From: Negaprion brevirostris
Lineage: Eukaryota
Direction: 5' to 3'
Assembly (NCBI GenBank): GCA_030324005.1
Contig: JARDVH010000149.1
Location: forward strand, 24,111,561-24,175,560
Length of the DNA: 64,000 bases
Part shown: positions 1 through 64,000 of the stretch, piece after piece
How positions within the stretch are numbered: the stretch's first letter is position 1
How the letters are laid out: each line of letters opens with the position of its first letter
Position numbers and translations under genes: made by a program
Notes under the pieces: model-generated
The model's input: only the letters and a program-made list of their open reading frames with translations
Told to the model about the DNA's origin: nothing
Databases searched by the model: none

Positions 1-90
1 AGAGGTAGGTTCTTTACTCAGAGGGTAGTAAGGGCATGGAATGCCTTGCCTGCAGCAGTTGTGGACTCGCCAACTTTAAGGGCGTTCAAA
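1..90 (+). mobile_element. CR1-clade LINE, 3' ORF2 fragment
   Basis: ggtaggttctttactcagagggtagtaagggcatggaatgccttgcc (FFTQRVVRAWNALP) is the CR1 ORF2 C-terminal motif; similar text occurs near 60258. Confidence 0.8.
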
Positions 91-537
91 TTTTGTGATT
101 TTATGATTCTACAGATCCATAAACATTATTGCACAAATTGATTTTTACTTTACATTTCATTTTTGTTATTTTTCATGGCAATTTTTCCACCCAAATCAAC
201 CTAGAGGACTTGCTTGGTCTGTTAACCATCTTCATGGATACCCTTTAACAGTGGTCTTGGTTGACCTTCAATGTTAGCACATTTCACTAGGAGTAAGCAA
301 GCCTGTCCAAATGCTTATTCCTTTCCTCCAAAGATAGATCATTTACGAGTGATTAACGTTTCTGTAGGAGATTCTGCTCATCAATCAAAACTGGAGTTCT
401 AAAAATTTGGATTTCCTAATAAGGCGTTGTTTTAATATTATTGTAACGTAAGTATGCAGTGATGCAATGAGAATGTGTTTGTGTCAGCTCTGGAATCTAT
501 AGCATTGTGATCTAATGCAATCATTTTATGTTTTCAG

Positions 538-615
538 GAGTGCACAACTGCAGCCTTTGTGGGAATAGGTTCTCATATTATTCTATTCTTTGGAAACACA
601 AGCTTCTTCATGGAG
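538..615 (+). CDS. Internal coding exon of unnamed C2H2 zinc-finger gene (1 finger)
   Basis: Acceptor ttttatgttttcag|, donor GAG|gtacat, 78 nt, phase 1-1. Translates VHNCSLCGNRFSYYSILWKHKLLHG (C-x2-C-x12-H-x3-H). Confidence 0.8.
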
Positions 616-1020
616 GTACATTTTCCTTCAATTCTTTAAGCTAATTGAGGAGACTAAATTTTAGCTAATGTGAAGAATGATGTTTCTTCACTATAAGCAT
701 ATTTTCTTTGCTGAGTTCATTAGATTGAAAACATTGATTAGGAAGTGCATATTTTTCTGTTATTTTCCAGATGAAGCAAGATCTCAGATTTCTCAAACTC
801 TGTCTTTTCTGTAGAATTATTTAAAGACAGGACCAGAAAAGAGCCTGGTGATACCCAGGCTGATGGGTTGAAAATCGTCTCCCATTAGTCGTCAGTGCTG
901 ATCCCCAGTGTTGGACAGGGTTTTTGAGGGAGGCCTTACTGGACTCAATTAAAATTTCGTAAAAGTTGACAGGAAAAGTAGAAGACACAGATCCAGACTG
1001 CCATTTTGTACTTAATTGCT

Positions 1021-1511
1021 GGATGTAATGGAACCTACGAGGGAGCGAACTATCTTAGATCTGGCACTGTGTAACGAGGCAGGTAGAATTAGGGATCTTC
1101 TTGTGAGGGATCCTCTTTGGGATGAGTGATCATAGTATGGTTGAATTTCTGATGCAGATGGAGGATGAGAAAGTAAGGTCTCGAACATGTGTCCTCTGTT
1201 TGAGCAGAGGGAAGTATGATAGGATGAGAGCAGAATTGGCGAATGTAGATTGGGGGCGCAGATTGGTTGGTAGGATGGCTGAGGAACAGTGGAGGATTTT
1301 TAAGGAGATCTTTTTCAGTACTCAGCAGAAATATATTCCGATGGTAAAGAAGGNNNNNNNNNNNNNNNNNNNNNNNNNNNNNNNNNNNNNNNNNNNNNNN
1401 NNNNNNNNNNNNNNNNNNNNNNNNNNNNNNNNNNNNNNNNNNNNNNNNNNNNNGGGGCAGGCTCGAAGGGCTAGATGGCCTACTCCTGCTCCTATTTCTT
1501 ATGTTCTTATG
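1021..1511 (+). mobile_element. CR1 LINE (endonuclease end plus 3' terminus, middle lost in N gap)
   Basis: EPTRERTILDLALCNE and SDHSMVEF are APE-domain C-terminal motifs. After the gap comes the CR1 3' end ggctcgaagggctagatggcctactcctgctcctatttcttatgttcttatg. Confidence 0.85.
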
Positions 1512-1915
1512 AAAAAAGTGTCTTCTCTCTTGGGAGAGCTGTGCAAATGGGGCATCTATTCATCTTGTAGAACAGTAAACAAAAGGAGCAGAGACAGGAA
1601 AGTTAAAAAATGGGACATCTGTGAAAATCCTACCCAGTTGGTTTGAGAGCGACTTTTATTGGGTGGACCTAACCTACAGTGACTAATACAACATTATCAA
1701 GCTGCTTTCTTATTTAAGTTTTTTTTTGTTTGCAGTACATATGTAGCGTGGATCAAGGAGCCACTTTTGGTTGGAGTTCTGAAATGACTAGAGATTTGAG
1801 TGTACAGTAGACTAGCATATAGTACTGATAAAATCATTTAGTTTTATTTACAAGCTTCTAGCTTATGAATGGACCGCATGTAAAATAAGCTCGAGAAATG
1901 TTCTTTTACTTACAG

Positions 1916-2089
1916 GACGAAAGAAACACGTCTGTCTACTGTGTGGATCAGGCTTTTTCCGGTCAAAGGATTTGGATACTCATTTCAAGTCAGAACACTT
2001 TCAGGTCTTTATGTTCAAGTGTCCACATTGTGAAAAAGGTTTCAACCGACTGATTGATGCTCAAAAACACATAATTGTTAGGCATACAG
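1916..2089 (+). CDS. Internal coding exon of unnamed C2H2 gene (2 fingers)
   Basis: Acceptor ttcttttacttacag|, donor CAG|gtaagt, 174 nt, phase 1-1. Translates RKKHVCLLCGSGFFRSKDLDTHFKSEHFQVFMFKCPHCEKGFNRLIDAQKHIIVRHT (two HX4H fingers). Confidence 0.9.
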
Positions 2090-3632
2090 GTAAGTTTACA
2101 GGTGACAAGATAGGACTTGCTTCTTCAAAACTGAGAAAATCTTTAGTNNNNNNNNNNNNNNNNNNNNNNNNNNNNNNNNNNNNNNNNNNNNNNNNNNNNN
2201 NNNNNNNNNNNNNNNNNNNNNNNNNNNNNNNNNNNNNNNNNNNNNNNNNNNNNNNNNNNNNNNNNNNNNNNNNNNNNNNNNNNNNATATAACTGGTAGCT
2301 CAATGATATATAACTTCTTGGTGAAACTAGATCTACACAATTTTGAATACTACTTGGCAGTAGAAGCTCAAAAGAGTGCTTGTTCCTTGCTATTTTGTCC
2401 AGAAGTTAAGAAACAACATGTATGATGATTGCTGTTGGAATCCCCGTGATAAATGGCCCTGAAGGGAGAGGGTTCTTGTCAAAACTTAATTACTAGCTAC
2501 AAATTGGACCTAACCTAGATGAATTATAAGACCTTGAGAAGAACCAAGATACATTTGGACACTAGCATCGCAACATTAAATCAACCAGTTAAAGATAGAA
2601 CAGATTTGCACTCAAGAATGCCCTCATGTTCTCAGGATATCACAAAATGCTTCAAAAGCCAATACGTTACTACAAATGCAGTCATTGTTTGTTGGCAAAA
2701 CTACACTTGCTTTTTTTATGCAAGGTCCTTCCCAAACACAAAACTGAAATGATCAGCAATTTAAATTACAAGAGGCATTCCTTTGGCTTTGATAAAAAGC
2801 TGCGAGGTAATAGAAATCAGAGCACACCATTATTGCATTGTACGAATATGTCAAAGGAGCAGTTTTGTACAGTTGCTTATTTTTGATGAATGTCGATTAG
2901 GAATTCATGTCTACAATGCTAAAACCCTGTCCCTGAGCCAAGAACCGAGCCTTATGAAGTGGCCCCTAGAATCTAGTTGACAGCTATTTACAACACTGAA
3001 CAAAGAGCATGGACAGTCCAATTAAAAAGACAACAAAGAAATTGCTGCACAGTTATATTAAGATCCAGAAAAAACTATCAGTTTTCAACAGAAAAATCCA
3101 AGCTTCAGAAGTTCACAAAAAAATATTGCCCTGAGTATTCCTTCAAATGTTCTTGCCTTTGTACAGAGTACAGGCATTCTCAGTATTCCGGAGAAATGGC
3201 TTAATAGGACTCAACAACACAATGCTTAATCAGTCCTAGCTCACGCTGTCATCAGTTGACAGCAGTACCAGGTATTGAACTTTCTGGGTTGAGGACCAAG
3301 CAGAAAGCAAGACAAAACACTGCTTGAACGTCTGGAAGCCAAAGCTGATGCACAATTCTGGTAGAGGATTTTTATATGCAGGCCTTGACATAAGAAATGC
3401 ATAATGCAAGGAGAATACAGGAACTAAACAAGGAAGTAAATATGGACATTGTAAAAATACATTGCAAGAGCAATATTTACTGCATCTGTTTGTGAAGTCT
3501 GTCTCTGACTGACTGATAGTATACCCAGCATCTTGTAACTGTTCAGACAGTACACTGCAGTCAAACCATCATCAGAGTATAACAATGTAAGTCATTGCTG
3601 AAGTGTTATTTGAGAGTGGGTCAAAGAAGTTA

Positions 3633-3930
3633 GGGCAGCGTGGTTCCAGAATGGCTCACACTGCTGTCTCATAGCATCAGGGCTCTGAGCTGAATTCTGG
3701 TCCTGGGTGACTGGAGTTTGAACATTCTCCACATGTCTGCGTGCTTTCCTCTGGGTGCTCCAGTTTCCTCCCACAGACATGCAGGTTAGATGGATTGGCC
3801 ATGCCAAATTGCCCCATTGTCTCCAAAGATGTGTAGGTTAGGGAGATTAATAGGATAAACATATGGGATTATGGGGATAGGACAAGAGTAGTCTGGGGTA
3901 AGATGCTGTGTCGGAGAGTCAGTGCAACTC
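3633..3930 (+). mobile_element. tRNA-derived SINE (HE1/V-SINE-like)
   Basis: Degenerate tRNA-like head, then the core ggagtttgaacattctccacatgtctgcgtgctttcctctgggtgctccagtttcctcccac...ggttagatggattggccatgc shared by many copies in the window. Confidence 0.8.
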
Positions 3931-4317
3931 CTTGCCACCAGCCTGAACTTACCCAACCCCCAGGACCCTGGCAGCAACTCAGGGACAAATGACTATTGGA
4001 CCTCCTTGATCACCCTTCTCTCTCTCTCCCCTCCACCCCCCCCACCCAACCGCCCAAGATGCAGTAACAAGGTGTCAGCGCCTTGGTACATGGCCTGAAT
4101 GAGGACCTGAGGGGGAAGTGGGCTGAATGAGGTCTGTGTGGGATCAAATCACCCTTATATCTGCATGTTATGTGGGGGTGGGGGGGCAGGGTGGGCAGGG
4201 TGACCCATTATTTAAGGGTTTGGGGCTGATACTCTTCTGAAAAGTTGGTGGTACTCCCCTGAACTCTTGGGGTGAAGCATGCCAGGTGATGAGCAAAGCC
4301 TGCCCAGTGCAGTTCTC

Positions 4318-4480
4318 ACAGTAAGAAGTCTGACAACACTAGGTTTAAGTCCAACCAATTTATTCGATAGTAAACACACAAGCTTGTGAGTTTACTATCA
4401 AATAAATCGGTTGGATTTAAACCTGGTGTTGTCAGACTTCTTACTGTGTTTACCCCAGTCCAACATCGGCATCTCCACAT
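4318..4480. mobile_element. Short palindromic Penelope-like terminal insertion with 13-bp TSD
   Basis: 4317-4448 is a 132-bp palindrome (5 mismatches in 66 pairs). cagtgcagttctc occurs at 4305-4317 and 4481-4493. Family assignment is from recalled similarity to shark Penelope termini. Confidence 0.75.
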
Positions 4481-4727
4481 CAGTGCAGTTCTCGCCAGGG
4501 TACCAGGTGCATAGTGCAGGGGTGGGTGGGGTGTTGTCAACTTTGTGCATTAATTGGTTGCCACCTACTTGGGGCGTGAACCTGATCAGGGCCAGCAAGG
4601 TGGGTGAATCCTGATTTTAGCCCTGACACCTAATCCAGTGGGCAATCGAGATTCCCACCATCAGTGAATTGGACCGGTGGATCCCCCATAACGTAGCACC
4701 TTCATATTAAATGTATTTAACTTTCAG

Positions 4728-4817
4728 ATTTGGAGAACTTTATTTGTCGAATTTGTAACACAAACAGCGAGACAGCTTCAGAACTTCAGAATCACATCAA
4801 AAAGTTCCACTCCCCAA
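4728..4817 (+). CDS. Internal coding exon of unnamed C2H2 gene (1 finger)
   Basis: Acceptor tttaactttcag|, donor CAA|gtaagt, 90 nt, phase 1-1. Translates LENFICRICNTNSETASELQNHIKKFHSP. Confidence 0.88.
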
Positions 4818-5164
4818 GTAAGTGAACTCAAGTTTGTCATCAGTGACAAGTTCATGACTTTTGAAAAAAAGTGTAATTGTTCATTTGGATATCTTCTAAC
4901 AGTGTGCCTATCTATTATACAGTCTGTTTTAAATGTATTAAATTTTACTTCCATATCCTGGAGTATACCCTGTCCCACCAGCAGAATGCATCTATCAGGT
5001 GTGGGAGCAGGCAGGCGAACACATGAAATCTCATAGTATCAGGTCAGACCTGGGCAAGGAAACACCCTGCTCATTACCACCTATTGCCCTCATTCAGCTG
5101 ATGTAACAGTGCCCCACCATGTTGAAAACCTCTAGGGAGATTCATTGAGGGTAGCAAAGGTACA

Positions 5165-5841
5165 GAAGACTAAAGAAATGTGGCATGTCAACTACGACTC
5201 TCAACAACTTCTACAGATGCACATACAACCATAAAGAATGCTTTCTATCACGGCTTGATATGGCTGTTGCTCTGCCTAAGGCATCAAGGAACTATAAAAG
5301 TAGGGGAATGTAGCCCAATCTGTTACGCAAACCAGCCTACTATCCATTGACTCTGACTACACTTCCAATTGCCTCGAAAAAGCAACCAGCATAATTAAGG
5401 ACCTCATGCACTCCAGGCACACACAGTTCCACCACCTTCTGTTGGGAAAAAGATACAAAAGTCTGAGGTTACGTCAAACCGACTCAAAAACAGCGTCTTC
5501 CCTGCTGCTGTCAGGCTTCTGAATGGACTTATCTTGCATTAAGTTGATCTTCCTCTACACCCTAGCTATGACTGTAACACCACATTCTCCACTCTCNNNN
5601 NNNNNNNNNNNNNNNNNNNNNNNNNNNNNNNNNNNNNNNNNNNNNNNNNNNNNNNNNNNNNNNNNNNNNNNNNNNNNNNNNNNNNNNNNNNNNNNNTCTT
5701 GCATTAAGTTGATCTTCCTCTACACCCTAGCTATGACTGTGACACTACATTCTGTGCCCTCTCCTTTCCTTCCCTATGTATGGTATGCTTTGTATAGCAC
5801 ACAAGAAACAATACTTTTCACTGTAAATACATGTGACAATA
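5165..5841 (+). mobile_element. Rex1/Babar-like LINE, 3' fragment
   Basis: RRLKKCGMSTTTLNNFYRC resembles the Rex1 ORF C-terminus. Ends in the pentamer tail aaatgaaatgaaatcaaa. Confidence 0.7.
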
Positions 5842-7793
5842 CTAAATGAAATGAAATCAAAGCCAGGTGATCAACCCTGGTTCAAGAAGAAGTATGAGCG
5901 AATATGCCAGGAGCAGAACCAGGCATAACATGTTTGAGATGCCACTGTCATTAAGGTACAACACAGGACTATTTGTATGCCATATTGCAGAAATAGCATG
6001 CAACAGACAGAGCTAAGCGATTCCACATCTGATCAGATCAAAGCTCTACAGCCCTGCCATATCCATTTGTAACTCGTGGCAGACATTTAAACAACTCACT
6101 GGAGGATGAGGCTGCACAAATATCCCCATCTTAAATGTTGAGAGACTAACACCAGTGTGAAAGACAAGTCTGAAGCATTTGCAGCCACCTTCAGCCAGAA
6201 GTGCCAGGCCATCTTGGCCCTGTCCTGAGATCCATATCATCACAGATGTCAGCATTCAGCCAATTTGTTTCACTCCATGTGATATGGGGCAGCGTGGGCT
6301 CGTTGGGCCAAAGGGCCTGCTTCCCGGGCTGATTTTGTTCTTTGTTCTTTATATCATGAAATGGGTGAAGGCACTGGGTAATGCAAAGGCTACAGGCCCT
6401 GACAACACCATGGCTCTTGTGCTGAAGACATGCTCCAGAACTAGCCATGCTTCTAGCCAAACTATTTCAGTAACTACAACATTGGTATCTACAAAGCAAT
6501 GTGGAAAATTGCCCTGATATGTATTGCATGCAAAAAGTAGAGCAGATCCAATCCAGGCAATACTACCCCATCTGTCTGCTCTCAGTCATAGCAAAGTGAC
6601 GGAAAGTATCGTGAATAGTATTAACAAGCCACACACAGCAATAACCCATTCATTTATGCTTGGCTTTCGCTCCTGACTTCATTTTGGCTTTGTTCCATAC
6701 ACTGACAAAAAAGATGAGGTGAGTGACTGACCTTAACATAAAAACAGTGTTTGACCGAGTGTGATGTCAAGGAACCTGAGCCAAATTGAAGTCAGTGAGA
6801 ATTGGGGAAAAGCTCTGATGATTACACTCATACCTACCATAAAGAAAGATATCCGTCATTGGAACCAATCATCTCAGTCCAAGGAGATCGCTGCAGGAGT
6901 TACTCAGAGTGCTATCTTAAACCCAACCATTTTACCTGCATCAATAACCTTCCTTCCTTTATAAGTTTAGCAGTGTTCATCACCATTTGAAACTCCTTAG
7001 ATACTAAAGCAATCGTAGTCCATATGTAGCAACATCTGTACAACATTTAAACTTGGGCTGATATATAACAAGTAACATTCCTACCACACAGCTGTTAGGC
7101 AGTGATCAATTCCAACAAGAACGNNNNNNNNNNNNNNNNNNNNNNNNNNNNNNNNNNNNNNNNNNNNNNNNNNNNNNNNNNNNNNNNNNNNNNNNNNNNN
7201 NNNNNNNNNNNNNNNNNNNNNNNTGTTAGGCAGTGATCAATTCCAACAAGAACGAACCTACCCACATCCCCATGACATTCAACAGTGTTACCATTGCAGA
7301 AACCTCACTATCAGTAACCTGGGGCTAACCACAAACCGGAACCTGAACTCAACCAGTTGCACCAGCCAGTACTGTGGCTATAAAAGCCAGAGGCTGGAAA
7401 TTCTGCAGCACCTAACACAGTATCTGACTCCTCAAAGCCTGTTCACCACCTACAAGGCACAAGTTGGGACTGTATTAGAAAACTCTCCACTTGACTGGAA
7501 GAGTATTGTTCCAACCTCAAGAAGCCCGCAACACCAAACAACACAAAACGGTCCATCCAATTGAAGCCTTTTCCATCAACTTTGCATTGGTGGTGGTGGG
7601 AGTGAATGCTTAAGTGGCAGCAGTGTTCATCTACAAGATGCACTGATAGCAACTCACCAAAGTTCCTTCTACAGCACCTTTCAAACTCATGACCTCTACC
7701 ACCAAAAAAAGACAAGCACAGTAGATTGGTGGGAACATCATCACCTGTTAGTTTTCCTCCACACACATCAACTTGACTTGGAACCATATTACT

Positions 7794-8052
7794 GGGCAGC
7801 ATGGTGGCACAGTGGTTACCCTTGCTGCGTCACAGTGCCAGGGACCTGGATTCGATTCCTGGCTTGGGTCACTGTCTGTAGAGTTTGCATGTTCTCCCCG
7901 TCTATGTGGGTTTCCTCCAGTTTCCTCCCACTAGTCTAAAACAAGTGCTGGTGCATTGACCCAAACACGCACGGGAATGTGGCGACTATTTCACAGTAAC
8001 TTCTTTGCAATTTAATGTAAGCCTTACTTGTGACTAATAAATAAACTTTACT
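7794..8052 (+). mobile_element. tRNA-derived SINE
   Basis: ggcagcatggtggcacagtggtta (A box), ggattcgattcc (B box), V-SINE-like core, tail taataaataaacttt. Confidence 0.85.
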
Positions 8053-9249
8053 TTTTAACTACTATTCCTTCATTGTCACTGGAAATGCTGGAAAACTGAC
8101 ACCATTATGGATTAACTGGAACAGTTTAAGATGACATCTCCCCACCACCTTCTGATGGCCAACTAAAGGACGGACAACCGGTGCTGACTTTGCCAGTGAC
8201 TCCCACATCCCATGAAATAATTAAAAATAATCCTTGGACAAAGCGGAAAAGGTTGCATTACGAAAAACTATATCCAAGCTTCCTGCACGAGGCTGTCTGG
8301 GAAATAAGCTGGAGTAAGTCACTTACCTTCAGGAATATAGATTAATATATTGGCAGCATTACTGTTGAGAAAGGAATAGTTTTCCACATTAAACAACCAG
8401 GTAGTGACAGGAAATACCTTCAGGACCAAGTGAAGCATGGCAGATGCAGAAAAATAGTTACCCTGTTATTCTTCCATTGTTTGAGTTTTAAGCTCATTTT
8501 TAAAGATGTGCCCATTTCTGTTACCCGAGTGTCATTTTCATTCCCAATTTTGGGATTGGATCCTACATTGGGGAGGGATAGACTAATATTTGGCTCTTTT
8601 AGATTGAAGAATTCAAGTTAGATTCAAATTCAGGTCAGAGTCCTGCGTGCTAACAAAATGCACCATGTAGGAAATATTGTAATGAAACTGAGATATTGAT
8701 TACTTTATCTTCTCATTGATACTCTAATGCTTTTGTTTAGTCCAGATTTTAGTCAATTGAAACCTTCCACAATAAACATTGTAAAGAACCATTATTTTCA
8801 GACAAAAAATTAAAAATCAATAAATCAGTCATGAGTTGTCCCAAAACGCTTCTGCCTTTACTAGGGCAAATCATCAGTGATGAGAATTATATACAGCTCC
8901 TCCAGCTAACTTCCTCTCAGATAAAAATGTTTTTTTTTGCCATAGTAGTTTGGTCATGATCTCTCCAAAACCCTGCTCTTGTTGGAAAGAGATTTTAACT
9001 CAACAGTTGTGCAATAGTAAGAACTGAAACATTATTTCTCCTTCATTCCAAACTTTGTTGTCTTACCACTAAGCTAGTCGGGTTGCAAATCTCTGGTAAC
9101 CTTGATATCTTTTGTCAGCAGACATTTGTTCCTGTGTTAATCAGTTGGCTTTCTCCTGCATTGTGCTTAATCTAGTGGTGCTTTCCTTCATTAATAGTGG
9201 TGTTGACAAACTTCTCTTTTGCATATCTTGAGAAATAAACTGCTGCCTA

Positions 9250-9975
9250 GTTTGATTTGATTTATTGTCACATGTATTAACATAGTGAAAAATATTGTTT
9301 CTTGCATGCTATGCAGACAAAAACATACCGTTCATAGAAAAGGAAACAGGAGAGTGCAGAAAGTAGTGTTATAGTCATAGCTAGGGTGTAGAGAAAGATC
9401 AACTTAATGCAAGGTAAGTCCATTCAAAAGTCTGACAGCNNNNNNNNNNNNNNNNNNNNNNNNNNNNNNNNNNNNNNNNNNNNNNNNNNNNNNNNNNNNN
9501 NNNNNNNNNNNNNNNNNNNNNNNNNNNNNNNNNNNNNNNTGTAGAGAAAGATCAACTTAATGCAAGGTAAGTCCATTCAAAAGTCTGACAGCAACAGGTA
9601 AGGTGGTGTTTGAGTTGGTTGGTACGTGACCTCAGACTTTTGTATCTTTCCGCAGGAAGAAGGTGGAAGAGAGAAATGTTTGGGATGTGTGGGGTCCTTT
9701 TAATTATCCTGTTTTGCCGAGGCAGTGGGAAGTATAGACAGAGTCAGTGGATGGGAGGCTGGTTTGTGTGATGGATTGGGCTACATTTACAACTTTTTGT
9801 AGTTCTTTGAGGTCTTGGACAGAGCAGGAACCATTACCAAGCTGTGATACAACCAGAAAGAATGCTTTCTATGGTGCATTTGTAGAAGTTGGAGAGTCAT
9901 AGCTGACATGCCAAACTTCCTTAGTCTTCTGAGAAAGTAGTGTTGGTGGGCTTTTTAGTGGCAGCATGGGGGAAT
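9250..9975 (-). mobile_element. Rex1/Babar-like LINE, 3' fragment (antisense)
   Basis: Reverse-complement homolog of 5165-5841, e.g. gtcatagctagggtgtagagaaagatcaacttaatgcaag; tail tttgatttgattt. Confidence 0.75.
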
Positions 9976-10063
9976 CCCTACAGAGACTTAATGATTGAAT
10001 TGATCTGAAGTTTTGGATAAAATTGGTCTTAAGCTTTTTGTGTGTTGGAAGTTCTTTGATATT

Positions 10064-10465
10064 GCTGTAACTAGTGGGGTGCCACAGGGGTCAGTCCTTG
10101 GACCTCAACTGTTTACAATCTATATAGATGTTCTGCAAGAAGAGACAGAACGTAACATAGCAAAACAGGTGAAAAAGCAGGTAGTGAAGAGATAAAGATT
10201 TTACAGATGGATGTAGATTGTAGGTAGGCTAGGAGAATAGGTCAAAATTTGGCAGATAGTGTTTAATGTAGATAGGTGTGAGATGACCCATTTTGGCCAA
10301 AAACACAGGCAAATTATCGAAATGGAAAACAGATTCAAAATGCATCTGTGTCTTTATGAATCACAGAAAGTAGGTATGCAGGTATAGCAAGTAAGTAGTA
10401 AAAAAGGCAAATGGCAGACTGTTTGAAGGGCTGAATTGCCTACTTTTGCTCTTAAGTCCTACATT
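10064..10465 (+). mobile_element. Degraded CR1 LINE RT/3' fragment
   Basis: [20 protein letters not shown] motif; 3' end gaagggctgaattgcctacttttgctc. Confidence 0.8.
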
Positions 10466-10828
10466 GTTCATTCCCAATTTGCTTCTCAACCACAGGGTGT
10501 GCTCTTTCCCACATTCACCATTCAGTAAAGCAGTTCTCTGTTGATCGCATCAGTTGCAAGACTGATATGCGTCTTTCAGCAGAACTGGCAACTGTATCAT
10601 AGAGTTGATGTTTTACATAATTGTCACATGTTTGCATCTATAATATTGTGCCCTTTTTGTTTTCCACTTAGTTATTTACTAGTTGTTTTATCTCAGAGTG
10701 GTGTTTAGTTCCAGTTTTAATTTAGTTTTGGAAGTTTTTGTTTCTCAGGCTAGGTTTTTTTTGAAACGAGATGTAATGACTTTGCTTCTCAAAAGGTAAA
10801 AGCTTCTTTATATATTTTTTTTAAACAG

Positions 10829-10902
10829 AAGCCCCTTGCAATCACTGTGACTTTCCATTGGGAAATAAATTGCTACTGCAGAGACACATGGGAAAACATT
10901 GA
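10829..10902 (+). CDS. Last coding exon of unnamed C2H2 gene (1 finger, stop)
   Basis: Acceptor ttttttttaaacag|. In phase 1 it reads (K)APCNHCDFPLGNKLLLQRHMGKH, with TGA at 10900-10902. In frame with exon 4728-4817. Confidence 0.85.
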
Positions 10903-11304
10903 AATAATTTGAGTAAGTATTCCAAGAAAAATGCATTATCACCTGTGAACCATATGTAGATCACGGGATTACTTTAAGCATTCTATCAAAATAAGATTCA
11001 TGCAATCAAGAGTGTCTAGTGAAACAAGAAAGAATGACCTGTTCTTTTTTCTTGGATAAATGATGAAGAGACATAACCCAGTTTATTGAAATAAGGATAT
11101 AATTGATGTGGATGGGAGCAGCTGTTTGACATATACTAAGTGCAGAACTAAAGAACAAAGATACAAAATTAAACAAGCTTCAGTTGAGTTGGAGATCAAT
11201 ATAAGAACTGAATTGCAGCAGAAAGCAGCTGATGGACATACCAAGCACTACTGGGAACAGGATTTGAGATATGGGAGTTAATAAAATTAGTCAGAGCAAA
11301 GTGA

Positions 11305-12190
11305 TTAAGCCCATTCTCATCCCCGTTCTCTGCTTTTTCCCCATAACTCCTGATCTCCTTATTAAACAAGAATCTATCTATCTGTCTTAAAGATACTCAA
11401 TGACCTGGCCTCTCAGCCTTCAGTGGCAAAAAGTTCCTCAGATTCATCACACTCTGCCTGAAGAAATTCTTCCTCATCTGTTTTAAAGGATTGTCCTTTT
11501 AGTCTGAGGTTGTGCCCAGATGTTCTAGTTTTTCCTACTAGTGGAAACATCTTCTCCACATCCATTCTATTCAGACCTCACAGTGTTCTGTATGTTTCAC
11601 TTAGAGCCCCCCCCCCTTTATCTGATTTCCTAAGCATTTCCCCATTTAGAAAATAGTCTGTGCCTCCATTCCCCCTTCCAGAGTGCATAACCTNNNNNNN
11701 NNNNNNNNNNNNNNNNNNNNNNNNNNNNNNNNNNNNNNNNNNNNNNNNNNNNNNNNNNNNNNNNNNNNNNNNNNNNNNNNNNNNNNNNNNNNNTCTCTCT
11801 ACATATCTTTGTGTCATCTGCAAACTCAGCAACAGTGCCAACAGTTCCTTCTTCCAAATCATTAATGTATATAGTGAAAAGTTGTCCCGGCACGAACACG
11901 AGGCACACCACTAGTCACTAGCTGCCATCCTGAAAAAGACCCTTTTATCCTCACTGTGCCTTCTGCCAGTCAGCCAATCCTGTATCCATGCCAGGATTCT
12001 ATCCTTAACACCATGGGCTCTTATTTAAAAGTCTCCTACACAGCATCTTGTCAAAGGCCTTCTGAAAATCTAAATAAATCATGCCCACTTGTTCTCCTTT
12101 ATCTAAGTTCCTTGTTGCCTCCTCAAAGATCTCTAACAGATTTGTCAGACATGACTTCACCTTGATGGTCCTTTTTTAATCATGCACTTC
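11305..12190 (-). mobile_element. CR1 LINE RT/3' fragment (antisense)
   Basis: Minus-strand ORF PGQLFTIYINDLEEGTVGTVAEFADDTKIC (RT ADD motif). Confidence 0.85.
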
Positions 12191-13214
12191 CAAGTATGCC
12201 ACGTTCTCATCTTTAATTTTAACAGGCCATTTTCAACTCAGATCTTCAACATTCTTGAATTATGGCCAGTTTTTAAAATCGTTGCATCATCGGTGGCTAC
12301 CTTGGTCCCAAGTTCTCAAATCCCCTCCCTAAACCTTACTGCCTCACTCCTCAAAACCTCCTTTTTTTTTAAATGACCAAACTTTTCTTCATCTTTCCTT
12401 GTGGGAAATTTTTTTTGATAAAGCTTGAGGTGTTAAAGGCACTATATAAATGTACGTTGTTGCTGCTTGGCTCCATTTTTGAACAGAAGCACTCAAATGA
12501 TTCATTGAGAGATTTATACCCCCACCTGTGTTACCAAAGTCAGTGAATGAGAGAAAATAACATCCCAATGTATTTTAAAGTTTTGCAATAGAATAGGAAA
12601 ATTAAGTTCCTGAAGTTCACATTGTATATGTCAAAGTTTTCTTTTACTCAATTGATAACATCCATGATGCAATCTGTAAATTGGTTGTTTCATAATCTGT
12701 CTGCTCAAAATATGAACCAGCCTACAATGAAGTGATACAATCTACATTGTATGATAATTGTGAAAGAGAAACAAGTTAATTTTTTCCAAAAAAAATCTTA
12801 TACTGAAGACTATAAATGCCAGGTATCTGAAGAGCATAATCAAAATATGAAGTCCAGCATTTGTGATTAAAAAGCTGCCAGATAAGCATTTAAAGTTTTT
12901 TTTAAATTGAAATGCATTTTGGAGTTTTCATTTTTAAACATAAAGGTGCACATTGTATAACATTAGCACAAAAGTCTGCTCGTTTTCATTCATCCAAATA
13001 CTGGTGTTTTATGCCGACATACAAGACAAGAATTTCAAAATTGTTTGCTTCCTTCTACCTAACAGGAATAAGCATTCCTGATGCTACAGTGCTTGTTCTC
13101 CCCCCAACAAAAAGTGTTCATTAATTGATCTGAACAAAATAAAGGTTTTCTTAACCTTTCATTTCCCCTATTTAGTGGCACATTTACATCTGAAATGTAC
13201 CTTTTGTTTTACAG

Positions 13215-14030
13215 ATGCTGATGAACCTGGTTTGTGACATTTTACATTTCCCTTTCATTTTCCAGTAACTAGTTTTTTTTTAAAAAGAATAATGTTTGTT
13301 TGTAGTTTTAGTATCAAGTTTTACTTAATTAAATACTAAACCAAACTTGTCTTTATCTTTCATATTCTTAGGGTATCTAAGTATTTCATAGTCAAATGTA
13401 ACAGCAACTATGCTTCAGAGTAGTGCATAATGCAATCACAATTATCATCAGCATTTCTGTTTCTGTGACAGGCTTCATTTCAGTTCAATTGTGTCCAATA
13501 TGCATCGACCACTGTTCCTTCCATCTCCTTGCAAGATGTAACAATTTCGTTTTCTTGCAACCATCAGTATTTTGTTAAACAAAGGATTTGTAATGGATAT
13601 GAGCAACAAAACATTCAATATAGAACGCTAACTTGAAAAGCCTGTTATTCAAAACTTGAATGTTATCCACTTGAATGTTATTCAAGTTTTCAGTTCTCGA
13701 TAAACCTCAAACTTCATTCTGCTAAAATTTCTTAAAAACAAAGCCACAGACAGGGAACCAGAAATAAATGGTTTTTATGGTGTACAACTTTAAGATTTTC
13801 CACTTCTGTAGCTTTGCTATCTTTCAGTGCATTTAAATCATCAACCGGATACCAAACATTGGGAATAACATACAGCAGTGGGTTTTACAGCTGTGATGTG
13901 CAACTTAAACTTTCACTTTCAAATTAAACTAAATGAAAATCTAGTCTTATTTATATCAGTTTTATTTGTATATAGCAGGCATGTTAATTTTTAAAAAATG
14001 CTACTTAAATAAAGTATCACATGAGCACAG
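13215..14030 (+). other. Candidate 3'UTR exon of the unnamed zinc-finger gene
   Basis: Strong acceptor ccttttgttttacag| at 13214, U-rich repeat-free sequence, AATAAA at 13763 and 14008. Would pair with the donor at 10912/10913. No transcript evidence. Confidence 0.35.
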
Positions 14031-14539
14031 CTGAATTTAATGACTAACAGCTTGTAAAATAACAAAGGAGTGTGTGGACATCTTCATACAAAATGCCCTT
14101 GTGTGGAACAGAAGCAGTCCTCTGTCATTTGTATTTTATTACCTCTCCTATTCCAATTAACCTGTTCAAAACATGTTTTCCAAGTTTTAAGTTGCTGGTT
14201 CATTTTAATAACCAAGAAAGCTTAATGCACCTTTCAGACCAATATTTCTAAATTAACCGCAAAGAAAATTCCCACGAACAATGTGCATATTTGAACAGTG
14301 GCTTTGCATTTTATAGCAATCAGGAGATAGAGGGAAATTACATTTTTGTTGCAAAACTGGAGTATGCCTTATACAAAGAAAATGGAGTAGAGACAGCACA
14401 AGAAACTCAGCTTCAGATAATGTCATGAAGATTAATATAGCAGCAACAATTTANNNNNNNNNNNNNNNNNNNCTAACATTTTTAACAGCATCACGTGCAA
14501 GAGAACACTACTGTTTTAGATGCAGCACATTTTAATTTT

Positions 14540-15200
14540 TTTGATTAAAAAGAGATCAACACCCCCTCTTGGCCCCCGTGATTAATTGTACAACAAAGCA
14601 GTTTTATTGTATTCTAGCACTATGACAAGATCCTAGTATAAAATAGCATTGCTGGGTGTTTTAGTTTGCACTGAGCAGCAGAATGATGTTTAATACTGTT
14701 TCTAGTGAGGTAAATATACAGCATTTTGGAAACAAACAAGACTGCATAATCCTACCCTCTAATTCATTAGCAGATAAAATGCGAGTCACACCAAAAGACA
14801 ATGACATGAAATTACATCTATTCAAGACAATTTTACATCACTAATTGAAATTAGCAATACATAACAGTAAGGAAAAGGGATAATGGAGCAAAACTACTCC
14901 TTAATCCATATCATTCTGTTAATGACAAATAATTACAGAATTAGGAACTGCCTCTTTATTAATGATGCAGGGATGAAGTGCACTGTTTGATGAACAAATT
15001 TCCTGTGATGTTCTTTTGTGGTTCATCATTAAAAGCAATGCACTAATTGAAAGATGCATAAATGTACCTGTGTTCAAAAGGCTGAACTAGTACCTGCATT
15101 GAGTGGGTTGGTACAGTGCTGCTGGGGCTGAAATCCTTGCTGCTTTGTGGCTGTGATTAATCCCTAAACACATGCTGATAAATTCAAAAAAATACTGGTT
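14540..15200. promoter_or_regulatory. Candidate conserved non-coding element / enhancer
   Basis: Repeat-free and dense in TAAT/ATTA homeodomain cores (attaattg, taattcattag, ctaattga x2, taattac) plus acaaag/acaatg Sox-like sites. Composition only; conservation not tested. Confidence 0.4.
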
Positions 15201-16544
15201 TCACCAATTTAAAAAAAAGTCTTGCTGTATTGTAGTTAACATTATTAAAAGTCAGTGAACTGATGCTTCCAACATTTGACAATTCAAGAAATCTGTCTGG
15301 TCAACAGTTATAGCTGGGCACAAAGCACAGGAAAATCAAACAGTTGGGATTGCAATTTTTTTTGGCTTGGATGGTAGAAAAATAACCTAATGAGGCACTA
15401 TTATTGTGGGTTCATTTTGGATGAATACCTTGTCTTAGGTGTGTCAACCACATGAGTGTCTTGGATTTATAGAGCAGTGCTGCTCAGATAAAGAAAATCA
15501 GTGAACTATGAAAAGTTGCAGGTGATCTTAACTAACTAGGGTCGTCAGGCTGTGGATTTTCTGGCTGTTTTGGACAGCAGCCAAAAGACTCGAGTTGGGA
15601 GGCATAAATATTCCTGCAGGCATCTCGGGGCCTACAAGAGCAGTGGACTTTACGCCTTTGCTTCCAGGCACAAAGGGAACGCATGAACGAAGGAGGCCTA
15701 TTAAAATGATCTCTATATAGAGATATAGGCCAGTGGCTTATATTTCAAGTGGCCTTGATCTAATATCTGGGTGGGCAGAAGGAGACTGGCTAGAAATATG
15801 TTAACTATTAGTTCAGTTTATTGTTGTTGTCAAGGGGGATGGAGGACACAGGAGGAGATGGTATAATTGTTAGAGATATGTTAGTGGTGAACCTTCAGTA
15901 AAAAATTTTTAAATTCAAATATGGTAAGACTGATGCTTGAACTGTTAAGTAAAACAGAGTTAATATTTAACAAGTGTAGTTTCACGAATTGCTACAAGGT
16001 GAAATGTTTCTGATAATTTAGAAAAAGGTTAAGTTAAAATTAATTATGTACACTAGCAGCATACATTTGATACTTCAAATAATGGAATTTCAATTATGCC
16101 AACCACATCAGCTGTATTTTAACAACAAATTTTGTTCCATATCAGGGTTCCATTTTATTTGTATTGTTTTTCAAAATGCTAAATGAAATTGAGGTAGAGA
16201 TTTTTATGTTTTCAAATCCAGTTCCAATGCTGAACTGTAAATGCAAAGATGTTTCAAACGTCATTCATGCAAATTTTATAAAATTTACACAGTTTAACTA
16301 CAGTCTGCATTGTCATAATTTGGATAATAAATGAGGATAACAACTAAATNNNNNNNNNNNNNNNNNNNNNNNNNNNNNNNNNNNNNNNNNNNNNNNNNNN
16401 TTTTTTTTTACACTAAACAGGCAGTTTAATTAGATGATTTCACCAACAGTTGTAAGGGGCTGCAGAAAAGCTGAGCTCATCATAACAATTTTTTATTCCT
16501 TGTCTCAATTTTGAAGTTATTTAAGGATGAATTTAAAGACAAAG

Positions 16545-16830
16545 TATAAACAGATGTTGGAAATTCTGTATTCACTATTTCAGGCTAATGAACTTTTGTC
16601 AGAATTGTGCTGATGAAATGTCATCAACCTTATATGTTAACTTTGTTTTTCTCTCCACATTGCCTGACCTGCTGAGTATTCAGAATAAAATAAGCAAAAT
16701 ACTGCAGATGCTGGAATCTGAAACAAGAGCAGGGAATGCTGGAAAAACTCAGCAGGTTTGACAGCACCTGTAGGGAGAGAAAACAGAATTAATGTTTTAA
16801 ATCTGTTTGACTCTTCATAACTGTATTTAG
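16545..16830. mobile_element. Penelope-like terminal repeat remnants in inverted arrangement
   Basis: ttttctctccacattgcctgacctgctgagt versus actcagcaggtttgacagcacctgtagggagagaaaa form an imperfect inverted pair; related text at about 28600-28670. Confidence 0.55.
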
Positions 16831-17325
16831 AACTTTTTTTATATCATGTATAATTTTTGGACAGTGGCCTCCTTTGTCGCAACTTCCAGATATTTGTTAC
16901 TACTTAGTGTTGCTGTCAGCCGCTTCTGTCCTAGTCAGAAAATTGAGTGTTCAAGCCCCATTTCAAAGACTTGAGAACAAAACCCATGTTAATACTACAA
17001 CAGTTGTTATTTTTCAGGTAGCTACTAAATGATCTCATCACTTTACACTATCTAATAACGTTGTTCTATTTAACATTGTTTGTTTAACATTGGTCAATTA
17101 ATGGGGTCTATATTCTCTTTCAACATTGAGGTTCATTTTGAAGTTGTTCCCTGCTGGTCTGATCCAGGGCTGAGACACCAATCGGCACCATTTTGGAGCA
17201 ACCTCTCCTGCTCCCTTATTCACCCTCTTGCTGCTGACAGTCTGACTTGCAGTCTCTGCCACTTCCAGATTCACCCTTTCGCTGATCTTTGCTCTCACTG
17301 AATCATGGGCAGCACAGTGGCTAGC

Positions 17326-17563
17326 ACTGCTGCCTTACAGCGTCAGGGACATGGGTTCAATTCCTGGCTTGGGTTGCTGTCTGTGTGGAGTTTGCACGTT
17401 CTCTCTGTGTCTGCGTGGGTTTCCTCCAGATGCTCTAGTTTAGTTTCTTCCCATAGTCTGGTAAGGTACACTGACCCCTACAGGTGTCGAATTGTGGCAA
17501 CTAGGGGAATATCACAGCAACCTAATTGTAGTATTAATGTAAGTCTTGTGATTAATAAATAAA
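17326..17563 (+). mobile_element. tRNA-derived SINE
   Basis: ggcagcacagtggctagcactgctgcc...gggttcaattcc...ggagtttgcacgttctc; tail attaataaataaa. Confidence 0.85.
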
Positions 17564-18629
17564 AATCCCCCCCATACTTCCTGGACATGCATTCCTGTTC
17601 AAGGTCAAATGTTATATGAAGCTGGAGCTTTCGGTTGGGATGGTTCAAATTTGCTAAGTTAGATTGTCCATCTTGCCACTTTCCTCTCCTGACCCCTCAC
17701 TGTGAGCATGGGCTGTGCAGTGGAGCAGTGAGAGGCAGGATGGAGTGTTGTTAGTTAAAGCTCACAATAGGTGCCCCGTACAAGAAAGCGGCAAGCAGGA
17801 GGGTTGGGGAATGGGAGGCTTGACAACAGCATGGGTTGGTGAGAGTGTACGTCAGGGAGCAGGCAAGTACACACACTGGAGGGTCAGCAACATGAAGGTG
17901 GGTTAGGGAACAAGAGAGGCCACAAAGCAGACAGTTGGCTAGAGGAAGATTCTGCAGCAACCAAGAGAACCAGAGAGCAGAATGTATGGCAAGTGGGAGA
18001 TTTACCATATTTCTTTCATACACCATTTTAAAATGTATTTATTTTAAATTATTTCATTTACCTATCTAGGAATTTAGCAATGTAAAGCATTTCAACTTGC
18101 AGGGTATAATTTTTTTCTGATTAGCAAGATCCTACAGCATTTACATTGGTTTTAATGAGAAAATGTGATTATCTTAANNNNNNNNNNNNNNNNNNNNNNN
18201 NNNNNNNNNNNNNNNNNNNNNNNNNNNNNNNNNNNNNNNNNNNNNNNNNNNNNNNNNNNNNNNNNNNNNNNNNNNNNNNNNNNNNNNNNNNNNNNNNNNN
18301 NNNNNNNNNNNNNNNNNNNNNNNNNNNNNNNNNNNNNNNNNNNNNNNNNNNNNNNNNNNNNNNNNNNNNNNNNNNNNNNNNNNNNNNNNNNNNNNNNNNN
18401 NNNNNNNNNNNNNNNNNNNNNNNNNNNNNNNNNNNNNNNNNNNNNNNNNNNNNNNNNNNNNNNNNNNNNGGCATTAAGACATTTACTGTAACAAAAAGCA
18501 ACACCGATGAAACATTATTTAGTAGGCAACTGATATCCAAAACTACAAAAAAGAGAGAAAATTTCTGTAATCAGTATTTTAACACGATCGATAACCCAGA
18601 CCACATTTACTTCATGGCATGCCGTCCGT

Positions 18630-18790
18630 AGAAACAGTCCAAAAATGTGCAGGTCAGATTGATTGGCCATGGTAAGTTGCCACTTAGTGTCAGGGGGACT
18701 AGCAGATTCATGGGGCTAAGGGCTGGGTGGGATTGTGGTCTGAATGAGCCGAATGGCCTCCTTCTGCACTGTAGGGATTCTACGAGTTCC
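18630..18790 (+). mobile_element. SINE 3' half with CR1-derived tail
   Basis: cagtccaaaaatgtgcaggtcagattgattggccatg...gagccgaatggcctccttctgcactgtagggattcta. Confidence 0.75.
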
Positions 18791-20059
18791 ATGAATGCAA
18801 AGTAACTTCCAGCTTTCCACAGGTTCACTGCTCCCTATCACCAAATCACAAGGCTCAGCATCTCCCAAAAACCATTTCTTTGTCTTCTGAGAAACCCCAC
18901 ACCTATCTCCAGCAACATGGCTTACCTGATGATTCCTTGCCTAGGCCATGCCAGAACAAATCTTTTGAGTTCTTAAATTCCTGCTGGTTCCTCTCCCTGA
19001 TGAGGGGACCAGCTGCCAATAGCATTCTGCCTGGTGGCTAAAGAACAGCCTTTGCCTTGTAACTTCTGTTTGTCCCTCCACCCCCCTCCCCATTTTGTGT
19101 TCACAGTTTCAGATATAAAGCTTATAAATAACAAGGAACATCTGTTTCTGTCTTTCTGTTCGGGTGTTAAGTCTGGCATATGCATTGTGAAATCACTTAA
19201 ACTGGGTGCCCCAATCCCCATGGTAACTGGGCCACATCATAGGAATCTCTTCATTATGTTATTTTACTTTAAATTTAAAACATAAACTTATCTCTCAAAA
19301 TCACACATTCCTAACAAAAGTGACTACACTTCAAAGTAATTAATTGCTGTAAAGCACTTTGGGGCATCAAAGTTGTAAAAGGAAAAATCTAAATGGAAGA
19401 TTTTTAAAATAATGTCTTGAATTTTTCCCTTTTGACAACTTCAAAACTGCAGACAGTAAAATTAGGATTTAGCAAAATCCTAATCTTATGGCCCTGCCCC
19501 CATACCAAGCAGAGGTTTTCCTCATCTTAATACTGAGTAAAAAATAAATAAAAGTTCTTTGTTTAAAACAATCTTATATCAAAAGAATGAAGAGCAAGTT
19601 CCTCTATATCAATAGAATTAAGCAGTAATGTTCCATTCACAAAAAAATGGTTTTTACATAATAAAACTAAACTATAAAAACTCAAGAGCAAGCTGTAATA
19701 TCTCAATTTATTGTATTTCTTGGAACAAGAAAATGCTAACCTTTTTAGCTAACAAAAAGCTTGGTAACAAAACAAACTTCCACAAAAGAATGACAGATTA
19801 ATTTTAGGCTTCAGAAGGGTTTTTATGATGAGAAGTTTAAAGGAGGACTCAATTGTGGGTGGGAGGTGGGCAAGGAAAGAGAGGATCTCTTTAAAATTAT
19901 AAATTGTTTTACAGATAAATAATGATAGACTCTACTGGTGAGATAGTAACACGAATGCACAAATATATGACCAGGAACATCTGGAGATGGAAAATATATT
20001 TAAAATTAGGTTGAGTTTAACCAAACTCATTTGAATTATTTGAATAGCATTAAGAGCAG

Positions 20060-21065
20060 ACCAAGGCAGTGCAACAGATGTGTTATACAAGGACTTTCAG
20101 AAAGCCTTCAATTAGAAGCCAAATGGGGACTCATGACAGTTTATGTCCCACGGGAGCAGAAACTGGGTGCTAGAATCAATTCAAAGGTGACTACAACAAA
20201 AGCGAAGAGTAGGTGTTAGAGCTATAATGATACAGTACCCTGCATGATCACCAGGGGTCCCAAAGCACTTTACAGCCAAAAACCTGCTTTTGATGTATAG
20301 TCACTAATAATGCAGAAAAAATAAGCAACTTCTCTCAGACTGACAAAGTGGATGTGCTTTCAGAAGGGATCTGTGCTGGGAACATTGTTGCTTATAATAT
20401 ACATAAATTATTTGAATTCAGAAATGAGACATGGTATTGTAATTTGCAAATGAGATACTAAATTATGGGTACAGCTAGTCACAATACGGAATAAGCAACA
20501 AACTACAGGAAGACAAACAATTGCAAAATGAGTGGCGAGACAAATTGCATTTAATAGTTAGGTGGTTCAATTTGGCGGGAGAAATAAGGATATAATTTCC
20601 TCGGAAGGCAAAAAAATTAATTTGGAGCAGAGATGTGGGAATAAAGATATACAAATCACAATAAAGAAGGCATACAAGCTAAACTTCTGATCTGTATTGT
20701 GTATTGTGGAAAATTGAGTACAATGATGTTCATTCCTTTGGAGAAAAGTAACTTAAACCATTTGTTTAGGGCATAGTAATGACTAATGTCAGATTATTAA
20801 ATTAAGGGCTTTGATGCGATAAAAGCATGTAAGGAGTGCAAACAATAGCATGGAGAATTGGGCTGCATGACATGCTTCCATGCTGCACTATCAAAGAATA
20901 ATGGTGAAGCAGAGTCTTAACTCTCTTCAATGAATAAGATTGTTGCATGAAAGAAAGGAATTGTAAAAACTTTGGGAGCTAAGGTGGTTCACGTGGAGAC
21001 TAACGTGCAAAATTCACGTGACAAATGACCTGTTTCTGAGAAATAACATCCTCTAATCCTATGAA
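20060..21065 (+). mobile_element. Ancient CR1 LINE remnant
   Basis: gactttcagaaagccttc (DFQKAF) and cagaagggatctgtgctggga (decayed QGSVLG); highly eroded. Confidence 0.55.
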
Positions 21066-22374
21066 AATCTCAAATGAATAGATATTGACTTTCCTGGGTG
21101 AAACTCTCAGTTTTAAATATATACATTCAGAAGTCTAATAAAACTACCAGCATCATGCAACATCAAAGTATATCTAAAATACTTATTCAGCAATGTCACC
21201 ATTGCATACTTACCTGTGTTATTCTCAAAATAAGTGTGGTCAATCAGCAATTTTACAGATATTACAAATATTTGTGACTTCTGCACACTTGACGATCGCA
21301 CGTTGCCATTTACATTCAGGTACCATTCCAAACTTGAAAATAAACTATTCAACTTTCCTACTAAAATTCTCAGCCACAAAGGGAAATACCAACTTTGGAT
21401 TAGACACAAAAGATGCAAGGTAAAAACAGCTGCACTGGACAAATGAGATACATTGAAAAATGCCCACAATTTACAGACTTGCAACTTACCAAGTTAGGGC
21501 AAAGGCTGACTGTAAATCAAAAGTGACCTCAGCATTATTGTGTAATGCCAGCAAATGAATGGCATTTCATTAAGACAATGCAGCAACTGTACAAAGTAAA
21601 ATACTTTGTTAACAACAGGTTTTATCATCCGAAATGCAAATTAAAATTCTCAAATGTCTTTGTGCTGAGCCTCCAGGACTGACTTTTCAATCATATGTAT
21701 GTAACACACTGATTTGTATGACGTGGCTCACATAAGACATCACTGTAAATCAACAACTCATAATTGCAGACAGAATGGGTTTCACTTAGTTTGGTGGAAG
21801 TGAGATCAGTGACAATATTTCATACATTGATTCACTAAAGAAATCACCGAGTAGATTGTCCAAGTAGTATATTTTCTCTTTGAGCAAAATCTGCAAATTA
21901 GCATTTTGAAAGGAGAGAAGGTTATCCAGTTGCCCTTCAATGCAGAAGCTGGATATGGTAACCAGAAACATGCACTCTTTTGACTATGCATATTTTCCTG
22001 CCCTTCTCCTATTTAGCTCTCCCATTTTTAGACTTCGCTGGTGAAGGGACAGGTTGCCCCAGATCTTTGTTAGCATCACTCTAGTTACAGACACTGGTAA
22101 TTTGCTTTCCAGTCCTCCAACCACCAAGCCCCACTCCATCTTTGCATCTGTACAAAATGCTTAATCTCTATTTAGTACTTAGTTATCAAAGAGTGTACAG
22201 GATCAGGAATTCCTCACACTGAGAATCTTGTCCTCCCATTCAGTGGCACAATGCTGGAGTCCTCTCCAGTTGCATCAGTACGTTAAGCTTTTACATATCA
22301 TTTTAGTAAAAACTTCTAAAGTATAACTTTAATTTTAGAACAAACTGGCTGATGTATCAAATAGTAATAAGCAG

Positions 22375-22481
22375 GGGGCGGCACTGTAGCACAGTGGTTA
22401 GCGCTGCTGCTTCACAGCTCCAGGGACCTGGGTTTGATTCTTGGCTTGGGTCACTGTCTGTGTGGACTTTGCACATTCTCC
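22375..22481 (+). mobile_element. SINE 5' fragment
   Basis: gggcggcactgtagcacagtggttagcgctgctgcttcacagctccagggacctgggtttgattc (A/B boxes). Confidence 0.85.
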
Positions 22482-23277
22482 TGGCTGGAGAATAGGCTGG
22501 ATTCAAGAATACGCAATATTTTGTATATAAAACTATATTATTTCTTACTGTGACCAAATTACATATTAAATTTTCAGTCTTTGAAATACTTCAATAAGGT
22601 AATCTTTGACTTGATTAAAATTTGTACATATCTTTAATTTAAAAATCCTACAAAGCTCAATTACCATCATTTCACCATGTCAACTTGTATCCAGATACAG
22701 ACCTAAATCTAGACAAGTACTGAAATGACCACCAGTAAGAAGTAAACTTTTTTTAAAATACCAATGTTAATTTAATAAAAATATGAAAGAAAGCAACAAA
22801 TGAAGACAATCAAATGGATTAACAATTTATAGATGTGGTAACATTTATAATTGCATAAAACCTGATTATATATCTCAGAAGAGGATACAAAATACTGTAA
22901 AAACTGTTAAAAGTATTACACAAACTGAAAGTAATAAAATAGGCAACAGTCATCAAGCCTGGATGACGAGATCTGCTGTCAAAAAAATTGCTGATCAAGA
23001 CATTATTTTTGACACAATACTGGATATGGCATATGCTCAGATCTTATTTGAAAGCCTCTACTGATGCCCTCCAATGTCACATCAGATAACGTAACTAGTG
23101 TTTTAGAGATCCGAACACAATGTTTATATAACAGGCATATGAAGATAAGTTTCCATACGAAGGTGTATAAAGCAACCATTTTTTAAAAAAAATTGTTACA
23201 GGTCTCAACAAAATCAAACATATACATCTAAAGGCCCAGTGAAAGAATATTACCTTAACATATCAGTCCAATTTCTA

Positions 23278-23298
23278 ACACACACACACACACACACA
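23278..23298. repeat. (CA)n microsatellite
   Basis: About 10 CA units. Confidence 0.9.
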
Positions 23299-26200
23299 AA
23301 TCAAATGCTACATTTGCCAAAGTAACCTTATGCTTTACATTTTGTTTGATTTGGATTTTTATTTTCAATACCAAATATCTGATGCATCTTCCTCATCTTC
23401 AATGTAAATTAATTTCTTACCGGTGCAATTTAATGAATAATACTCAAGACCAGCAATTCTGGCTAATGTAGCGCATCCTTTTCTCTAATACAAATATATT
23501 TATGTTTGATGAATTATATATAATGCATTGGTTTTAAAAAAAAACAGAACCCATATAGCTTTGTAATACATCCTGACCATGCTGTATTCTCTATATATAT
23601 ATATCTGGGTGCCATGACAATGTAGTTTATTTTTGCCTAAATTTTAAATAATGTGATGTCTAAAGTAACAATAGATTAAATATTTAAATACATTAAATTT
23701 GAATTCCATATTCAGTTCTTAAACATTTTCAAAGTACAGGAAACATGGTACCTTTATTTGAATGAGACAAAGAAAGCATGTCCTGAATTCACTCTACAAA
23801 CTTGAATTTTAATATATATGAAATGGTTAACAACAGATATTGGAATAATCTTACAGCATTACCAGGTTCCTGGAACTCTGGGGTGCATTAAGTAAAATTC
23901 AGCCAGCTTTTGTGTACTGTATTGCCAGGAGGCTTATTTTGGTGATAATGCCTCCTTATTATTTACAACAGCAACTTCCATTTCAGGTTTCTGCCGATAT
24001 AACCCATTCAGCTTTATAATGGGCCAATTTGCAAACCTGCTCTTGTGAATTACATTGGAATGACCCCAAAATATATTCCCAATTTTTCTACTAATGGAGC
24101 AATATATTAAGCTCATCAGCATCATAATAGCTCTGTTCTCCAACTGTTATTGTTTTCTTGCATTTTCAAAATTTTGAGACATTATTCTACTACCTTCACT
24201 CAGTCCATTTCAAACAGTACAGCAAATGCTGAGTAACTTCCAGAACCAGCACATAAATGCTAGCAGATAATTTCCAAGGCCAAGAATCAATTCTTTGTAT
24301 ATGAATAGTATTCAAAATTGTACCCACTATGATCATTTCTTTCTTCACCAAAAGACATGTCTCTAGCACTGTTTTAGCATGCTGATGCCACACATTATTG
24401 CAAGAAGAGGCCCAGACAAGATCTTAAGAGGTCCTATTTAATTGGGCTGTTCCTCCTGATGTAAATTTTGTGCAAAAAACATATGCATGGCACAATAGTC
24501 AATTAGTTTCCCATATTCAATGACATTAAGGGTTCTTCCGTCATTTTTTGAGAAGGAAAGCTGGTTTCACTCCTACTCTACAAACGCAAGAGTGCAACTG
24601 ACACTGACCACGAATGAACAGAATGACAGATTAGACAGTTTTCCCCAAGTGGGACATACAATCCTTGTCCATTATAGGAAACTTAGTCCCCCTTGGATAC
24701 TGCTCAATAGGGCGGGACAATCCTGCATAGGGTAGGTTGAGACTCTGGTTACTGCCAAACTCTAAAAGCTAATAATATTAACAGCCTTCTAACTATTCTT
24801 CCCAAAAAGATTTTAAATAGGGCTGTTGTTCCAGGTATGCTCATCCACCCTAAGATATCAGGACACTTGTACCCACGATGAACCCAGGTAATAGAAACCC
24901 ACACCTCTCAAGACATAGGATGATAATATTGGCCCTATTGCTACTTTTTTTTCTTGAACAGCTAATCACTGGCAAAATGCTTTGAACAAGTATTGGGGCC
25001 CATTTAGGAAATATGGGTTGAAGACTCAACAACATACATTCTTACTGTGTCTTTAGTATAATAAATGCACTTAAGTACTTAACATATAAGCTTTTGCAGG
25101 GGACATTATTAAATATTTTCCTGTAATACATTCTTACAGTATGCATTATCACAAGTAAAGAATCAATTAGAACTCTATTATAAACCCAAAGAATAAATTA
25201 TTAAAAGTTTTGAGGAAAAGATTAGGGAAAATTGACTTCATGGCAGTAGAACTAGCATCAGCTGTTGGACCTCTTTGCTAAAATTCTTAGAATCCTATAA
25301 AGGGGCTATGATTGATCTAGATACAAAAAGCAGTATTGGGATGATTAATTCAGAACAAGGTTGAATGATTAGGATCTAGAATGCACAACCTGAAATTGCA
25401 CTGGAGGCAGATAAACACGGAAGAGGAAAGATTTATAGGGCTGTAGACAAAGGACAGGTGTGTTAGATTAGTTCAGGTATGCTTGCAAAGAGCTGTCATG
25501 AATACAGTGGGCAGAATAGCCTCCTCCAGTGCTGTAATCACATAATAGTTGTCACACAAAGACAAAACAATCATACTTGTATATAGAAGGCTGGTTACAT
25601 CCCAATAATGAAAAGATGCAAATCACTTATAGCATTGCTGCCAATAGAAGATAAGAATTAGCCTATCCAAACAGATACATAAATACATTCATATCCTCTA
25701 CCAAGAATTCATAGATACCTTCTGCTAGAATCAGGAATGAAGTCATCTAAACAGATAAAGNNNNNNNNNNNNNNNNNNGTCTCTACCAGGTATACTCTCA
25801 CAAATGTAGGACTGTAACTGAAGATCAAGCACAGCCATCTTGCTTCAGGTTCGATCTTTGCAACTGAGAAGGTAAATCAGACCATTTGTGTGAAGGAATC
25901 AAGTTAACTAGCATGATATTCGTCACAGGAAGAAAAGTTCAGCATCAAAAGTTCATCGACTGAGACTGTTACGATAGGAAGGATCAAAAGCTGAAATGGT
26001 CATCTTTGCTGTTTAAAAAAAAATCCATGAAATTGGTCTATAAAAGTTGGAACAGAATTGTGCAGATAATCATCGAATGCATAAAATCTCTGGAATTTTA
26101 CATATGATTCTAAATTCAAACTAATGCTCTGGTCAGAGTACATGAAATACTTAATTCAGCATTCAATGCACAATAACCGAAAGTTCACAGATGGATAGAA

Positions 26201-26379
26201 GAGCTCTCTCGAGACATGTACTTTAGTGGGAGCCTGACTTAAAACACTTGTCCCTAATTCAAGTTTAAGGCCATAAATATAGAAAGAGATGCAGTGTTGG
26301 TCTTGAAAAAAAGCATGACTGGTCATCCTTAGCTCAAATACTTATCATTATTAGGATATTTGCTAAGCCAGTTGTACTC

Positions 26380-26566
26380 TGGGGCTAGCAGTCTCCAGCC
26401 TCCCAGCTGTGTATTCCTCGCCAGCAGCAGGATTCTCTGGTCCCTCGGCTGTCAATGGGAACTCCCACTGACGTCACCCCACACCCGCAGGAAACCCGCG
26501 GATGGGGGTGTGTTCAGGTGGGATGGAAGAATCCCACCAGTGAGAGTGGCCGGAGAATTCCGGTCT
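26380..26566. mobile_element. GC-rich MITE-like non-autonomous element
   Basis: GC-rich island ending ggccggagaattccgg; a related terminus ggctggaattttccggcc occurs at about 61033. Imperfect terminal symmetry. Confidence 0.45.
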
Positions 26567-28594
26567 GGATATTCATAATTTGGTAGAAATATCTTCCCTC
26601 TGTGACAGAACTAAAATCCACAAGGTCAGCTACTTAGGTTCTCCCATTTCTTAGCAAGTACAACCACAATTTAATGTTACTTACAGAACTTAAAAAAAGG
26701 CAGGTAATTACTCACTGAAGAGGTAAAAAGTCTAAATTTAGTATCTTCTCCACAAAACGGACTTTGTTGGAACAGCATGTTAGTTCTATAAGCAGCTTGG
26801 AAGAAAGCTTCCCATTAATATGTTTGATCATGCCAGAAAGATAATAATTTACTAGGTTCTGTATTGATCAACATTATTAACCAAATATGCACAAATTATA
26901 TATATCCAGGGACACAGCATACAAACTTGTCATATTTAAATAATCAAGTTTGCATGGCTCATCATGCTTAAGCTGTTCTACATGAATATTTTTACAGGAC
27001 AAGTGCATTACTTGTCTCATGTGGAGCACTGGCTGTGACATTAAAGAGGTAGACAGATTCAAAGAATAAAAATTACAGCTACAGTAATTTTAGTGGATAA
27101 TCCACCTTTTTTAAAAAGTGCAAAAAATGAATTTGCCCAAAATAACTCACTCTGTAAAAAAATTGTCTTGGTGTGGCATCCCTTACAAGTTTTAAACTGA
27201 AGCTTTTAAAAAATTGAACTGAACATTAAGTATTGAAAATAATCTGCTTTTAAAAATGGAACCTTTGACATATTGTAATTATTTTTTCAGATATTGTAGC
27301 AGGGCAATTCGTTATAATTTTGGGAGAGAAACACAAATACCAACATGCAGCTTGGTTCAAACATATTTTTGATCTGTGATTGCAAGATTTATAAAGAGCT
27401 AGGAATTTAGATATAATTATATCTAATGAAGGAGGACACATTTATGCATGTACAAGTCCAAAGAAAATGCAAAGAATACTTTTTAAACATGTTTTCTATT
27501 ATGTTCACACGCCCCAAAAAAGTTGTACCTACTTCATACTACATTTATTTCACAGATTAGCTTAATGGAGTTGAAGCTGCCATCTAACTGTGAACACTAA
27601 TTAGAGCAACAGTTTGAACTGCTGCCCTGGCTACTGCAGGCACCAATTTCACTATTTAGTTTCAGAATGTTATTAGAAAAATGTTACAAGTATATTTATA
27701 TAGTATATCAACTTAAGAACATATGTCATATTATTAAATAACAGCACTGCAAAGCTTTATCCATAGGATGATGAAATGGAGCCTTGTGAAAATAATGTTA
27801 GATACACCACAGAACAGGTTTCTTCGATGCTACAACGAATCTCAGGTGTAGGATAGCATTCTTGAAGGTTGTTTATGAAATGCAATGCAAAATGCATGTC
27901 AAATGCTTTTTGATTATTTATTTTAACTCCAATAATACCACTGCTTAGTGTTTTCTTTTAAAATAAATTTGTAAGGAATTTAATTTTGAAAATCGCTAAT
28001 TATCTTGTATTGCGTCCTTGGCAATCCAATAGTCCAAAATGTTAGAATTTGCTGCTTAAGATATATTTGTAATAAAGCAGCATAAAGGATTACAGCACAG
28101 AAGGCCACTATTGTATTTTTGTTGTACCACTGTCCTGTACTTCCCATAACCTAATATCTTCCCCTACCTTGTTTATTCTTACTTTCTTAAAAAAAGGTCT
28201 GTTTAAAATAATCCAAATAGCCAAGCCATGTTTAAACAATCTTTCAAAGAAGAAATCTATCTTAAAATGTTTCCTCACTAACTTAGAAACCATTTTAAAA
28301 AGTTCACTCACCAGTGACTTTCCTAAATCTTTGACAGAAAAGGCAGGTTAAGGCTACAATAGTAACATTTAATTTGAAAGATAACACGTTTGGATAATAC
28401 AGCATCATGCTGGCATTACATGGAATTTGCAAAGTTTAAATTTATACCTTGTTGACCTGCAGTGCTGTGAACAAAAAAAACTTGATATATTGTTCATCTT
28501 AAAAGTAAAACATTAGCACTGAGATTAGAATTGACAGATAAATAAGGTTAATAAATAATTCAGTACAGAGGCATCGACAATGAGCATTAAAAAA

Positions 28595-29990
28595 AGGAAC
28601 AAAGAAAATTCTGGAAACACACAGCAGGCCTGGCAATATTTGTGAAGAGAGAAATAGACTTACCACTTCAGCACAAGGACTTTTATTTAGCACCAGGAAA
28701 ATTAAGAGATGTGATAGATTGTAAGCAAGTGAAACAGGAGGAAAGTTGGAAAATGAACAAAAGGGAATGTCTGTGACAGGAAAGAAGGCAGCAATGATTA
28801 AATGATAGATGGGTTCCTGGCGGGCAAGGCCAAAGAGGGTGCATAGATAAGCTAGCATGGAAACCACACAGTGCAGAAGGCAGTCGTTTGGCTCATCGAG
28901 CCTGCACCAACAACAATTCCACCCCTGCCCTAAGAGCCAATTTAGCACAGCCCGTCAACCTAACCCGTACATCGTTGGAGTGTGGAGGAAATCTAGCACC
29001 CAGAGGAAACCCACACAGACATGGGGAGAATTGCAAACTCCAACATGCAGACATTCACCCAAAACCGGAAATGAACCCAGGTCCCTGGCACTGAGGTAGC
29101 AGTGCTAACCACTGTGCCGCCAAATGGTAATGGGACAAGTATAAAAGCAAATGTTGAAGGAAGGCGCAAATGGAAGAATCGTGAAAAGCTACTGTCCAAA
29201 AACAAAAGAGGAGAAACATGAGACACCAACTAAAGTCACTGAAAGGAAACAAAAATGAGGCCAGAAATTTTGATCTGAAAATGTTTAACTTCATGCCAAA
29301 TACAAAAAGCTGTAAAGAGACTAATCAAAAGGTGTGCTGTTCCTCAAGCTTGCACTGAACTTCACTGGATTACTGGAGGACATAGAGACAGGGAGCTCAG
29401 AATAGGAGGAAGGTTGATAATTAAATTACAGGTGATTGGAAGCTTGAGGTTACGCTTATAGACTGAACAGTCCCTTCAGAATGCTGAAAAGGGGATGAAA
29501 AGATGCGTTTCATGGTGGCATCACATTGGAGATACCAAAAATGGCAAAGAATGGTTCATTGCTTTTGAAAGTATTGCAGGTGAAAGATGAAGAGGAATCC
29601 ACGATGGTTCTGGGAGGGAAAGAACCAAAGTGAATGAAATGAAACAGACACAGTTAAGGGACCAGTCAACCATGATAGGAGGTAGGGTTTCCCAGTTGAG
29701 CCAAAAATACAGGAAATGCTAGATGGAAGATTGCATCATCAGAACAGATGTGATGAAGATGGAGAAAATGGGAGAATGGAAAACTGAGAGAATGGAAGAC
29801 AGTCCGTACAAGGTGCAGGATGTGAGGAAGTATAGGCCTGGTAGCTTTGGGTATCATACCCAGAAATGGAGATGGAGAAATAAGGGAAGGGAAAGTCTTT
29901 AGGGTAACCCATGTGAAGGCGCGAGAAGGACAGAAATTAGAAACCAAAATTGATTAAATTCTTACAGTTCTGGGAGAAAAAAATATGAAC
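28595..29990 (-). mobile_element. Degraded Penelope-like element with nested SINE
   Basis: Minus ORF SFPFSHFLHLHHICSDD resembles the Penelope RT C-terminal SIPFSQFLRLRRICS motif; terminal repeat-like text at 28600-28680. Confidence 0.6.
28858..29121 (-). mobile_element. tRNA-derived SINE (antisense)
   Basis: cagaggaaacccacacagacatggggagaa...gaacccaggtccctggcactgaggtagcagtgctaaccactgtgccgcc is the reverse complement of the SINE head and core. Confidence 0.85.
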
Positions 29991-31124
29991 TCCTGAACGG
30001 AAAGCTGTGCAGTGAGACTAAATGGAAGCATGCATCACAACGCAACAGCAGCAGAAAATCTGTGGTGATTCCTAAAACAAGCAGACTGAGTTGCAGATAC
30101 CTTATACATGCACTCCAGTGGTATACTTACTGGAGCTATTGGTGATGAAGCCTTTTGGAGAGTTAAGGGCCTTTGAACTATCAATGTTAGAAATTATATA
30201 AGCACAACAGATGCAAAATTTAATTGAGTAACTGGTGAATTATTCTATGATAAAACATGAGTAATAACCTTTTTTGTGGCACAGATACCTTATCTAACAG
30301 CAACAAAGCAGAGGATTTTTCTTAAGACTAAAAACTATAGATTTATATTTGAAACTTTAGCAAAAATTAGAAATACTTGAAAGACATTTGNNNNNNNNNN
30401 NNNNNNNNNNNNNNNNNNNNNNNNNNNNNNNNNNNNNNNNNNNNNNNNNNNNNNNNNNNNNNNNNNNNNNNNNNNNNNNNNNNNNNNNNNNNNNNNNNNN
30501 NNNNNNNNNNNNNNNNNNNNNNNNNNNNNNNNNNNNNNNNNNNNNNNNNNNNNNNNNNNNNNNNNNNNNNNNNNNNNNNNNNNNNNNNNNNNNNNNNNNN
30601 NNNNNNNNNNNNNNNNNNNNNNNNNNNNNNNNNNNNNNNNNNNNNNNNNNNNNNNNNNNNNNNNNNNNNNNNNNNNNNNNNNNNNNNNNNNNNNNNNNNN
30701 NNNNNNNNNNNNNNNNNNNNNNNNNNNNNNNNNNTTGCTATTCTCATAGCAGAGAAAACTTCTGAACAGCACCAGAGTAAGAAAACATAGAAACACCAAT
30801 TGGTTGTGAAAATGAAGGATTTTTCTATTTGGGATTCTTACTCTGGATTGTAAATGTATAATGCTTAGTAATTTTGGTACAAGAGGTGAAATAGATTGCA
30901 TTTAAACTAAATGTTAATCAATTTCTTCCATTCTCACCATTAAAAATTTATGAACATATAGTTAGAGTCTATCAATACGTAGGCATGTTGACCCTGCTCA
31001 GGCATGAAAATGGTATTACCAAAGGACTTGCAAGTGGTGGCATTTTGATTAGTTTCCTTGAAAATCATAATTAACAGAGCCTAAGTAAAAGCCCTTGAAA
31101 TTACGTCCTACATTTAATCCCAAG

Positions 31125-31565
31125 GCAAAATGGTTCCAGAGATGAGGGATTAGGTAAAGCTGGGTTTTTCTTGGAAGAAAAGAGATTGAGGGGAGATGTG
31201 ATATAGATGGATAAGACAATGACAGGTTTGGACAATGTTAAGTTGTTCACATTAGCAGATCATACAAGGAGTAGGGAACCACAGATTTAAGGTTTTGGGC
31301 TAGAGATGTGGGGTTGGGAGGAGGAAGAGGGGAAAGGAGGATGCAAGGAAGATCTTTTTACACGCATCAAGATCTGGATCACTTCATCTATAAGGGTGAC
31401 AGAAGGATAAACAATCGACAATTTCAAAAGGAAATTAGACAGGTACTTGAGGGAAATAAACTTACAGGGTTACGTGGATAGAACAGGGAAGGAAAGCTTG
31501 ACTGGATGGCTCAGAGAACCAGCATGGATTTGCTGGGCCGAATGGCCTCTTTCTGTGCCATAATA
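31125..31565 (+). mobile_element. CR1 LINE 3' fragment
   Basis: ttggaagaaaagagattgaggggagatgtgata (LEEKRLRGDVI); 3' end gggccgaatggcctctttctgtgc. Confidence 0.75.
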
Positions 31566-33780
31566 ATGATTGGTTTTGGATTCACTTGGTTCCAAGGGGA
31601 AAGTTCGTGAAAATTCTCAAACAAGACAATTAATTACAGTCCAATATGTCACCATTTTAGTTTAATTCATATATACAGATCAACAAGAAGCCTGGCTGTT
31701 TTAAAGATTGGGCTGCACAAGATTAATAACAATTTATTCAAAGTGATGCTCTTTTGAGCAAATCCAGCTTAAATATCACTTTCTATTCATAGAGTTCTAA
31801 CGTGACTACACAGAGCCCTTGCATTGAAGAACAGAGTTTTACATATCCTAAATAGTAAAATACTTGTGTCTCTATGCTTTGAAAAAGTCTGACAATCTGT
31901 GAGACAGCAAGAGAGCATACAATTTGGAAAAAAGGATTTTGTTAACAAATTTCATCTGAGGAATACACAAAATGGCAGACTGTATATATTTTTGTGTTAA
32001 GTAAACCCAAATATTATGAATATAGCTCAGAGTTACTCATAAAATGTATGGGACACCAGACTTTGGACAACGGGGTTAATGACCAAATACTTTCATCATG
32101 AATGTAATTAGTCTATGGGTATGATCTCCCATATTTGGTAGCATATTTGAGGTTCAAAGAGTTATTTGAAAGTACTTTTGAATAATACAGACATTGTCAA
32201 ATACAGACTTCTAGGTGCAATGGCATTCTCCTACTGGATAACACTGAAGGATTCCTTTGTCAGGATAACAGCAGCTTGCACAAACATTTGCAAGGGTAAC
32301 TACTGGAAGGAGAGGATGAATAGCCTTGGTAGAATACGGACTTGCAAATAGCTTTCAATAGCTTCCGGGCAGTAGTTGCAGAAAACAATTTTATAAATTA
32401 TTGATCATTGTAATTTTTTCTTTATATTGGATTTAGTAGAGATTTATCAATGCGGTTAATGAATGCTGGTCCATCTGTTAGTTTGCATTGGTTTCAACCT
32501 TCCTTTAAACTAGATTCAAGAGTCAGGTACAGTGCTCAAAAATTGGATTGGAGTAAGGAGTTGCTCATATGCTGTTTTTTTGGTCGGTTGTTGTGTTTCA
32601 TGTTCAACGTTTTAAGTCACTTTTGTTACAGTACTGTACACTATGTATTTTTGGATTGTTGTATGTTAATATTTGGTTTTGAGTATATGGCTTTGTTAGT
32701 TTAAAATAAAACCAGTTAAAATGAATCAAGTGTTCAGTATTTTTCCAATGTCCCTCATGTCTCAAATGGAGCTACTTTGGTGTAATATTTTCTTCAAAAT
32801 ATTTAGCAGATATCTGAAAGTCAGACTTCATCTAGATAAATATTTAATATTAAATTCTCATCAAGTTCCACTAATTTGGACATCAAATTTCATAGTCTGG
32901 GAACTTTCTAGTCAGAGAACATGACACTTTAATTATATAAATGACTGTCAGATAACCACTTTCAAAACAGGAGACGTATCTCATAGTAGAAGATAATAGC
33001 TCCACTGAATTTGACAAGTAATATACAACAGCACCATCTGCATACATTGTAATTTTAGACAACTGTCTATATTAAAGATAATCAAAATACAAAGCCAGGA
33101 GAGCACAGGCTGAGTGCAGAACCATGGAGGGAGACAAACTTTGGCTGGGAATTAATTTTCTTTTCTCTCGTTATCAATTACATTTTAACAGTTAAGATTG
33201 GAACTATTTTCTTCTTTGTGCATTTGGTACATATGAACAGGGTATAGCCAGAGACAACAGTAACAAAGACAGAGATCACACAGATTTGACCCTGGTGGTT
33301 GCTGGAAGCACAAAATGGACAAACTGCAAATTTCCCGCAACTTAATGCATGCTCCAATCTTGGCGTGATGGCTTCAATTAAGATGTAAATTTAACCATGT
33401 TGCTGCAAATTATGCAATCAATAAACTTAAATGCTCAGTTCAGAAAAACATTTTTATGATCAGTACGTTCTAACTACTTACTTAGATTAATAGTAACATG
33501 GCCCAAAAAGCAGTTACAGCTCATTCGCTTATTACTTCAGCACAGACGAGGGATCAAATCTGGGCCATTCCTGGTCTGCATGGTCCAGCCACTCACTGAA
33601 TAAACTCAGAAAGCCAACAGGAGCAGCTCACCTCCATAACATCTTAACAAATACAGCGTGGCCTGACCACAGAAATAAGACAAAAATTATCACAGTAAGA
33701 AAAAGTTATGTAATAAAACTGACTTCACCACCTGGGTTTAGTTCTGCTTTAGAGCACCAATATGTCAGACAGAGAGGCAG

Positions 33781-35297
33781 CTATTGCAAGTTTGATCTCA
33801 AAAACATCAGTTTGTTCACCACCTCAGGTGTCAGCTGGCCTTTTTGCTTTCCTGAAAATGTCTCACCAAAATTATTCATACAGTCACTTCTTGCACCAAC
33901 AGCTGGCACAGCCAAAAGCCAAAAGGCAAGTTTGGCTAACTTAGGATGCTTTTGAGTGGCATTTGACCAGTAACTGAACAAGTCTACAGTTTTATTGGGC
34001 ACAGGTTCCTTTAAATATTGAAATACTTCATCTTTTCGCTCATCCTGGTTCACCTCTTTCTTTGGTGATGCTTTCAGATTTTCATTAATCCCACACATTT
34101 TCTTTCTTGCAGGTTCAAATTCAATGACATCTTCACGAGACTGTCCAATGTCTGAAATCATTTCACAAACTCTATTGATTACCTCTTCTTGTTGGTAGTG
34201 TGGCACAGACCTCAAATGCTTCAGATGTGGGTCAAGGACCATTGCTACTTTGTGGGCAGTCTCCACTTTAAAGTTCTCCTTTAAAGACTCCAGAAAAAGG
34301 TGGCACAGTTTACTTACAGTGCCAGCATCATTAGCTTTGGAAGTGAAAAGTTTCTCTAATTTCACGTAGGTTGGGAGCACAAGCTGTAACGTTGGTTTGT
34401 TTTCACAACTCAGTTCTATTACAGCCTGTTTTACTGGAGCCAGAATGGCTGTAAGGTTGCTCAACAAACTTTTATTGCAGTTTTGGAGGTGCTTGAGTTC
34501 CTTCCTTCCACTGATTAATTCTCGTAACTGCTCATACTTCTCATGTACAAGGAGAAGAGAATCTGCAACAGAATTCCAGCAACAAGGGACCTGCTGCCCT
34601 TCAAGAAGGCTGGATAATTCTGGAGTGACGGTGCCTTGTTCCAGCGAACTCATTAACTGTATACAGTTACTCACAAGTTCAGTAACTTCTGGCATGTTTT
34701 GTGCCTGCAATGTCCTTTCATTAAGTACACTCCTTACTGTTGAGTTTAATGCACAAGCTGAACATCGTAGGCACATTCCAGCTTTCAACAGTGTGGCTGA
34801 ACTGACTTTGCTATCCGTGACATAAATTGTTCGCATCTCTGACATGACAAATTCTGAAAGTACATTCAACACCCACTGGTGAACCTGCTCACCAGTTTCT
34901 TTGCCATCTACTTCTTTAATGCCTAGGACATATCTCTTCATTTGCAATCCCTCTACCTGATGTGCTGTTAGAATGTAGTAGGACTCTGAGCCAACATTCT
35001 GACAATGACAGGTGACACCTATTCCCCAGCATGCATTGCTTCCAAGTGCGCATGTGACTTTTACCTTCACCTGGTTGTACATTCTGGGCAGATGTTTCAG
35101 AGCAAGTGTATTCATGTTCCCAAGGATGTCAGCGACAGGAAAGGATCCATAGCGAGCACCAACATCAACAAGTGTCTGAGCAAGTTTGACAAAGTCTTTT
35201 CCATTTATCACAGTCAGTGCGTTCAGGTCAGAACACATCACTCTGAGCAACTTTTCAGCAATGAGTTGACGTTCTTTTTCAAGGACTGAGCTATTCA
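33781..35297 (-). CDS. ZNF618: ZNF618 terminal coding exon: domesticated hAT transposase-like RNase H fold plus hATC dimerisation domain
   Basis: Uninterrupted ORF of about 505 codons with recognisable ZNF618 blocks (TLALKHLPRMYNQVKVKVTCALGSNAC, RCSACALNS, PTLQLVLPTYV, KANDAGTVSKLCHLFL, KLAKLAFWLLAVPAVGARS, NKLMFL). Acceptor ttattttcatttgcag| at 35298, phase 1; stop TAG at 33783-33781. Confidence 0.97.
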
Positions 35298-36654
35298 CTG
35301 CAAATGAAAATAAATCATTATATAAACAACTGCAATTTATAAAGATGCTTCCCGATAGCTACACAATGCTCTGATATTTATGTCAATGTTTCTGTTTAAT
35401 CATTTCCCTTGCCTATTTCATCAAGTTAATGAAAATGTTATCATGTGCACTTGCATACAAGCTGTTCAAAGATTTAAATAGGGGAATGGGTCGCAGGAGA
35501 GGCAGAGTTGGTGTGGAGAGTGGAACTTCATTAATACAAAGTAGATATCAGCAATATAGCACATATGCACAAGGATTCAAATTTCTGGGAACCAAGAGCA
35601 ACTGTGGTCAATAAGCTGGCCCCTCAAACTACTGCAAATATGAATTATGTCTAAAGCATCCAACTGGATTTTAAAAAGATTTTACTGGGCAACATCCCTT
35701 AAGAAGCTGTTCGCCTTAAGAGATCAGAAATTCAAAATTTTCACTGAAAAGACAGAACTTGGTAACTGCAGCATCTCAAGCAGCACAGTCAGCAAGTAAA
35801 GTCAATCTGAAAAACATAAGAATTAATTGCCACTGAGGAAAACCCCAAGCCTTGAAGAACAAATCTAAAGTTGATTGCAGACAGCCCCCTATGCCCAAAC
35901 CCATTTAATACCATATCCATCCAAATTAGTTACAAATGCGTTTTTAAAGCAGAATAAACTTTATACTCTGTGTAAGGTTTTTTCTTACTTTGTTACTATT
36001 AATCTTCTTTCAGCTCAAATTAATGATGAATTTTACCATATATTCTTGTTTAATCTAGGGAGTAATTTAAATTATAGAGACTGATAATTACTTGATGTAT
36101 TCTACTTAAAAAATGAAAATGCAAACTAGACCAATACTTTGTCAGATCACTGGCAACTAATAATCCAGTATTGTTTTCAACTCACGCATATTGCTTTGAA
36201 TATTAGATCTACCAACCTAGCTGCTGCATTACAAGACACATTCATGAAAAACGTCCTAAAATTTGAAATGAAGGAACTTCTGCTAAGTTTCAGCACTGCA
36301 TTATGCTAAACTTCATATATATATTATACAATATTTTTCTACTTGTTTTTTGTTTAGGTAGAAAGTGGAGAATAGGATATCATATATGCATGACATTTCC
36401 TATACGAGTATACATGCCATTACAGTGCTTTGACTAAAAATATTTGTTGCTTTGCTTCATTTAACTGAATACTTTTTTTGGAACAAATTTGAAAGAAAAA
36501 TCAAATCAAACATACAAATTGGACAAAGCAGATAACATACAATCCAGTTATGTTACTTTAAATTCAATATACTTTATTAAGCAGGCTCTTGCAAAAAAAA
36601 AGTACCTCTCACATTTTTCTTAGAAAAATTATTTTAGCTGTTCCCACATAATTT

Positions 36655-37304
36655 AACTTTGCGTCAGTATTCACGAAGGAGAGGGACTTGTTGTCTGGAA
36701 ATGTCTTGGAGGGAATTGTTGACCCGTTGGAGAAAATATCCATTACAAGGGAGGAAGTGTTAGGGTTTTTAGGTAATATTAAAACTGATAAATCTCCGGG
36801 GCCTGATGGCATTTATCCTAGGCTGCTTAGGGGGACGAGAGATGAAATTGCTGGGCCTCTGACGCAAATCTTTGTCTCTTCTTTGGATACAGGTGAGGTC
36901 CCAGAGGACTGGAGGATAGCTAATACGGTACCGCTGTTTAAAAAGGGCAGTAGGGATAATCCTGGTAATTATAGGCCGGTGAGTCTGACGTCAGTGGTAG
37001 GAAAGTTGTTGGAAAAAATTCTTAGGGATAGGATGTATGCGCATTTGGAGAGTTGTGATCTGATTAGGGATACTCAGCATGGCTTTGTTAAAGGGAGGTC
37101 TTGCCTTATGAATCTGGTAGAATTTTTTGAGGAGGTGACAAAAACGGTTGACGAAGGACAAGCCGCTGATGTCATCTATATGGATTTCAGTAAGGCGTTT
37201 GACAAAGTCCCTCACGGTAGGTTGGTAGAAAAGGTTAAGGCTCATGGGATACAGGGACAGGTATCTAGATGGATTGAAAACTGGCTAGGTAACAGGAGAC
37301 AGAG
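36655..37304 (+). mobile_element. Young CR1 LINE ORF2 (RT) fragment
   Basis: Stop-free frame: KSPGPDGIYPR, VPEDWR, GNYRPVSLTSVVGK, QHGFVKGRSC, YMDFSKAFDKVPH. Cut off by an N gap; a CR1 3' end follows at about 37490-37627. Confidence 0.93.
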
Positions 37305-37986
37305 NNNNNNNNNNNNNNNNNNNNNNNNNNNNNNNNNNNNNNNNNNNNNNNNNNNNNNNNNNNNNNNNNNNNNNNNNNNNNNNNNNNNNNNNNNNNNNNN
37401 NNNNCTGATTGGTGTTAACAAATTGTCCCTAAATTAGACCTTCCTTAATCTGGCACACATATAATTCTCTAAATTTGCACACCTTTATTGTGGAGTCCTA
37501 GAGGCGTAGACAAAAGTCATAGGTAGAAGGAGGATTGAACGAGGCACTCACTGAATGTTAAAATGGCGGCGCAAGCTTGTACGGCTGAAGGGCGTGTTTC
37601 CTGTGCTGTGTTGTTCTTTGTTCTTTATAATTTCTCATTTAGCTTTCACATACTGAGGTGAGCACAAATGTGAATTTTAAATGAGAATCATTTACTTTTC
37701 CAATGTTTGTCTCCCTGTATTAATGATTTCCTGAGACAAGTGCTAAATGACCACTTACTACTCCCCCACCCCCACATGAAATACTGCTAAACTGAACCTT
37801 ACATCGAACCCATTTTGTACTGCTGTCAAGTGTGGTGCTGTTCAATACACTTAACATTTTGTTTTGATAGAGATTAAAATTAGAAAAGGAAATCCAGATC
37901 CAAGCTCAGGCAATACTAATATATTCATCTTAGAAACTCCAAGCACTTCTTCCCACATTTGTCCAGCACTTCAACATTAGACATAC

Positions 37987-38151
37987 CATCATTTGTGCAA
38001 TTGCTCTGGCGATGTGCATTCTTCTTCTCTGGAGAAGCAGCAGCAACAGCTGTAGTCGTAGTAGCAGTAGCAGAAGTAGAAGTGGATGTAGTGGCAGCAG
38101 CAGTGCGAGGTGTCTGTACTTGTTTAATCGCTAAGCTGTTTTCATTATCAG
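37987..38151 (-). CDS. ZNF618: ZNF618 linker exon with Thr/Ala/Ser-rich tract
   Basis: Acceptor tttcttttactctag|, donor ATG|gtatgt, 165 nt, phase 1-1. Reads (A)DNENSLAIKQVQTPRTAAATTSTSTSATATTTTAVAAASPEKKNAHRQSNCTND(V); ADNEN matches ZNF618. In frame with both neighbours. Confidence 0.88.
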
Positions 38152-38879
38152 CTAGAGTAAAAGAAACCATGTGGATTACAAGACTAAATAGAATGAAAAA
38201 GAGGATTAACAACCTTATAATATTTTCAGTTGTCTGGAACAAACCCCCCACACAACTAGAGTCTGACCACTACTGTGCCATATTACTGAGGTGAACAGGA
38301 AAGTAGGGGTAGCGGACAAGGCAAAAAAAAGTACCAGCTTCTTTCTAGATGTTTTGTTATGCAGTACACTGGTGCCATTGTACTCTGTTACTCCTGTACT
38401 ATATCACTTAGTTTCGGGAATCGCCTGCTTTACATCCATTCCAATCTCCAGGACATGGGTCATGTTGTGGAAAATGTCCCTTGGAAGAACGAAGACACCT
38501 CAATGCTCACCAATCTCAAAGGCAATTCGGGTCTTGCCAGCAATGCTCACATCCCATGAACAAATAGAAAAAATGCAACCTTTGTCAAAGAGACTGTATC
38601 CCCTGTACAGAAGCGGTGAACAAGTAGCTATCAAGACTGATGTGTAGCGTGAAACTACATGGGTCATGTAGAGCTCTTAAATGGACATTCGCATAAGTTT
38701 GCATTTTGCTCAAAATAATGACCATAACACATCTTAATGTTTCAACTTGGATACAAGCAAATGTTTCAGGGTTGAAGAACAGTCTGGCATTCTTGTCCAA
38801 ATAAAACTATTTGGATTGTAGGAGAAATCTCGTACATTCTTAAAAAAGGCTGCTACTCAAGAGTGATCCAATTACTAAC

Positions 38880-39745
38880 AGCGAATTTAATAGCGAAGAA
38901 GTTATCAAAAATTATAGGGAGATCTTCATCAGTTAGGGAAGTGGGCCGAGGATTGACAAATGGATTTCAATACAGATAAGTGAGAGGTGTTGTACTTTGG
39001 AAAGACAAACCATGGTAGAACTTATACAATGAATGATAGGGCCCTGGGGAGTGCTGAGGAACAAAGGGACCTAGGAGTACAAGTAAATAGTTTGTTGAAA
39101 GCAGCGTCACAGGTAGATAGGATGGTGAAAAGGGCATTTAACACACTGGCCTTCATCAGTCAGGGCATTAAGTATAGGAGTTGGGACATTATGTTACAGT
39201 TGTACAAGTCATTGGTGAGGCGGCACTTGGGAGTATTGAGTACAGTTTTGGTCAGACATTGGCAAACTGGAAAGAGTGCAAAGAAGATTTACGAGCACGT
39301 TGACAATANNNNNNNNNNNNNNNNNNNNNNNNNNNNNNNNNNNNNNNNNNNNNNNNNNNNNTGGAATGTAGGAGAATGAAGGGTGACTTTATTGAAGTCT
39401 ACAAAACCATGAGGAGCATACAGAGGATGAACGTACAGTCTTCTTCTCAGGGATGGGGACTTGAAAACTAGAGGGCAAAAGATTTAAGGTGAGAGGGGAA
39501 GATTTAAAAGGGATTAGAGAGGCATCTCCTTCATGCAGAATGCGACCAGTGTATGGAATGAGCTGCTTGAGCAAGTGGTTGAGGTGAGTACAATAGCAAC
39601 ATTTAAAAAGCACTTGGATAAGTACATAGATGGGAAAGAATTTGAGGAATGTGAGCAACTGGGACTAGCTGGGAGGGGACCATGGTCGGCATGGACTTGT
39701 TGGACTGAAGGGCCTGTTTTTGTGCTGTATTGCTCTATGACTATG
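38880..39745 (+). mobile_element. CR1 LINE 3' part
   Basis: EQRDLGVQV, AFISQGIKYRSWDIMLQLYKSLVR; 3' end ggactgaagggcctgtttttgtgctgtattgctctatgactatg. Confidence 0.88.
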
Positions 39746-41470
39746 GACGTAGATAAAAATTAGGTGATATAACTTGGCTCAAAATGAAATTTGGATAGAA
39801 ATTATGACAAGAACCAGATGCTCATAAGTACCACATGGTCAGAACGTCACCGAAGGTAAAGTTTACTCGTACCTCAGTCTTGGCTAAGCGTGGTTTCCCA
39901 TGAGTGTGTTTTGAATTAAAGGCGCATTTAACTTATGACAAACAAGATAGATATGAACCATCTCAATTTACCTTGTACACTGCTTTCATCAACCAATACA
40001 ACCCAAGGATGTTCTACTGAATTGCAGTGAGGATTGTGAAAAGTAGCTCAAAGATTTTCTGATAATTCCCAATCCATATATTACACACACGCCCTGGACT
40101 ACCTCACATGGATTTTCAGCTGAGAGCATGTACTTACGCACATTTTTAAATGTGATCCCTAGAATAGCTAATTATGCACTGGGATGATAACATCTGCACT
40201 TGATAGACATCAAGGTTTGATTTGTTTGGTATGATATAATTTGATGTCTTTTGTAATAGTCACTTGGTAGTGCAGAACATGTGAATTGCAGAAAAAGAGA
40301 CATGATGTCAAAGTTTTTCCATCTTGCACTCATCAGGACAGATGCAAAAATGCTAAATTTCAAAGGAAGCCTCAACACAGTGCATGAAAAAAAGATGCAA
40401 TTGGTTGGCAAGATGATTCTGACTGGTCAAGGCATTGGCATGGAAAATGCCTGCAAAGTAGAGGTCCCTGTGCATGAATAAATGTGGCTTCTAGCAAATT
40501 TAAGTGAACCACATTGTGAGCCAACCAATAATCTTAAATTGGTGCCAATGCCAGGTATGCATCTGAACGCACCAATAACTAACGGATTCTATCACACAGC
40601 ATATTCCTGGTTTGCAATAGGCAGAATGTTGACTCTGCTCAACCAGCCCACGCCTGCAACTTTGAACATAATGTCTCATGTTTGATGTGGTTCTGTGATT
40701 AGACAGNNNNNNNNNNNAATTCTAAAGGTTGCAACCAATTTAACATCATCACTTGGACTTATACTGTAGCTCACTTTTCCTTGCTAGAAGCTACACATTC
40801 ATATGCAGGGATCTGTCTTCTGCAAATGGAAAGAATATGTCCAACCGTTGTGTCTTTTTCAAATTAAACAAAAACGTGTGGGGTAGCTGTTCTTTGGTGC
40901 ATTCTTTATGGTAATGCCTTTAACAGAGTCAACCCTCATATCAATCAGAATTCTTCTCACGCAGTATGAATTGTTGTTCCTTTGACATGTGGCATTCTTG
41001 CTTCTGCCCTGATGAGTACAAGACAAAATATTTCGACAACTCAACTCTTTTTTCAGCAAGACCCCGTGTAGTAGTGTTTTTACAAAAATAATTCCTTGTA
41101 TTCAAAATGTTTATTTTACCTCTATTTGTAAAATACTGCTCATAGCAGAAATACGGTGGATGATTTCAACACAAACAAAATTAAATGGGAACTACAGATC
41201 CTCAACAACTGTTACCTTATCTTGAATTTGAAAGGAGACTTTTATTTTACATACATCTTTGTAATGCGCGTGAAACCAGGCATTTAAGAAATTAAAATTT
41301 TTATAGCAATGTATGTTAAAGGGTTATAGCTTAAAAGATGCCTGCATTTTGTAAAGTTTTATATTCTCACAATAAAATTCCTGATACAAGTACAATAAAC
41401 GGAATTTGTTGTGAAGAGTGTTTAATACCCAAATGAACCAACAGAATTGTTAGGGAAAAAATACCCTTAC

Positions 41471-41548
41471 CTGTGTGGGAATGCATGTGCTCTATTAGAT
41501 TGTTATAAAACTGGAACTGAATTCCACATGCCCCACAGGTGTATTGCT
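41471..41548 (-). CDS. ZNF618: ZNF618 C2H2 finger exon
   Basis: Acceptor ttttctgttccatttaag|, donor CAG|gtaagg, 78 nt, phase 1-1. Reads (E)QYTCGACGIQFQFYNNLIEHMHSHT, near-identical to the last ZNF618 finger. Confidence 0.95.
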
Positions 41549-42167
41549 CTTAAATGGAACAGAAAAGATAAAAATCAGAAACGATAAAGTCAATGCAACA
41601 ATGGAGTATTGTGCTCCCACATAAAAATACCAAATTCAAATTTCAACTGTGACCATTACATTGTTTTTGCCTACGGGCAAAATTTATCAGTTCTTAAATA
41701 GATCCTCCACGGCAAGTTTCCCTTAAACCATTCCCATGAGCTCATGTGAATGATGACATCCCCTTCTAACCAAAGACAGTATAGATGAATGAACTAATAT
41801 GGAGAGAGGAAAGAAAAAAAATGTAGGAAAAATAAAAACTGAGAAATGAAAACCAGATGGAAGATTTCTTTAATAAAAATGCCTACACGAACAAACCAAA
41901 TCTGATATTGAAAACCACAGCAATATTCAAACATGCTATTACCACTGCACCATTTGGCCACAGCATCCGAGAGGTGTTCTCAAAAATACAATTACCAACC
42001 AAAATCTTAAGAAGCAATTGGAATTTTAATATGAAACTACCACACTAAGTTTAAAACAAATGCAATTCGATTTCAATGGAGGAAGAGAATATTTTGTAAA
42101 CCACAGATTGACGCCATCAATATTCTCCCTACATGATCTTACAAATTCATTATATTACATTTTTTTA

Positions 42168-42660
42168 ATCATAGAATCAAAGAACCCTACAGTGCAGAAA
42201 GAGGCCCTTCGGCCCATCGAGTCTGCACTGAACACAATCCCACCCAGGCCCTAGCCCCATATCATACCCACTAATCCTTCGACACTAAGGGGCAATTTCT
42301 TAGCATGGCCAATCAACCTAACCCGCACATCTTTGGACTGTGGGAGGAAACTGGANNNNNNNNNNNNNNNNNNNNNNNNNNNNNNNNNNNNNNNNNNNNN
42401 NNNNNNNNNNNNNNNNNNNNNNNNNNNNNNNNNNNNNNNNNNNNNNNNNNNNNNNCTAAGGGGCAATTTCTTAGCATGGCCAATCAACCTAACCCGCACA
42501 TCTTTGGACTGTGGGAGGAAACTGGAATACCCGGAGGAAACCCACGCAGACACGAGGAGAACGTGCAAACTCCACACACAGTGACCCGAGCCGGGAATCA
42601 AACCCAGGACCCTGGAGTTGTGAAGCAGCAGTGCTAACCACTGTGCTACAATGCCGCCCG
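42168..42660 (-). mobile_element. tRNA-derived SINE (antisense), spanning a gap
   Basis: CR1-type tail agaaccctacagtgcagaaagaggcccttcggcccatc, core ggaaacccacgcagacacgaggagaacgtgcaaactcc, head cagtgctaaccactgtgct. Confidence 0.88.
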
Positions 42661-44064
42661 TGTCACAACTGAACAAAAAAGAGAAATCATGGTTATGTTT
42701 GAACTGCTCTGTGGAGAAGCTCTGGTTTGTTTGATGCATAGTTCTCCAGCATTAACTTAATCTTGGTCATTTGCGATAGATTTAAGCAAGATTCAGCTAC
42801 TTACAGCTTTCCTTAGACACACTGAAATTACTGTGATCTTAAGGAAATAACATATTTAACTGATGGTCTGAGGTTCATTTTAACCATCCCTCCTTTGTTA
42901 CCTCCATCCTTTTGAGCACCATGGCAGATAGGCCAAGTGGAGATAGGTCATAGCCAGTGTTCTTGTCGATGGTTAGCAGGAAGTGCACAAGTGTTATCTG
43001 AAAGAACTCATTCTGCTTTTTCTTGCTGAAAGTGTGCTTTTTCTCAGAACTGCCTGAGACTCAGAGCAGAACATTAGCACATCAGAAATGTCAGCTGCGA
43101 ATCCGTGTTTTATTGTTCTATGAAACAACACGTTGGCGCACCAGAAATTGCATTCCTTAGCCACTTAAATTAAAGAAAGGAATCATGACATGAAGTTTTT
43201 TTTGGAGCTACATTCTGGGTTATTCAACCATCTACGGGAGTAAAGTTATTTGGGAAAAATTGATTCAAATAATACCTAAGGTTTTCGAGGCTGAAAAATA
43301 CAAGTACTGATGAGAAGTTAGTTCCAAATGATGGCAAATTCTCATTAATATAACTTGCCATACAATGTAACTTTGGTTAGGATGCGTCAAAAAGAATGAT
43401 TCAGTCAGCTTTTTATAATGCAGCCATTTTTTGACCTTTTACAACAATTTTCCTGCTCAGTGTTCTTGATTCTGGATTGCTATAGACAGGAAAGAGATTG
43501 AACTTTATAATGTAGGTTTCCATTGTATTTCCACTTAACATTACTTCAAGCTCAATCCTTTCTGCAACTGGAAAGGAATGACATAACACCCCTGCATCAT
43601 TGTTTTGGTCACACTGTTCAGCAGACAAGTGACCTGAAGACTGCCCATAAACCAGGGTAAAAGTGTTGCGGGGCTATAGATCTGAAAAGTAAAAACCAGC
43701 AAATTCTGCTCATTACAGGAAGGGCTGCATGGAGAAGATCAGACCATTTAGTCGCTGTTTTTCACAACTCAACAAATTGCTGGTTTAATTTTACTCTGCT
43801 AAAGACTTTGAAGTTAGCAGCATTTTTCACCTTCCTGCCCTGATTGGGAACGAGTGCCACATTTTAGGAACCCTGCATTCCATCATCCAGCACATGCAAG
43901 CCAAACCTGCTGTGGACTTTGATAAAATTGCAACGATTAACTTACATCTGCAGCTTTATACTACATTAATGCCAGCAATATAATACAGTATGTAATATCA
44001 GTATTATGCATGACTTTCATGTCTTGGCAATTTAACCCATTCTTTAGTATCTAAAGGATAAATT

Positions 44065-44370
44065 GTTTATTCATGGGATGTGGGCATTGCCAGTTGGGCC
44101 AGCATTTATTAACCATCCAGAATTGCGCTGCAAATCATTGCTGTGGGTCTGGAGTCATATGTATGCCAGATCAAGAAAGAACGGTTGATTTCCTTCCCTA
44201 AAGGACATTTGTGAACCAGACAGCTGCTTTCAATAATCAACAATGGTTTTATGGTCATCATTGTTATTGAATTCAAATTTCACCACCTGCCTTGGTTGGA
44301 TTTGAACCCAAGCTCTTAGAGCATTACCCTGTGTCTCTAAATGACTAGTCCAATGACAATACCACTGCCA
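44065..44370 (-). mobile_element. SINE with L2-like tail (antisense)
   Basis: ttcatgggatgtgggc is the reverse complement of the cacatcccatgaa tail; ggatttgaaccc is a reversed B box; related to 53020-53350. Confidence 0.65.
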
Positions 44371-45547
44371 GGAATATCTAGATGAAGGCAAATCCTATAT
44401 GGTAATGATTTGCTGTGATTATGTATAAACATACAATGCAAATAAACATGTGTTTCATTGTTACACTGAATAATTGAGGTGTGAATACAGAAATTTAGTT
44501 GTTAAATATTTGCATTTTTATCACTAATTTCTACAGCAAATACTTCATAAATTACCTCTTGCTCTGCTATTATGTGCATGTTGTCTTAAGCAGGTGCAGT
44601 GTTTATGTTCATTTCCACAGCTCTGACATGTGGAGCCATCTGCAAACATTAAACAAACCATACCTCATTTGCAATTTCCACAAATTTTCAGAAGCAAAAT
44701 TAACTTCATCACATCAGTATGTTCAAGCATTTTCACTTCAACATCTTTTGTAAATTAAAAAGATTTATTTATTTTGTACATATACATCAGGCTTTTGCTT
44801 TAAATTTCAAGCAAGCTTGCATTAAAAGTTAATGACTGTAATAAAGATTAAGTCTGACTTACTTTTGACAGAAGGCAGACCTGACTTTTGTATGCTGGTA
44901 CCTCCTGGAAAACATTGTGAGATCAGTGCATTTACTTCAAAAGAAGCATTTATAATGCAATATGCAGAAGTACAACAAACTATGTTTGTAGTAATGCTGT
45001 ATGTGCAAGATTCTCAATTGTTCATATGTTAATACAAGCAACCTTTCTCATTATACTGCTACATTCTACTTGACAAACCTATACTCAGTAAATCATAACA
45101 AATGTGAATGCAGCTATTATACTGCCCTTTTTGGGTAGCTTATTGAACAAACTCAAAATACAAACGAATAACTTTAAAATGAAACAAAAATCACTGGAAA
45201 TTATTTGGAATCATGGAACTACAGATCCAGTTTTTATTATTTTCTGGAAAGGACGAGTGTTGAAAGTTTCCCGTTGGAGGTAATGACATTGCACGTGTGC
45301 CACAGTGAAAGCCACAAAATCTTAAAGCAAAGTTTGTGCTAACTTAGTACTGACCTCCAACCTTCCATTACCAGCTATGCTGGGGTAGAGCTGGTGAGAA
45401 TAAAAACGGGATTAAGCCAGTGCTTTAACTTGGGAATGATCCCAGAGAAACAATTTAAATATTAAGCTTGAAAATATCAGTTCACAAGAACAGAGAAAAC
45501 ATTATGCTGAGTATTAACTTACTGAATGATTATTTTTGATAATCATT

Positions 45548-45715
45548 GCGGAGTTGGTTAGCTCAGTTCATTGGATGACTGGTTTGTGATTCAGAACTAT
45601 GCTAACAGTGCAGGCTCAATTCTCATAGTAGCTGAGGTTATTAATGAGGGCCTCACCTTTTCAACTTTGCTTCTCACCAGACCAATGGTCATCTGGGGCT
45701 ATGGTGACTTCATTC
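45548..45715 (+). mobile_element. Old tRNA-derived SINE fragment (distinct family)
   Basis: ggttagctcagtt (A box) ... ggctcaattc (B-box-like); no cloverleaf completion. Confidence 0.45.
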
Positions 45716-45911
45716 TTGGTATTAGATATTTGCGTTTTTTGACTATCCAGTTAAATTCCAGCTCAAACTTCAACCCATCAACAAAGGGGACTCTCATTTA
45801 AACACTTAATAAAGTTAGAAATTAAATAACACACTGTACATATTCCCTGGCCTTTAATGATGCATCACTTGAAGGATCATGCTACAGATGTATTTTGTGC
45901 ACCGTACGTAC

Positions 45912-45998
45912 CACTAGAATTCTGTGAGCCATTGTTATTTTCTTCACATGCGTTTGGCAGTTTAGCTTCATTTCTTTTGCCAAGAGGACTCTCTGCGT
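45912..45998 (-). CDS. ZNF618: ZNF618 linker exon
   Basis: Acceptor atacag|, donor GTG|gtacgt, 87 nt, phase 1-1. Reads (D)AESPLGKRNEAKLPNACEENNNGSQNSS(E), matching the recalled human AESAFSRRVEGK...EETNSSSQNSS. Confidence 0.85.
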
Positions 45999-46779
45999 CT
46001 GTATATTTTTTCAGAAATGTTATTAATATTATTAGATTTGTTTTTCAGAAAACATATCTTGCCCTGAAAAAAATCATTTCTGGATGGTTTCTTCACTTTT
46101 ATGCTGAAATTGCAGAAACTTTATCACAGTTAATTTGAAGTCATGTCTATTTCTTTTACATTTAATTTTTAGTAGAGAAAAAGGATTGTACCCTGTGTAA
46201 TTATACCTCAAAATCAAAACAAACATATCAAATTATGAAAAAAAGCAGGTTTTTCATTTACTTCAGGGATTAATATTTCTTTGAAAAACACAAGATGTTA
46301 TAAATTTAGCATGGTCTTCTCTAAATACTTAGTATTATAGGGACCATCTTAATAGGTTGGAAATAAAATGTCCTGTCCATAATACAGCCCTCATTAACAC
46401 ACTGCACTCATGGCACCAGGTCAAACATGGGGAAGTAAACATCCTGCTGATTACTACCTACTGCCCTCCATCAGCTCACGATTCAGTACTCTTCATGTTA
46501 AACACCACTTGAAAGAAGCACGGAGGACAACAAGGAGACACAATGTACTCTGGATATAAGATATCAATGGCCATCACCAGCAATGGTTTAGCTAGGTGAG
46601 GTGGTTTGTCAGATTTCATGAACCAACAAAAATAATGACTAAAGAAATGGTAGAGGGAAAGAAGTAGAGTATAAGAGAACGTTAGCTCGGAATGTTCAAA
46701 AAAAGTGTAAACGTTTCTACAAGCCTTTAAAGAGGAAAAAAACTAAAGTTTGTGTTGTCGCAACTAATACTCATGCCAC

Positions 46780-47765
46780 AAACAGCTAAGTACCATCTCC
46801 AATGATAGTGACCGCACAAGACGGAGAAGAGAGTCTAACAGCACAATTTAAAGTTCAGTAGCATTATTGTCACGGAATTCCCCACAATGAATATTCAGAG
46901 TCAATGACTAGAAAATTAACTAGACAAATGACATTAATACTGCTGCTGTAAGAGGTCAGAGATTGTATATTTTACAATTACTAACTTCTGATCTTCCAAA
47001 GCCTTCATGTTATCTCCAAAGCACAAGTCAGNNNNNNNNNNNNNNNNNNNNNNNNNNNNNNNNNNNNNNNNNNNNNNNNNNNNNNNNNNNNNNNNNNNNN
47101 NNNNNNNNNNNNNNNNNNNNNNNNNNNNNNNAAGTCAGTAGTGTGATGGAATTCTCCCCATTTTCCTGGGCAAGTTTTGCTCCAAATACACTTGAATCGC
47201 GATAGCACTCAAGTCAGAGGGGCTCATACAATTGGCATCCTATCTACTATCTTAAACATTCACTTCCTCTGCCATAAGTTACACCACAACTGAAGTGTTT
47301 ACCATTTACAACATCCACTACAGCAACTAAGTCGACCTTATTTGACAAGTCTTCCAAAACCACTACCTCCACCACCTAGACAGATAAGGGAGTAAGTGTT
47401 TGGGAACACCAGCTCCCCTTAAAGTTGCAGAACTCTTGAAGTCCCTCTCTGAGAAGCACTGTGGGTGTACCTACACCACACTGACTGCAGCAATTCAAGG
47501 AGGAGGCTCACCACCACATTCTCAAACAGCAATGAGGGTCGGGCAATAAAAATGCTCACCCAGCTAGCAACACCCACATCCCATGAAAGAATACAAAGCA
47601 AAAACACTACCAACTTGTTCAGAGTCAAAACCATCTCCCTACCAGCACTATGCAAGTACCTTCACAACAAAATTACGGTTCAAGATGGTGACGGTCTACC
47701 AATTAAGGATGGGTAATAAAAGTTGATCTTGCCAATAATCTCACATTTTATGAACAAATAAAACA
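46780..47765 (+). mobile_element. Degraded L2-like LINE 3' remnants
   Basis: Homologous to 7090-8220 (cacaagtcag...gtgtgatggaattctccc, caccaccacattctc, cacccacatcccatgaaagaat). Confidence 0.6.
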
Positions 47766-47860
47766 CCACTCTTACACATTCTTAAAACTAACTGAAAAAT
47801 GTAGGTGATTACGTGTTACTTATAGCAAGAAGAAATTTATGTTTGGAACATAATACATAC

Positions 47861-47950
47861 CAGAGGATGCATGCAGAGCCACATGTTCCTGGTAGGGAGT
47901 GTAATACTTGTAACGCTTGCCACAGTATTCACAGATGTAGCTACCTGTTT
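47861..47950 (-). CDS. ZNF618: ZNF618 C2H2 finger exon
   Basis: Acceptor ttttgtttcattgttccag|, donor CTG|gtatgt, 90 nt, phase 1-1. Reads (K)TGSYICEYCGKRYKYYTPYQEHVALHASS. Confidence 0.95.
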
Positions 47951-48304
47951 CTGGAACAATGAAACAAAATAGTTAGAACCAACAAAGCTGAGCCCAGTTA
48001 TTAAAAGTCGTTTGGTATTGCAGAATTTGAGTACTGCTGAAATTTTCTTTTGATGAAGCTTTTCATTTTTCACACAATAGGACATTTCTAAGAACATGGG
48101 AATGGGGCCTGGGTGAGATTATAATCAGTGCAGACTTGATGGGCCAAAGGGCCTCCTTGTGTACTGTAGGGAGTCTATGATTCTATGAATATAATGCCAA
48201 AGAATCAATACATTTATCCTATGCGAGAAGGGAGGGCTGACAGGTGGGCAAATGAACTCTTGTAGAGGCACCGGCTTAGAGAATGCACCAATTGATGAAC
48301 AATT

Positions 48305-50175
48305 GGTGTTTAGTAGACAGTTATCTGCTAAACACTGTTTAAAATTTAAACCAGGAAGCTTGACTCTGGTTGTTCGAAGCATTAGCCTGAAGAATTAACC
48401 AGCATATGGCTGTCACGTATCTTGCTTAGCTGAAACAGGTGCAACCTGTGTACATGCTTTCTTTGTTAGCAAAGAACAGGGCCAGCCCTGTGTATTAATA
48501 TACATAGCCTCCAGTAAATGCAAATGCACACTGCAAGCCTGACAATCTTAAATTCAATGCCAGTGTAATTTTTAGTACACAGAATTATTTAGCAAACAGT
48601 GTACAATCACAGAATTACAACTACTGCTGAACATTGCATTTTGAGTTTTGCAAGCATGGACTGGTTGGGTATACGAGCAGCGTAAAGGACATGCTGTTTG
48701 GTACAATTTGCTAGTTTTTGGAATGTACTGCCTATACACCTCATACTGGCACTGAAATTCATATATCACATTACTCATTTGTGCGATGGGAAAATGCCTG
48801 ACTTTACAGCAGTATCCCATTAGAGACAAATACCATTCATTTTTTTACTGTGCACTAGCAGCATGAAACAACTAGCTTCACCTGTAACTCAAATTTTCAA
48901 GATACTTTGCCCTTCCAGGATAATCCGAGGTAAATTGTGCACTTTACAGGGCCAAAGATGATGATAGCCTTAGGCCCATTCATGACTTTGCACCTTATAC
49001 TGCACAAAATGGCCTGATCAGGGTAACCATTATCCTACAGGATACCTTTGATGTACCCTATTTCAGCATCAAGCTTGCATGGTCAGCAAATGCTCGTGTC
49101 CTGTTTATGAGGTTAATGGTAAGGCCAATCTTATAATACATTGAGCTGTAAAAGCCCCAACTCTTGTACTGACCAGCGAAGGCAGATTGCGGTAACCGTG
49201 ATAGAGAACCCCTGACAGACTTCTCAACTAGCACATCAAGAAAAGGGAGGCAATTTCAAAGGCAACTTTGAGTTTAGGATGGAATCCATTAAAATGTGTA
49301 AGGAAATTATTACATGCGGCTGCAGATTTTAACACAGCAAAAGTATCATCCACATATTGGAAATACACAGAGGATAGGAGATTAGGTGTCATTCCATCAA
49401 AAACACATTTCTCATGGAATCCAACAAAGATATTTGCAAGAGCAAGGCTGAGAGGGGATTCCATGCCAACACCATCCATTTGGGCTCAACTGTGAGAGTT
49501 GCCGAGTTCATGGGTTTGATGAATACTGATTCATACAATGGTGATAGCTCTAGATTGCCTTAATAGTGTTGCAGTGCAAATAGCTATGGCTTCCTCAAGT
49601 GCAACACTGGTGAATAAGCTAGTGATGTCAAACGAACACATGGAACAATATTGCTATCCATATGAGAGCCCTGCACAGTCTTACAAACACGTATGTGGAA
49701 AACTTGCAGTACCAGCCAGTGGGGTGTTAGGTAATGCAAGCCATACCAAAGACTGACAAATTCTACCAAATAGTATGTCCCTTCTACTGTTTGCAATTGT
49801 CAAGGTACAGGTGGTGTATAACCAGCCTGTGCTTGCAAAACTCAAATTATAGTGTCCTATATTATCCATAATTGGAAAACGTTTGCTAAATAATCCTCGG
49901 TCTGCTAAGAATTATGCTGACAACCAATTTAAGATTGCCAGTTGGACCTGCTGTGTGGCACGTGTGTGTACTGGAAGCTACATGTATCAGTATACCAGGT
50001 CTTTCTCTTTGCAGACACAAATAACAGGTACACACATTGTGCCCATTATAGTTAAACAAAATAAGTGACAGCCATTTGCCCATTTGCTCTTTCACTTCTC
50101 AGGACAATGCCTTGATCAGGGTAAAACTGCCTGGTTCTACTTTCAAACGAAGCTTAACAGTTAACTGTCAGTCAC
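48305..50175 (-). mobile_element. Penelope-like retroelement (RT plus GIY-YIG remnants) with inverted terminal copy
   Basis: DGVGMESPLSLALANIFVGFHE and YFQYVDDTF are RT motifs; NVIYEFQCQ is GIY-YIG-like. 49860-50175 is a diverged inverted copy of 48310-48620. Confidence 0.85.
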
Positions 50176-50894
50176 CATTACTTTCTGTATTCTTAACTAC
50201 CCTCAGAAATGGCCTAGAAAGACACTAAGTTCAAGGACAACTATGTATGAGCAATAAATGCTGGCCAACCAATGAACCAAAAAAAAGATCATTTTACTGT
50301 TACATGCAAAAGTTTCCAATTCGTTGTAAAGTTTGGGCTTAAGCACCTGTAACATTTTTTTGGAAAATCATTTCAAACATTACTGCTACACTGAGGGATC
50401 ATATTTTGACTCCTGCTCTCTTCCCAATAGCCAAACATAAACATGAACTTCTGCTCAAATTTGTCTTGATATTATGCAGCACTAATAAAAATCAAGGCAA
50501 TGTGACACCTCAACAATTTATCAAATTGCAAAAAATTAATTATTTCCTTCTGTGAATTTACTGGTCTGAACTGAGCTAGGCTCCAATTAGAAAGTTCCAA
50601 AGAAATTAAATCCAGCTGAAAGTGACCTTAATTTTACATAATCAAAATATTTCTGTGAGTGTTAGTAGCTCACTACTTTTTGTTTGCATGTTTAAAACTA
50701 TATTAGTGACCAACTATAAGCAAATACATCCAAATACTGTAGAAAGTTTCCCTGATCTCACATTAATGGGACTTGCTGTCCATGGGCACTCATCTACTCA
50801 CATCATGTTGCAAGATCACCTGTAAACAGCATGAATATAAATAAACCTCAATGTTACTCTACAAAGCTTCTACATGAGTGTCACTGAAAATATT

Positions 50895-51219
50895 ATAGAA
50901 TAGAAACCCTATACCGTAAAAGTAGGCCATTCGGCCCATTGAGCCTGCACCGACAACAATCCCACCCAAGTGGTATCCCTGCAGCCCCATGGATTTACAC
51001 TGCTGGTCACCCCAACATTAAGGGGCAATTTAACATGGCTAAATCAAAACTAACCTGCACATCTTTGGCGTGCAAGAGGAAATCGGAGCACCTGGACAAA
51101 ACCCATGCAGACACAGGGAGAACGTGCAAACACCACAGACTGTCACCCGAGGCCAGAATTGAACCCAGGTCCCTAGCACTGTGAAGCAGCAGAGCAGCAG
51201 TGCTAACCACTGTGCCAGC
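50895..51219 (-). mobile_element. tRNA-derived SINE (antisense)
   Basis: Full head-core-tail in reverse: ggccattcggccc ... aacccatgcagacacagggagaacgtgcaaa ... cagtgctaaccactgtgcc. Confidence 0.88.
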
Positions 51220-52149
51220 CCCAGAATGTAGAAGTTATCTTGAAACTTGCAATCCATGTTTTACATTATCTGCTGATATTAATAGTGCCACCACAGGCTT
51301 TTGTTTTAGTCACACAGTCAGTATTATTCAATAATGTACTAAACCATTGCATTAGGCATTTAGAAATCACACGAACAAATCAGGGAACATGATGTGAGCT
51401 GGCAAATAGCAGAAGAAGAATGGAGGCAGGGCAGCTTTGGTTTCAAGTCCTCAAATGTTCCTTTACAGTAAAAACTTTGAAGGGAAAGTTTAATACATAG
51501 CGAGTAGTGAATTCCTGTCAATGTTTCACAATTGTCACCTCTCTATGAAATAGCTGTAGGATGGGCTTTGGACAGAAAATGACACATATCTTAATCATAC
51601 CCTGCATCTAGGACTGTAACTGAAGCTAAACGAGATTCTTAATTCTTTCAGAGCTTAGCCACTGGAGAAAGAGCGCCCCAGGGAACCTGGACAAGTTAAC
51701 AGAGAGGTCAATAATAACTGCCTAACACCACCCCCTCCTTAGCATTTATGCTGGACACATACTCGTCAAAGTTTAACGCGCGGACTAAGGCTGGAGCTCT
51801 GGAAGGAGTACACAGATTCCACTCTGATAACACGGAGATAACAATTAACTTGAAAAACTAAAAGCTATGAAAGATTCTCATACATTCTGTAAAATGTGTA
51901 AATGTGCTCAAAACCTGAGACAAATCTTCCTCCCGCAAAAGTCTCTCACATTAGCCAAAGGCCTAAAATTTCCTCAATAAGACCGAATATGAAGCACACC
52001 TTCTAATTTGCACAGCCCTTCCAAAGTGCATGGTTTCAACATGCACTTGGCTATACAATCTCATGTCAATGTAAATAATCATGTAACAAAACTGGAAGCA
52101 GAGTTCCCAAAACGCATATATATTTTCCCCATTAAAAAATAATTCATAC

Positions 52150-52230
52150 TTGATCCAGGGCTGCGAACAGTTTCTTCCACTTGTTCAGTTTTTACCTCTG
52201 CTGGTGTCTCAACTGCATGATCGTAAGGAT
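52150..52230 (-). CDS. ZNF618: ZNF618 linker exon
   Basis: Acceptor cctttttttaattatag|, donor CAA|gtatga, 81 nt, phase 1-1. Reads (D)PYDHAVETPAEVKTEQVEETVRSPGS(K), compatible with recalled human DPFDQGVVATDEVKEE...GPK. Confidence 0.88.
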
Positions 52231-52798
52231 CTATAATTAAAAAAAGGTAATTAATTTATAAAACACCACAGCACCAAAGAAACAGCAATTATACACCAGC
52301 TTTCCTACCTTCAAGAATTAGATTTTCCTTACAGTTCAAAGTGTGTTTGGGATGTCATTGCTAGAGTTTGGTTTTCTAGCATTACACAATGGTAATGTAT
52401 TCTGAACTCACGGCAATATCACTAAATTGAATCCCCTTACAGTCATAATTTCATTGCTAAGATGAGCAATTTTAGTTTACATGTAAACCAAGAGACTTAG
52501 TTGTGTGCACATCACAGCATTGAAGATTGATACCTACTATGCCTACAAAGTAAATGTCAAGATTTAATTAGCAGCTTTTCAGGGAAAGCTGAACAGGGTC
52601 ACTTTCATTTGACTGACTTTTGAGTTTGGTTTGGGTAAAATCAAATACATCATTGTGCCTCGTAAACAGTTGACTGACAAAGATAAAAACAAACAAATTT
52701 TGATGGGAGTAGCACAGGTGATCTGAGTTCAACATTGAAGTTAACATCCATGCAAATCCTGACATTGCTCTGAGCAAAATGAATTAAACAATACTCAC

Positions 52799-52828
52799 AT
52801 ATTCGAGGATTCATACAACTGCTATTTT
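52799..52828 (-). CDS. ZNF618: Candidate 30-nt ZNF618 micro-exon
   Basis: ttatttaaacag| ... TAT|gtgagt; phase 1-1 open frame (E)NSSCMNPRI(Y). No recognised homology. Confidence 0.3.
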
Positions 52829-53019
52829 CTGTTTAAATAATTTTACAATTATGATGCATCTTGTGAATAAGGCAAAAGACATTTGATTCTCTTCTTCTCT
52901 CCTTCCCCAATTTTGGCCTCTTGGTGACAATATTAAGTATACCCAGGTAAGGTCCTAAATGATAATACTCACTTTACATTGTCTAGCATGGTGCCTCAGC
53001 CTCAAATGCTTACTGTTTA

Positions 53020-53350
53020 GTGCAGCATAGTGAAGACTGTTACTGAACTAGTTTACCAGAGACCCAGAGTATTGCTCTGGGTATCCAGGTTCGAATTCCA
53101 CCATGGCAGATGGTGGATTAAAATCTGGAATTAAAAGTCAAATAATGATCGTAAAACCATTATCGACTGTCATTTAAAAAAACCCATCTGATTTGCTAAT
53201 GTCCTTAATGAATGTCTCCTTACCTAGTCTAGCCTACATATGACTGCAAACCCACAACAACATAGTTGGTTCTTCAATGCCCTCTGTGGGAAATTAAGGA
53301 TGGGCAATAAATGGTGGCCCAACCAGACATAACCACATCCCATAACAGAA
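53020..53350 (+). mobile_element. SINE with L2-like tail
   Basis: ggttcgaattcc B box, ccaccatggcagatggtgg, tail ttaaggatgggcaataaatg...cacatcccat. Confidence 0.7.
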
Positions 53351-54288
53351 TAGAGAAAAAAGTGCCAGATGAAAAATGGCATATAAGCAAGTTGCTCTTA
53401 AAGCAGTGCAATAAGTTTCATGTGCCAACCCAATTACTTTCACCCTGTTACATAGCTACAAAATATATAACATTGAAATTTTAAAGACAAAATCCAAAAT
53501 TAGCACACCCAAGCTACATCACAGGCAATTAATTATTTTTCTTACTGGATATGAGTACAAAAATTTCAAATGCACATTTTACTTCACTATTCAGAGTGAA
53601 TTTAAGACTAAGTAGGATTTGACAAGCAATGCATTGTGGTTTCCAAATTTTTATGAACTGTAGTACTAGTTTCCTATAATTCCTGTTTTCCACTTTTCTT
53701 CTGTTGTGTTCATCTGTCCAGTTCAATTCTAGGCACCTTTTAACATGGAATGTACATACAGTATATTAAAAGGCACAACTGTGAGATGTCTTTTGGGTTG
53801 CTATGAACCTTACAGGGAACATTGATGATTTCACTGTTTTAAGTAAGGTCTCACTTCTCCACTGCAAAGATGTAATTCCGGTACTTTCAACATTTTCTTG
53901 CTTGCATTATTGATGAATAAATTGATAAATTCCCCAACAATCCTGAATTTGATACTTATGTTAGCATTTATTAATTTCAGCTTCTGATGTTATTCCCTTT
54001 TAATTTTGAAAATATGATTTTTCAACTGACTAAATTTTGCAATGAGACAGGACTGACAACTTAAAAAAATGCACGGCCACCTTCCAATCTGAAGCTGAAC
54101 AAGCAAATAAGACACTCAGGGGAGTGTGAAGAGAGGGATATTTCTTACAAGTCAATAATCTATCAAAATTCATCACTCTCTAAGGAAGAGATATTAAAAT
54201 GTAAAGTGCTGGATATTGAGCCACAAGTTTCAACTAGCATCAGAAAGAGGTGGCCTACAGGAACTAGAAGAACGTGATGCATACTTAC

Positions 54289-54363
54289 CTGTCTTGAGAA
54301 CTTTCCTGAAACTTCCGATGGCTGGAGTTACTTGGGATCTGCATCTGCAACACAGTCCAGCTC
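54289..54363 (-). CDS. ZNF618: Candidate ZNF618 cassette exon
   Basis: gattccacag| ... CAG|gtaagt (consensus donor), 75 nt, phase 1-1, open: (G)AGLCCRCRSQVTPAIGSFRKVLKT. Confidence 0.45.
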
Positions 54364-55290
54364 CTGTGGAATCATGGAGGCCATGTCCCCTTTTAACCAC
54401 ACTAGCTGTCGCAAAGCAGCTCACTTTAAAGGGGCCAATAAATTTGACATGCAAGGAAGAAGGTTAAGTGTCCAAGGTTGCAATTTGAGGGTTGGGGGTG
54501 AGTCAGTGTCAGACAGGTNNNNNNNNNNTGTAATACTGACCCAGAAATCACATTTTCAGATGGTTCCCAAAACAGGGCAATTGCCCAAAGTTAGCATCTT
54601 TGAAATAACAACTGCTTCAGACAAATGCAGCCAAAATCTATTGGAAATACTCAATGGATGAAATAAAACAGGCTGCAACCATTGTAGCAGGATTACAAGT
54701 GACACAGGTAGTATCAAGGAAGTTTTCAATGGAGGAAACAGGCTGAAAAACTGTACTCTCCATTTGGAAAAAATGCATGTCACCCAATTAGAGAAGTTAA
54801 CCAAAAGAAACCTATCAGTGAACCAAGATCTGGTAATAATCGCAATGTCTTCTACTTCAGACCCCATTCCACAAACCCAGCTAATCCAAATAGTCTGCAA
54901 CTGTTAAACAATCAATACTTCAAGGACAAGCAAAGGACACTTAGTCTTGTATTCTTTTAACTTTTTTATTGGACTCTAACTTCCCTTATTTCTGGTACCC
55001 ATATGTGATGTCACCTTTTCTTCCCCTCTCAGGTTTATTAGTTAATACACTTGCTCTTTTAACTCAAGATAACCTTGTTTGATCGGCTCCTTATTGCTCA
55101 ATGCATAAATAAATATTTTGATTTGAAAAAGGCACATCCTGGTGAAAAAGAAACTTAAACTTTTGTTGTGACCAACCAAGATGACTGAATGCAGGGGAGC
55201 CAGTTCATTCCTTCTCACCTGGTCATAACAAAATGTATACATCTGTCCTAATCCATAATAAAATGAAGCAGCTACTTTGCAAATACATAC

Positions 55291-55380
55291 CATCGACTGC
55301 GTGCAAATCCCGGTGTTCTTGGAAACAGCTGTAATATTTGTATTTTTTGCCACAGATGTCGCACATGTATCTAAAATTCT
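55291..55380 (-). CDS. ZNF618: ZNF618 C2H2 finger exon (most 5' exon found in window)
   Basis: Acceptor cttcctcccttgattttcag|, donor ATG|gtatgt, 90 nt, phase 1-1. Reads NFRYMCDICGKKYKYYSCFQEHRDLHAVD. Confidence 0.96.
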
Positions 55381-57091
55381 CTGAAAATCAAGGGAGGAAG
55401 CATGTCAATAAATTTGGCTCGATTTCCATTCCCTTAAAACACATGCCAAATTTTAGGGAATTAAAATCTTATACTTCAGAATTACAATTTTTTTGAGATT
55501 ACTACTGCACTAGTTCTTTCCCATGTTTATACTTGCTAATGGACATTTTTTGCTGGCTTTGCAGAAGGAGTGGGGTTGTAAATCTTGTTGGACATAGAGA
55601 CCTGGTCAAGTCCTTTAATCATGTTACAGCTGATCAAAATAGTTGCCTATTGTTTGAAAATGTTACATATATCTTATAAAGATTGAATTATCTATAATTA
55701 AGTATCTTTGCATGCGCTTTCATTGTTGCAGCAAACCAAGAGGTCACCTACAAGCCAGCAGAGAAAAATGTGGATGGGAATCACAAATACAAACTATGAA
55801 CTTCACTTTTCTCCCACGTTATGAGGAGCAGTGCCCAGAAAGTTCATGCTGCTCTAAAACATGCCTATTGAATTTGTCAATATTCAAAGTCTAGCCCCAT
55901 GCATAAAGAATAATCATTGGCTCAAGAGTCAAGACATTTGGTGGAGGAAGGAATAGTTGGTGCCTTTAGGGTCAGAATTTTCAAAAGGAAATCCCTCTGT
56001 TCAGACATGGGGAAAACAGTCAACAAGAATTTCTGTCCCTTGCATTATCACCACAAAGAAAATCCTTTACACAAACTGCTATTAAACTCATGTCTCATAC
56101 TTAAGAGATTGTGGCAGAAAAGTGAGAAAAAAAATTAAACAGAGCCTCAAAACTTGTTTAATTTCTTCTTTCAGTTCATGTCCAGGAACAGGCTGCATTC
56201 AATACTGAAGAGCCAGCCAGAGACTAATTGTAATGCAGGCAATTTAAATCATATGGTGAAGGAAAAATCCCAACTCTAGCTTCCATCGTCTCCCTGCAAA
56301 TTAATCTGCTTTTTTGTTGGACATGTGCAGATGTATACTTAAATCCAACTTCATTTGCAAGATATAAAAGACAGGGAAGCAACAATAGCAGCTTGCTCCT
56401 GGGTTGCAAGTGGTAGTATACAGATTAGTCTTTTCCAGAAACTAAATCAATTCACAATTGACTGATTAACGTGATCCTGTATTCAACTTTCTGTCTGACC
56501 TGAAGTACTTGGGTTTTGAAGGTAAATTGGACTTAAAAGACTCACTGGAAATTAAGCAACACCATTCTTTCTTCCTACTTTCTACCATTTTAGAAATTCA
56601 CATCTTGTCCTCAGAGAGCTTAAAATAGGCCGGTTTTTATAAAAAGTTACTTGATGTGGGAATTCAATACAAACAGCACTGTTTAGTACCATAATGTCCC
56701 AGAGGCAAAAATGAAAACAGTTCTAAAATCTGGCTGCTGACTTCAACTGAGACAGGCATCAATAAGGATCAACTACAACTTCAAGTGCAATAATACAGTC
56801 GAATTGACACACAACTCAACTCAGCAACTTAATATGAGAAGAGTTTCAAAACCATCAATTTCAAAACTGGATGCAGGAACGGTAAAAAAAATTTAAAAAC
56901 CTTCATGAAGAAGATTTTTAAAAACCTAATGTTGACCAACAGAAATTAAAAAAAATAAACTACAGGAATAAAAGAACAACAAAACCAACAAACAGAAAAC
57001 CTAGGTTGATGACCTTGCATCATTGTTTCTCTCTTCAAATATGATATCAAACTTAAGTCTTTTCAGCATTTTCTCGTTTTTTATTTCAAGT

Positions 57092-57145
57092 TTCAAAGTT
57101 TATTTATTAGGGGCACAAGTGGGCTTCTATTAACACTGCAATGAA
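57092..57145 (-). mobile_element. SINE 3' tail (antisense), separated from its body at 60476-60725
   Basis: aaagtttatttattag...cacaagt...cactgcaatgaa is the reverse complement of the SINE tail seen at about 7995-8050. Confidence 0.65.
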
Positions 57146-60100
57146 ACTGCAATGTTTGAGGTGAGGGATGCTGTCAGTGTCCCTGATGATTTCATCTGTG
57201 AGAGGTGCATCCATCTTCAGCACCTCATAAACTGCATTGGGGCGCTGGAAATGGAAAAGCTATGGATCATTCGGGAGGCAGAGGTGATCACAGAAAGAAG
57301 CTTCAGAGATTTAGATATTCCAAAGAATGAAGATAGATGGGTGACAGTGAGAGGGGCTGAGAGGAAGCAGCCACTGCAGGGATCCCCTGTGGTCATTCCC
57401 CTCGGCAACAAGCATACCGCGTTGGATACTGCTGAGGGGGACAACCTACCAGTGGTAAGCCAAAGTGACCGGATCTCCAGCACTGAGTCCATCCCTGTGC
57501 CTCAGAAGGGAAGGGAGGAGAGCAGGAGAACAATAGTTATTGGGGACGCAATGATTAGGAGGGACAGATAGGAGGTGCTGCGGCAGCAAAAGAGGCTCAC
57601 AGATGGTATGGCCTCCCGGGTGCCAGGGTACATGACATCTCGGACCGTGTTTTCAGGATCCTTAAGGGGGAGGGGGATCAGTTGCAGGCTGTGGTGCACA
57701 TCAGTACCAACGACAAATAAGAGGGGGGATGGGGAGTTAAAACAGGAATTTAGGGAGCTAGAATGGGAACTGAGAGCCAGGACAAAGCATGTTGTCATCT
57801 CTGGTTTGTTGCCAGTGCCACATGTTAGCAAGTTGAGGAACAGGGAGAGAGTGCAGATGAACATGTGGCTGCAGGGTTAGGGAAGGTAGGATCTGTACAA
57901 ACAGGATGGTTTGCACCTGAACCAGTGGGGCACCTATATCCTGGGAGGGAAATGTGCTATGACTCTTCGGGGGTGGGGTTTAAAACTAATTTGTCGGGGG
58001 AATGGGTAAACAAGCCAGTGTTGAAAGCAGTGAGGTACTGAGGAAGGTATCAAGGTCGCAAGAGTGTACAGGCAGACAGGATGGTGGGTTGAAGTGTATC
58101 TACTTCAATGCGAGGAGCATCCGGAATAAGGTAGGTGAACTTGGACCATGGATTGGTACTTGGGACTACGATGTTGTGGCCATTACAGAGACATGGTTAG
58201 AACAGGGACAGGAATGGTTGTCGGCAGTTCCGGAGTATAGATGTTTCAGTAAGAGTAGAGAAAGTGGTAAAAGAGGTGAGTAGTAGCACTGTTAATCAAG
58301 GATAATTTAACAGCTGCTGAAAGGCAATTCGAGTGGGATTTGCCTACTGAGGTAATATGGGCTGAATTAGAAATAGGAAAGGAGCAGTCACATTGTTAGG
58401 TATTTTCTATAGGCCCCCAAATAGTAACACAGATATGGAGGAGGAGATGGCAAAGCAGATTATGGAGACGTGTGAATTTCACAGGGTAATTATCATGGGT
58501 GACTTTAACTTTCCAAATATTGATTTGAACCTTTACAAGTTGAATAGTTTGGATGGGGCACTTTTTGTACAGTGTGCAGGAGGGTTTCCTGACACAATGT
58601 GAATAAGCCGACAAGAGGTGGGGCCACGTTGGATTTGGTACTGGGTAATGAACTGGGCCAAGTGTTAGATTTGTTTGTGGGAGAGCATTTCAGAGATAGT
58701 GACCACAATTCGGTGTCTTTCATTATTGCAATGGAGAGGGATATAGTCACACAGCAGGGCAAGGTTTATAATTGGGGCATGGGTAATTATGATGCGATTA
58801 GGCAAGAATTAAGGAGCATAAGATGGGAACAGAAACTGTCAAGAATAGGCACAAATGAAAAGTGGAGCTTTTTCAAGGAACAAATACTGCATGTTCTTGA
58901 TAGGTATGTCCCTGTTAGGCAGGGAGGAAATGGCTGACTGAGGTAGCCATGGTTCACAAAGGAGGTTGAATATCTTGTCAAGATGAGAAAGGAAGCGTAT
59001 ATCAGGATGAGAAAACAAGGTTCAGTTGGGTCACTTGAGGGTTACAAGGTAGCAAGGAATGAGNNNNNNNNNNNNNNNNNNNNNNNNNNNNNNNNNNNNN
59101 NNNNNNNNNNNNNNNNNNNNNNNNNNNNNNNNNNNNNNNNNNNNNNNNNNNNNNNNNNNNNNNNNNNNNNNNNNNNNNNNNNNNNNNNNNNNNNNNNNNN
59201 NNNNNNNNNNNNNNNNNNNNNNNNNNNNNNNNNNNNNNNNNNNNNNNNNNNNNNNNNNNNNNNNNNNNNNNNNNNNNNNNNNNNNNNNNNNNNNNNNNNN
59301 NNNNNNNNNNNNNNNNNNNNNNNNNNNNNNNNNNNNNNNNNNNNNNNNNNNNNNNNNNNNNNNNNNNNNNNNNNNNNNNNNNNNNNNNNNNNNNNNNNNN
59401 NNNNNNNNNNNNNNNNNNNNNNNNNNNNNNNNNNNNNNNNNNNNNNNNNNNNNNNNNNNNNNNNNNNNNNNNNNNNNNNNNNNNNNNNNNNNNNNNNNNN
59501 NNNNNNNNNNNNNNNNNNNNNNNNNNNNNNNNNNNNNNNNNNNNNNNNNNNNNNNNNNNNNNNNNNNNNNNNNNNNNNNNNNNNNNNNNNNNNNNNNNNN
59601 NNNNNNNNNNNNNNNNNNNNNNNNNNNNNNNNNNNNNNNNNNNNNNNNNNNNNNNNNNNNNNNNNNNNNNNNNNNNNNNNNNNNNNNNNNNNNNNNNNNN
59701 NNNNNNNNNNNNNNNCAGGCTCGAGGGGCTAGATGGCCTACTCCTGCTCCTATTTCTTATGTTCTTATGTTATGTTCTGAGGAATGTGGAGAATCAGCAA
59801 GATCTTGGGGTTCATATCCACAGATCTCTGAAGGTTGCCACTCAAGTGGATAGAATCGTGAAGATGGCTTATAGTGTGTTAGCGTTTATTAACAGGGGGT
59901 TTGAGTTTAAGACTGTGGGGTTATGCTGCAACTGTACAGGACCTTGGTGAGACCACATTTGGAATACTGAGTGCAGTTCTGGTCACCTCACTATAAGGAG
60001 GATGTGGAAGCATTGGAGAAAGTGCAGAGGAGATTTACCAGGATGCTGCCTGGTTTGGAAGGTAGGTCTTACTGGAAAGGTTGAGGGAGCTGGGGCTTTT

Positions 60101-60475
60101 CTCTTTAGAGCGGAGGAGAACGAGAGGCGACTTAATTGAAGTCAATAAAATGATGAGGGGGATAGATAGAGTGGACGTTCAGAGACTATTTCCTCAGGTG
60201 GACTACTAGGGGGCATAACTATAAAGTTCTTGGTGGGAGATATAGGAGGGCTGTCCGAGGTAGGTTCTTTACTCAGAGTGGTTGGGGTGTGGGATGCACT
60301 GCCTGCTGTGGTAATGGAGTCGGACACTTTAGAAACTTTCAAGGTGTTACTGGACAGGCACATGGAGCACACCAGAATGATAGGGAGTGGGATAGCTTGG
60401 TCTTGGGTTCAGATATAGCTCGGTACAACACTGAGGGCCAAAGGGTCTGTACTGTGCTGTACTGTTGTATGTTCG
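57146..60475 (+). mobile_element. Near full-length degraded CR1 (HER1-like) LINE: ORF1 zinc-finger/esterase, ORF2 APE and RT
   Basis: ORF1: DDFICERC, IVIGDAMIR (GDSL/SGNH-like), DGLHLN. ORF2: CIYFNARSIRNK, DVVAITETWL, FYRPPN, IMGDFNFP, LDLVL, SDHNSV, LERRRTRGDLIE. Frameshifts and stops; RT core lies in an N gap. Confidence 0.93.
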
Positions 60476-60725
60476 TGTGAAAATCCCCTACTCGCCATTC
60501 TGCGGTGCCTGTTCGTGTACACTGAAGGGGAATTTAGCATGGCCAATGCACCTAACCAGCACGTTGTTTGGACTGTGAAAGGAAACCGGAACACCTGGAG
60601 GAAACCCATTCTGACAAGGGGAGAATGAGCATACTCTGCACAGACAGTGACCCAAGCCAGGAATCGAACGTGGGTTTCTGGTGCTGTGAGGCAGCAGTGC
60701 TAACTATTGCGCCACTATGCTGCCC
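60476..60725 (-). mobile_element. tRNA-derived SINE body (antisense)
   Basis: gtgaaaatccccta...ttagcatggccaatgcacctaacc...cacagacagtgacccaagccaggaatcgaac...cagtgctaac. Confidence 0.85.
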
Positions 60726-63278
60726 TTCAAATGGTCAGCTTCTGCAGTATTTTGCTTTTACGTTACAATTAACGAGCTGAAGATTTGTTTCCAGGTGTAA
60801 TCTACAGAGCTGACAACAAATGCATGGGCAGTGTGGGCGAAGGAATGAGGACAAAGAAACACTCCAAAATTACAGTAGAAAAATGGACTAGAGGAGTTCA
60901 TGGAGTTTGTCTGGCTGCCTTAAAAAAGACAACAGTAATGATTTCTGCTGACTGGAAGGCAACCTTTTCAAATGTATGACAAATGGTTAAGGAACTGCCA
61001 GCACTCGATGCCAACAACCAGACAAAATTAATGGCTGGAATTTTCCGGCCGCTCACGTCGGTGAGATTTTCTGCTCCCGCTTACAGTGGGCTGCATCTGC
61101 CACCATGAAAATGCAGGGGATGGCGCAAATTCCACCCAATCCATCAACGGGATTATAAAAATGGAACTGCAGCATTTTAAAAGAGCAATAAATTAACACA
61201 AATACATTGTGAATAATGTTACCCTGACGTAACAGCCGTGTTATTCAGCAAGAATTGGGTAGTTTGGTCTCATCCAAAATCGGTTGAATTACATTCAAAC
61301 CTCAATTTTTGATATATTGCATTAGCCCTGGGTGATGCTGGATAAAAACGAATACTTCTTTACCACATGTCACAGAAAGGTTTCGTTTAATGACTCACTC
61401 TGTATTAATAGCAATATATACTTGGGGGTTAATTCCCTTGTGCCCCATTAGAAAGTCATATATTTGGCTTATGTATTGACTAGGAATTTCAACAAAAAGA
61501 GAAGTAATAAGCTGCCGCACACATGGATTAACGTCAAACATAATGCAGATTTTATTTAGGAGATGTTGCTCATCCAAGGTCCAAGATGGGAGTGCCCCAA
61601 AAGCCTAATAAACGCCACTGCTTATGTCACTACAGGTAACGTGACATTCTACCAGCAGAGATGCAACTATTTTACATACATAAACACTTCTTAAAAGAAA
61701 AATATAAGAGATTATACTGTGAAGCAATTGCCCTATTTGGAGCTGCTCTCGCTGCAAACAAGGATCTTGAAAAATAACCTCTTCGATGGAAGATATTTTC
61801 AAGAAAGAAAATATCTCAGTCCATTTTGCGTGTTAAACTCAATGGTCTGCTACATCTTGCATAATTATTATTCTATTGTTATTGCTCAAATCTAAATCCA
61901 AAGCCAAAAGTTTGAAATAAATGCATGCACAAAAGAATAACTCATGTCACTTCTACTTAAAAATAGTCAATATTTTCACATTCACACAGAATTAACTTTA
62001 AATTAATTTTTGTTGTGAGAATGACACAAAAGATCTATAAATCACAGTCATCTTGGAAATCTATACATTTCAAAACTAGACATTCTTCCAGCCACTCCAC
62101 AGCATGAAATCATTTAGTTGCAGGAAGAGATAACAAAAAGCAAGAACGTCACAAGTAGCTATTGTAAATAGCATAGCACATGATACAGAACTGGAGAAGG
62201 GCAATTATTTTATTTATAGGTTATTCTGTGAATTCAATGCAACTTTGCCCTTTCCCAGCAAAACAAATTCACATCATCTTCAATCCAGAAATCATGTAAA
62301 GGTAGAAACCCTGTAAATTTCCAAGACCAAAAAGATGGCATGTACACCAACAAAATGTATTTCTGTCATCCTGCTCACCCTCAGAACAAAGTTAGCATTG
62401 ACCAGGTTTTTAAAGCAAAAGATTAGCTACATCCATCAAGTTCCATGTGAACATATTAGCACACCAAACTCAACCGATGCAGCAATAAATTCTCTCAGGT
62501 TTTACAAGGGGGGTAATATAAAATAAAGCAAAATTTTTTTAAAAATATTAAAAATCTAATGTTTGAGCATACTGCCAGCCAATGTTTCACTTTATGTGGG
62601 CACCAGTGACGAAAATGGTAAATCTAAGTTTGTCATGTTATCTTCCATCCTATAGATATGCCACCATTGACAGGTAAGTGTGGTAACTGCATGGCCTTAT
62701 TGCAAAGGCAGTTCCTATTATAACAGCTAATGAAGGAATTTATAATGGATTATATATTAAAATGAGGAATGTTACATTTTAAAACTGAAACAAAATTACA
62801 TTGGTTCATCATGTTGCAAATACTCCTACCCTCTAAAATTCCTTCACCAGTAAACACATTTGGTTCTGACCACCCTGGTGTGCAAATCCACAGGAGATTG
62901 ACTCATTGCTAAAAAACAGAAGGCTTTAAGTGAAGACAAATCAGCTAAACATACTTCCTGCTTTGAAAATAGACTACGGAAAAGTTATTTTTAGTTGCCG
63001 TTTTTATTGCACTTAAAACGTGTTTGTGTATGGCCAGTTTCTTTATTTAATTTCTCTCTCTATTAAGCCAAGAAGTCTTGAATTTTGTGAAGTGACTTTC
63101 ACGGATAGCTACAAAGGAAATAAGCAGAGAACAGAGTTCAAAGGTTTCACCATAATGACTGGAAGGAGACAACAGCACCTCACTTGATTCAGTTCTGGAA
63201 CATTTTTTTAAACTGTCAATAATTCCAACATGCCCCTGAAGGGAGCTGTGTCAAAGTTTGCAGATGATACCAAACAGA

Positions 63279-63820
63279 AGGCACGGTAGCATAGTGGTTA
63301 GCGCTGTTGCTTCACAGCTCCAGGGACCTGGATTTGATTCCTAGCTTGGTTCACTGTCTGTGTGGAGTTTATACATTCTCCCTGTGTCTGCAAGGGTTTC
63401 CTCCGGTTTCCTCCCACAGTCCAAAGATATGCGGGTTAGGTGGATTGGCCATGCTAAATTGCCCCTTAGGTGTCCCAGGATGCGTAGGTTAGATGGATTA
63501 GTGGGTAAATATGTNNNNNNNNNNNNNNNNNNNNNNNNNNNNNNNNNNNNNNNNNNNNNNNNNNNNNNNNNNNNNNNNNNNNNNNNNNNNNNNNNNNNNN
63601 NNNNNNNNNNNNNNTTTATTAATTCAAAATTAATTGAGAAAACAAATAATAATTGGGCCAAAAGGTTGCAGATGGAATTTCAATAGCATGCCTTTTAGTG
63701 TCAAAATGAGTGTGGTTATGGGGAGAGGGCAGGGGCCAGCCTCGGTAAGGCGCTCTGTTGGAAAGTCAGTGCTCACTCAATGGGCTGAACAGCCTTCTTC
63801 TGCACTGTAGGAATTCTATG
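63279..63820 (+). mobile_element. tRNA-derived SINE pieces interleaved with CR1 fragments around a gap
   Basis: SINE head ggcacggtagcatagtggttagcgct follows aagtttgcagatgataccaaa (KFADDTK, CR1); tail gggctgaacagccttcttctgcactgtaggaattctatg at about 63782-63820. Confidence 0.75.
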
Positions 63821-64000
63821 GCCAGAACGCTAACACCTCGCCCATAGAAATCTCCATTGACCGGGGCAGGAATTTTTGGTCTCGCCCAAGTGAGGCGTAA
63901 AATCCTGCCCTTTGATTCCAAATGTGAAGTGATAGAATTTTTAAAAACTGCAATAGCATAGGGCTAAGCTTGATGCTCTGAGGATAAAAGTTCACAAGAT

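Follow-up and report, generated by a model that had tools for sequence, protein, structure and literature searches.

The unnamed C2H2 zinc-finger gene that lies tail-to-tail with ZNF618 in Negaprion brevirostris, 23 kb from it (an adjacency shown in this shark only), raises the question of whether the two genes are kin and, if so, which form came first. ZNF618 is a vertebrate gene (RefSeq P0121, P0122) that joins four spaced C2H2 fingers to a hAT-derived C-terminus. Within the 64,000-nucleotide stretch analysed here (the window), the first-pass annotation had described four exons of the unnamed gene that join in frame, all in phase 1, to encode five fingers, and the coordinates and splice ends of all four were verified:

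538..615, forward strand: finger 5 exon of the unnamed gene, a YYS-type finger (78 nt, phase 1-1, AG/GT ends)
1916..2089, forward strand: fingers 6-7 exon of the unnamed gene (174 nt, phase 1-1, AG/GT ends)
4728..4817, forward strand: finger 8 exon of the unnamed gene (90 nt, phase 1-1, AG/GT ends)
10829..10902, forward strand: last coding exon of the unnamed gene, with finger 9, the least conserved, and a TGA stop
From G000:C149:24054516, ~57 kb before the window, forward strand: ~19 more coding exons of the unnamed gene, located as similarity matches

The four exons are thus correct but are only the last of ~23 small coding exons, which together encode nine fingers in ~690 aa. Phase 1-1 boundaries were found at 15 of the 19 upstream exon matches, and the non-finger exons are also in phase 1. 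Finger 9 is missing, as aligned, from the proteins of coelacanth, bichir, bowfin, sturgeon and lungfish.

This gene is genuine, spliced and single-copy. A check for spliced reads found contigs that join 615 to 1916 in four of four runs and 2089 to 4728 in three of the four; the runs come from three studies, their RNA origin is presumed rather than on record, and the contigs differ from the window by ~3%. The remaining junction, 4817 to 10829, has no spanning contig; it is backed by a RefSeq protein of Mustelus, 96% identical along the full 137 aa, and by contig depth, which in runs X3 and X6 is the same at each of the four exons. The joints come from a repeat-free stretch, since over positions 1-12000 the joint table was swamped by repeats.

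Both proteins of the unnamed gene that were scanned score well above the Pfam cut-off for zf-C2H2 (P0002, 89.8 bits; P0015, 117.4 bits; cut-off 25.2), and in neither was a KRAB, SCAN or BTB domain, or a C-terminal hAT domain of the ZNF618 type, detected. Canonical TGEKP linkers are absent from the finger isoform, as had been claimed. The accompanying claim that the gene has no hAT domain holds for the finger isoform here, but the horn shark annotation contains a hAT exon (see below).

Orthologs of the unnamed gene were identified in 11 shark species and in coelacanth (E 4e-42), lungfish, bichir, reedfish, sturgeons and bowfin. Among the matches listed, none was found in tetrapods, teleosts, rays or chimaera. 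One word-based search left a sturgeon ortholog within its range out of the best 120 matches listed, so blanks in that search weigh little. RefSeq labels the gene differently by species, as ZNF91-like, ZNF85-like, ZNF672-like, ZNF729-like, ZNF236 or Xfin-like. It has apparently been lost in both tetrapods and teleosts; the earlier suggestion that it was lost or moved in human fits the searches but is unproven. In bichir, a zinc-finger gene reported to adjoin znf618, LOC120535130 (PMC11401434), is a candidate for the gene that encodes the bichir protein P0017.

The true ZNF618 is the neighbouring gene, on the opposite strand of the window:

33784..35297, reverse strand: terminal hAT exon of ZNF618 (phase-1 acceptor; Dimer_Tnp_hAT above the Pfam cut-off)
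37987..38151, reverse strand: probable linker exon preceding the hAT exon (165 nt, phase 1-1), the top candidate when compared with teleost ZNF618
41471..41548, reverse strand: finger 4 exon of ZNF618 (78 nt)
47861..47950, reverse strand: finger 3 exon of ZNF618, YKY type (90 nt)
52150..52230, reverse strand: probable linker exon separating fingers 2 and 3 (81 nt, phase 1-1)
55291..55380, reverse strand: finger 2 exon of ZNF618, YKY type (90 nt)
Past the window's end, reverse strand: finger 1 and the N-terminal motif exon of ZNF618

The hAT exon also gives a weak match to the Hermes DNA-binding domain, has no BED finger, and is single copy, since a genome search with 200 aa of the hAT matched ZNF618 alone. 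A single-sequence fold of this domain reached a pLDDT of 39.7 and the model was set aside. AMBP presumably lies downstream of ZNF618 in human. Around the shark locus, a search that gives a lower bound returned two Kunitz matches on the contig, 4 and 19 Mb away, and the nearer does not resemble AMBP because no second Kunitz exon was found within 40 kb.

The first arguments for kinship came from the window itself, and they prove weak. The exon layouts do match those of the ZNF618 exons at 41471-41548, 55291-55380 and 47861-47950, as first described. In the H-T-G-E-K-P-Y-x-C linker the usual intron site lies 4 nt past the last His and 17 nt ahead of the next Cys; because the introns here sit at this usual position and the non-finger exons are in phase 1 too, the layout is generic and was rejected as proof of kinship. 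Likewise, the finger pair cited as identical at 9 of 21 positions, including YYS, is correctly aligned, but four of the nine are zinc-binding Cys or His, and 15 of 787 unrelated background fingers score equally high, so that it too was rejected as proof. As a block, the four window exons score 34 and 29 bits against teleost ZNF618 and up to 79 bits against many unrelated finger proteins, and they are no nearer ZNF618 than ZBTB11-type proteins. These results, together with the little signal that short fingers hold, are what would be expected if an unrelated old C2H2 gene merely happened to adjoin ZNF618. Several wider searches also speak against kinship: with the coelacanth front half as query, ZNF618 stands at rank 119-120 of 176 matches; the shark front half has 13 matches with E up to 10, and ZNF618 is not one of them; and an Atlas feature search with the coelacanth front half returned generic C2H2 finger clusters and not ZNF618.

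We nevertheless consider such a coincidence quite improbable, on evidence that lies mostly outside the window. First, a non-finger motif at the N-terminus is common to the unnamed gene and shark ZNF618. With an 18-column matrix built from the unnamed family only, the shark ZNF618 motif takes second place among 297,255 six-frame windows of the 464-kb locus, only the unnamed gene scoring higher; it also outscores every one of 181,385 non-finger windows taken from 247 background proteins, with ~0.0004 such matches expected in that exon. A motif HMM gives only 7.6 bits at the same site, which is not significant (E 1.8 among 13,404 frames of the locus). Teleost ZNF618, which lacks the EDG end of the motif, scores marginally at best (expected 0.04-0.43).

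Second, the exact codon pattern CxxCGKxYKY, picked after both genes had been seen, has nine matches in the 2.69-Gb genome and none in the reversed control. Five of the nine fall in the unnamed gene and ZNF618, within 102 kb, and the other four are broken fingers inside longer frames of the multi-finger type. Among 4,266 background fingers, one fits the looser CxxCGxxYKY. None of them scores as high against ZNF618 finger 2 as do fingers 1 and 2 of the unnamed gene, and only four do so against ZNF618 finger 1. Two independent rare features thus coincide in adjacent genes, and database searches with the unnamed gene revealed no ortholog in another named zinc-finger family among the matches listed; both observations argue against chance.

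Third, aligning the two front (N-terminal) halves profile to profile gave a score of 132 (E 4e-18, 39% identity over 93 columns), compared with 49-91 for nine control sets, and motif and fingers are collinear, in the same order, in both genes. With a profile of the ZNF618 front, the coelacanth protein, at 45.7 bits, has the best single-stretch score among the non-ZNF618 proteins retrieved; the next unrelated protein reaches 38.6. From the N-terminal motif, the upstream CGKxYKY fingers and the profile alignment, the front half of the unnamed gene is probably a paralog of the host half of ZNF618 (probability about 0.75). The earlier proposal of an old paralog or finger-only relative is supported to this extent.

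Finger trees are less uniform. They rest on 23 columns, too few to settle the grouping: one tree joins fingers 1-3 of ZNF618 to the finger-5 class (SH-aLRT 94.8, bootstrap 75), and under a second model the joint clade was not recovered, the AU test neither rejecting nor demonstrating it (p 0.28). The background fingers were chosen as the closest to ZNF618, which biases the trees against a joint clade. Fingers tend to cluster by gene and not one-to-one between the genes, and ZNF618 finger 4 has no clear counterpart, its best family match being equalled or beaten by 13 of 4,266 background fingers. The linkers show no clear similarity and are not alignable. This pattern is what an exchange of exons might leave, in which unrelated neighbours swapped single phase-1 exons (the YKY finger, perhaps the motif) through exon shuffling or gene conversion, before the finger multiplied separately in each gene; symmetric phase-1 exons would ease the swapping, and the ZNF618 motif in its full GEDG form is seen in this shark only. 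The collinear order of motif and fingers speaks against it, two separate swaps are less simple than one duplication, and we regard such an exchange as improbable.

As for direction, a local inverted duplication of a finger-only gene before the shark/bony-fish split, after which ZNF618 would have gained its hAT as a new last exon, is in our judgement slightly favoured. The ancestor may have combined the N-terminal motif with several isolated YKY fingers, encoded by phase-1 mini-exons, and with more fingers after these. Because the introns are in phase 1, any exon could be spliced in frame to a transposase that brings a phase-1 acceptor; such a transposase would displace the rear fingers, and ZNF618 may have fixed this state. 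All homology evidence fits equally well if the duplication involved a ZNF618 that already bore its hAT exon, with loss of that exon from the copy and the gain or growth there of a rear finger cluster; of the two genes, ZNF618 is retained more widely, and fingers 3-4 and 6-9 of the unnamed gene have no counterpart in it. Neither a jawless-fish nor an invertebrate outgroup turned up, which leaves the direction unrooted. This reverse course requires that two finger blocks be gained in addition to one capture and one loss, and the rear block starts with a YY-S class finger near ZNF618 fingers 1-3, which fits one ancestral finger chain. A genome search with 200 aa of the ZNF618 hAT revealed no hAT remnant by the sister gene, 34 kb of the surrounding 264 kb being N. 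We consider the reverse course unlikely.

In the horn shark, RefSeq isoforms of the unnamed gene splice into an unrelated hAT exon in this one species' annotation. Fusion isoforms X1-X4 and finger isoforms X5-X8, with consecutive accessions, are there annotated side by side, as annotation only. The fusion protein P0014 has two fingers and a 539-aa segment with a Dimer_Tnp_hAT match of 25.2 bits (cut-off 21.4). This segment is not closely related to the ZNF618 hAT (phmmer 4.4 bits; nothing significant with blastp); its Atlas neighbours are DUF659/ZBED1-type hATs, and by a motif it may be CGGBP-like. A PDB sequence search with P0014 gave weak finger matches only and none for the hAT part. A decayed relative is present in the Negaprion brevirostris genome, in which the intron corresponding to the horn shark linker-exon-to-hAT junction contains a 3.4-kb gap, and a hAT fusion of the unnamed gene is annotated in one of the 11 shark species in the match lists. 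Resting on that one annotation, the horn shark fusion would repeat the architecture of ZNF618, the capture apparently having recurred in the sister gene.

Taken together, these observations lead us to a more tentative proposal, which as a whole we hold to be rather doubtful. The finger-only parent form of ZNF618 may have been kept beside it in sharks and non-teleost bony fishes for >400 million years and lost independently in tetrapods and teleosts, its all-phase-1 chain serving as a repeat landing site on which horn sharks recaptured an unrelated hAT as an alternative isoform. States before, during and after capture would then be alive in one family.

The unnamed gene is predicted to encode a transcription factor. 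In paired fingers 3-4 the helix residues are R(-1)/G(3)/D(6) and R(-1)/E(3)/R(6), which the Zif268 code reads as ~GCG-CNG, so that this pair would read a GC-rich site of about that sequence. The isolated YKY fingers and the N-terminal motif are predicted to be likelier to bind protein than DNA. UHRF2 is reported to be a partner of ZNF618, as cited in PMC9181574.

Old fusions usually lose the parental transcript, and the pre-capture form of the host gene therefore cannot be seen. If the proposal is true, the parent form of ZNF618 survives next door, its capture was replayed in one shark lineage, and the contribution of a hAT domain to one and the same finger module becomes directly testable. 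If the gene is real and the kinship false, it is an ordinary uncharacterised zinc-finger gene. The finding would in addition place a predicted jawed-vertebrate transcription factor, unnamed and labelled differently in each RefSeq genome, among the genes apparently lost in tetrapods and teleosts. In the openly accessible literature listings covered, we found no description of this gene or of the origin of ZNF618.

The unnamed gene resembles ZNF618 in its N-terminal EI-x-x-V-I/V-G motif, in having one finger per phase-1 exon, in its adjacent locus, and in its isolated CxxCGKxYKY fingers, where helix position -1 is Tyr and the core Leu position is taken by an aromatic residue. Unlike ZNF618, it lacks a hAT and possesses a block of paired fingers as well as 4-5 fingers clustered at the rear; the searches found it in neither tetrapods nor teleosts. 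Like KRAB/polydactyl ZNF genes (by RefSeq names), it consists of C2H2 fingers only, but the two proteins scanned have no KRAB, SCAN or BTB domain, TGEKP linkers are absent, and its fingers are spread over many small exons. The domesticated CGGBP/ZBED proteins (PMC8097297) are likewise hAT-derived host proteins with many origins in fishes; they use the transposon's own BED finger, whereas ZNF618 and the horn shark fusions lack a complete one and have host C2H2 fingers. A published route to transposase capture runs through alternative splicing, the parental transcript being lost later, and alternative splicing also gave rise to the host-transposase fusions KRABINER, SETMAR and PGBD3-CSB (Cosby et al., bioRxiv 2020.05.07.082677, main text). 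That survey deals with tetrapods and mostly KRAB hosts; ZNF618 has 0 occurrences in its main text, and the supplementary tables may list it. In those fusions, as the main text describes them, the transposase sits on its own exon, and young fusions coexist with the parental transcript (compare the horn shark annotation) while old ones mostly do not. The case described here would differ in that the parental form survives as a separate duplicate gene and that a second, unrelated hAT was captured by the same family.

The last four exons of the unnamed gene (window 538-10902, + strand) are as the first-pass annotation had described them, with AG/GT ends, phase-1 boundaries, five C2H2 fingers and a TGA at 10902. 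Contigs from three studies, about 3% divergent from the window, cover exactly 1914-2089. In these runs, provisionally classed as RNA, the end of exon 538-615 is joined to the exon at 1916 in 4 of 4, and 2089 to the exon starting at 4728 in 3 of 4. The last junction, to exon 10829, is backed by a Mustelus RefSeq protein (96% identity over 137 aa) and by contig depth that is equal across all four exons in two runs.

When the Mustelus protein was mapped, along with three more from sharks, onto the 200 kb 5' of the window, about 19 further exons appeared, the first of them 57 kb ahead of the window. Phase 1-1 boundaries occur at 15 of 19 upstream exon matches, in finger and linker exons both; the other four have no boundary pair under the criteria used. 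In total, about 23 coding exons encode about 690 aa with nine fingers: two isolated, two as a pair and five clustered at the rear. It is single copy, because other genomic matches to fingers 6-7 reach at most 47% identity. The window spans positions 24111561-24175560 of contig JARDVH010000149.1 (C149), and the features outside it on that contig are as follows.

C149:24054516-24054714, + strand: coding exon 1, which holds the motif EIAFLVGEDG
C149:24063167-24063238, + strand: likely decayed finger exon
C149:24077527-24077610, + strand: finger 1 exon, CxxCGKxYKY type
C149:24090808-24090894, + strand: finger 2 exon, CxxCGKxYKY type
Ending at C149:24093848, + strand: linker exon whose 3' end is the horn shark switch point into a hAT segment
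C149:24101445-24101615, + strand: fingers 3-4 exon
C149:24179264-24179341, - strand: ZNF618 finger 1 exon
C149 about 24193909-24193938, - strand: ZNF618 motif EICVVIGEDG

The second of these exons aligns with the first CxxCGKxYKY finger of bony fish and has lost one Cys in sharks; it is likely a decayed finger retained as an exon. Antisense within one intron of the unnamed gene lies an open frame (L007:687-1049, minus strand) that resembles a fragment of a hAT catalytic domain, and the final ZNF618 intron holds a presumed LINE-like reverse-transcriptase fragment (window 36652-37434).

The searches identified an ortholog in each of 11 shark species and in coelacanth, bowfin, bichir, reedfish, three sturgeon species and lungfish, and each ortholog carries a RefSeq label borrowed from a different gene. 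The last exon (window 10829-10902) is variable among sharks, with several RefSeq models stopping or reading on differently past finger 8, and the whale shark ortholog is annotated in two pieces. A profile search of 1.84 billion proteins gave 99,500 matches, of which the best 150 were taken (cut at 218 bits). Among these, a motif screen of 147 new proteins identified three family members, from sturgeon, lungfish and whale shark; tetrapods, teleosts, rays, chimaera and jawless fishes contributed none. These groups have likely lost the gene, but this is not proven, since diverged members could score under the cut-off and close relatives may be concealed inside 50% clusters. The unnamed gene is a real, old C2H2 gene, and is neither a ZNF618 ortholog nor a KRAB-type gene.

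Kinship with ZNF618 had been proposed from exon layout and one finger pair, and these arguments are weak. The shared layout is real but generic: all finger exons of both genes have this general build, a phase-1 intron in the standard finger linker falling 4 nt past the last His and 17 nt ahead of the next Cys. The 9 of 21 finger match is also real, but four of the nine positions are zinc ligands and 15 of 787 background fingers score equally. As a block, the four window exons score higher with many unrelated proteins than with ZNF618. One tree, built on only 23 columns, places the class to which the YYS-type finger of exon 538-615 belongs beside ZNF618 fingers 1-3 with moderate support.

The proposal itself is supported by evidence from outside the window. 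Ahead of the fingers, shark ZNF618 carries EICVVIGEDG, the unnamed gene EIAFLVGEDG and its coelacanth ortholog EIAFVIGEDG, a conserved island within the N-terminus of the unnamed-gene family. When windows are scored with a matrix derived solely from that family, the ZNF618 site comes second among the 297,255 of the locus and exceeds every one of the 181,385 background windows; with three alternative choices of block it ranks 2-4. An HMM of the motif scores weakly at the shark ZNF618 site, and teleost ZNF618 has only the first half. The isolated upstream fingers are of the CxxCGKxYKY type, as are ZNF618 fingers 1-3, and against ZNF618 finger 2 they outscore all 4,266 background fingers. The exact codon pattern, picked after both genes had been inspected, has 9 matches in 2.69 Gb, five inside these two genes; the remaining four are broken fingers within longer multi-finger-type frames. 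The arrays with the broken finger sit on four contigs (L065, L066, L072, L073), and the three that terminate in it clearly form one family. A profile-profile alignment of the two front halves, with motif and fingers collinear, scores 132 versus 49-91 for nine controls. On the other side, trees of 23 columns neither establish nor reject a joint clade, fingers group by gene, no finger of the unnamed gene clearly pairs with ZNF618 finger 4, and the linkers do not align. From these sequence comparisons, we give about three chances in four that the unnamed gene is a paralog of ZNF618's host half.

The two genes lie tail to tail, with stop codons 22.9 kb apart. An RGS-domain gene on ZNF618's strand lies 0.62 Mb past the ZNF618 5' end; human RGS3 occupies the corresponding place, and the shark gene is a candidate counterpart. 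Beyond the unnamed gene, two intronless receptor frames face each other: L022:7069-8130 (-), the one compared, whose nearest solved structure is that of GPR34, and C149 about 23897509-23898530 (+), which is split across two frames. An AMBP-like gene was looked for nearby and not found, and a pappalysin-type domain lies 6 Mb off on the same contig. In bichir, zinc-finger genes LOC120535130 and znf618 are reported beside PAPPA1 and ASTN2 (PMC11401434); one supplement of that paper lists neither, so LOC120535130 is not tied to our bichir ortholog.

Finger helix residues can be read as DNA bases by the Zif268 code. The paired-finger helices R(-1)/G(3)/D(6) and R(-1)/E(3)/R(6) are kept in shark, coelacanth, bowfin and lungfish, and are predicted to read a GC-rich site near GCG-CNG. 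The module occurs in several copies within the gene: two in sturgeon (P0180), three in bowfin (P0016) and two to three in lungfish (P0185). The N-terminal motif probably binds proteins instead, and so probably do the isolated fingers, which have long linkers and Tyr at -1. ZNF618 reportedly recruits UHRF2 to chromatin (as cited in PMC9181574).

Horn shark RefSeq isoforms X1-X4 (P0014, P0123-P0125) form one cluster, whose representative has the motif, two CxxCGKxYKY fingers and a 539-aa hAT segment in place of the rear seven fingers; isoforms X5-X8 have consecutive accessions and group with the finger form. Of the 11 shark species, one shows the fusion, and there it is known only from annotation. 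In the present genome the junction falls at a phase-1 donor (C149:24093848), and the ZNF618 hAT exon acceptor is also phase 1. Since its hAT is unlike that of ZNF618 and barely alignable with it, the fusion would be a candidate independent capture. Neither segment contains a complete BED finger, and, judged from motifs, the horn shark one seems to be missing the last catalytic Glu. This genome has one decayed relative of the horn shark hAT elsewhere (C133:42.84 Mb, L044), with stops and frame changes. Near the unnamed gene there is no significant match (best E 0.17); absence of the exon is not fully shown, because the intron matching its position contains 3,392 N (C149:24094898-24098289).

A search of the openly readable literature found no description of the unnamed gene, which is probably the paralog of the ZNF618 host half. 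A finger-only gene likely duplicated locally, and one duplicate would then have acquired a hAT as its last exon and shed its rear fingers, giving rise to ZNF618; as to direction, the comparison is unrooted and has no outgroup. The same capture route is described for tetrapod fusions (bioRxiv 2020.05.07.082677).
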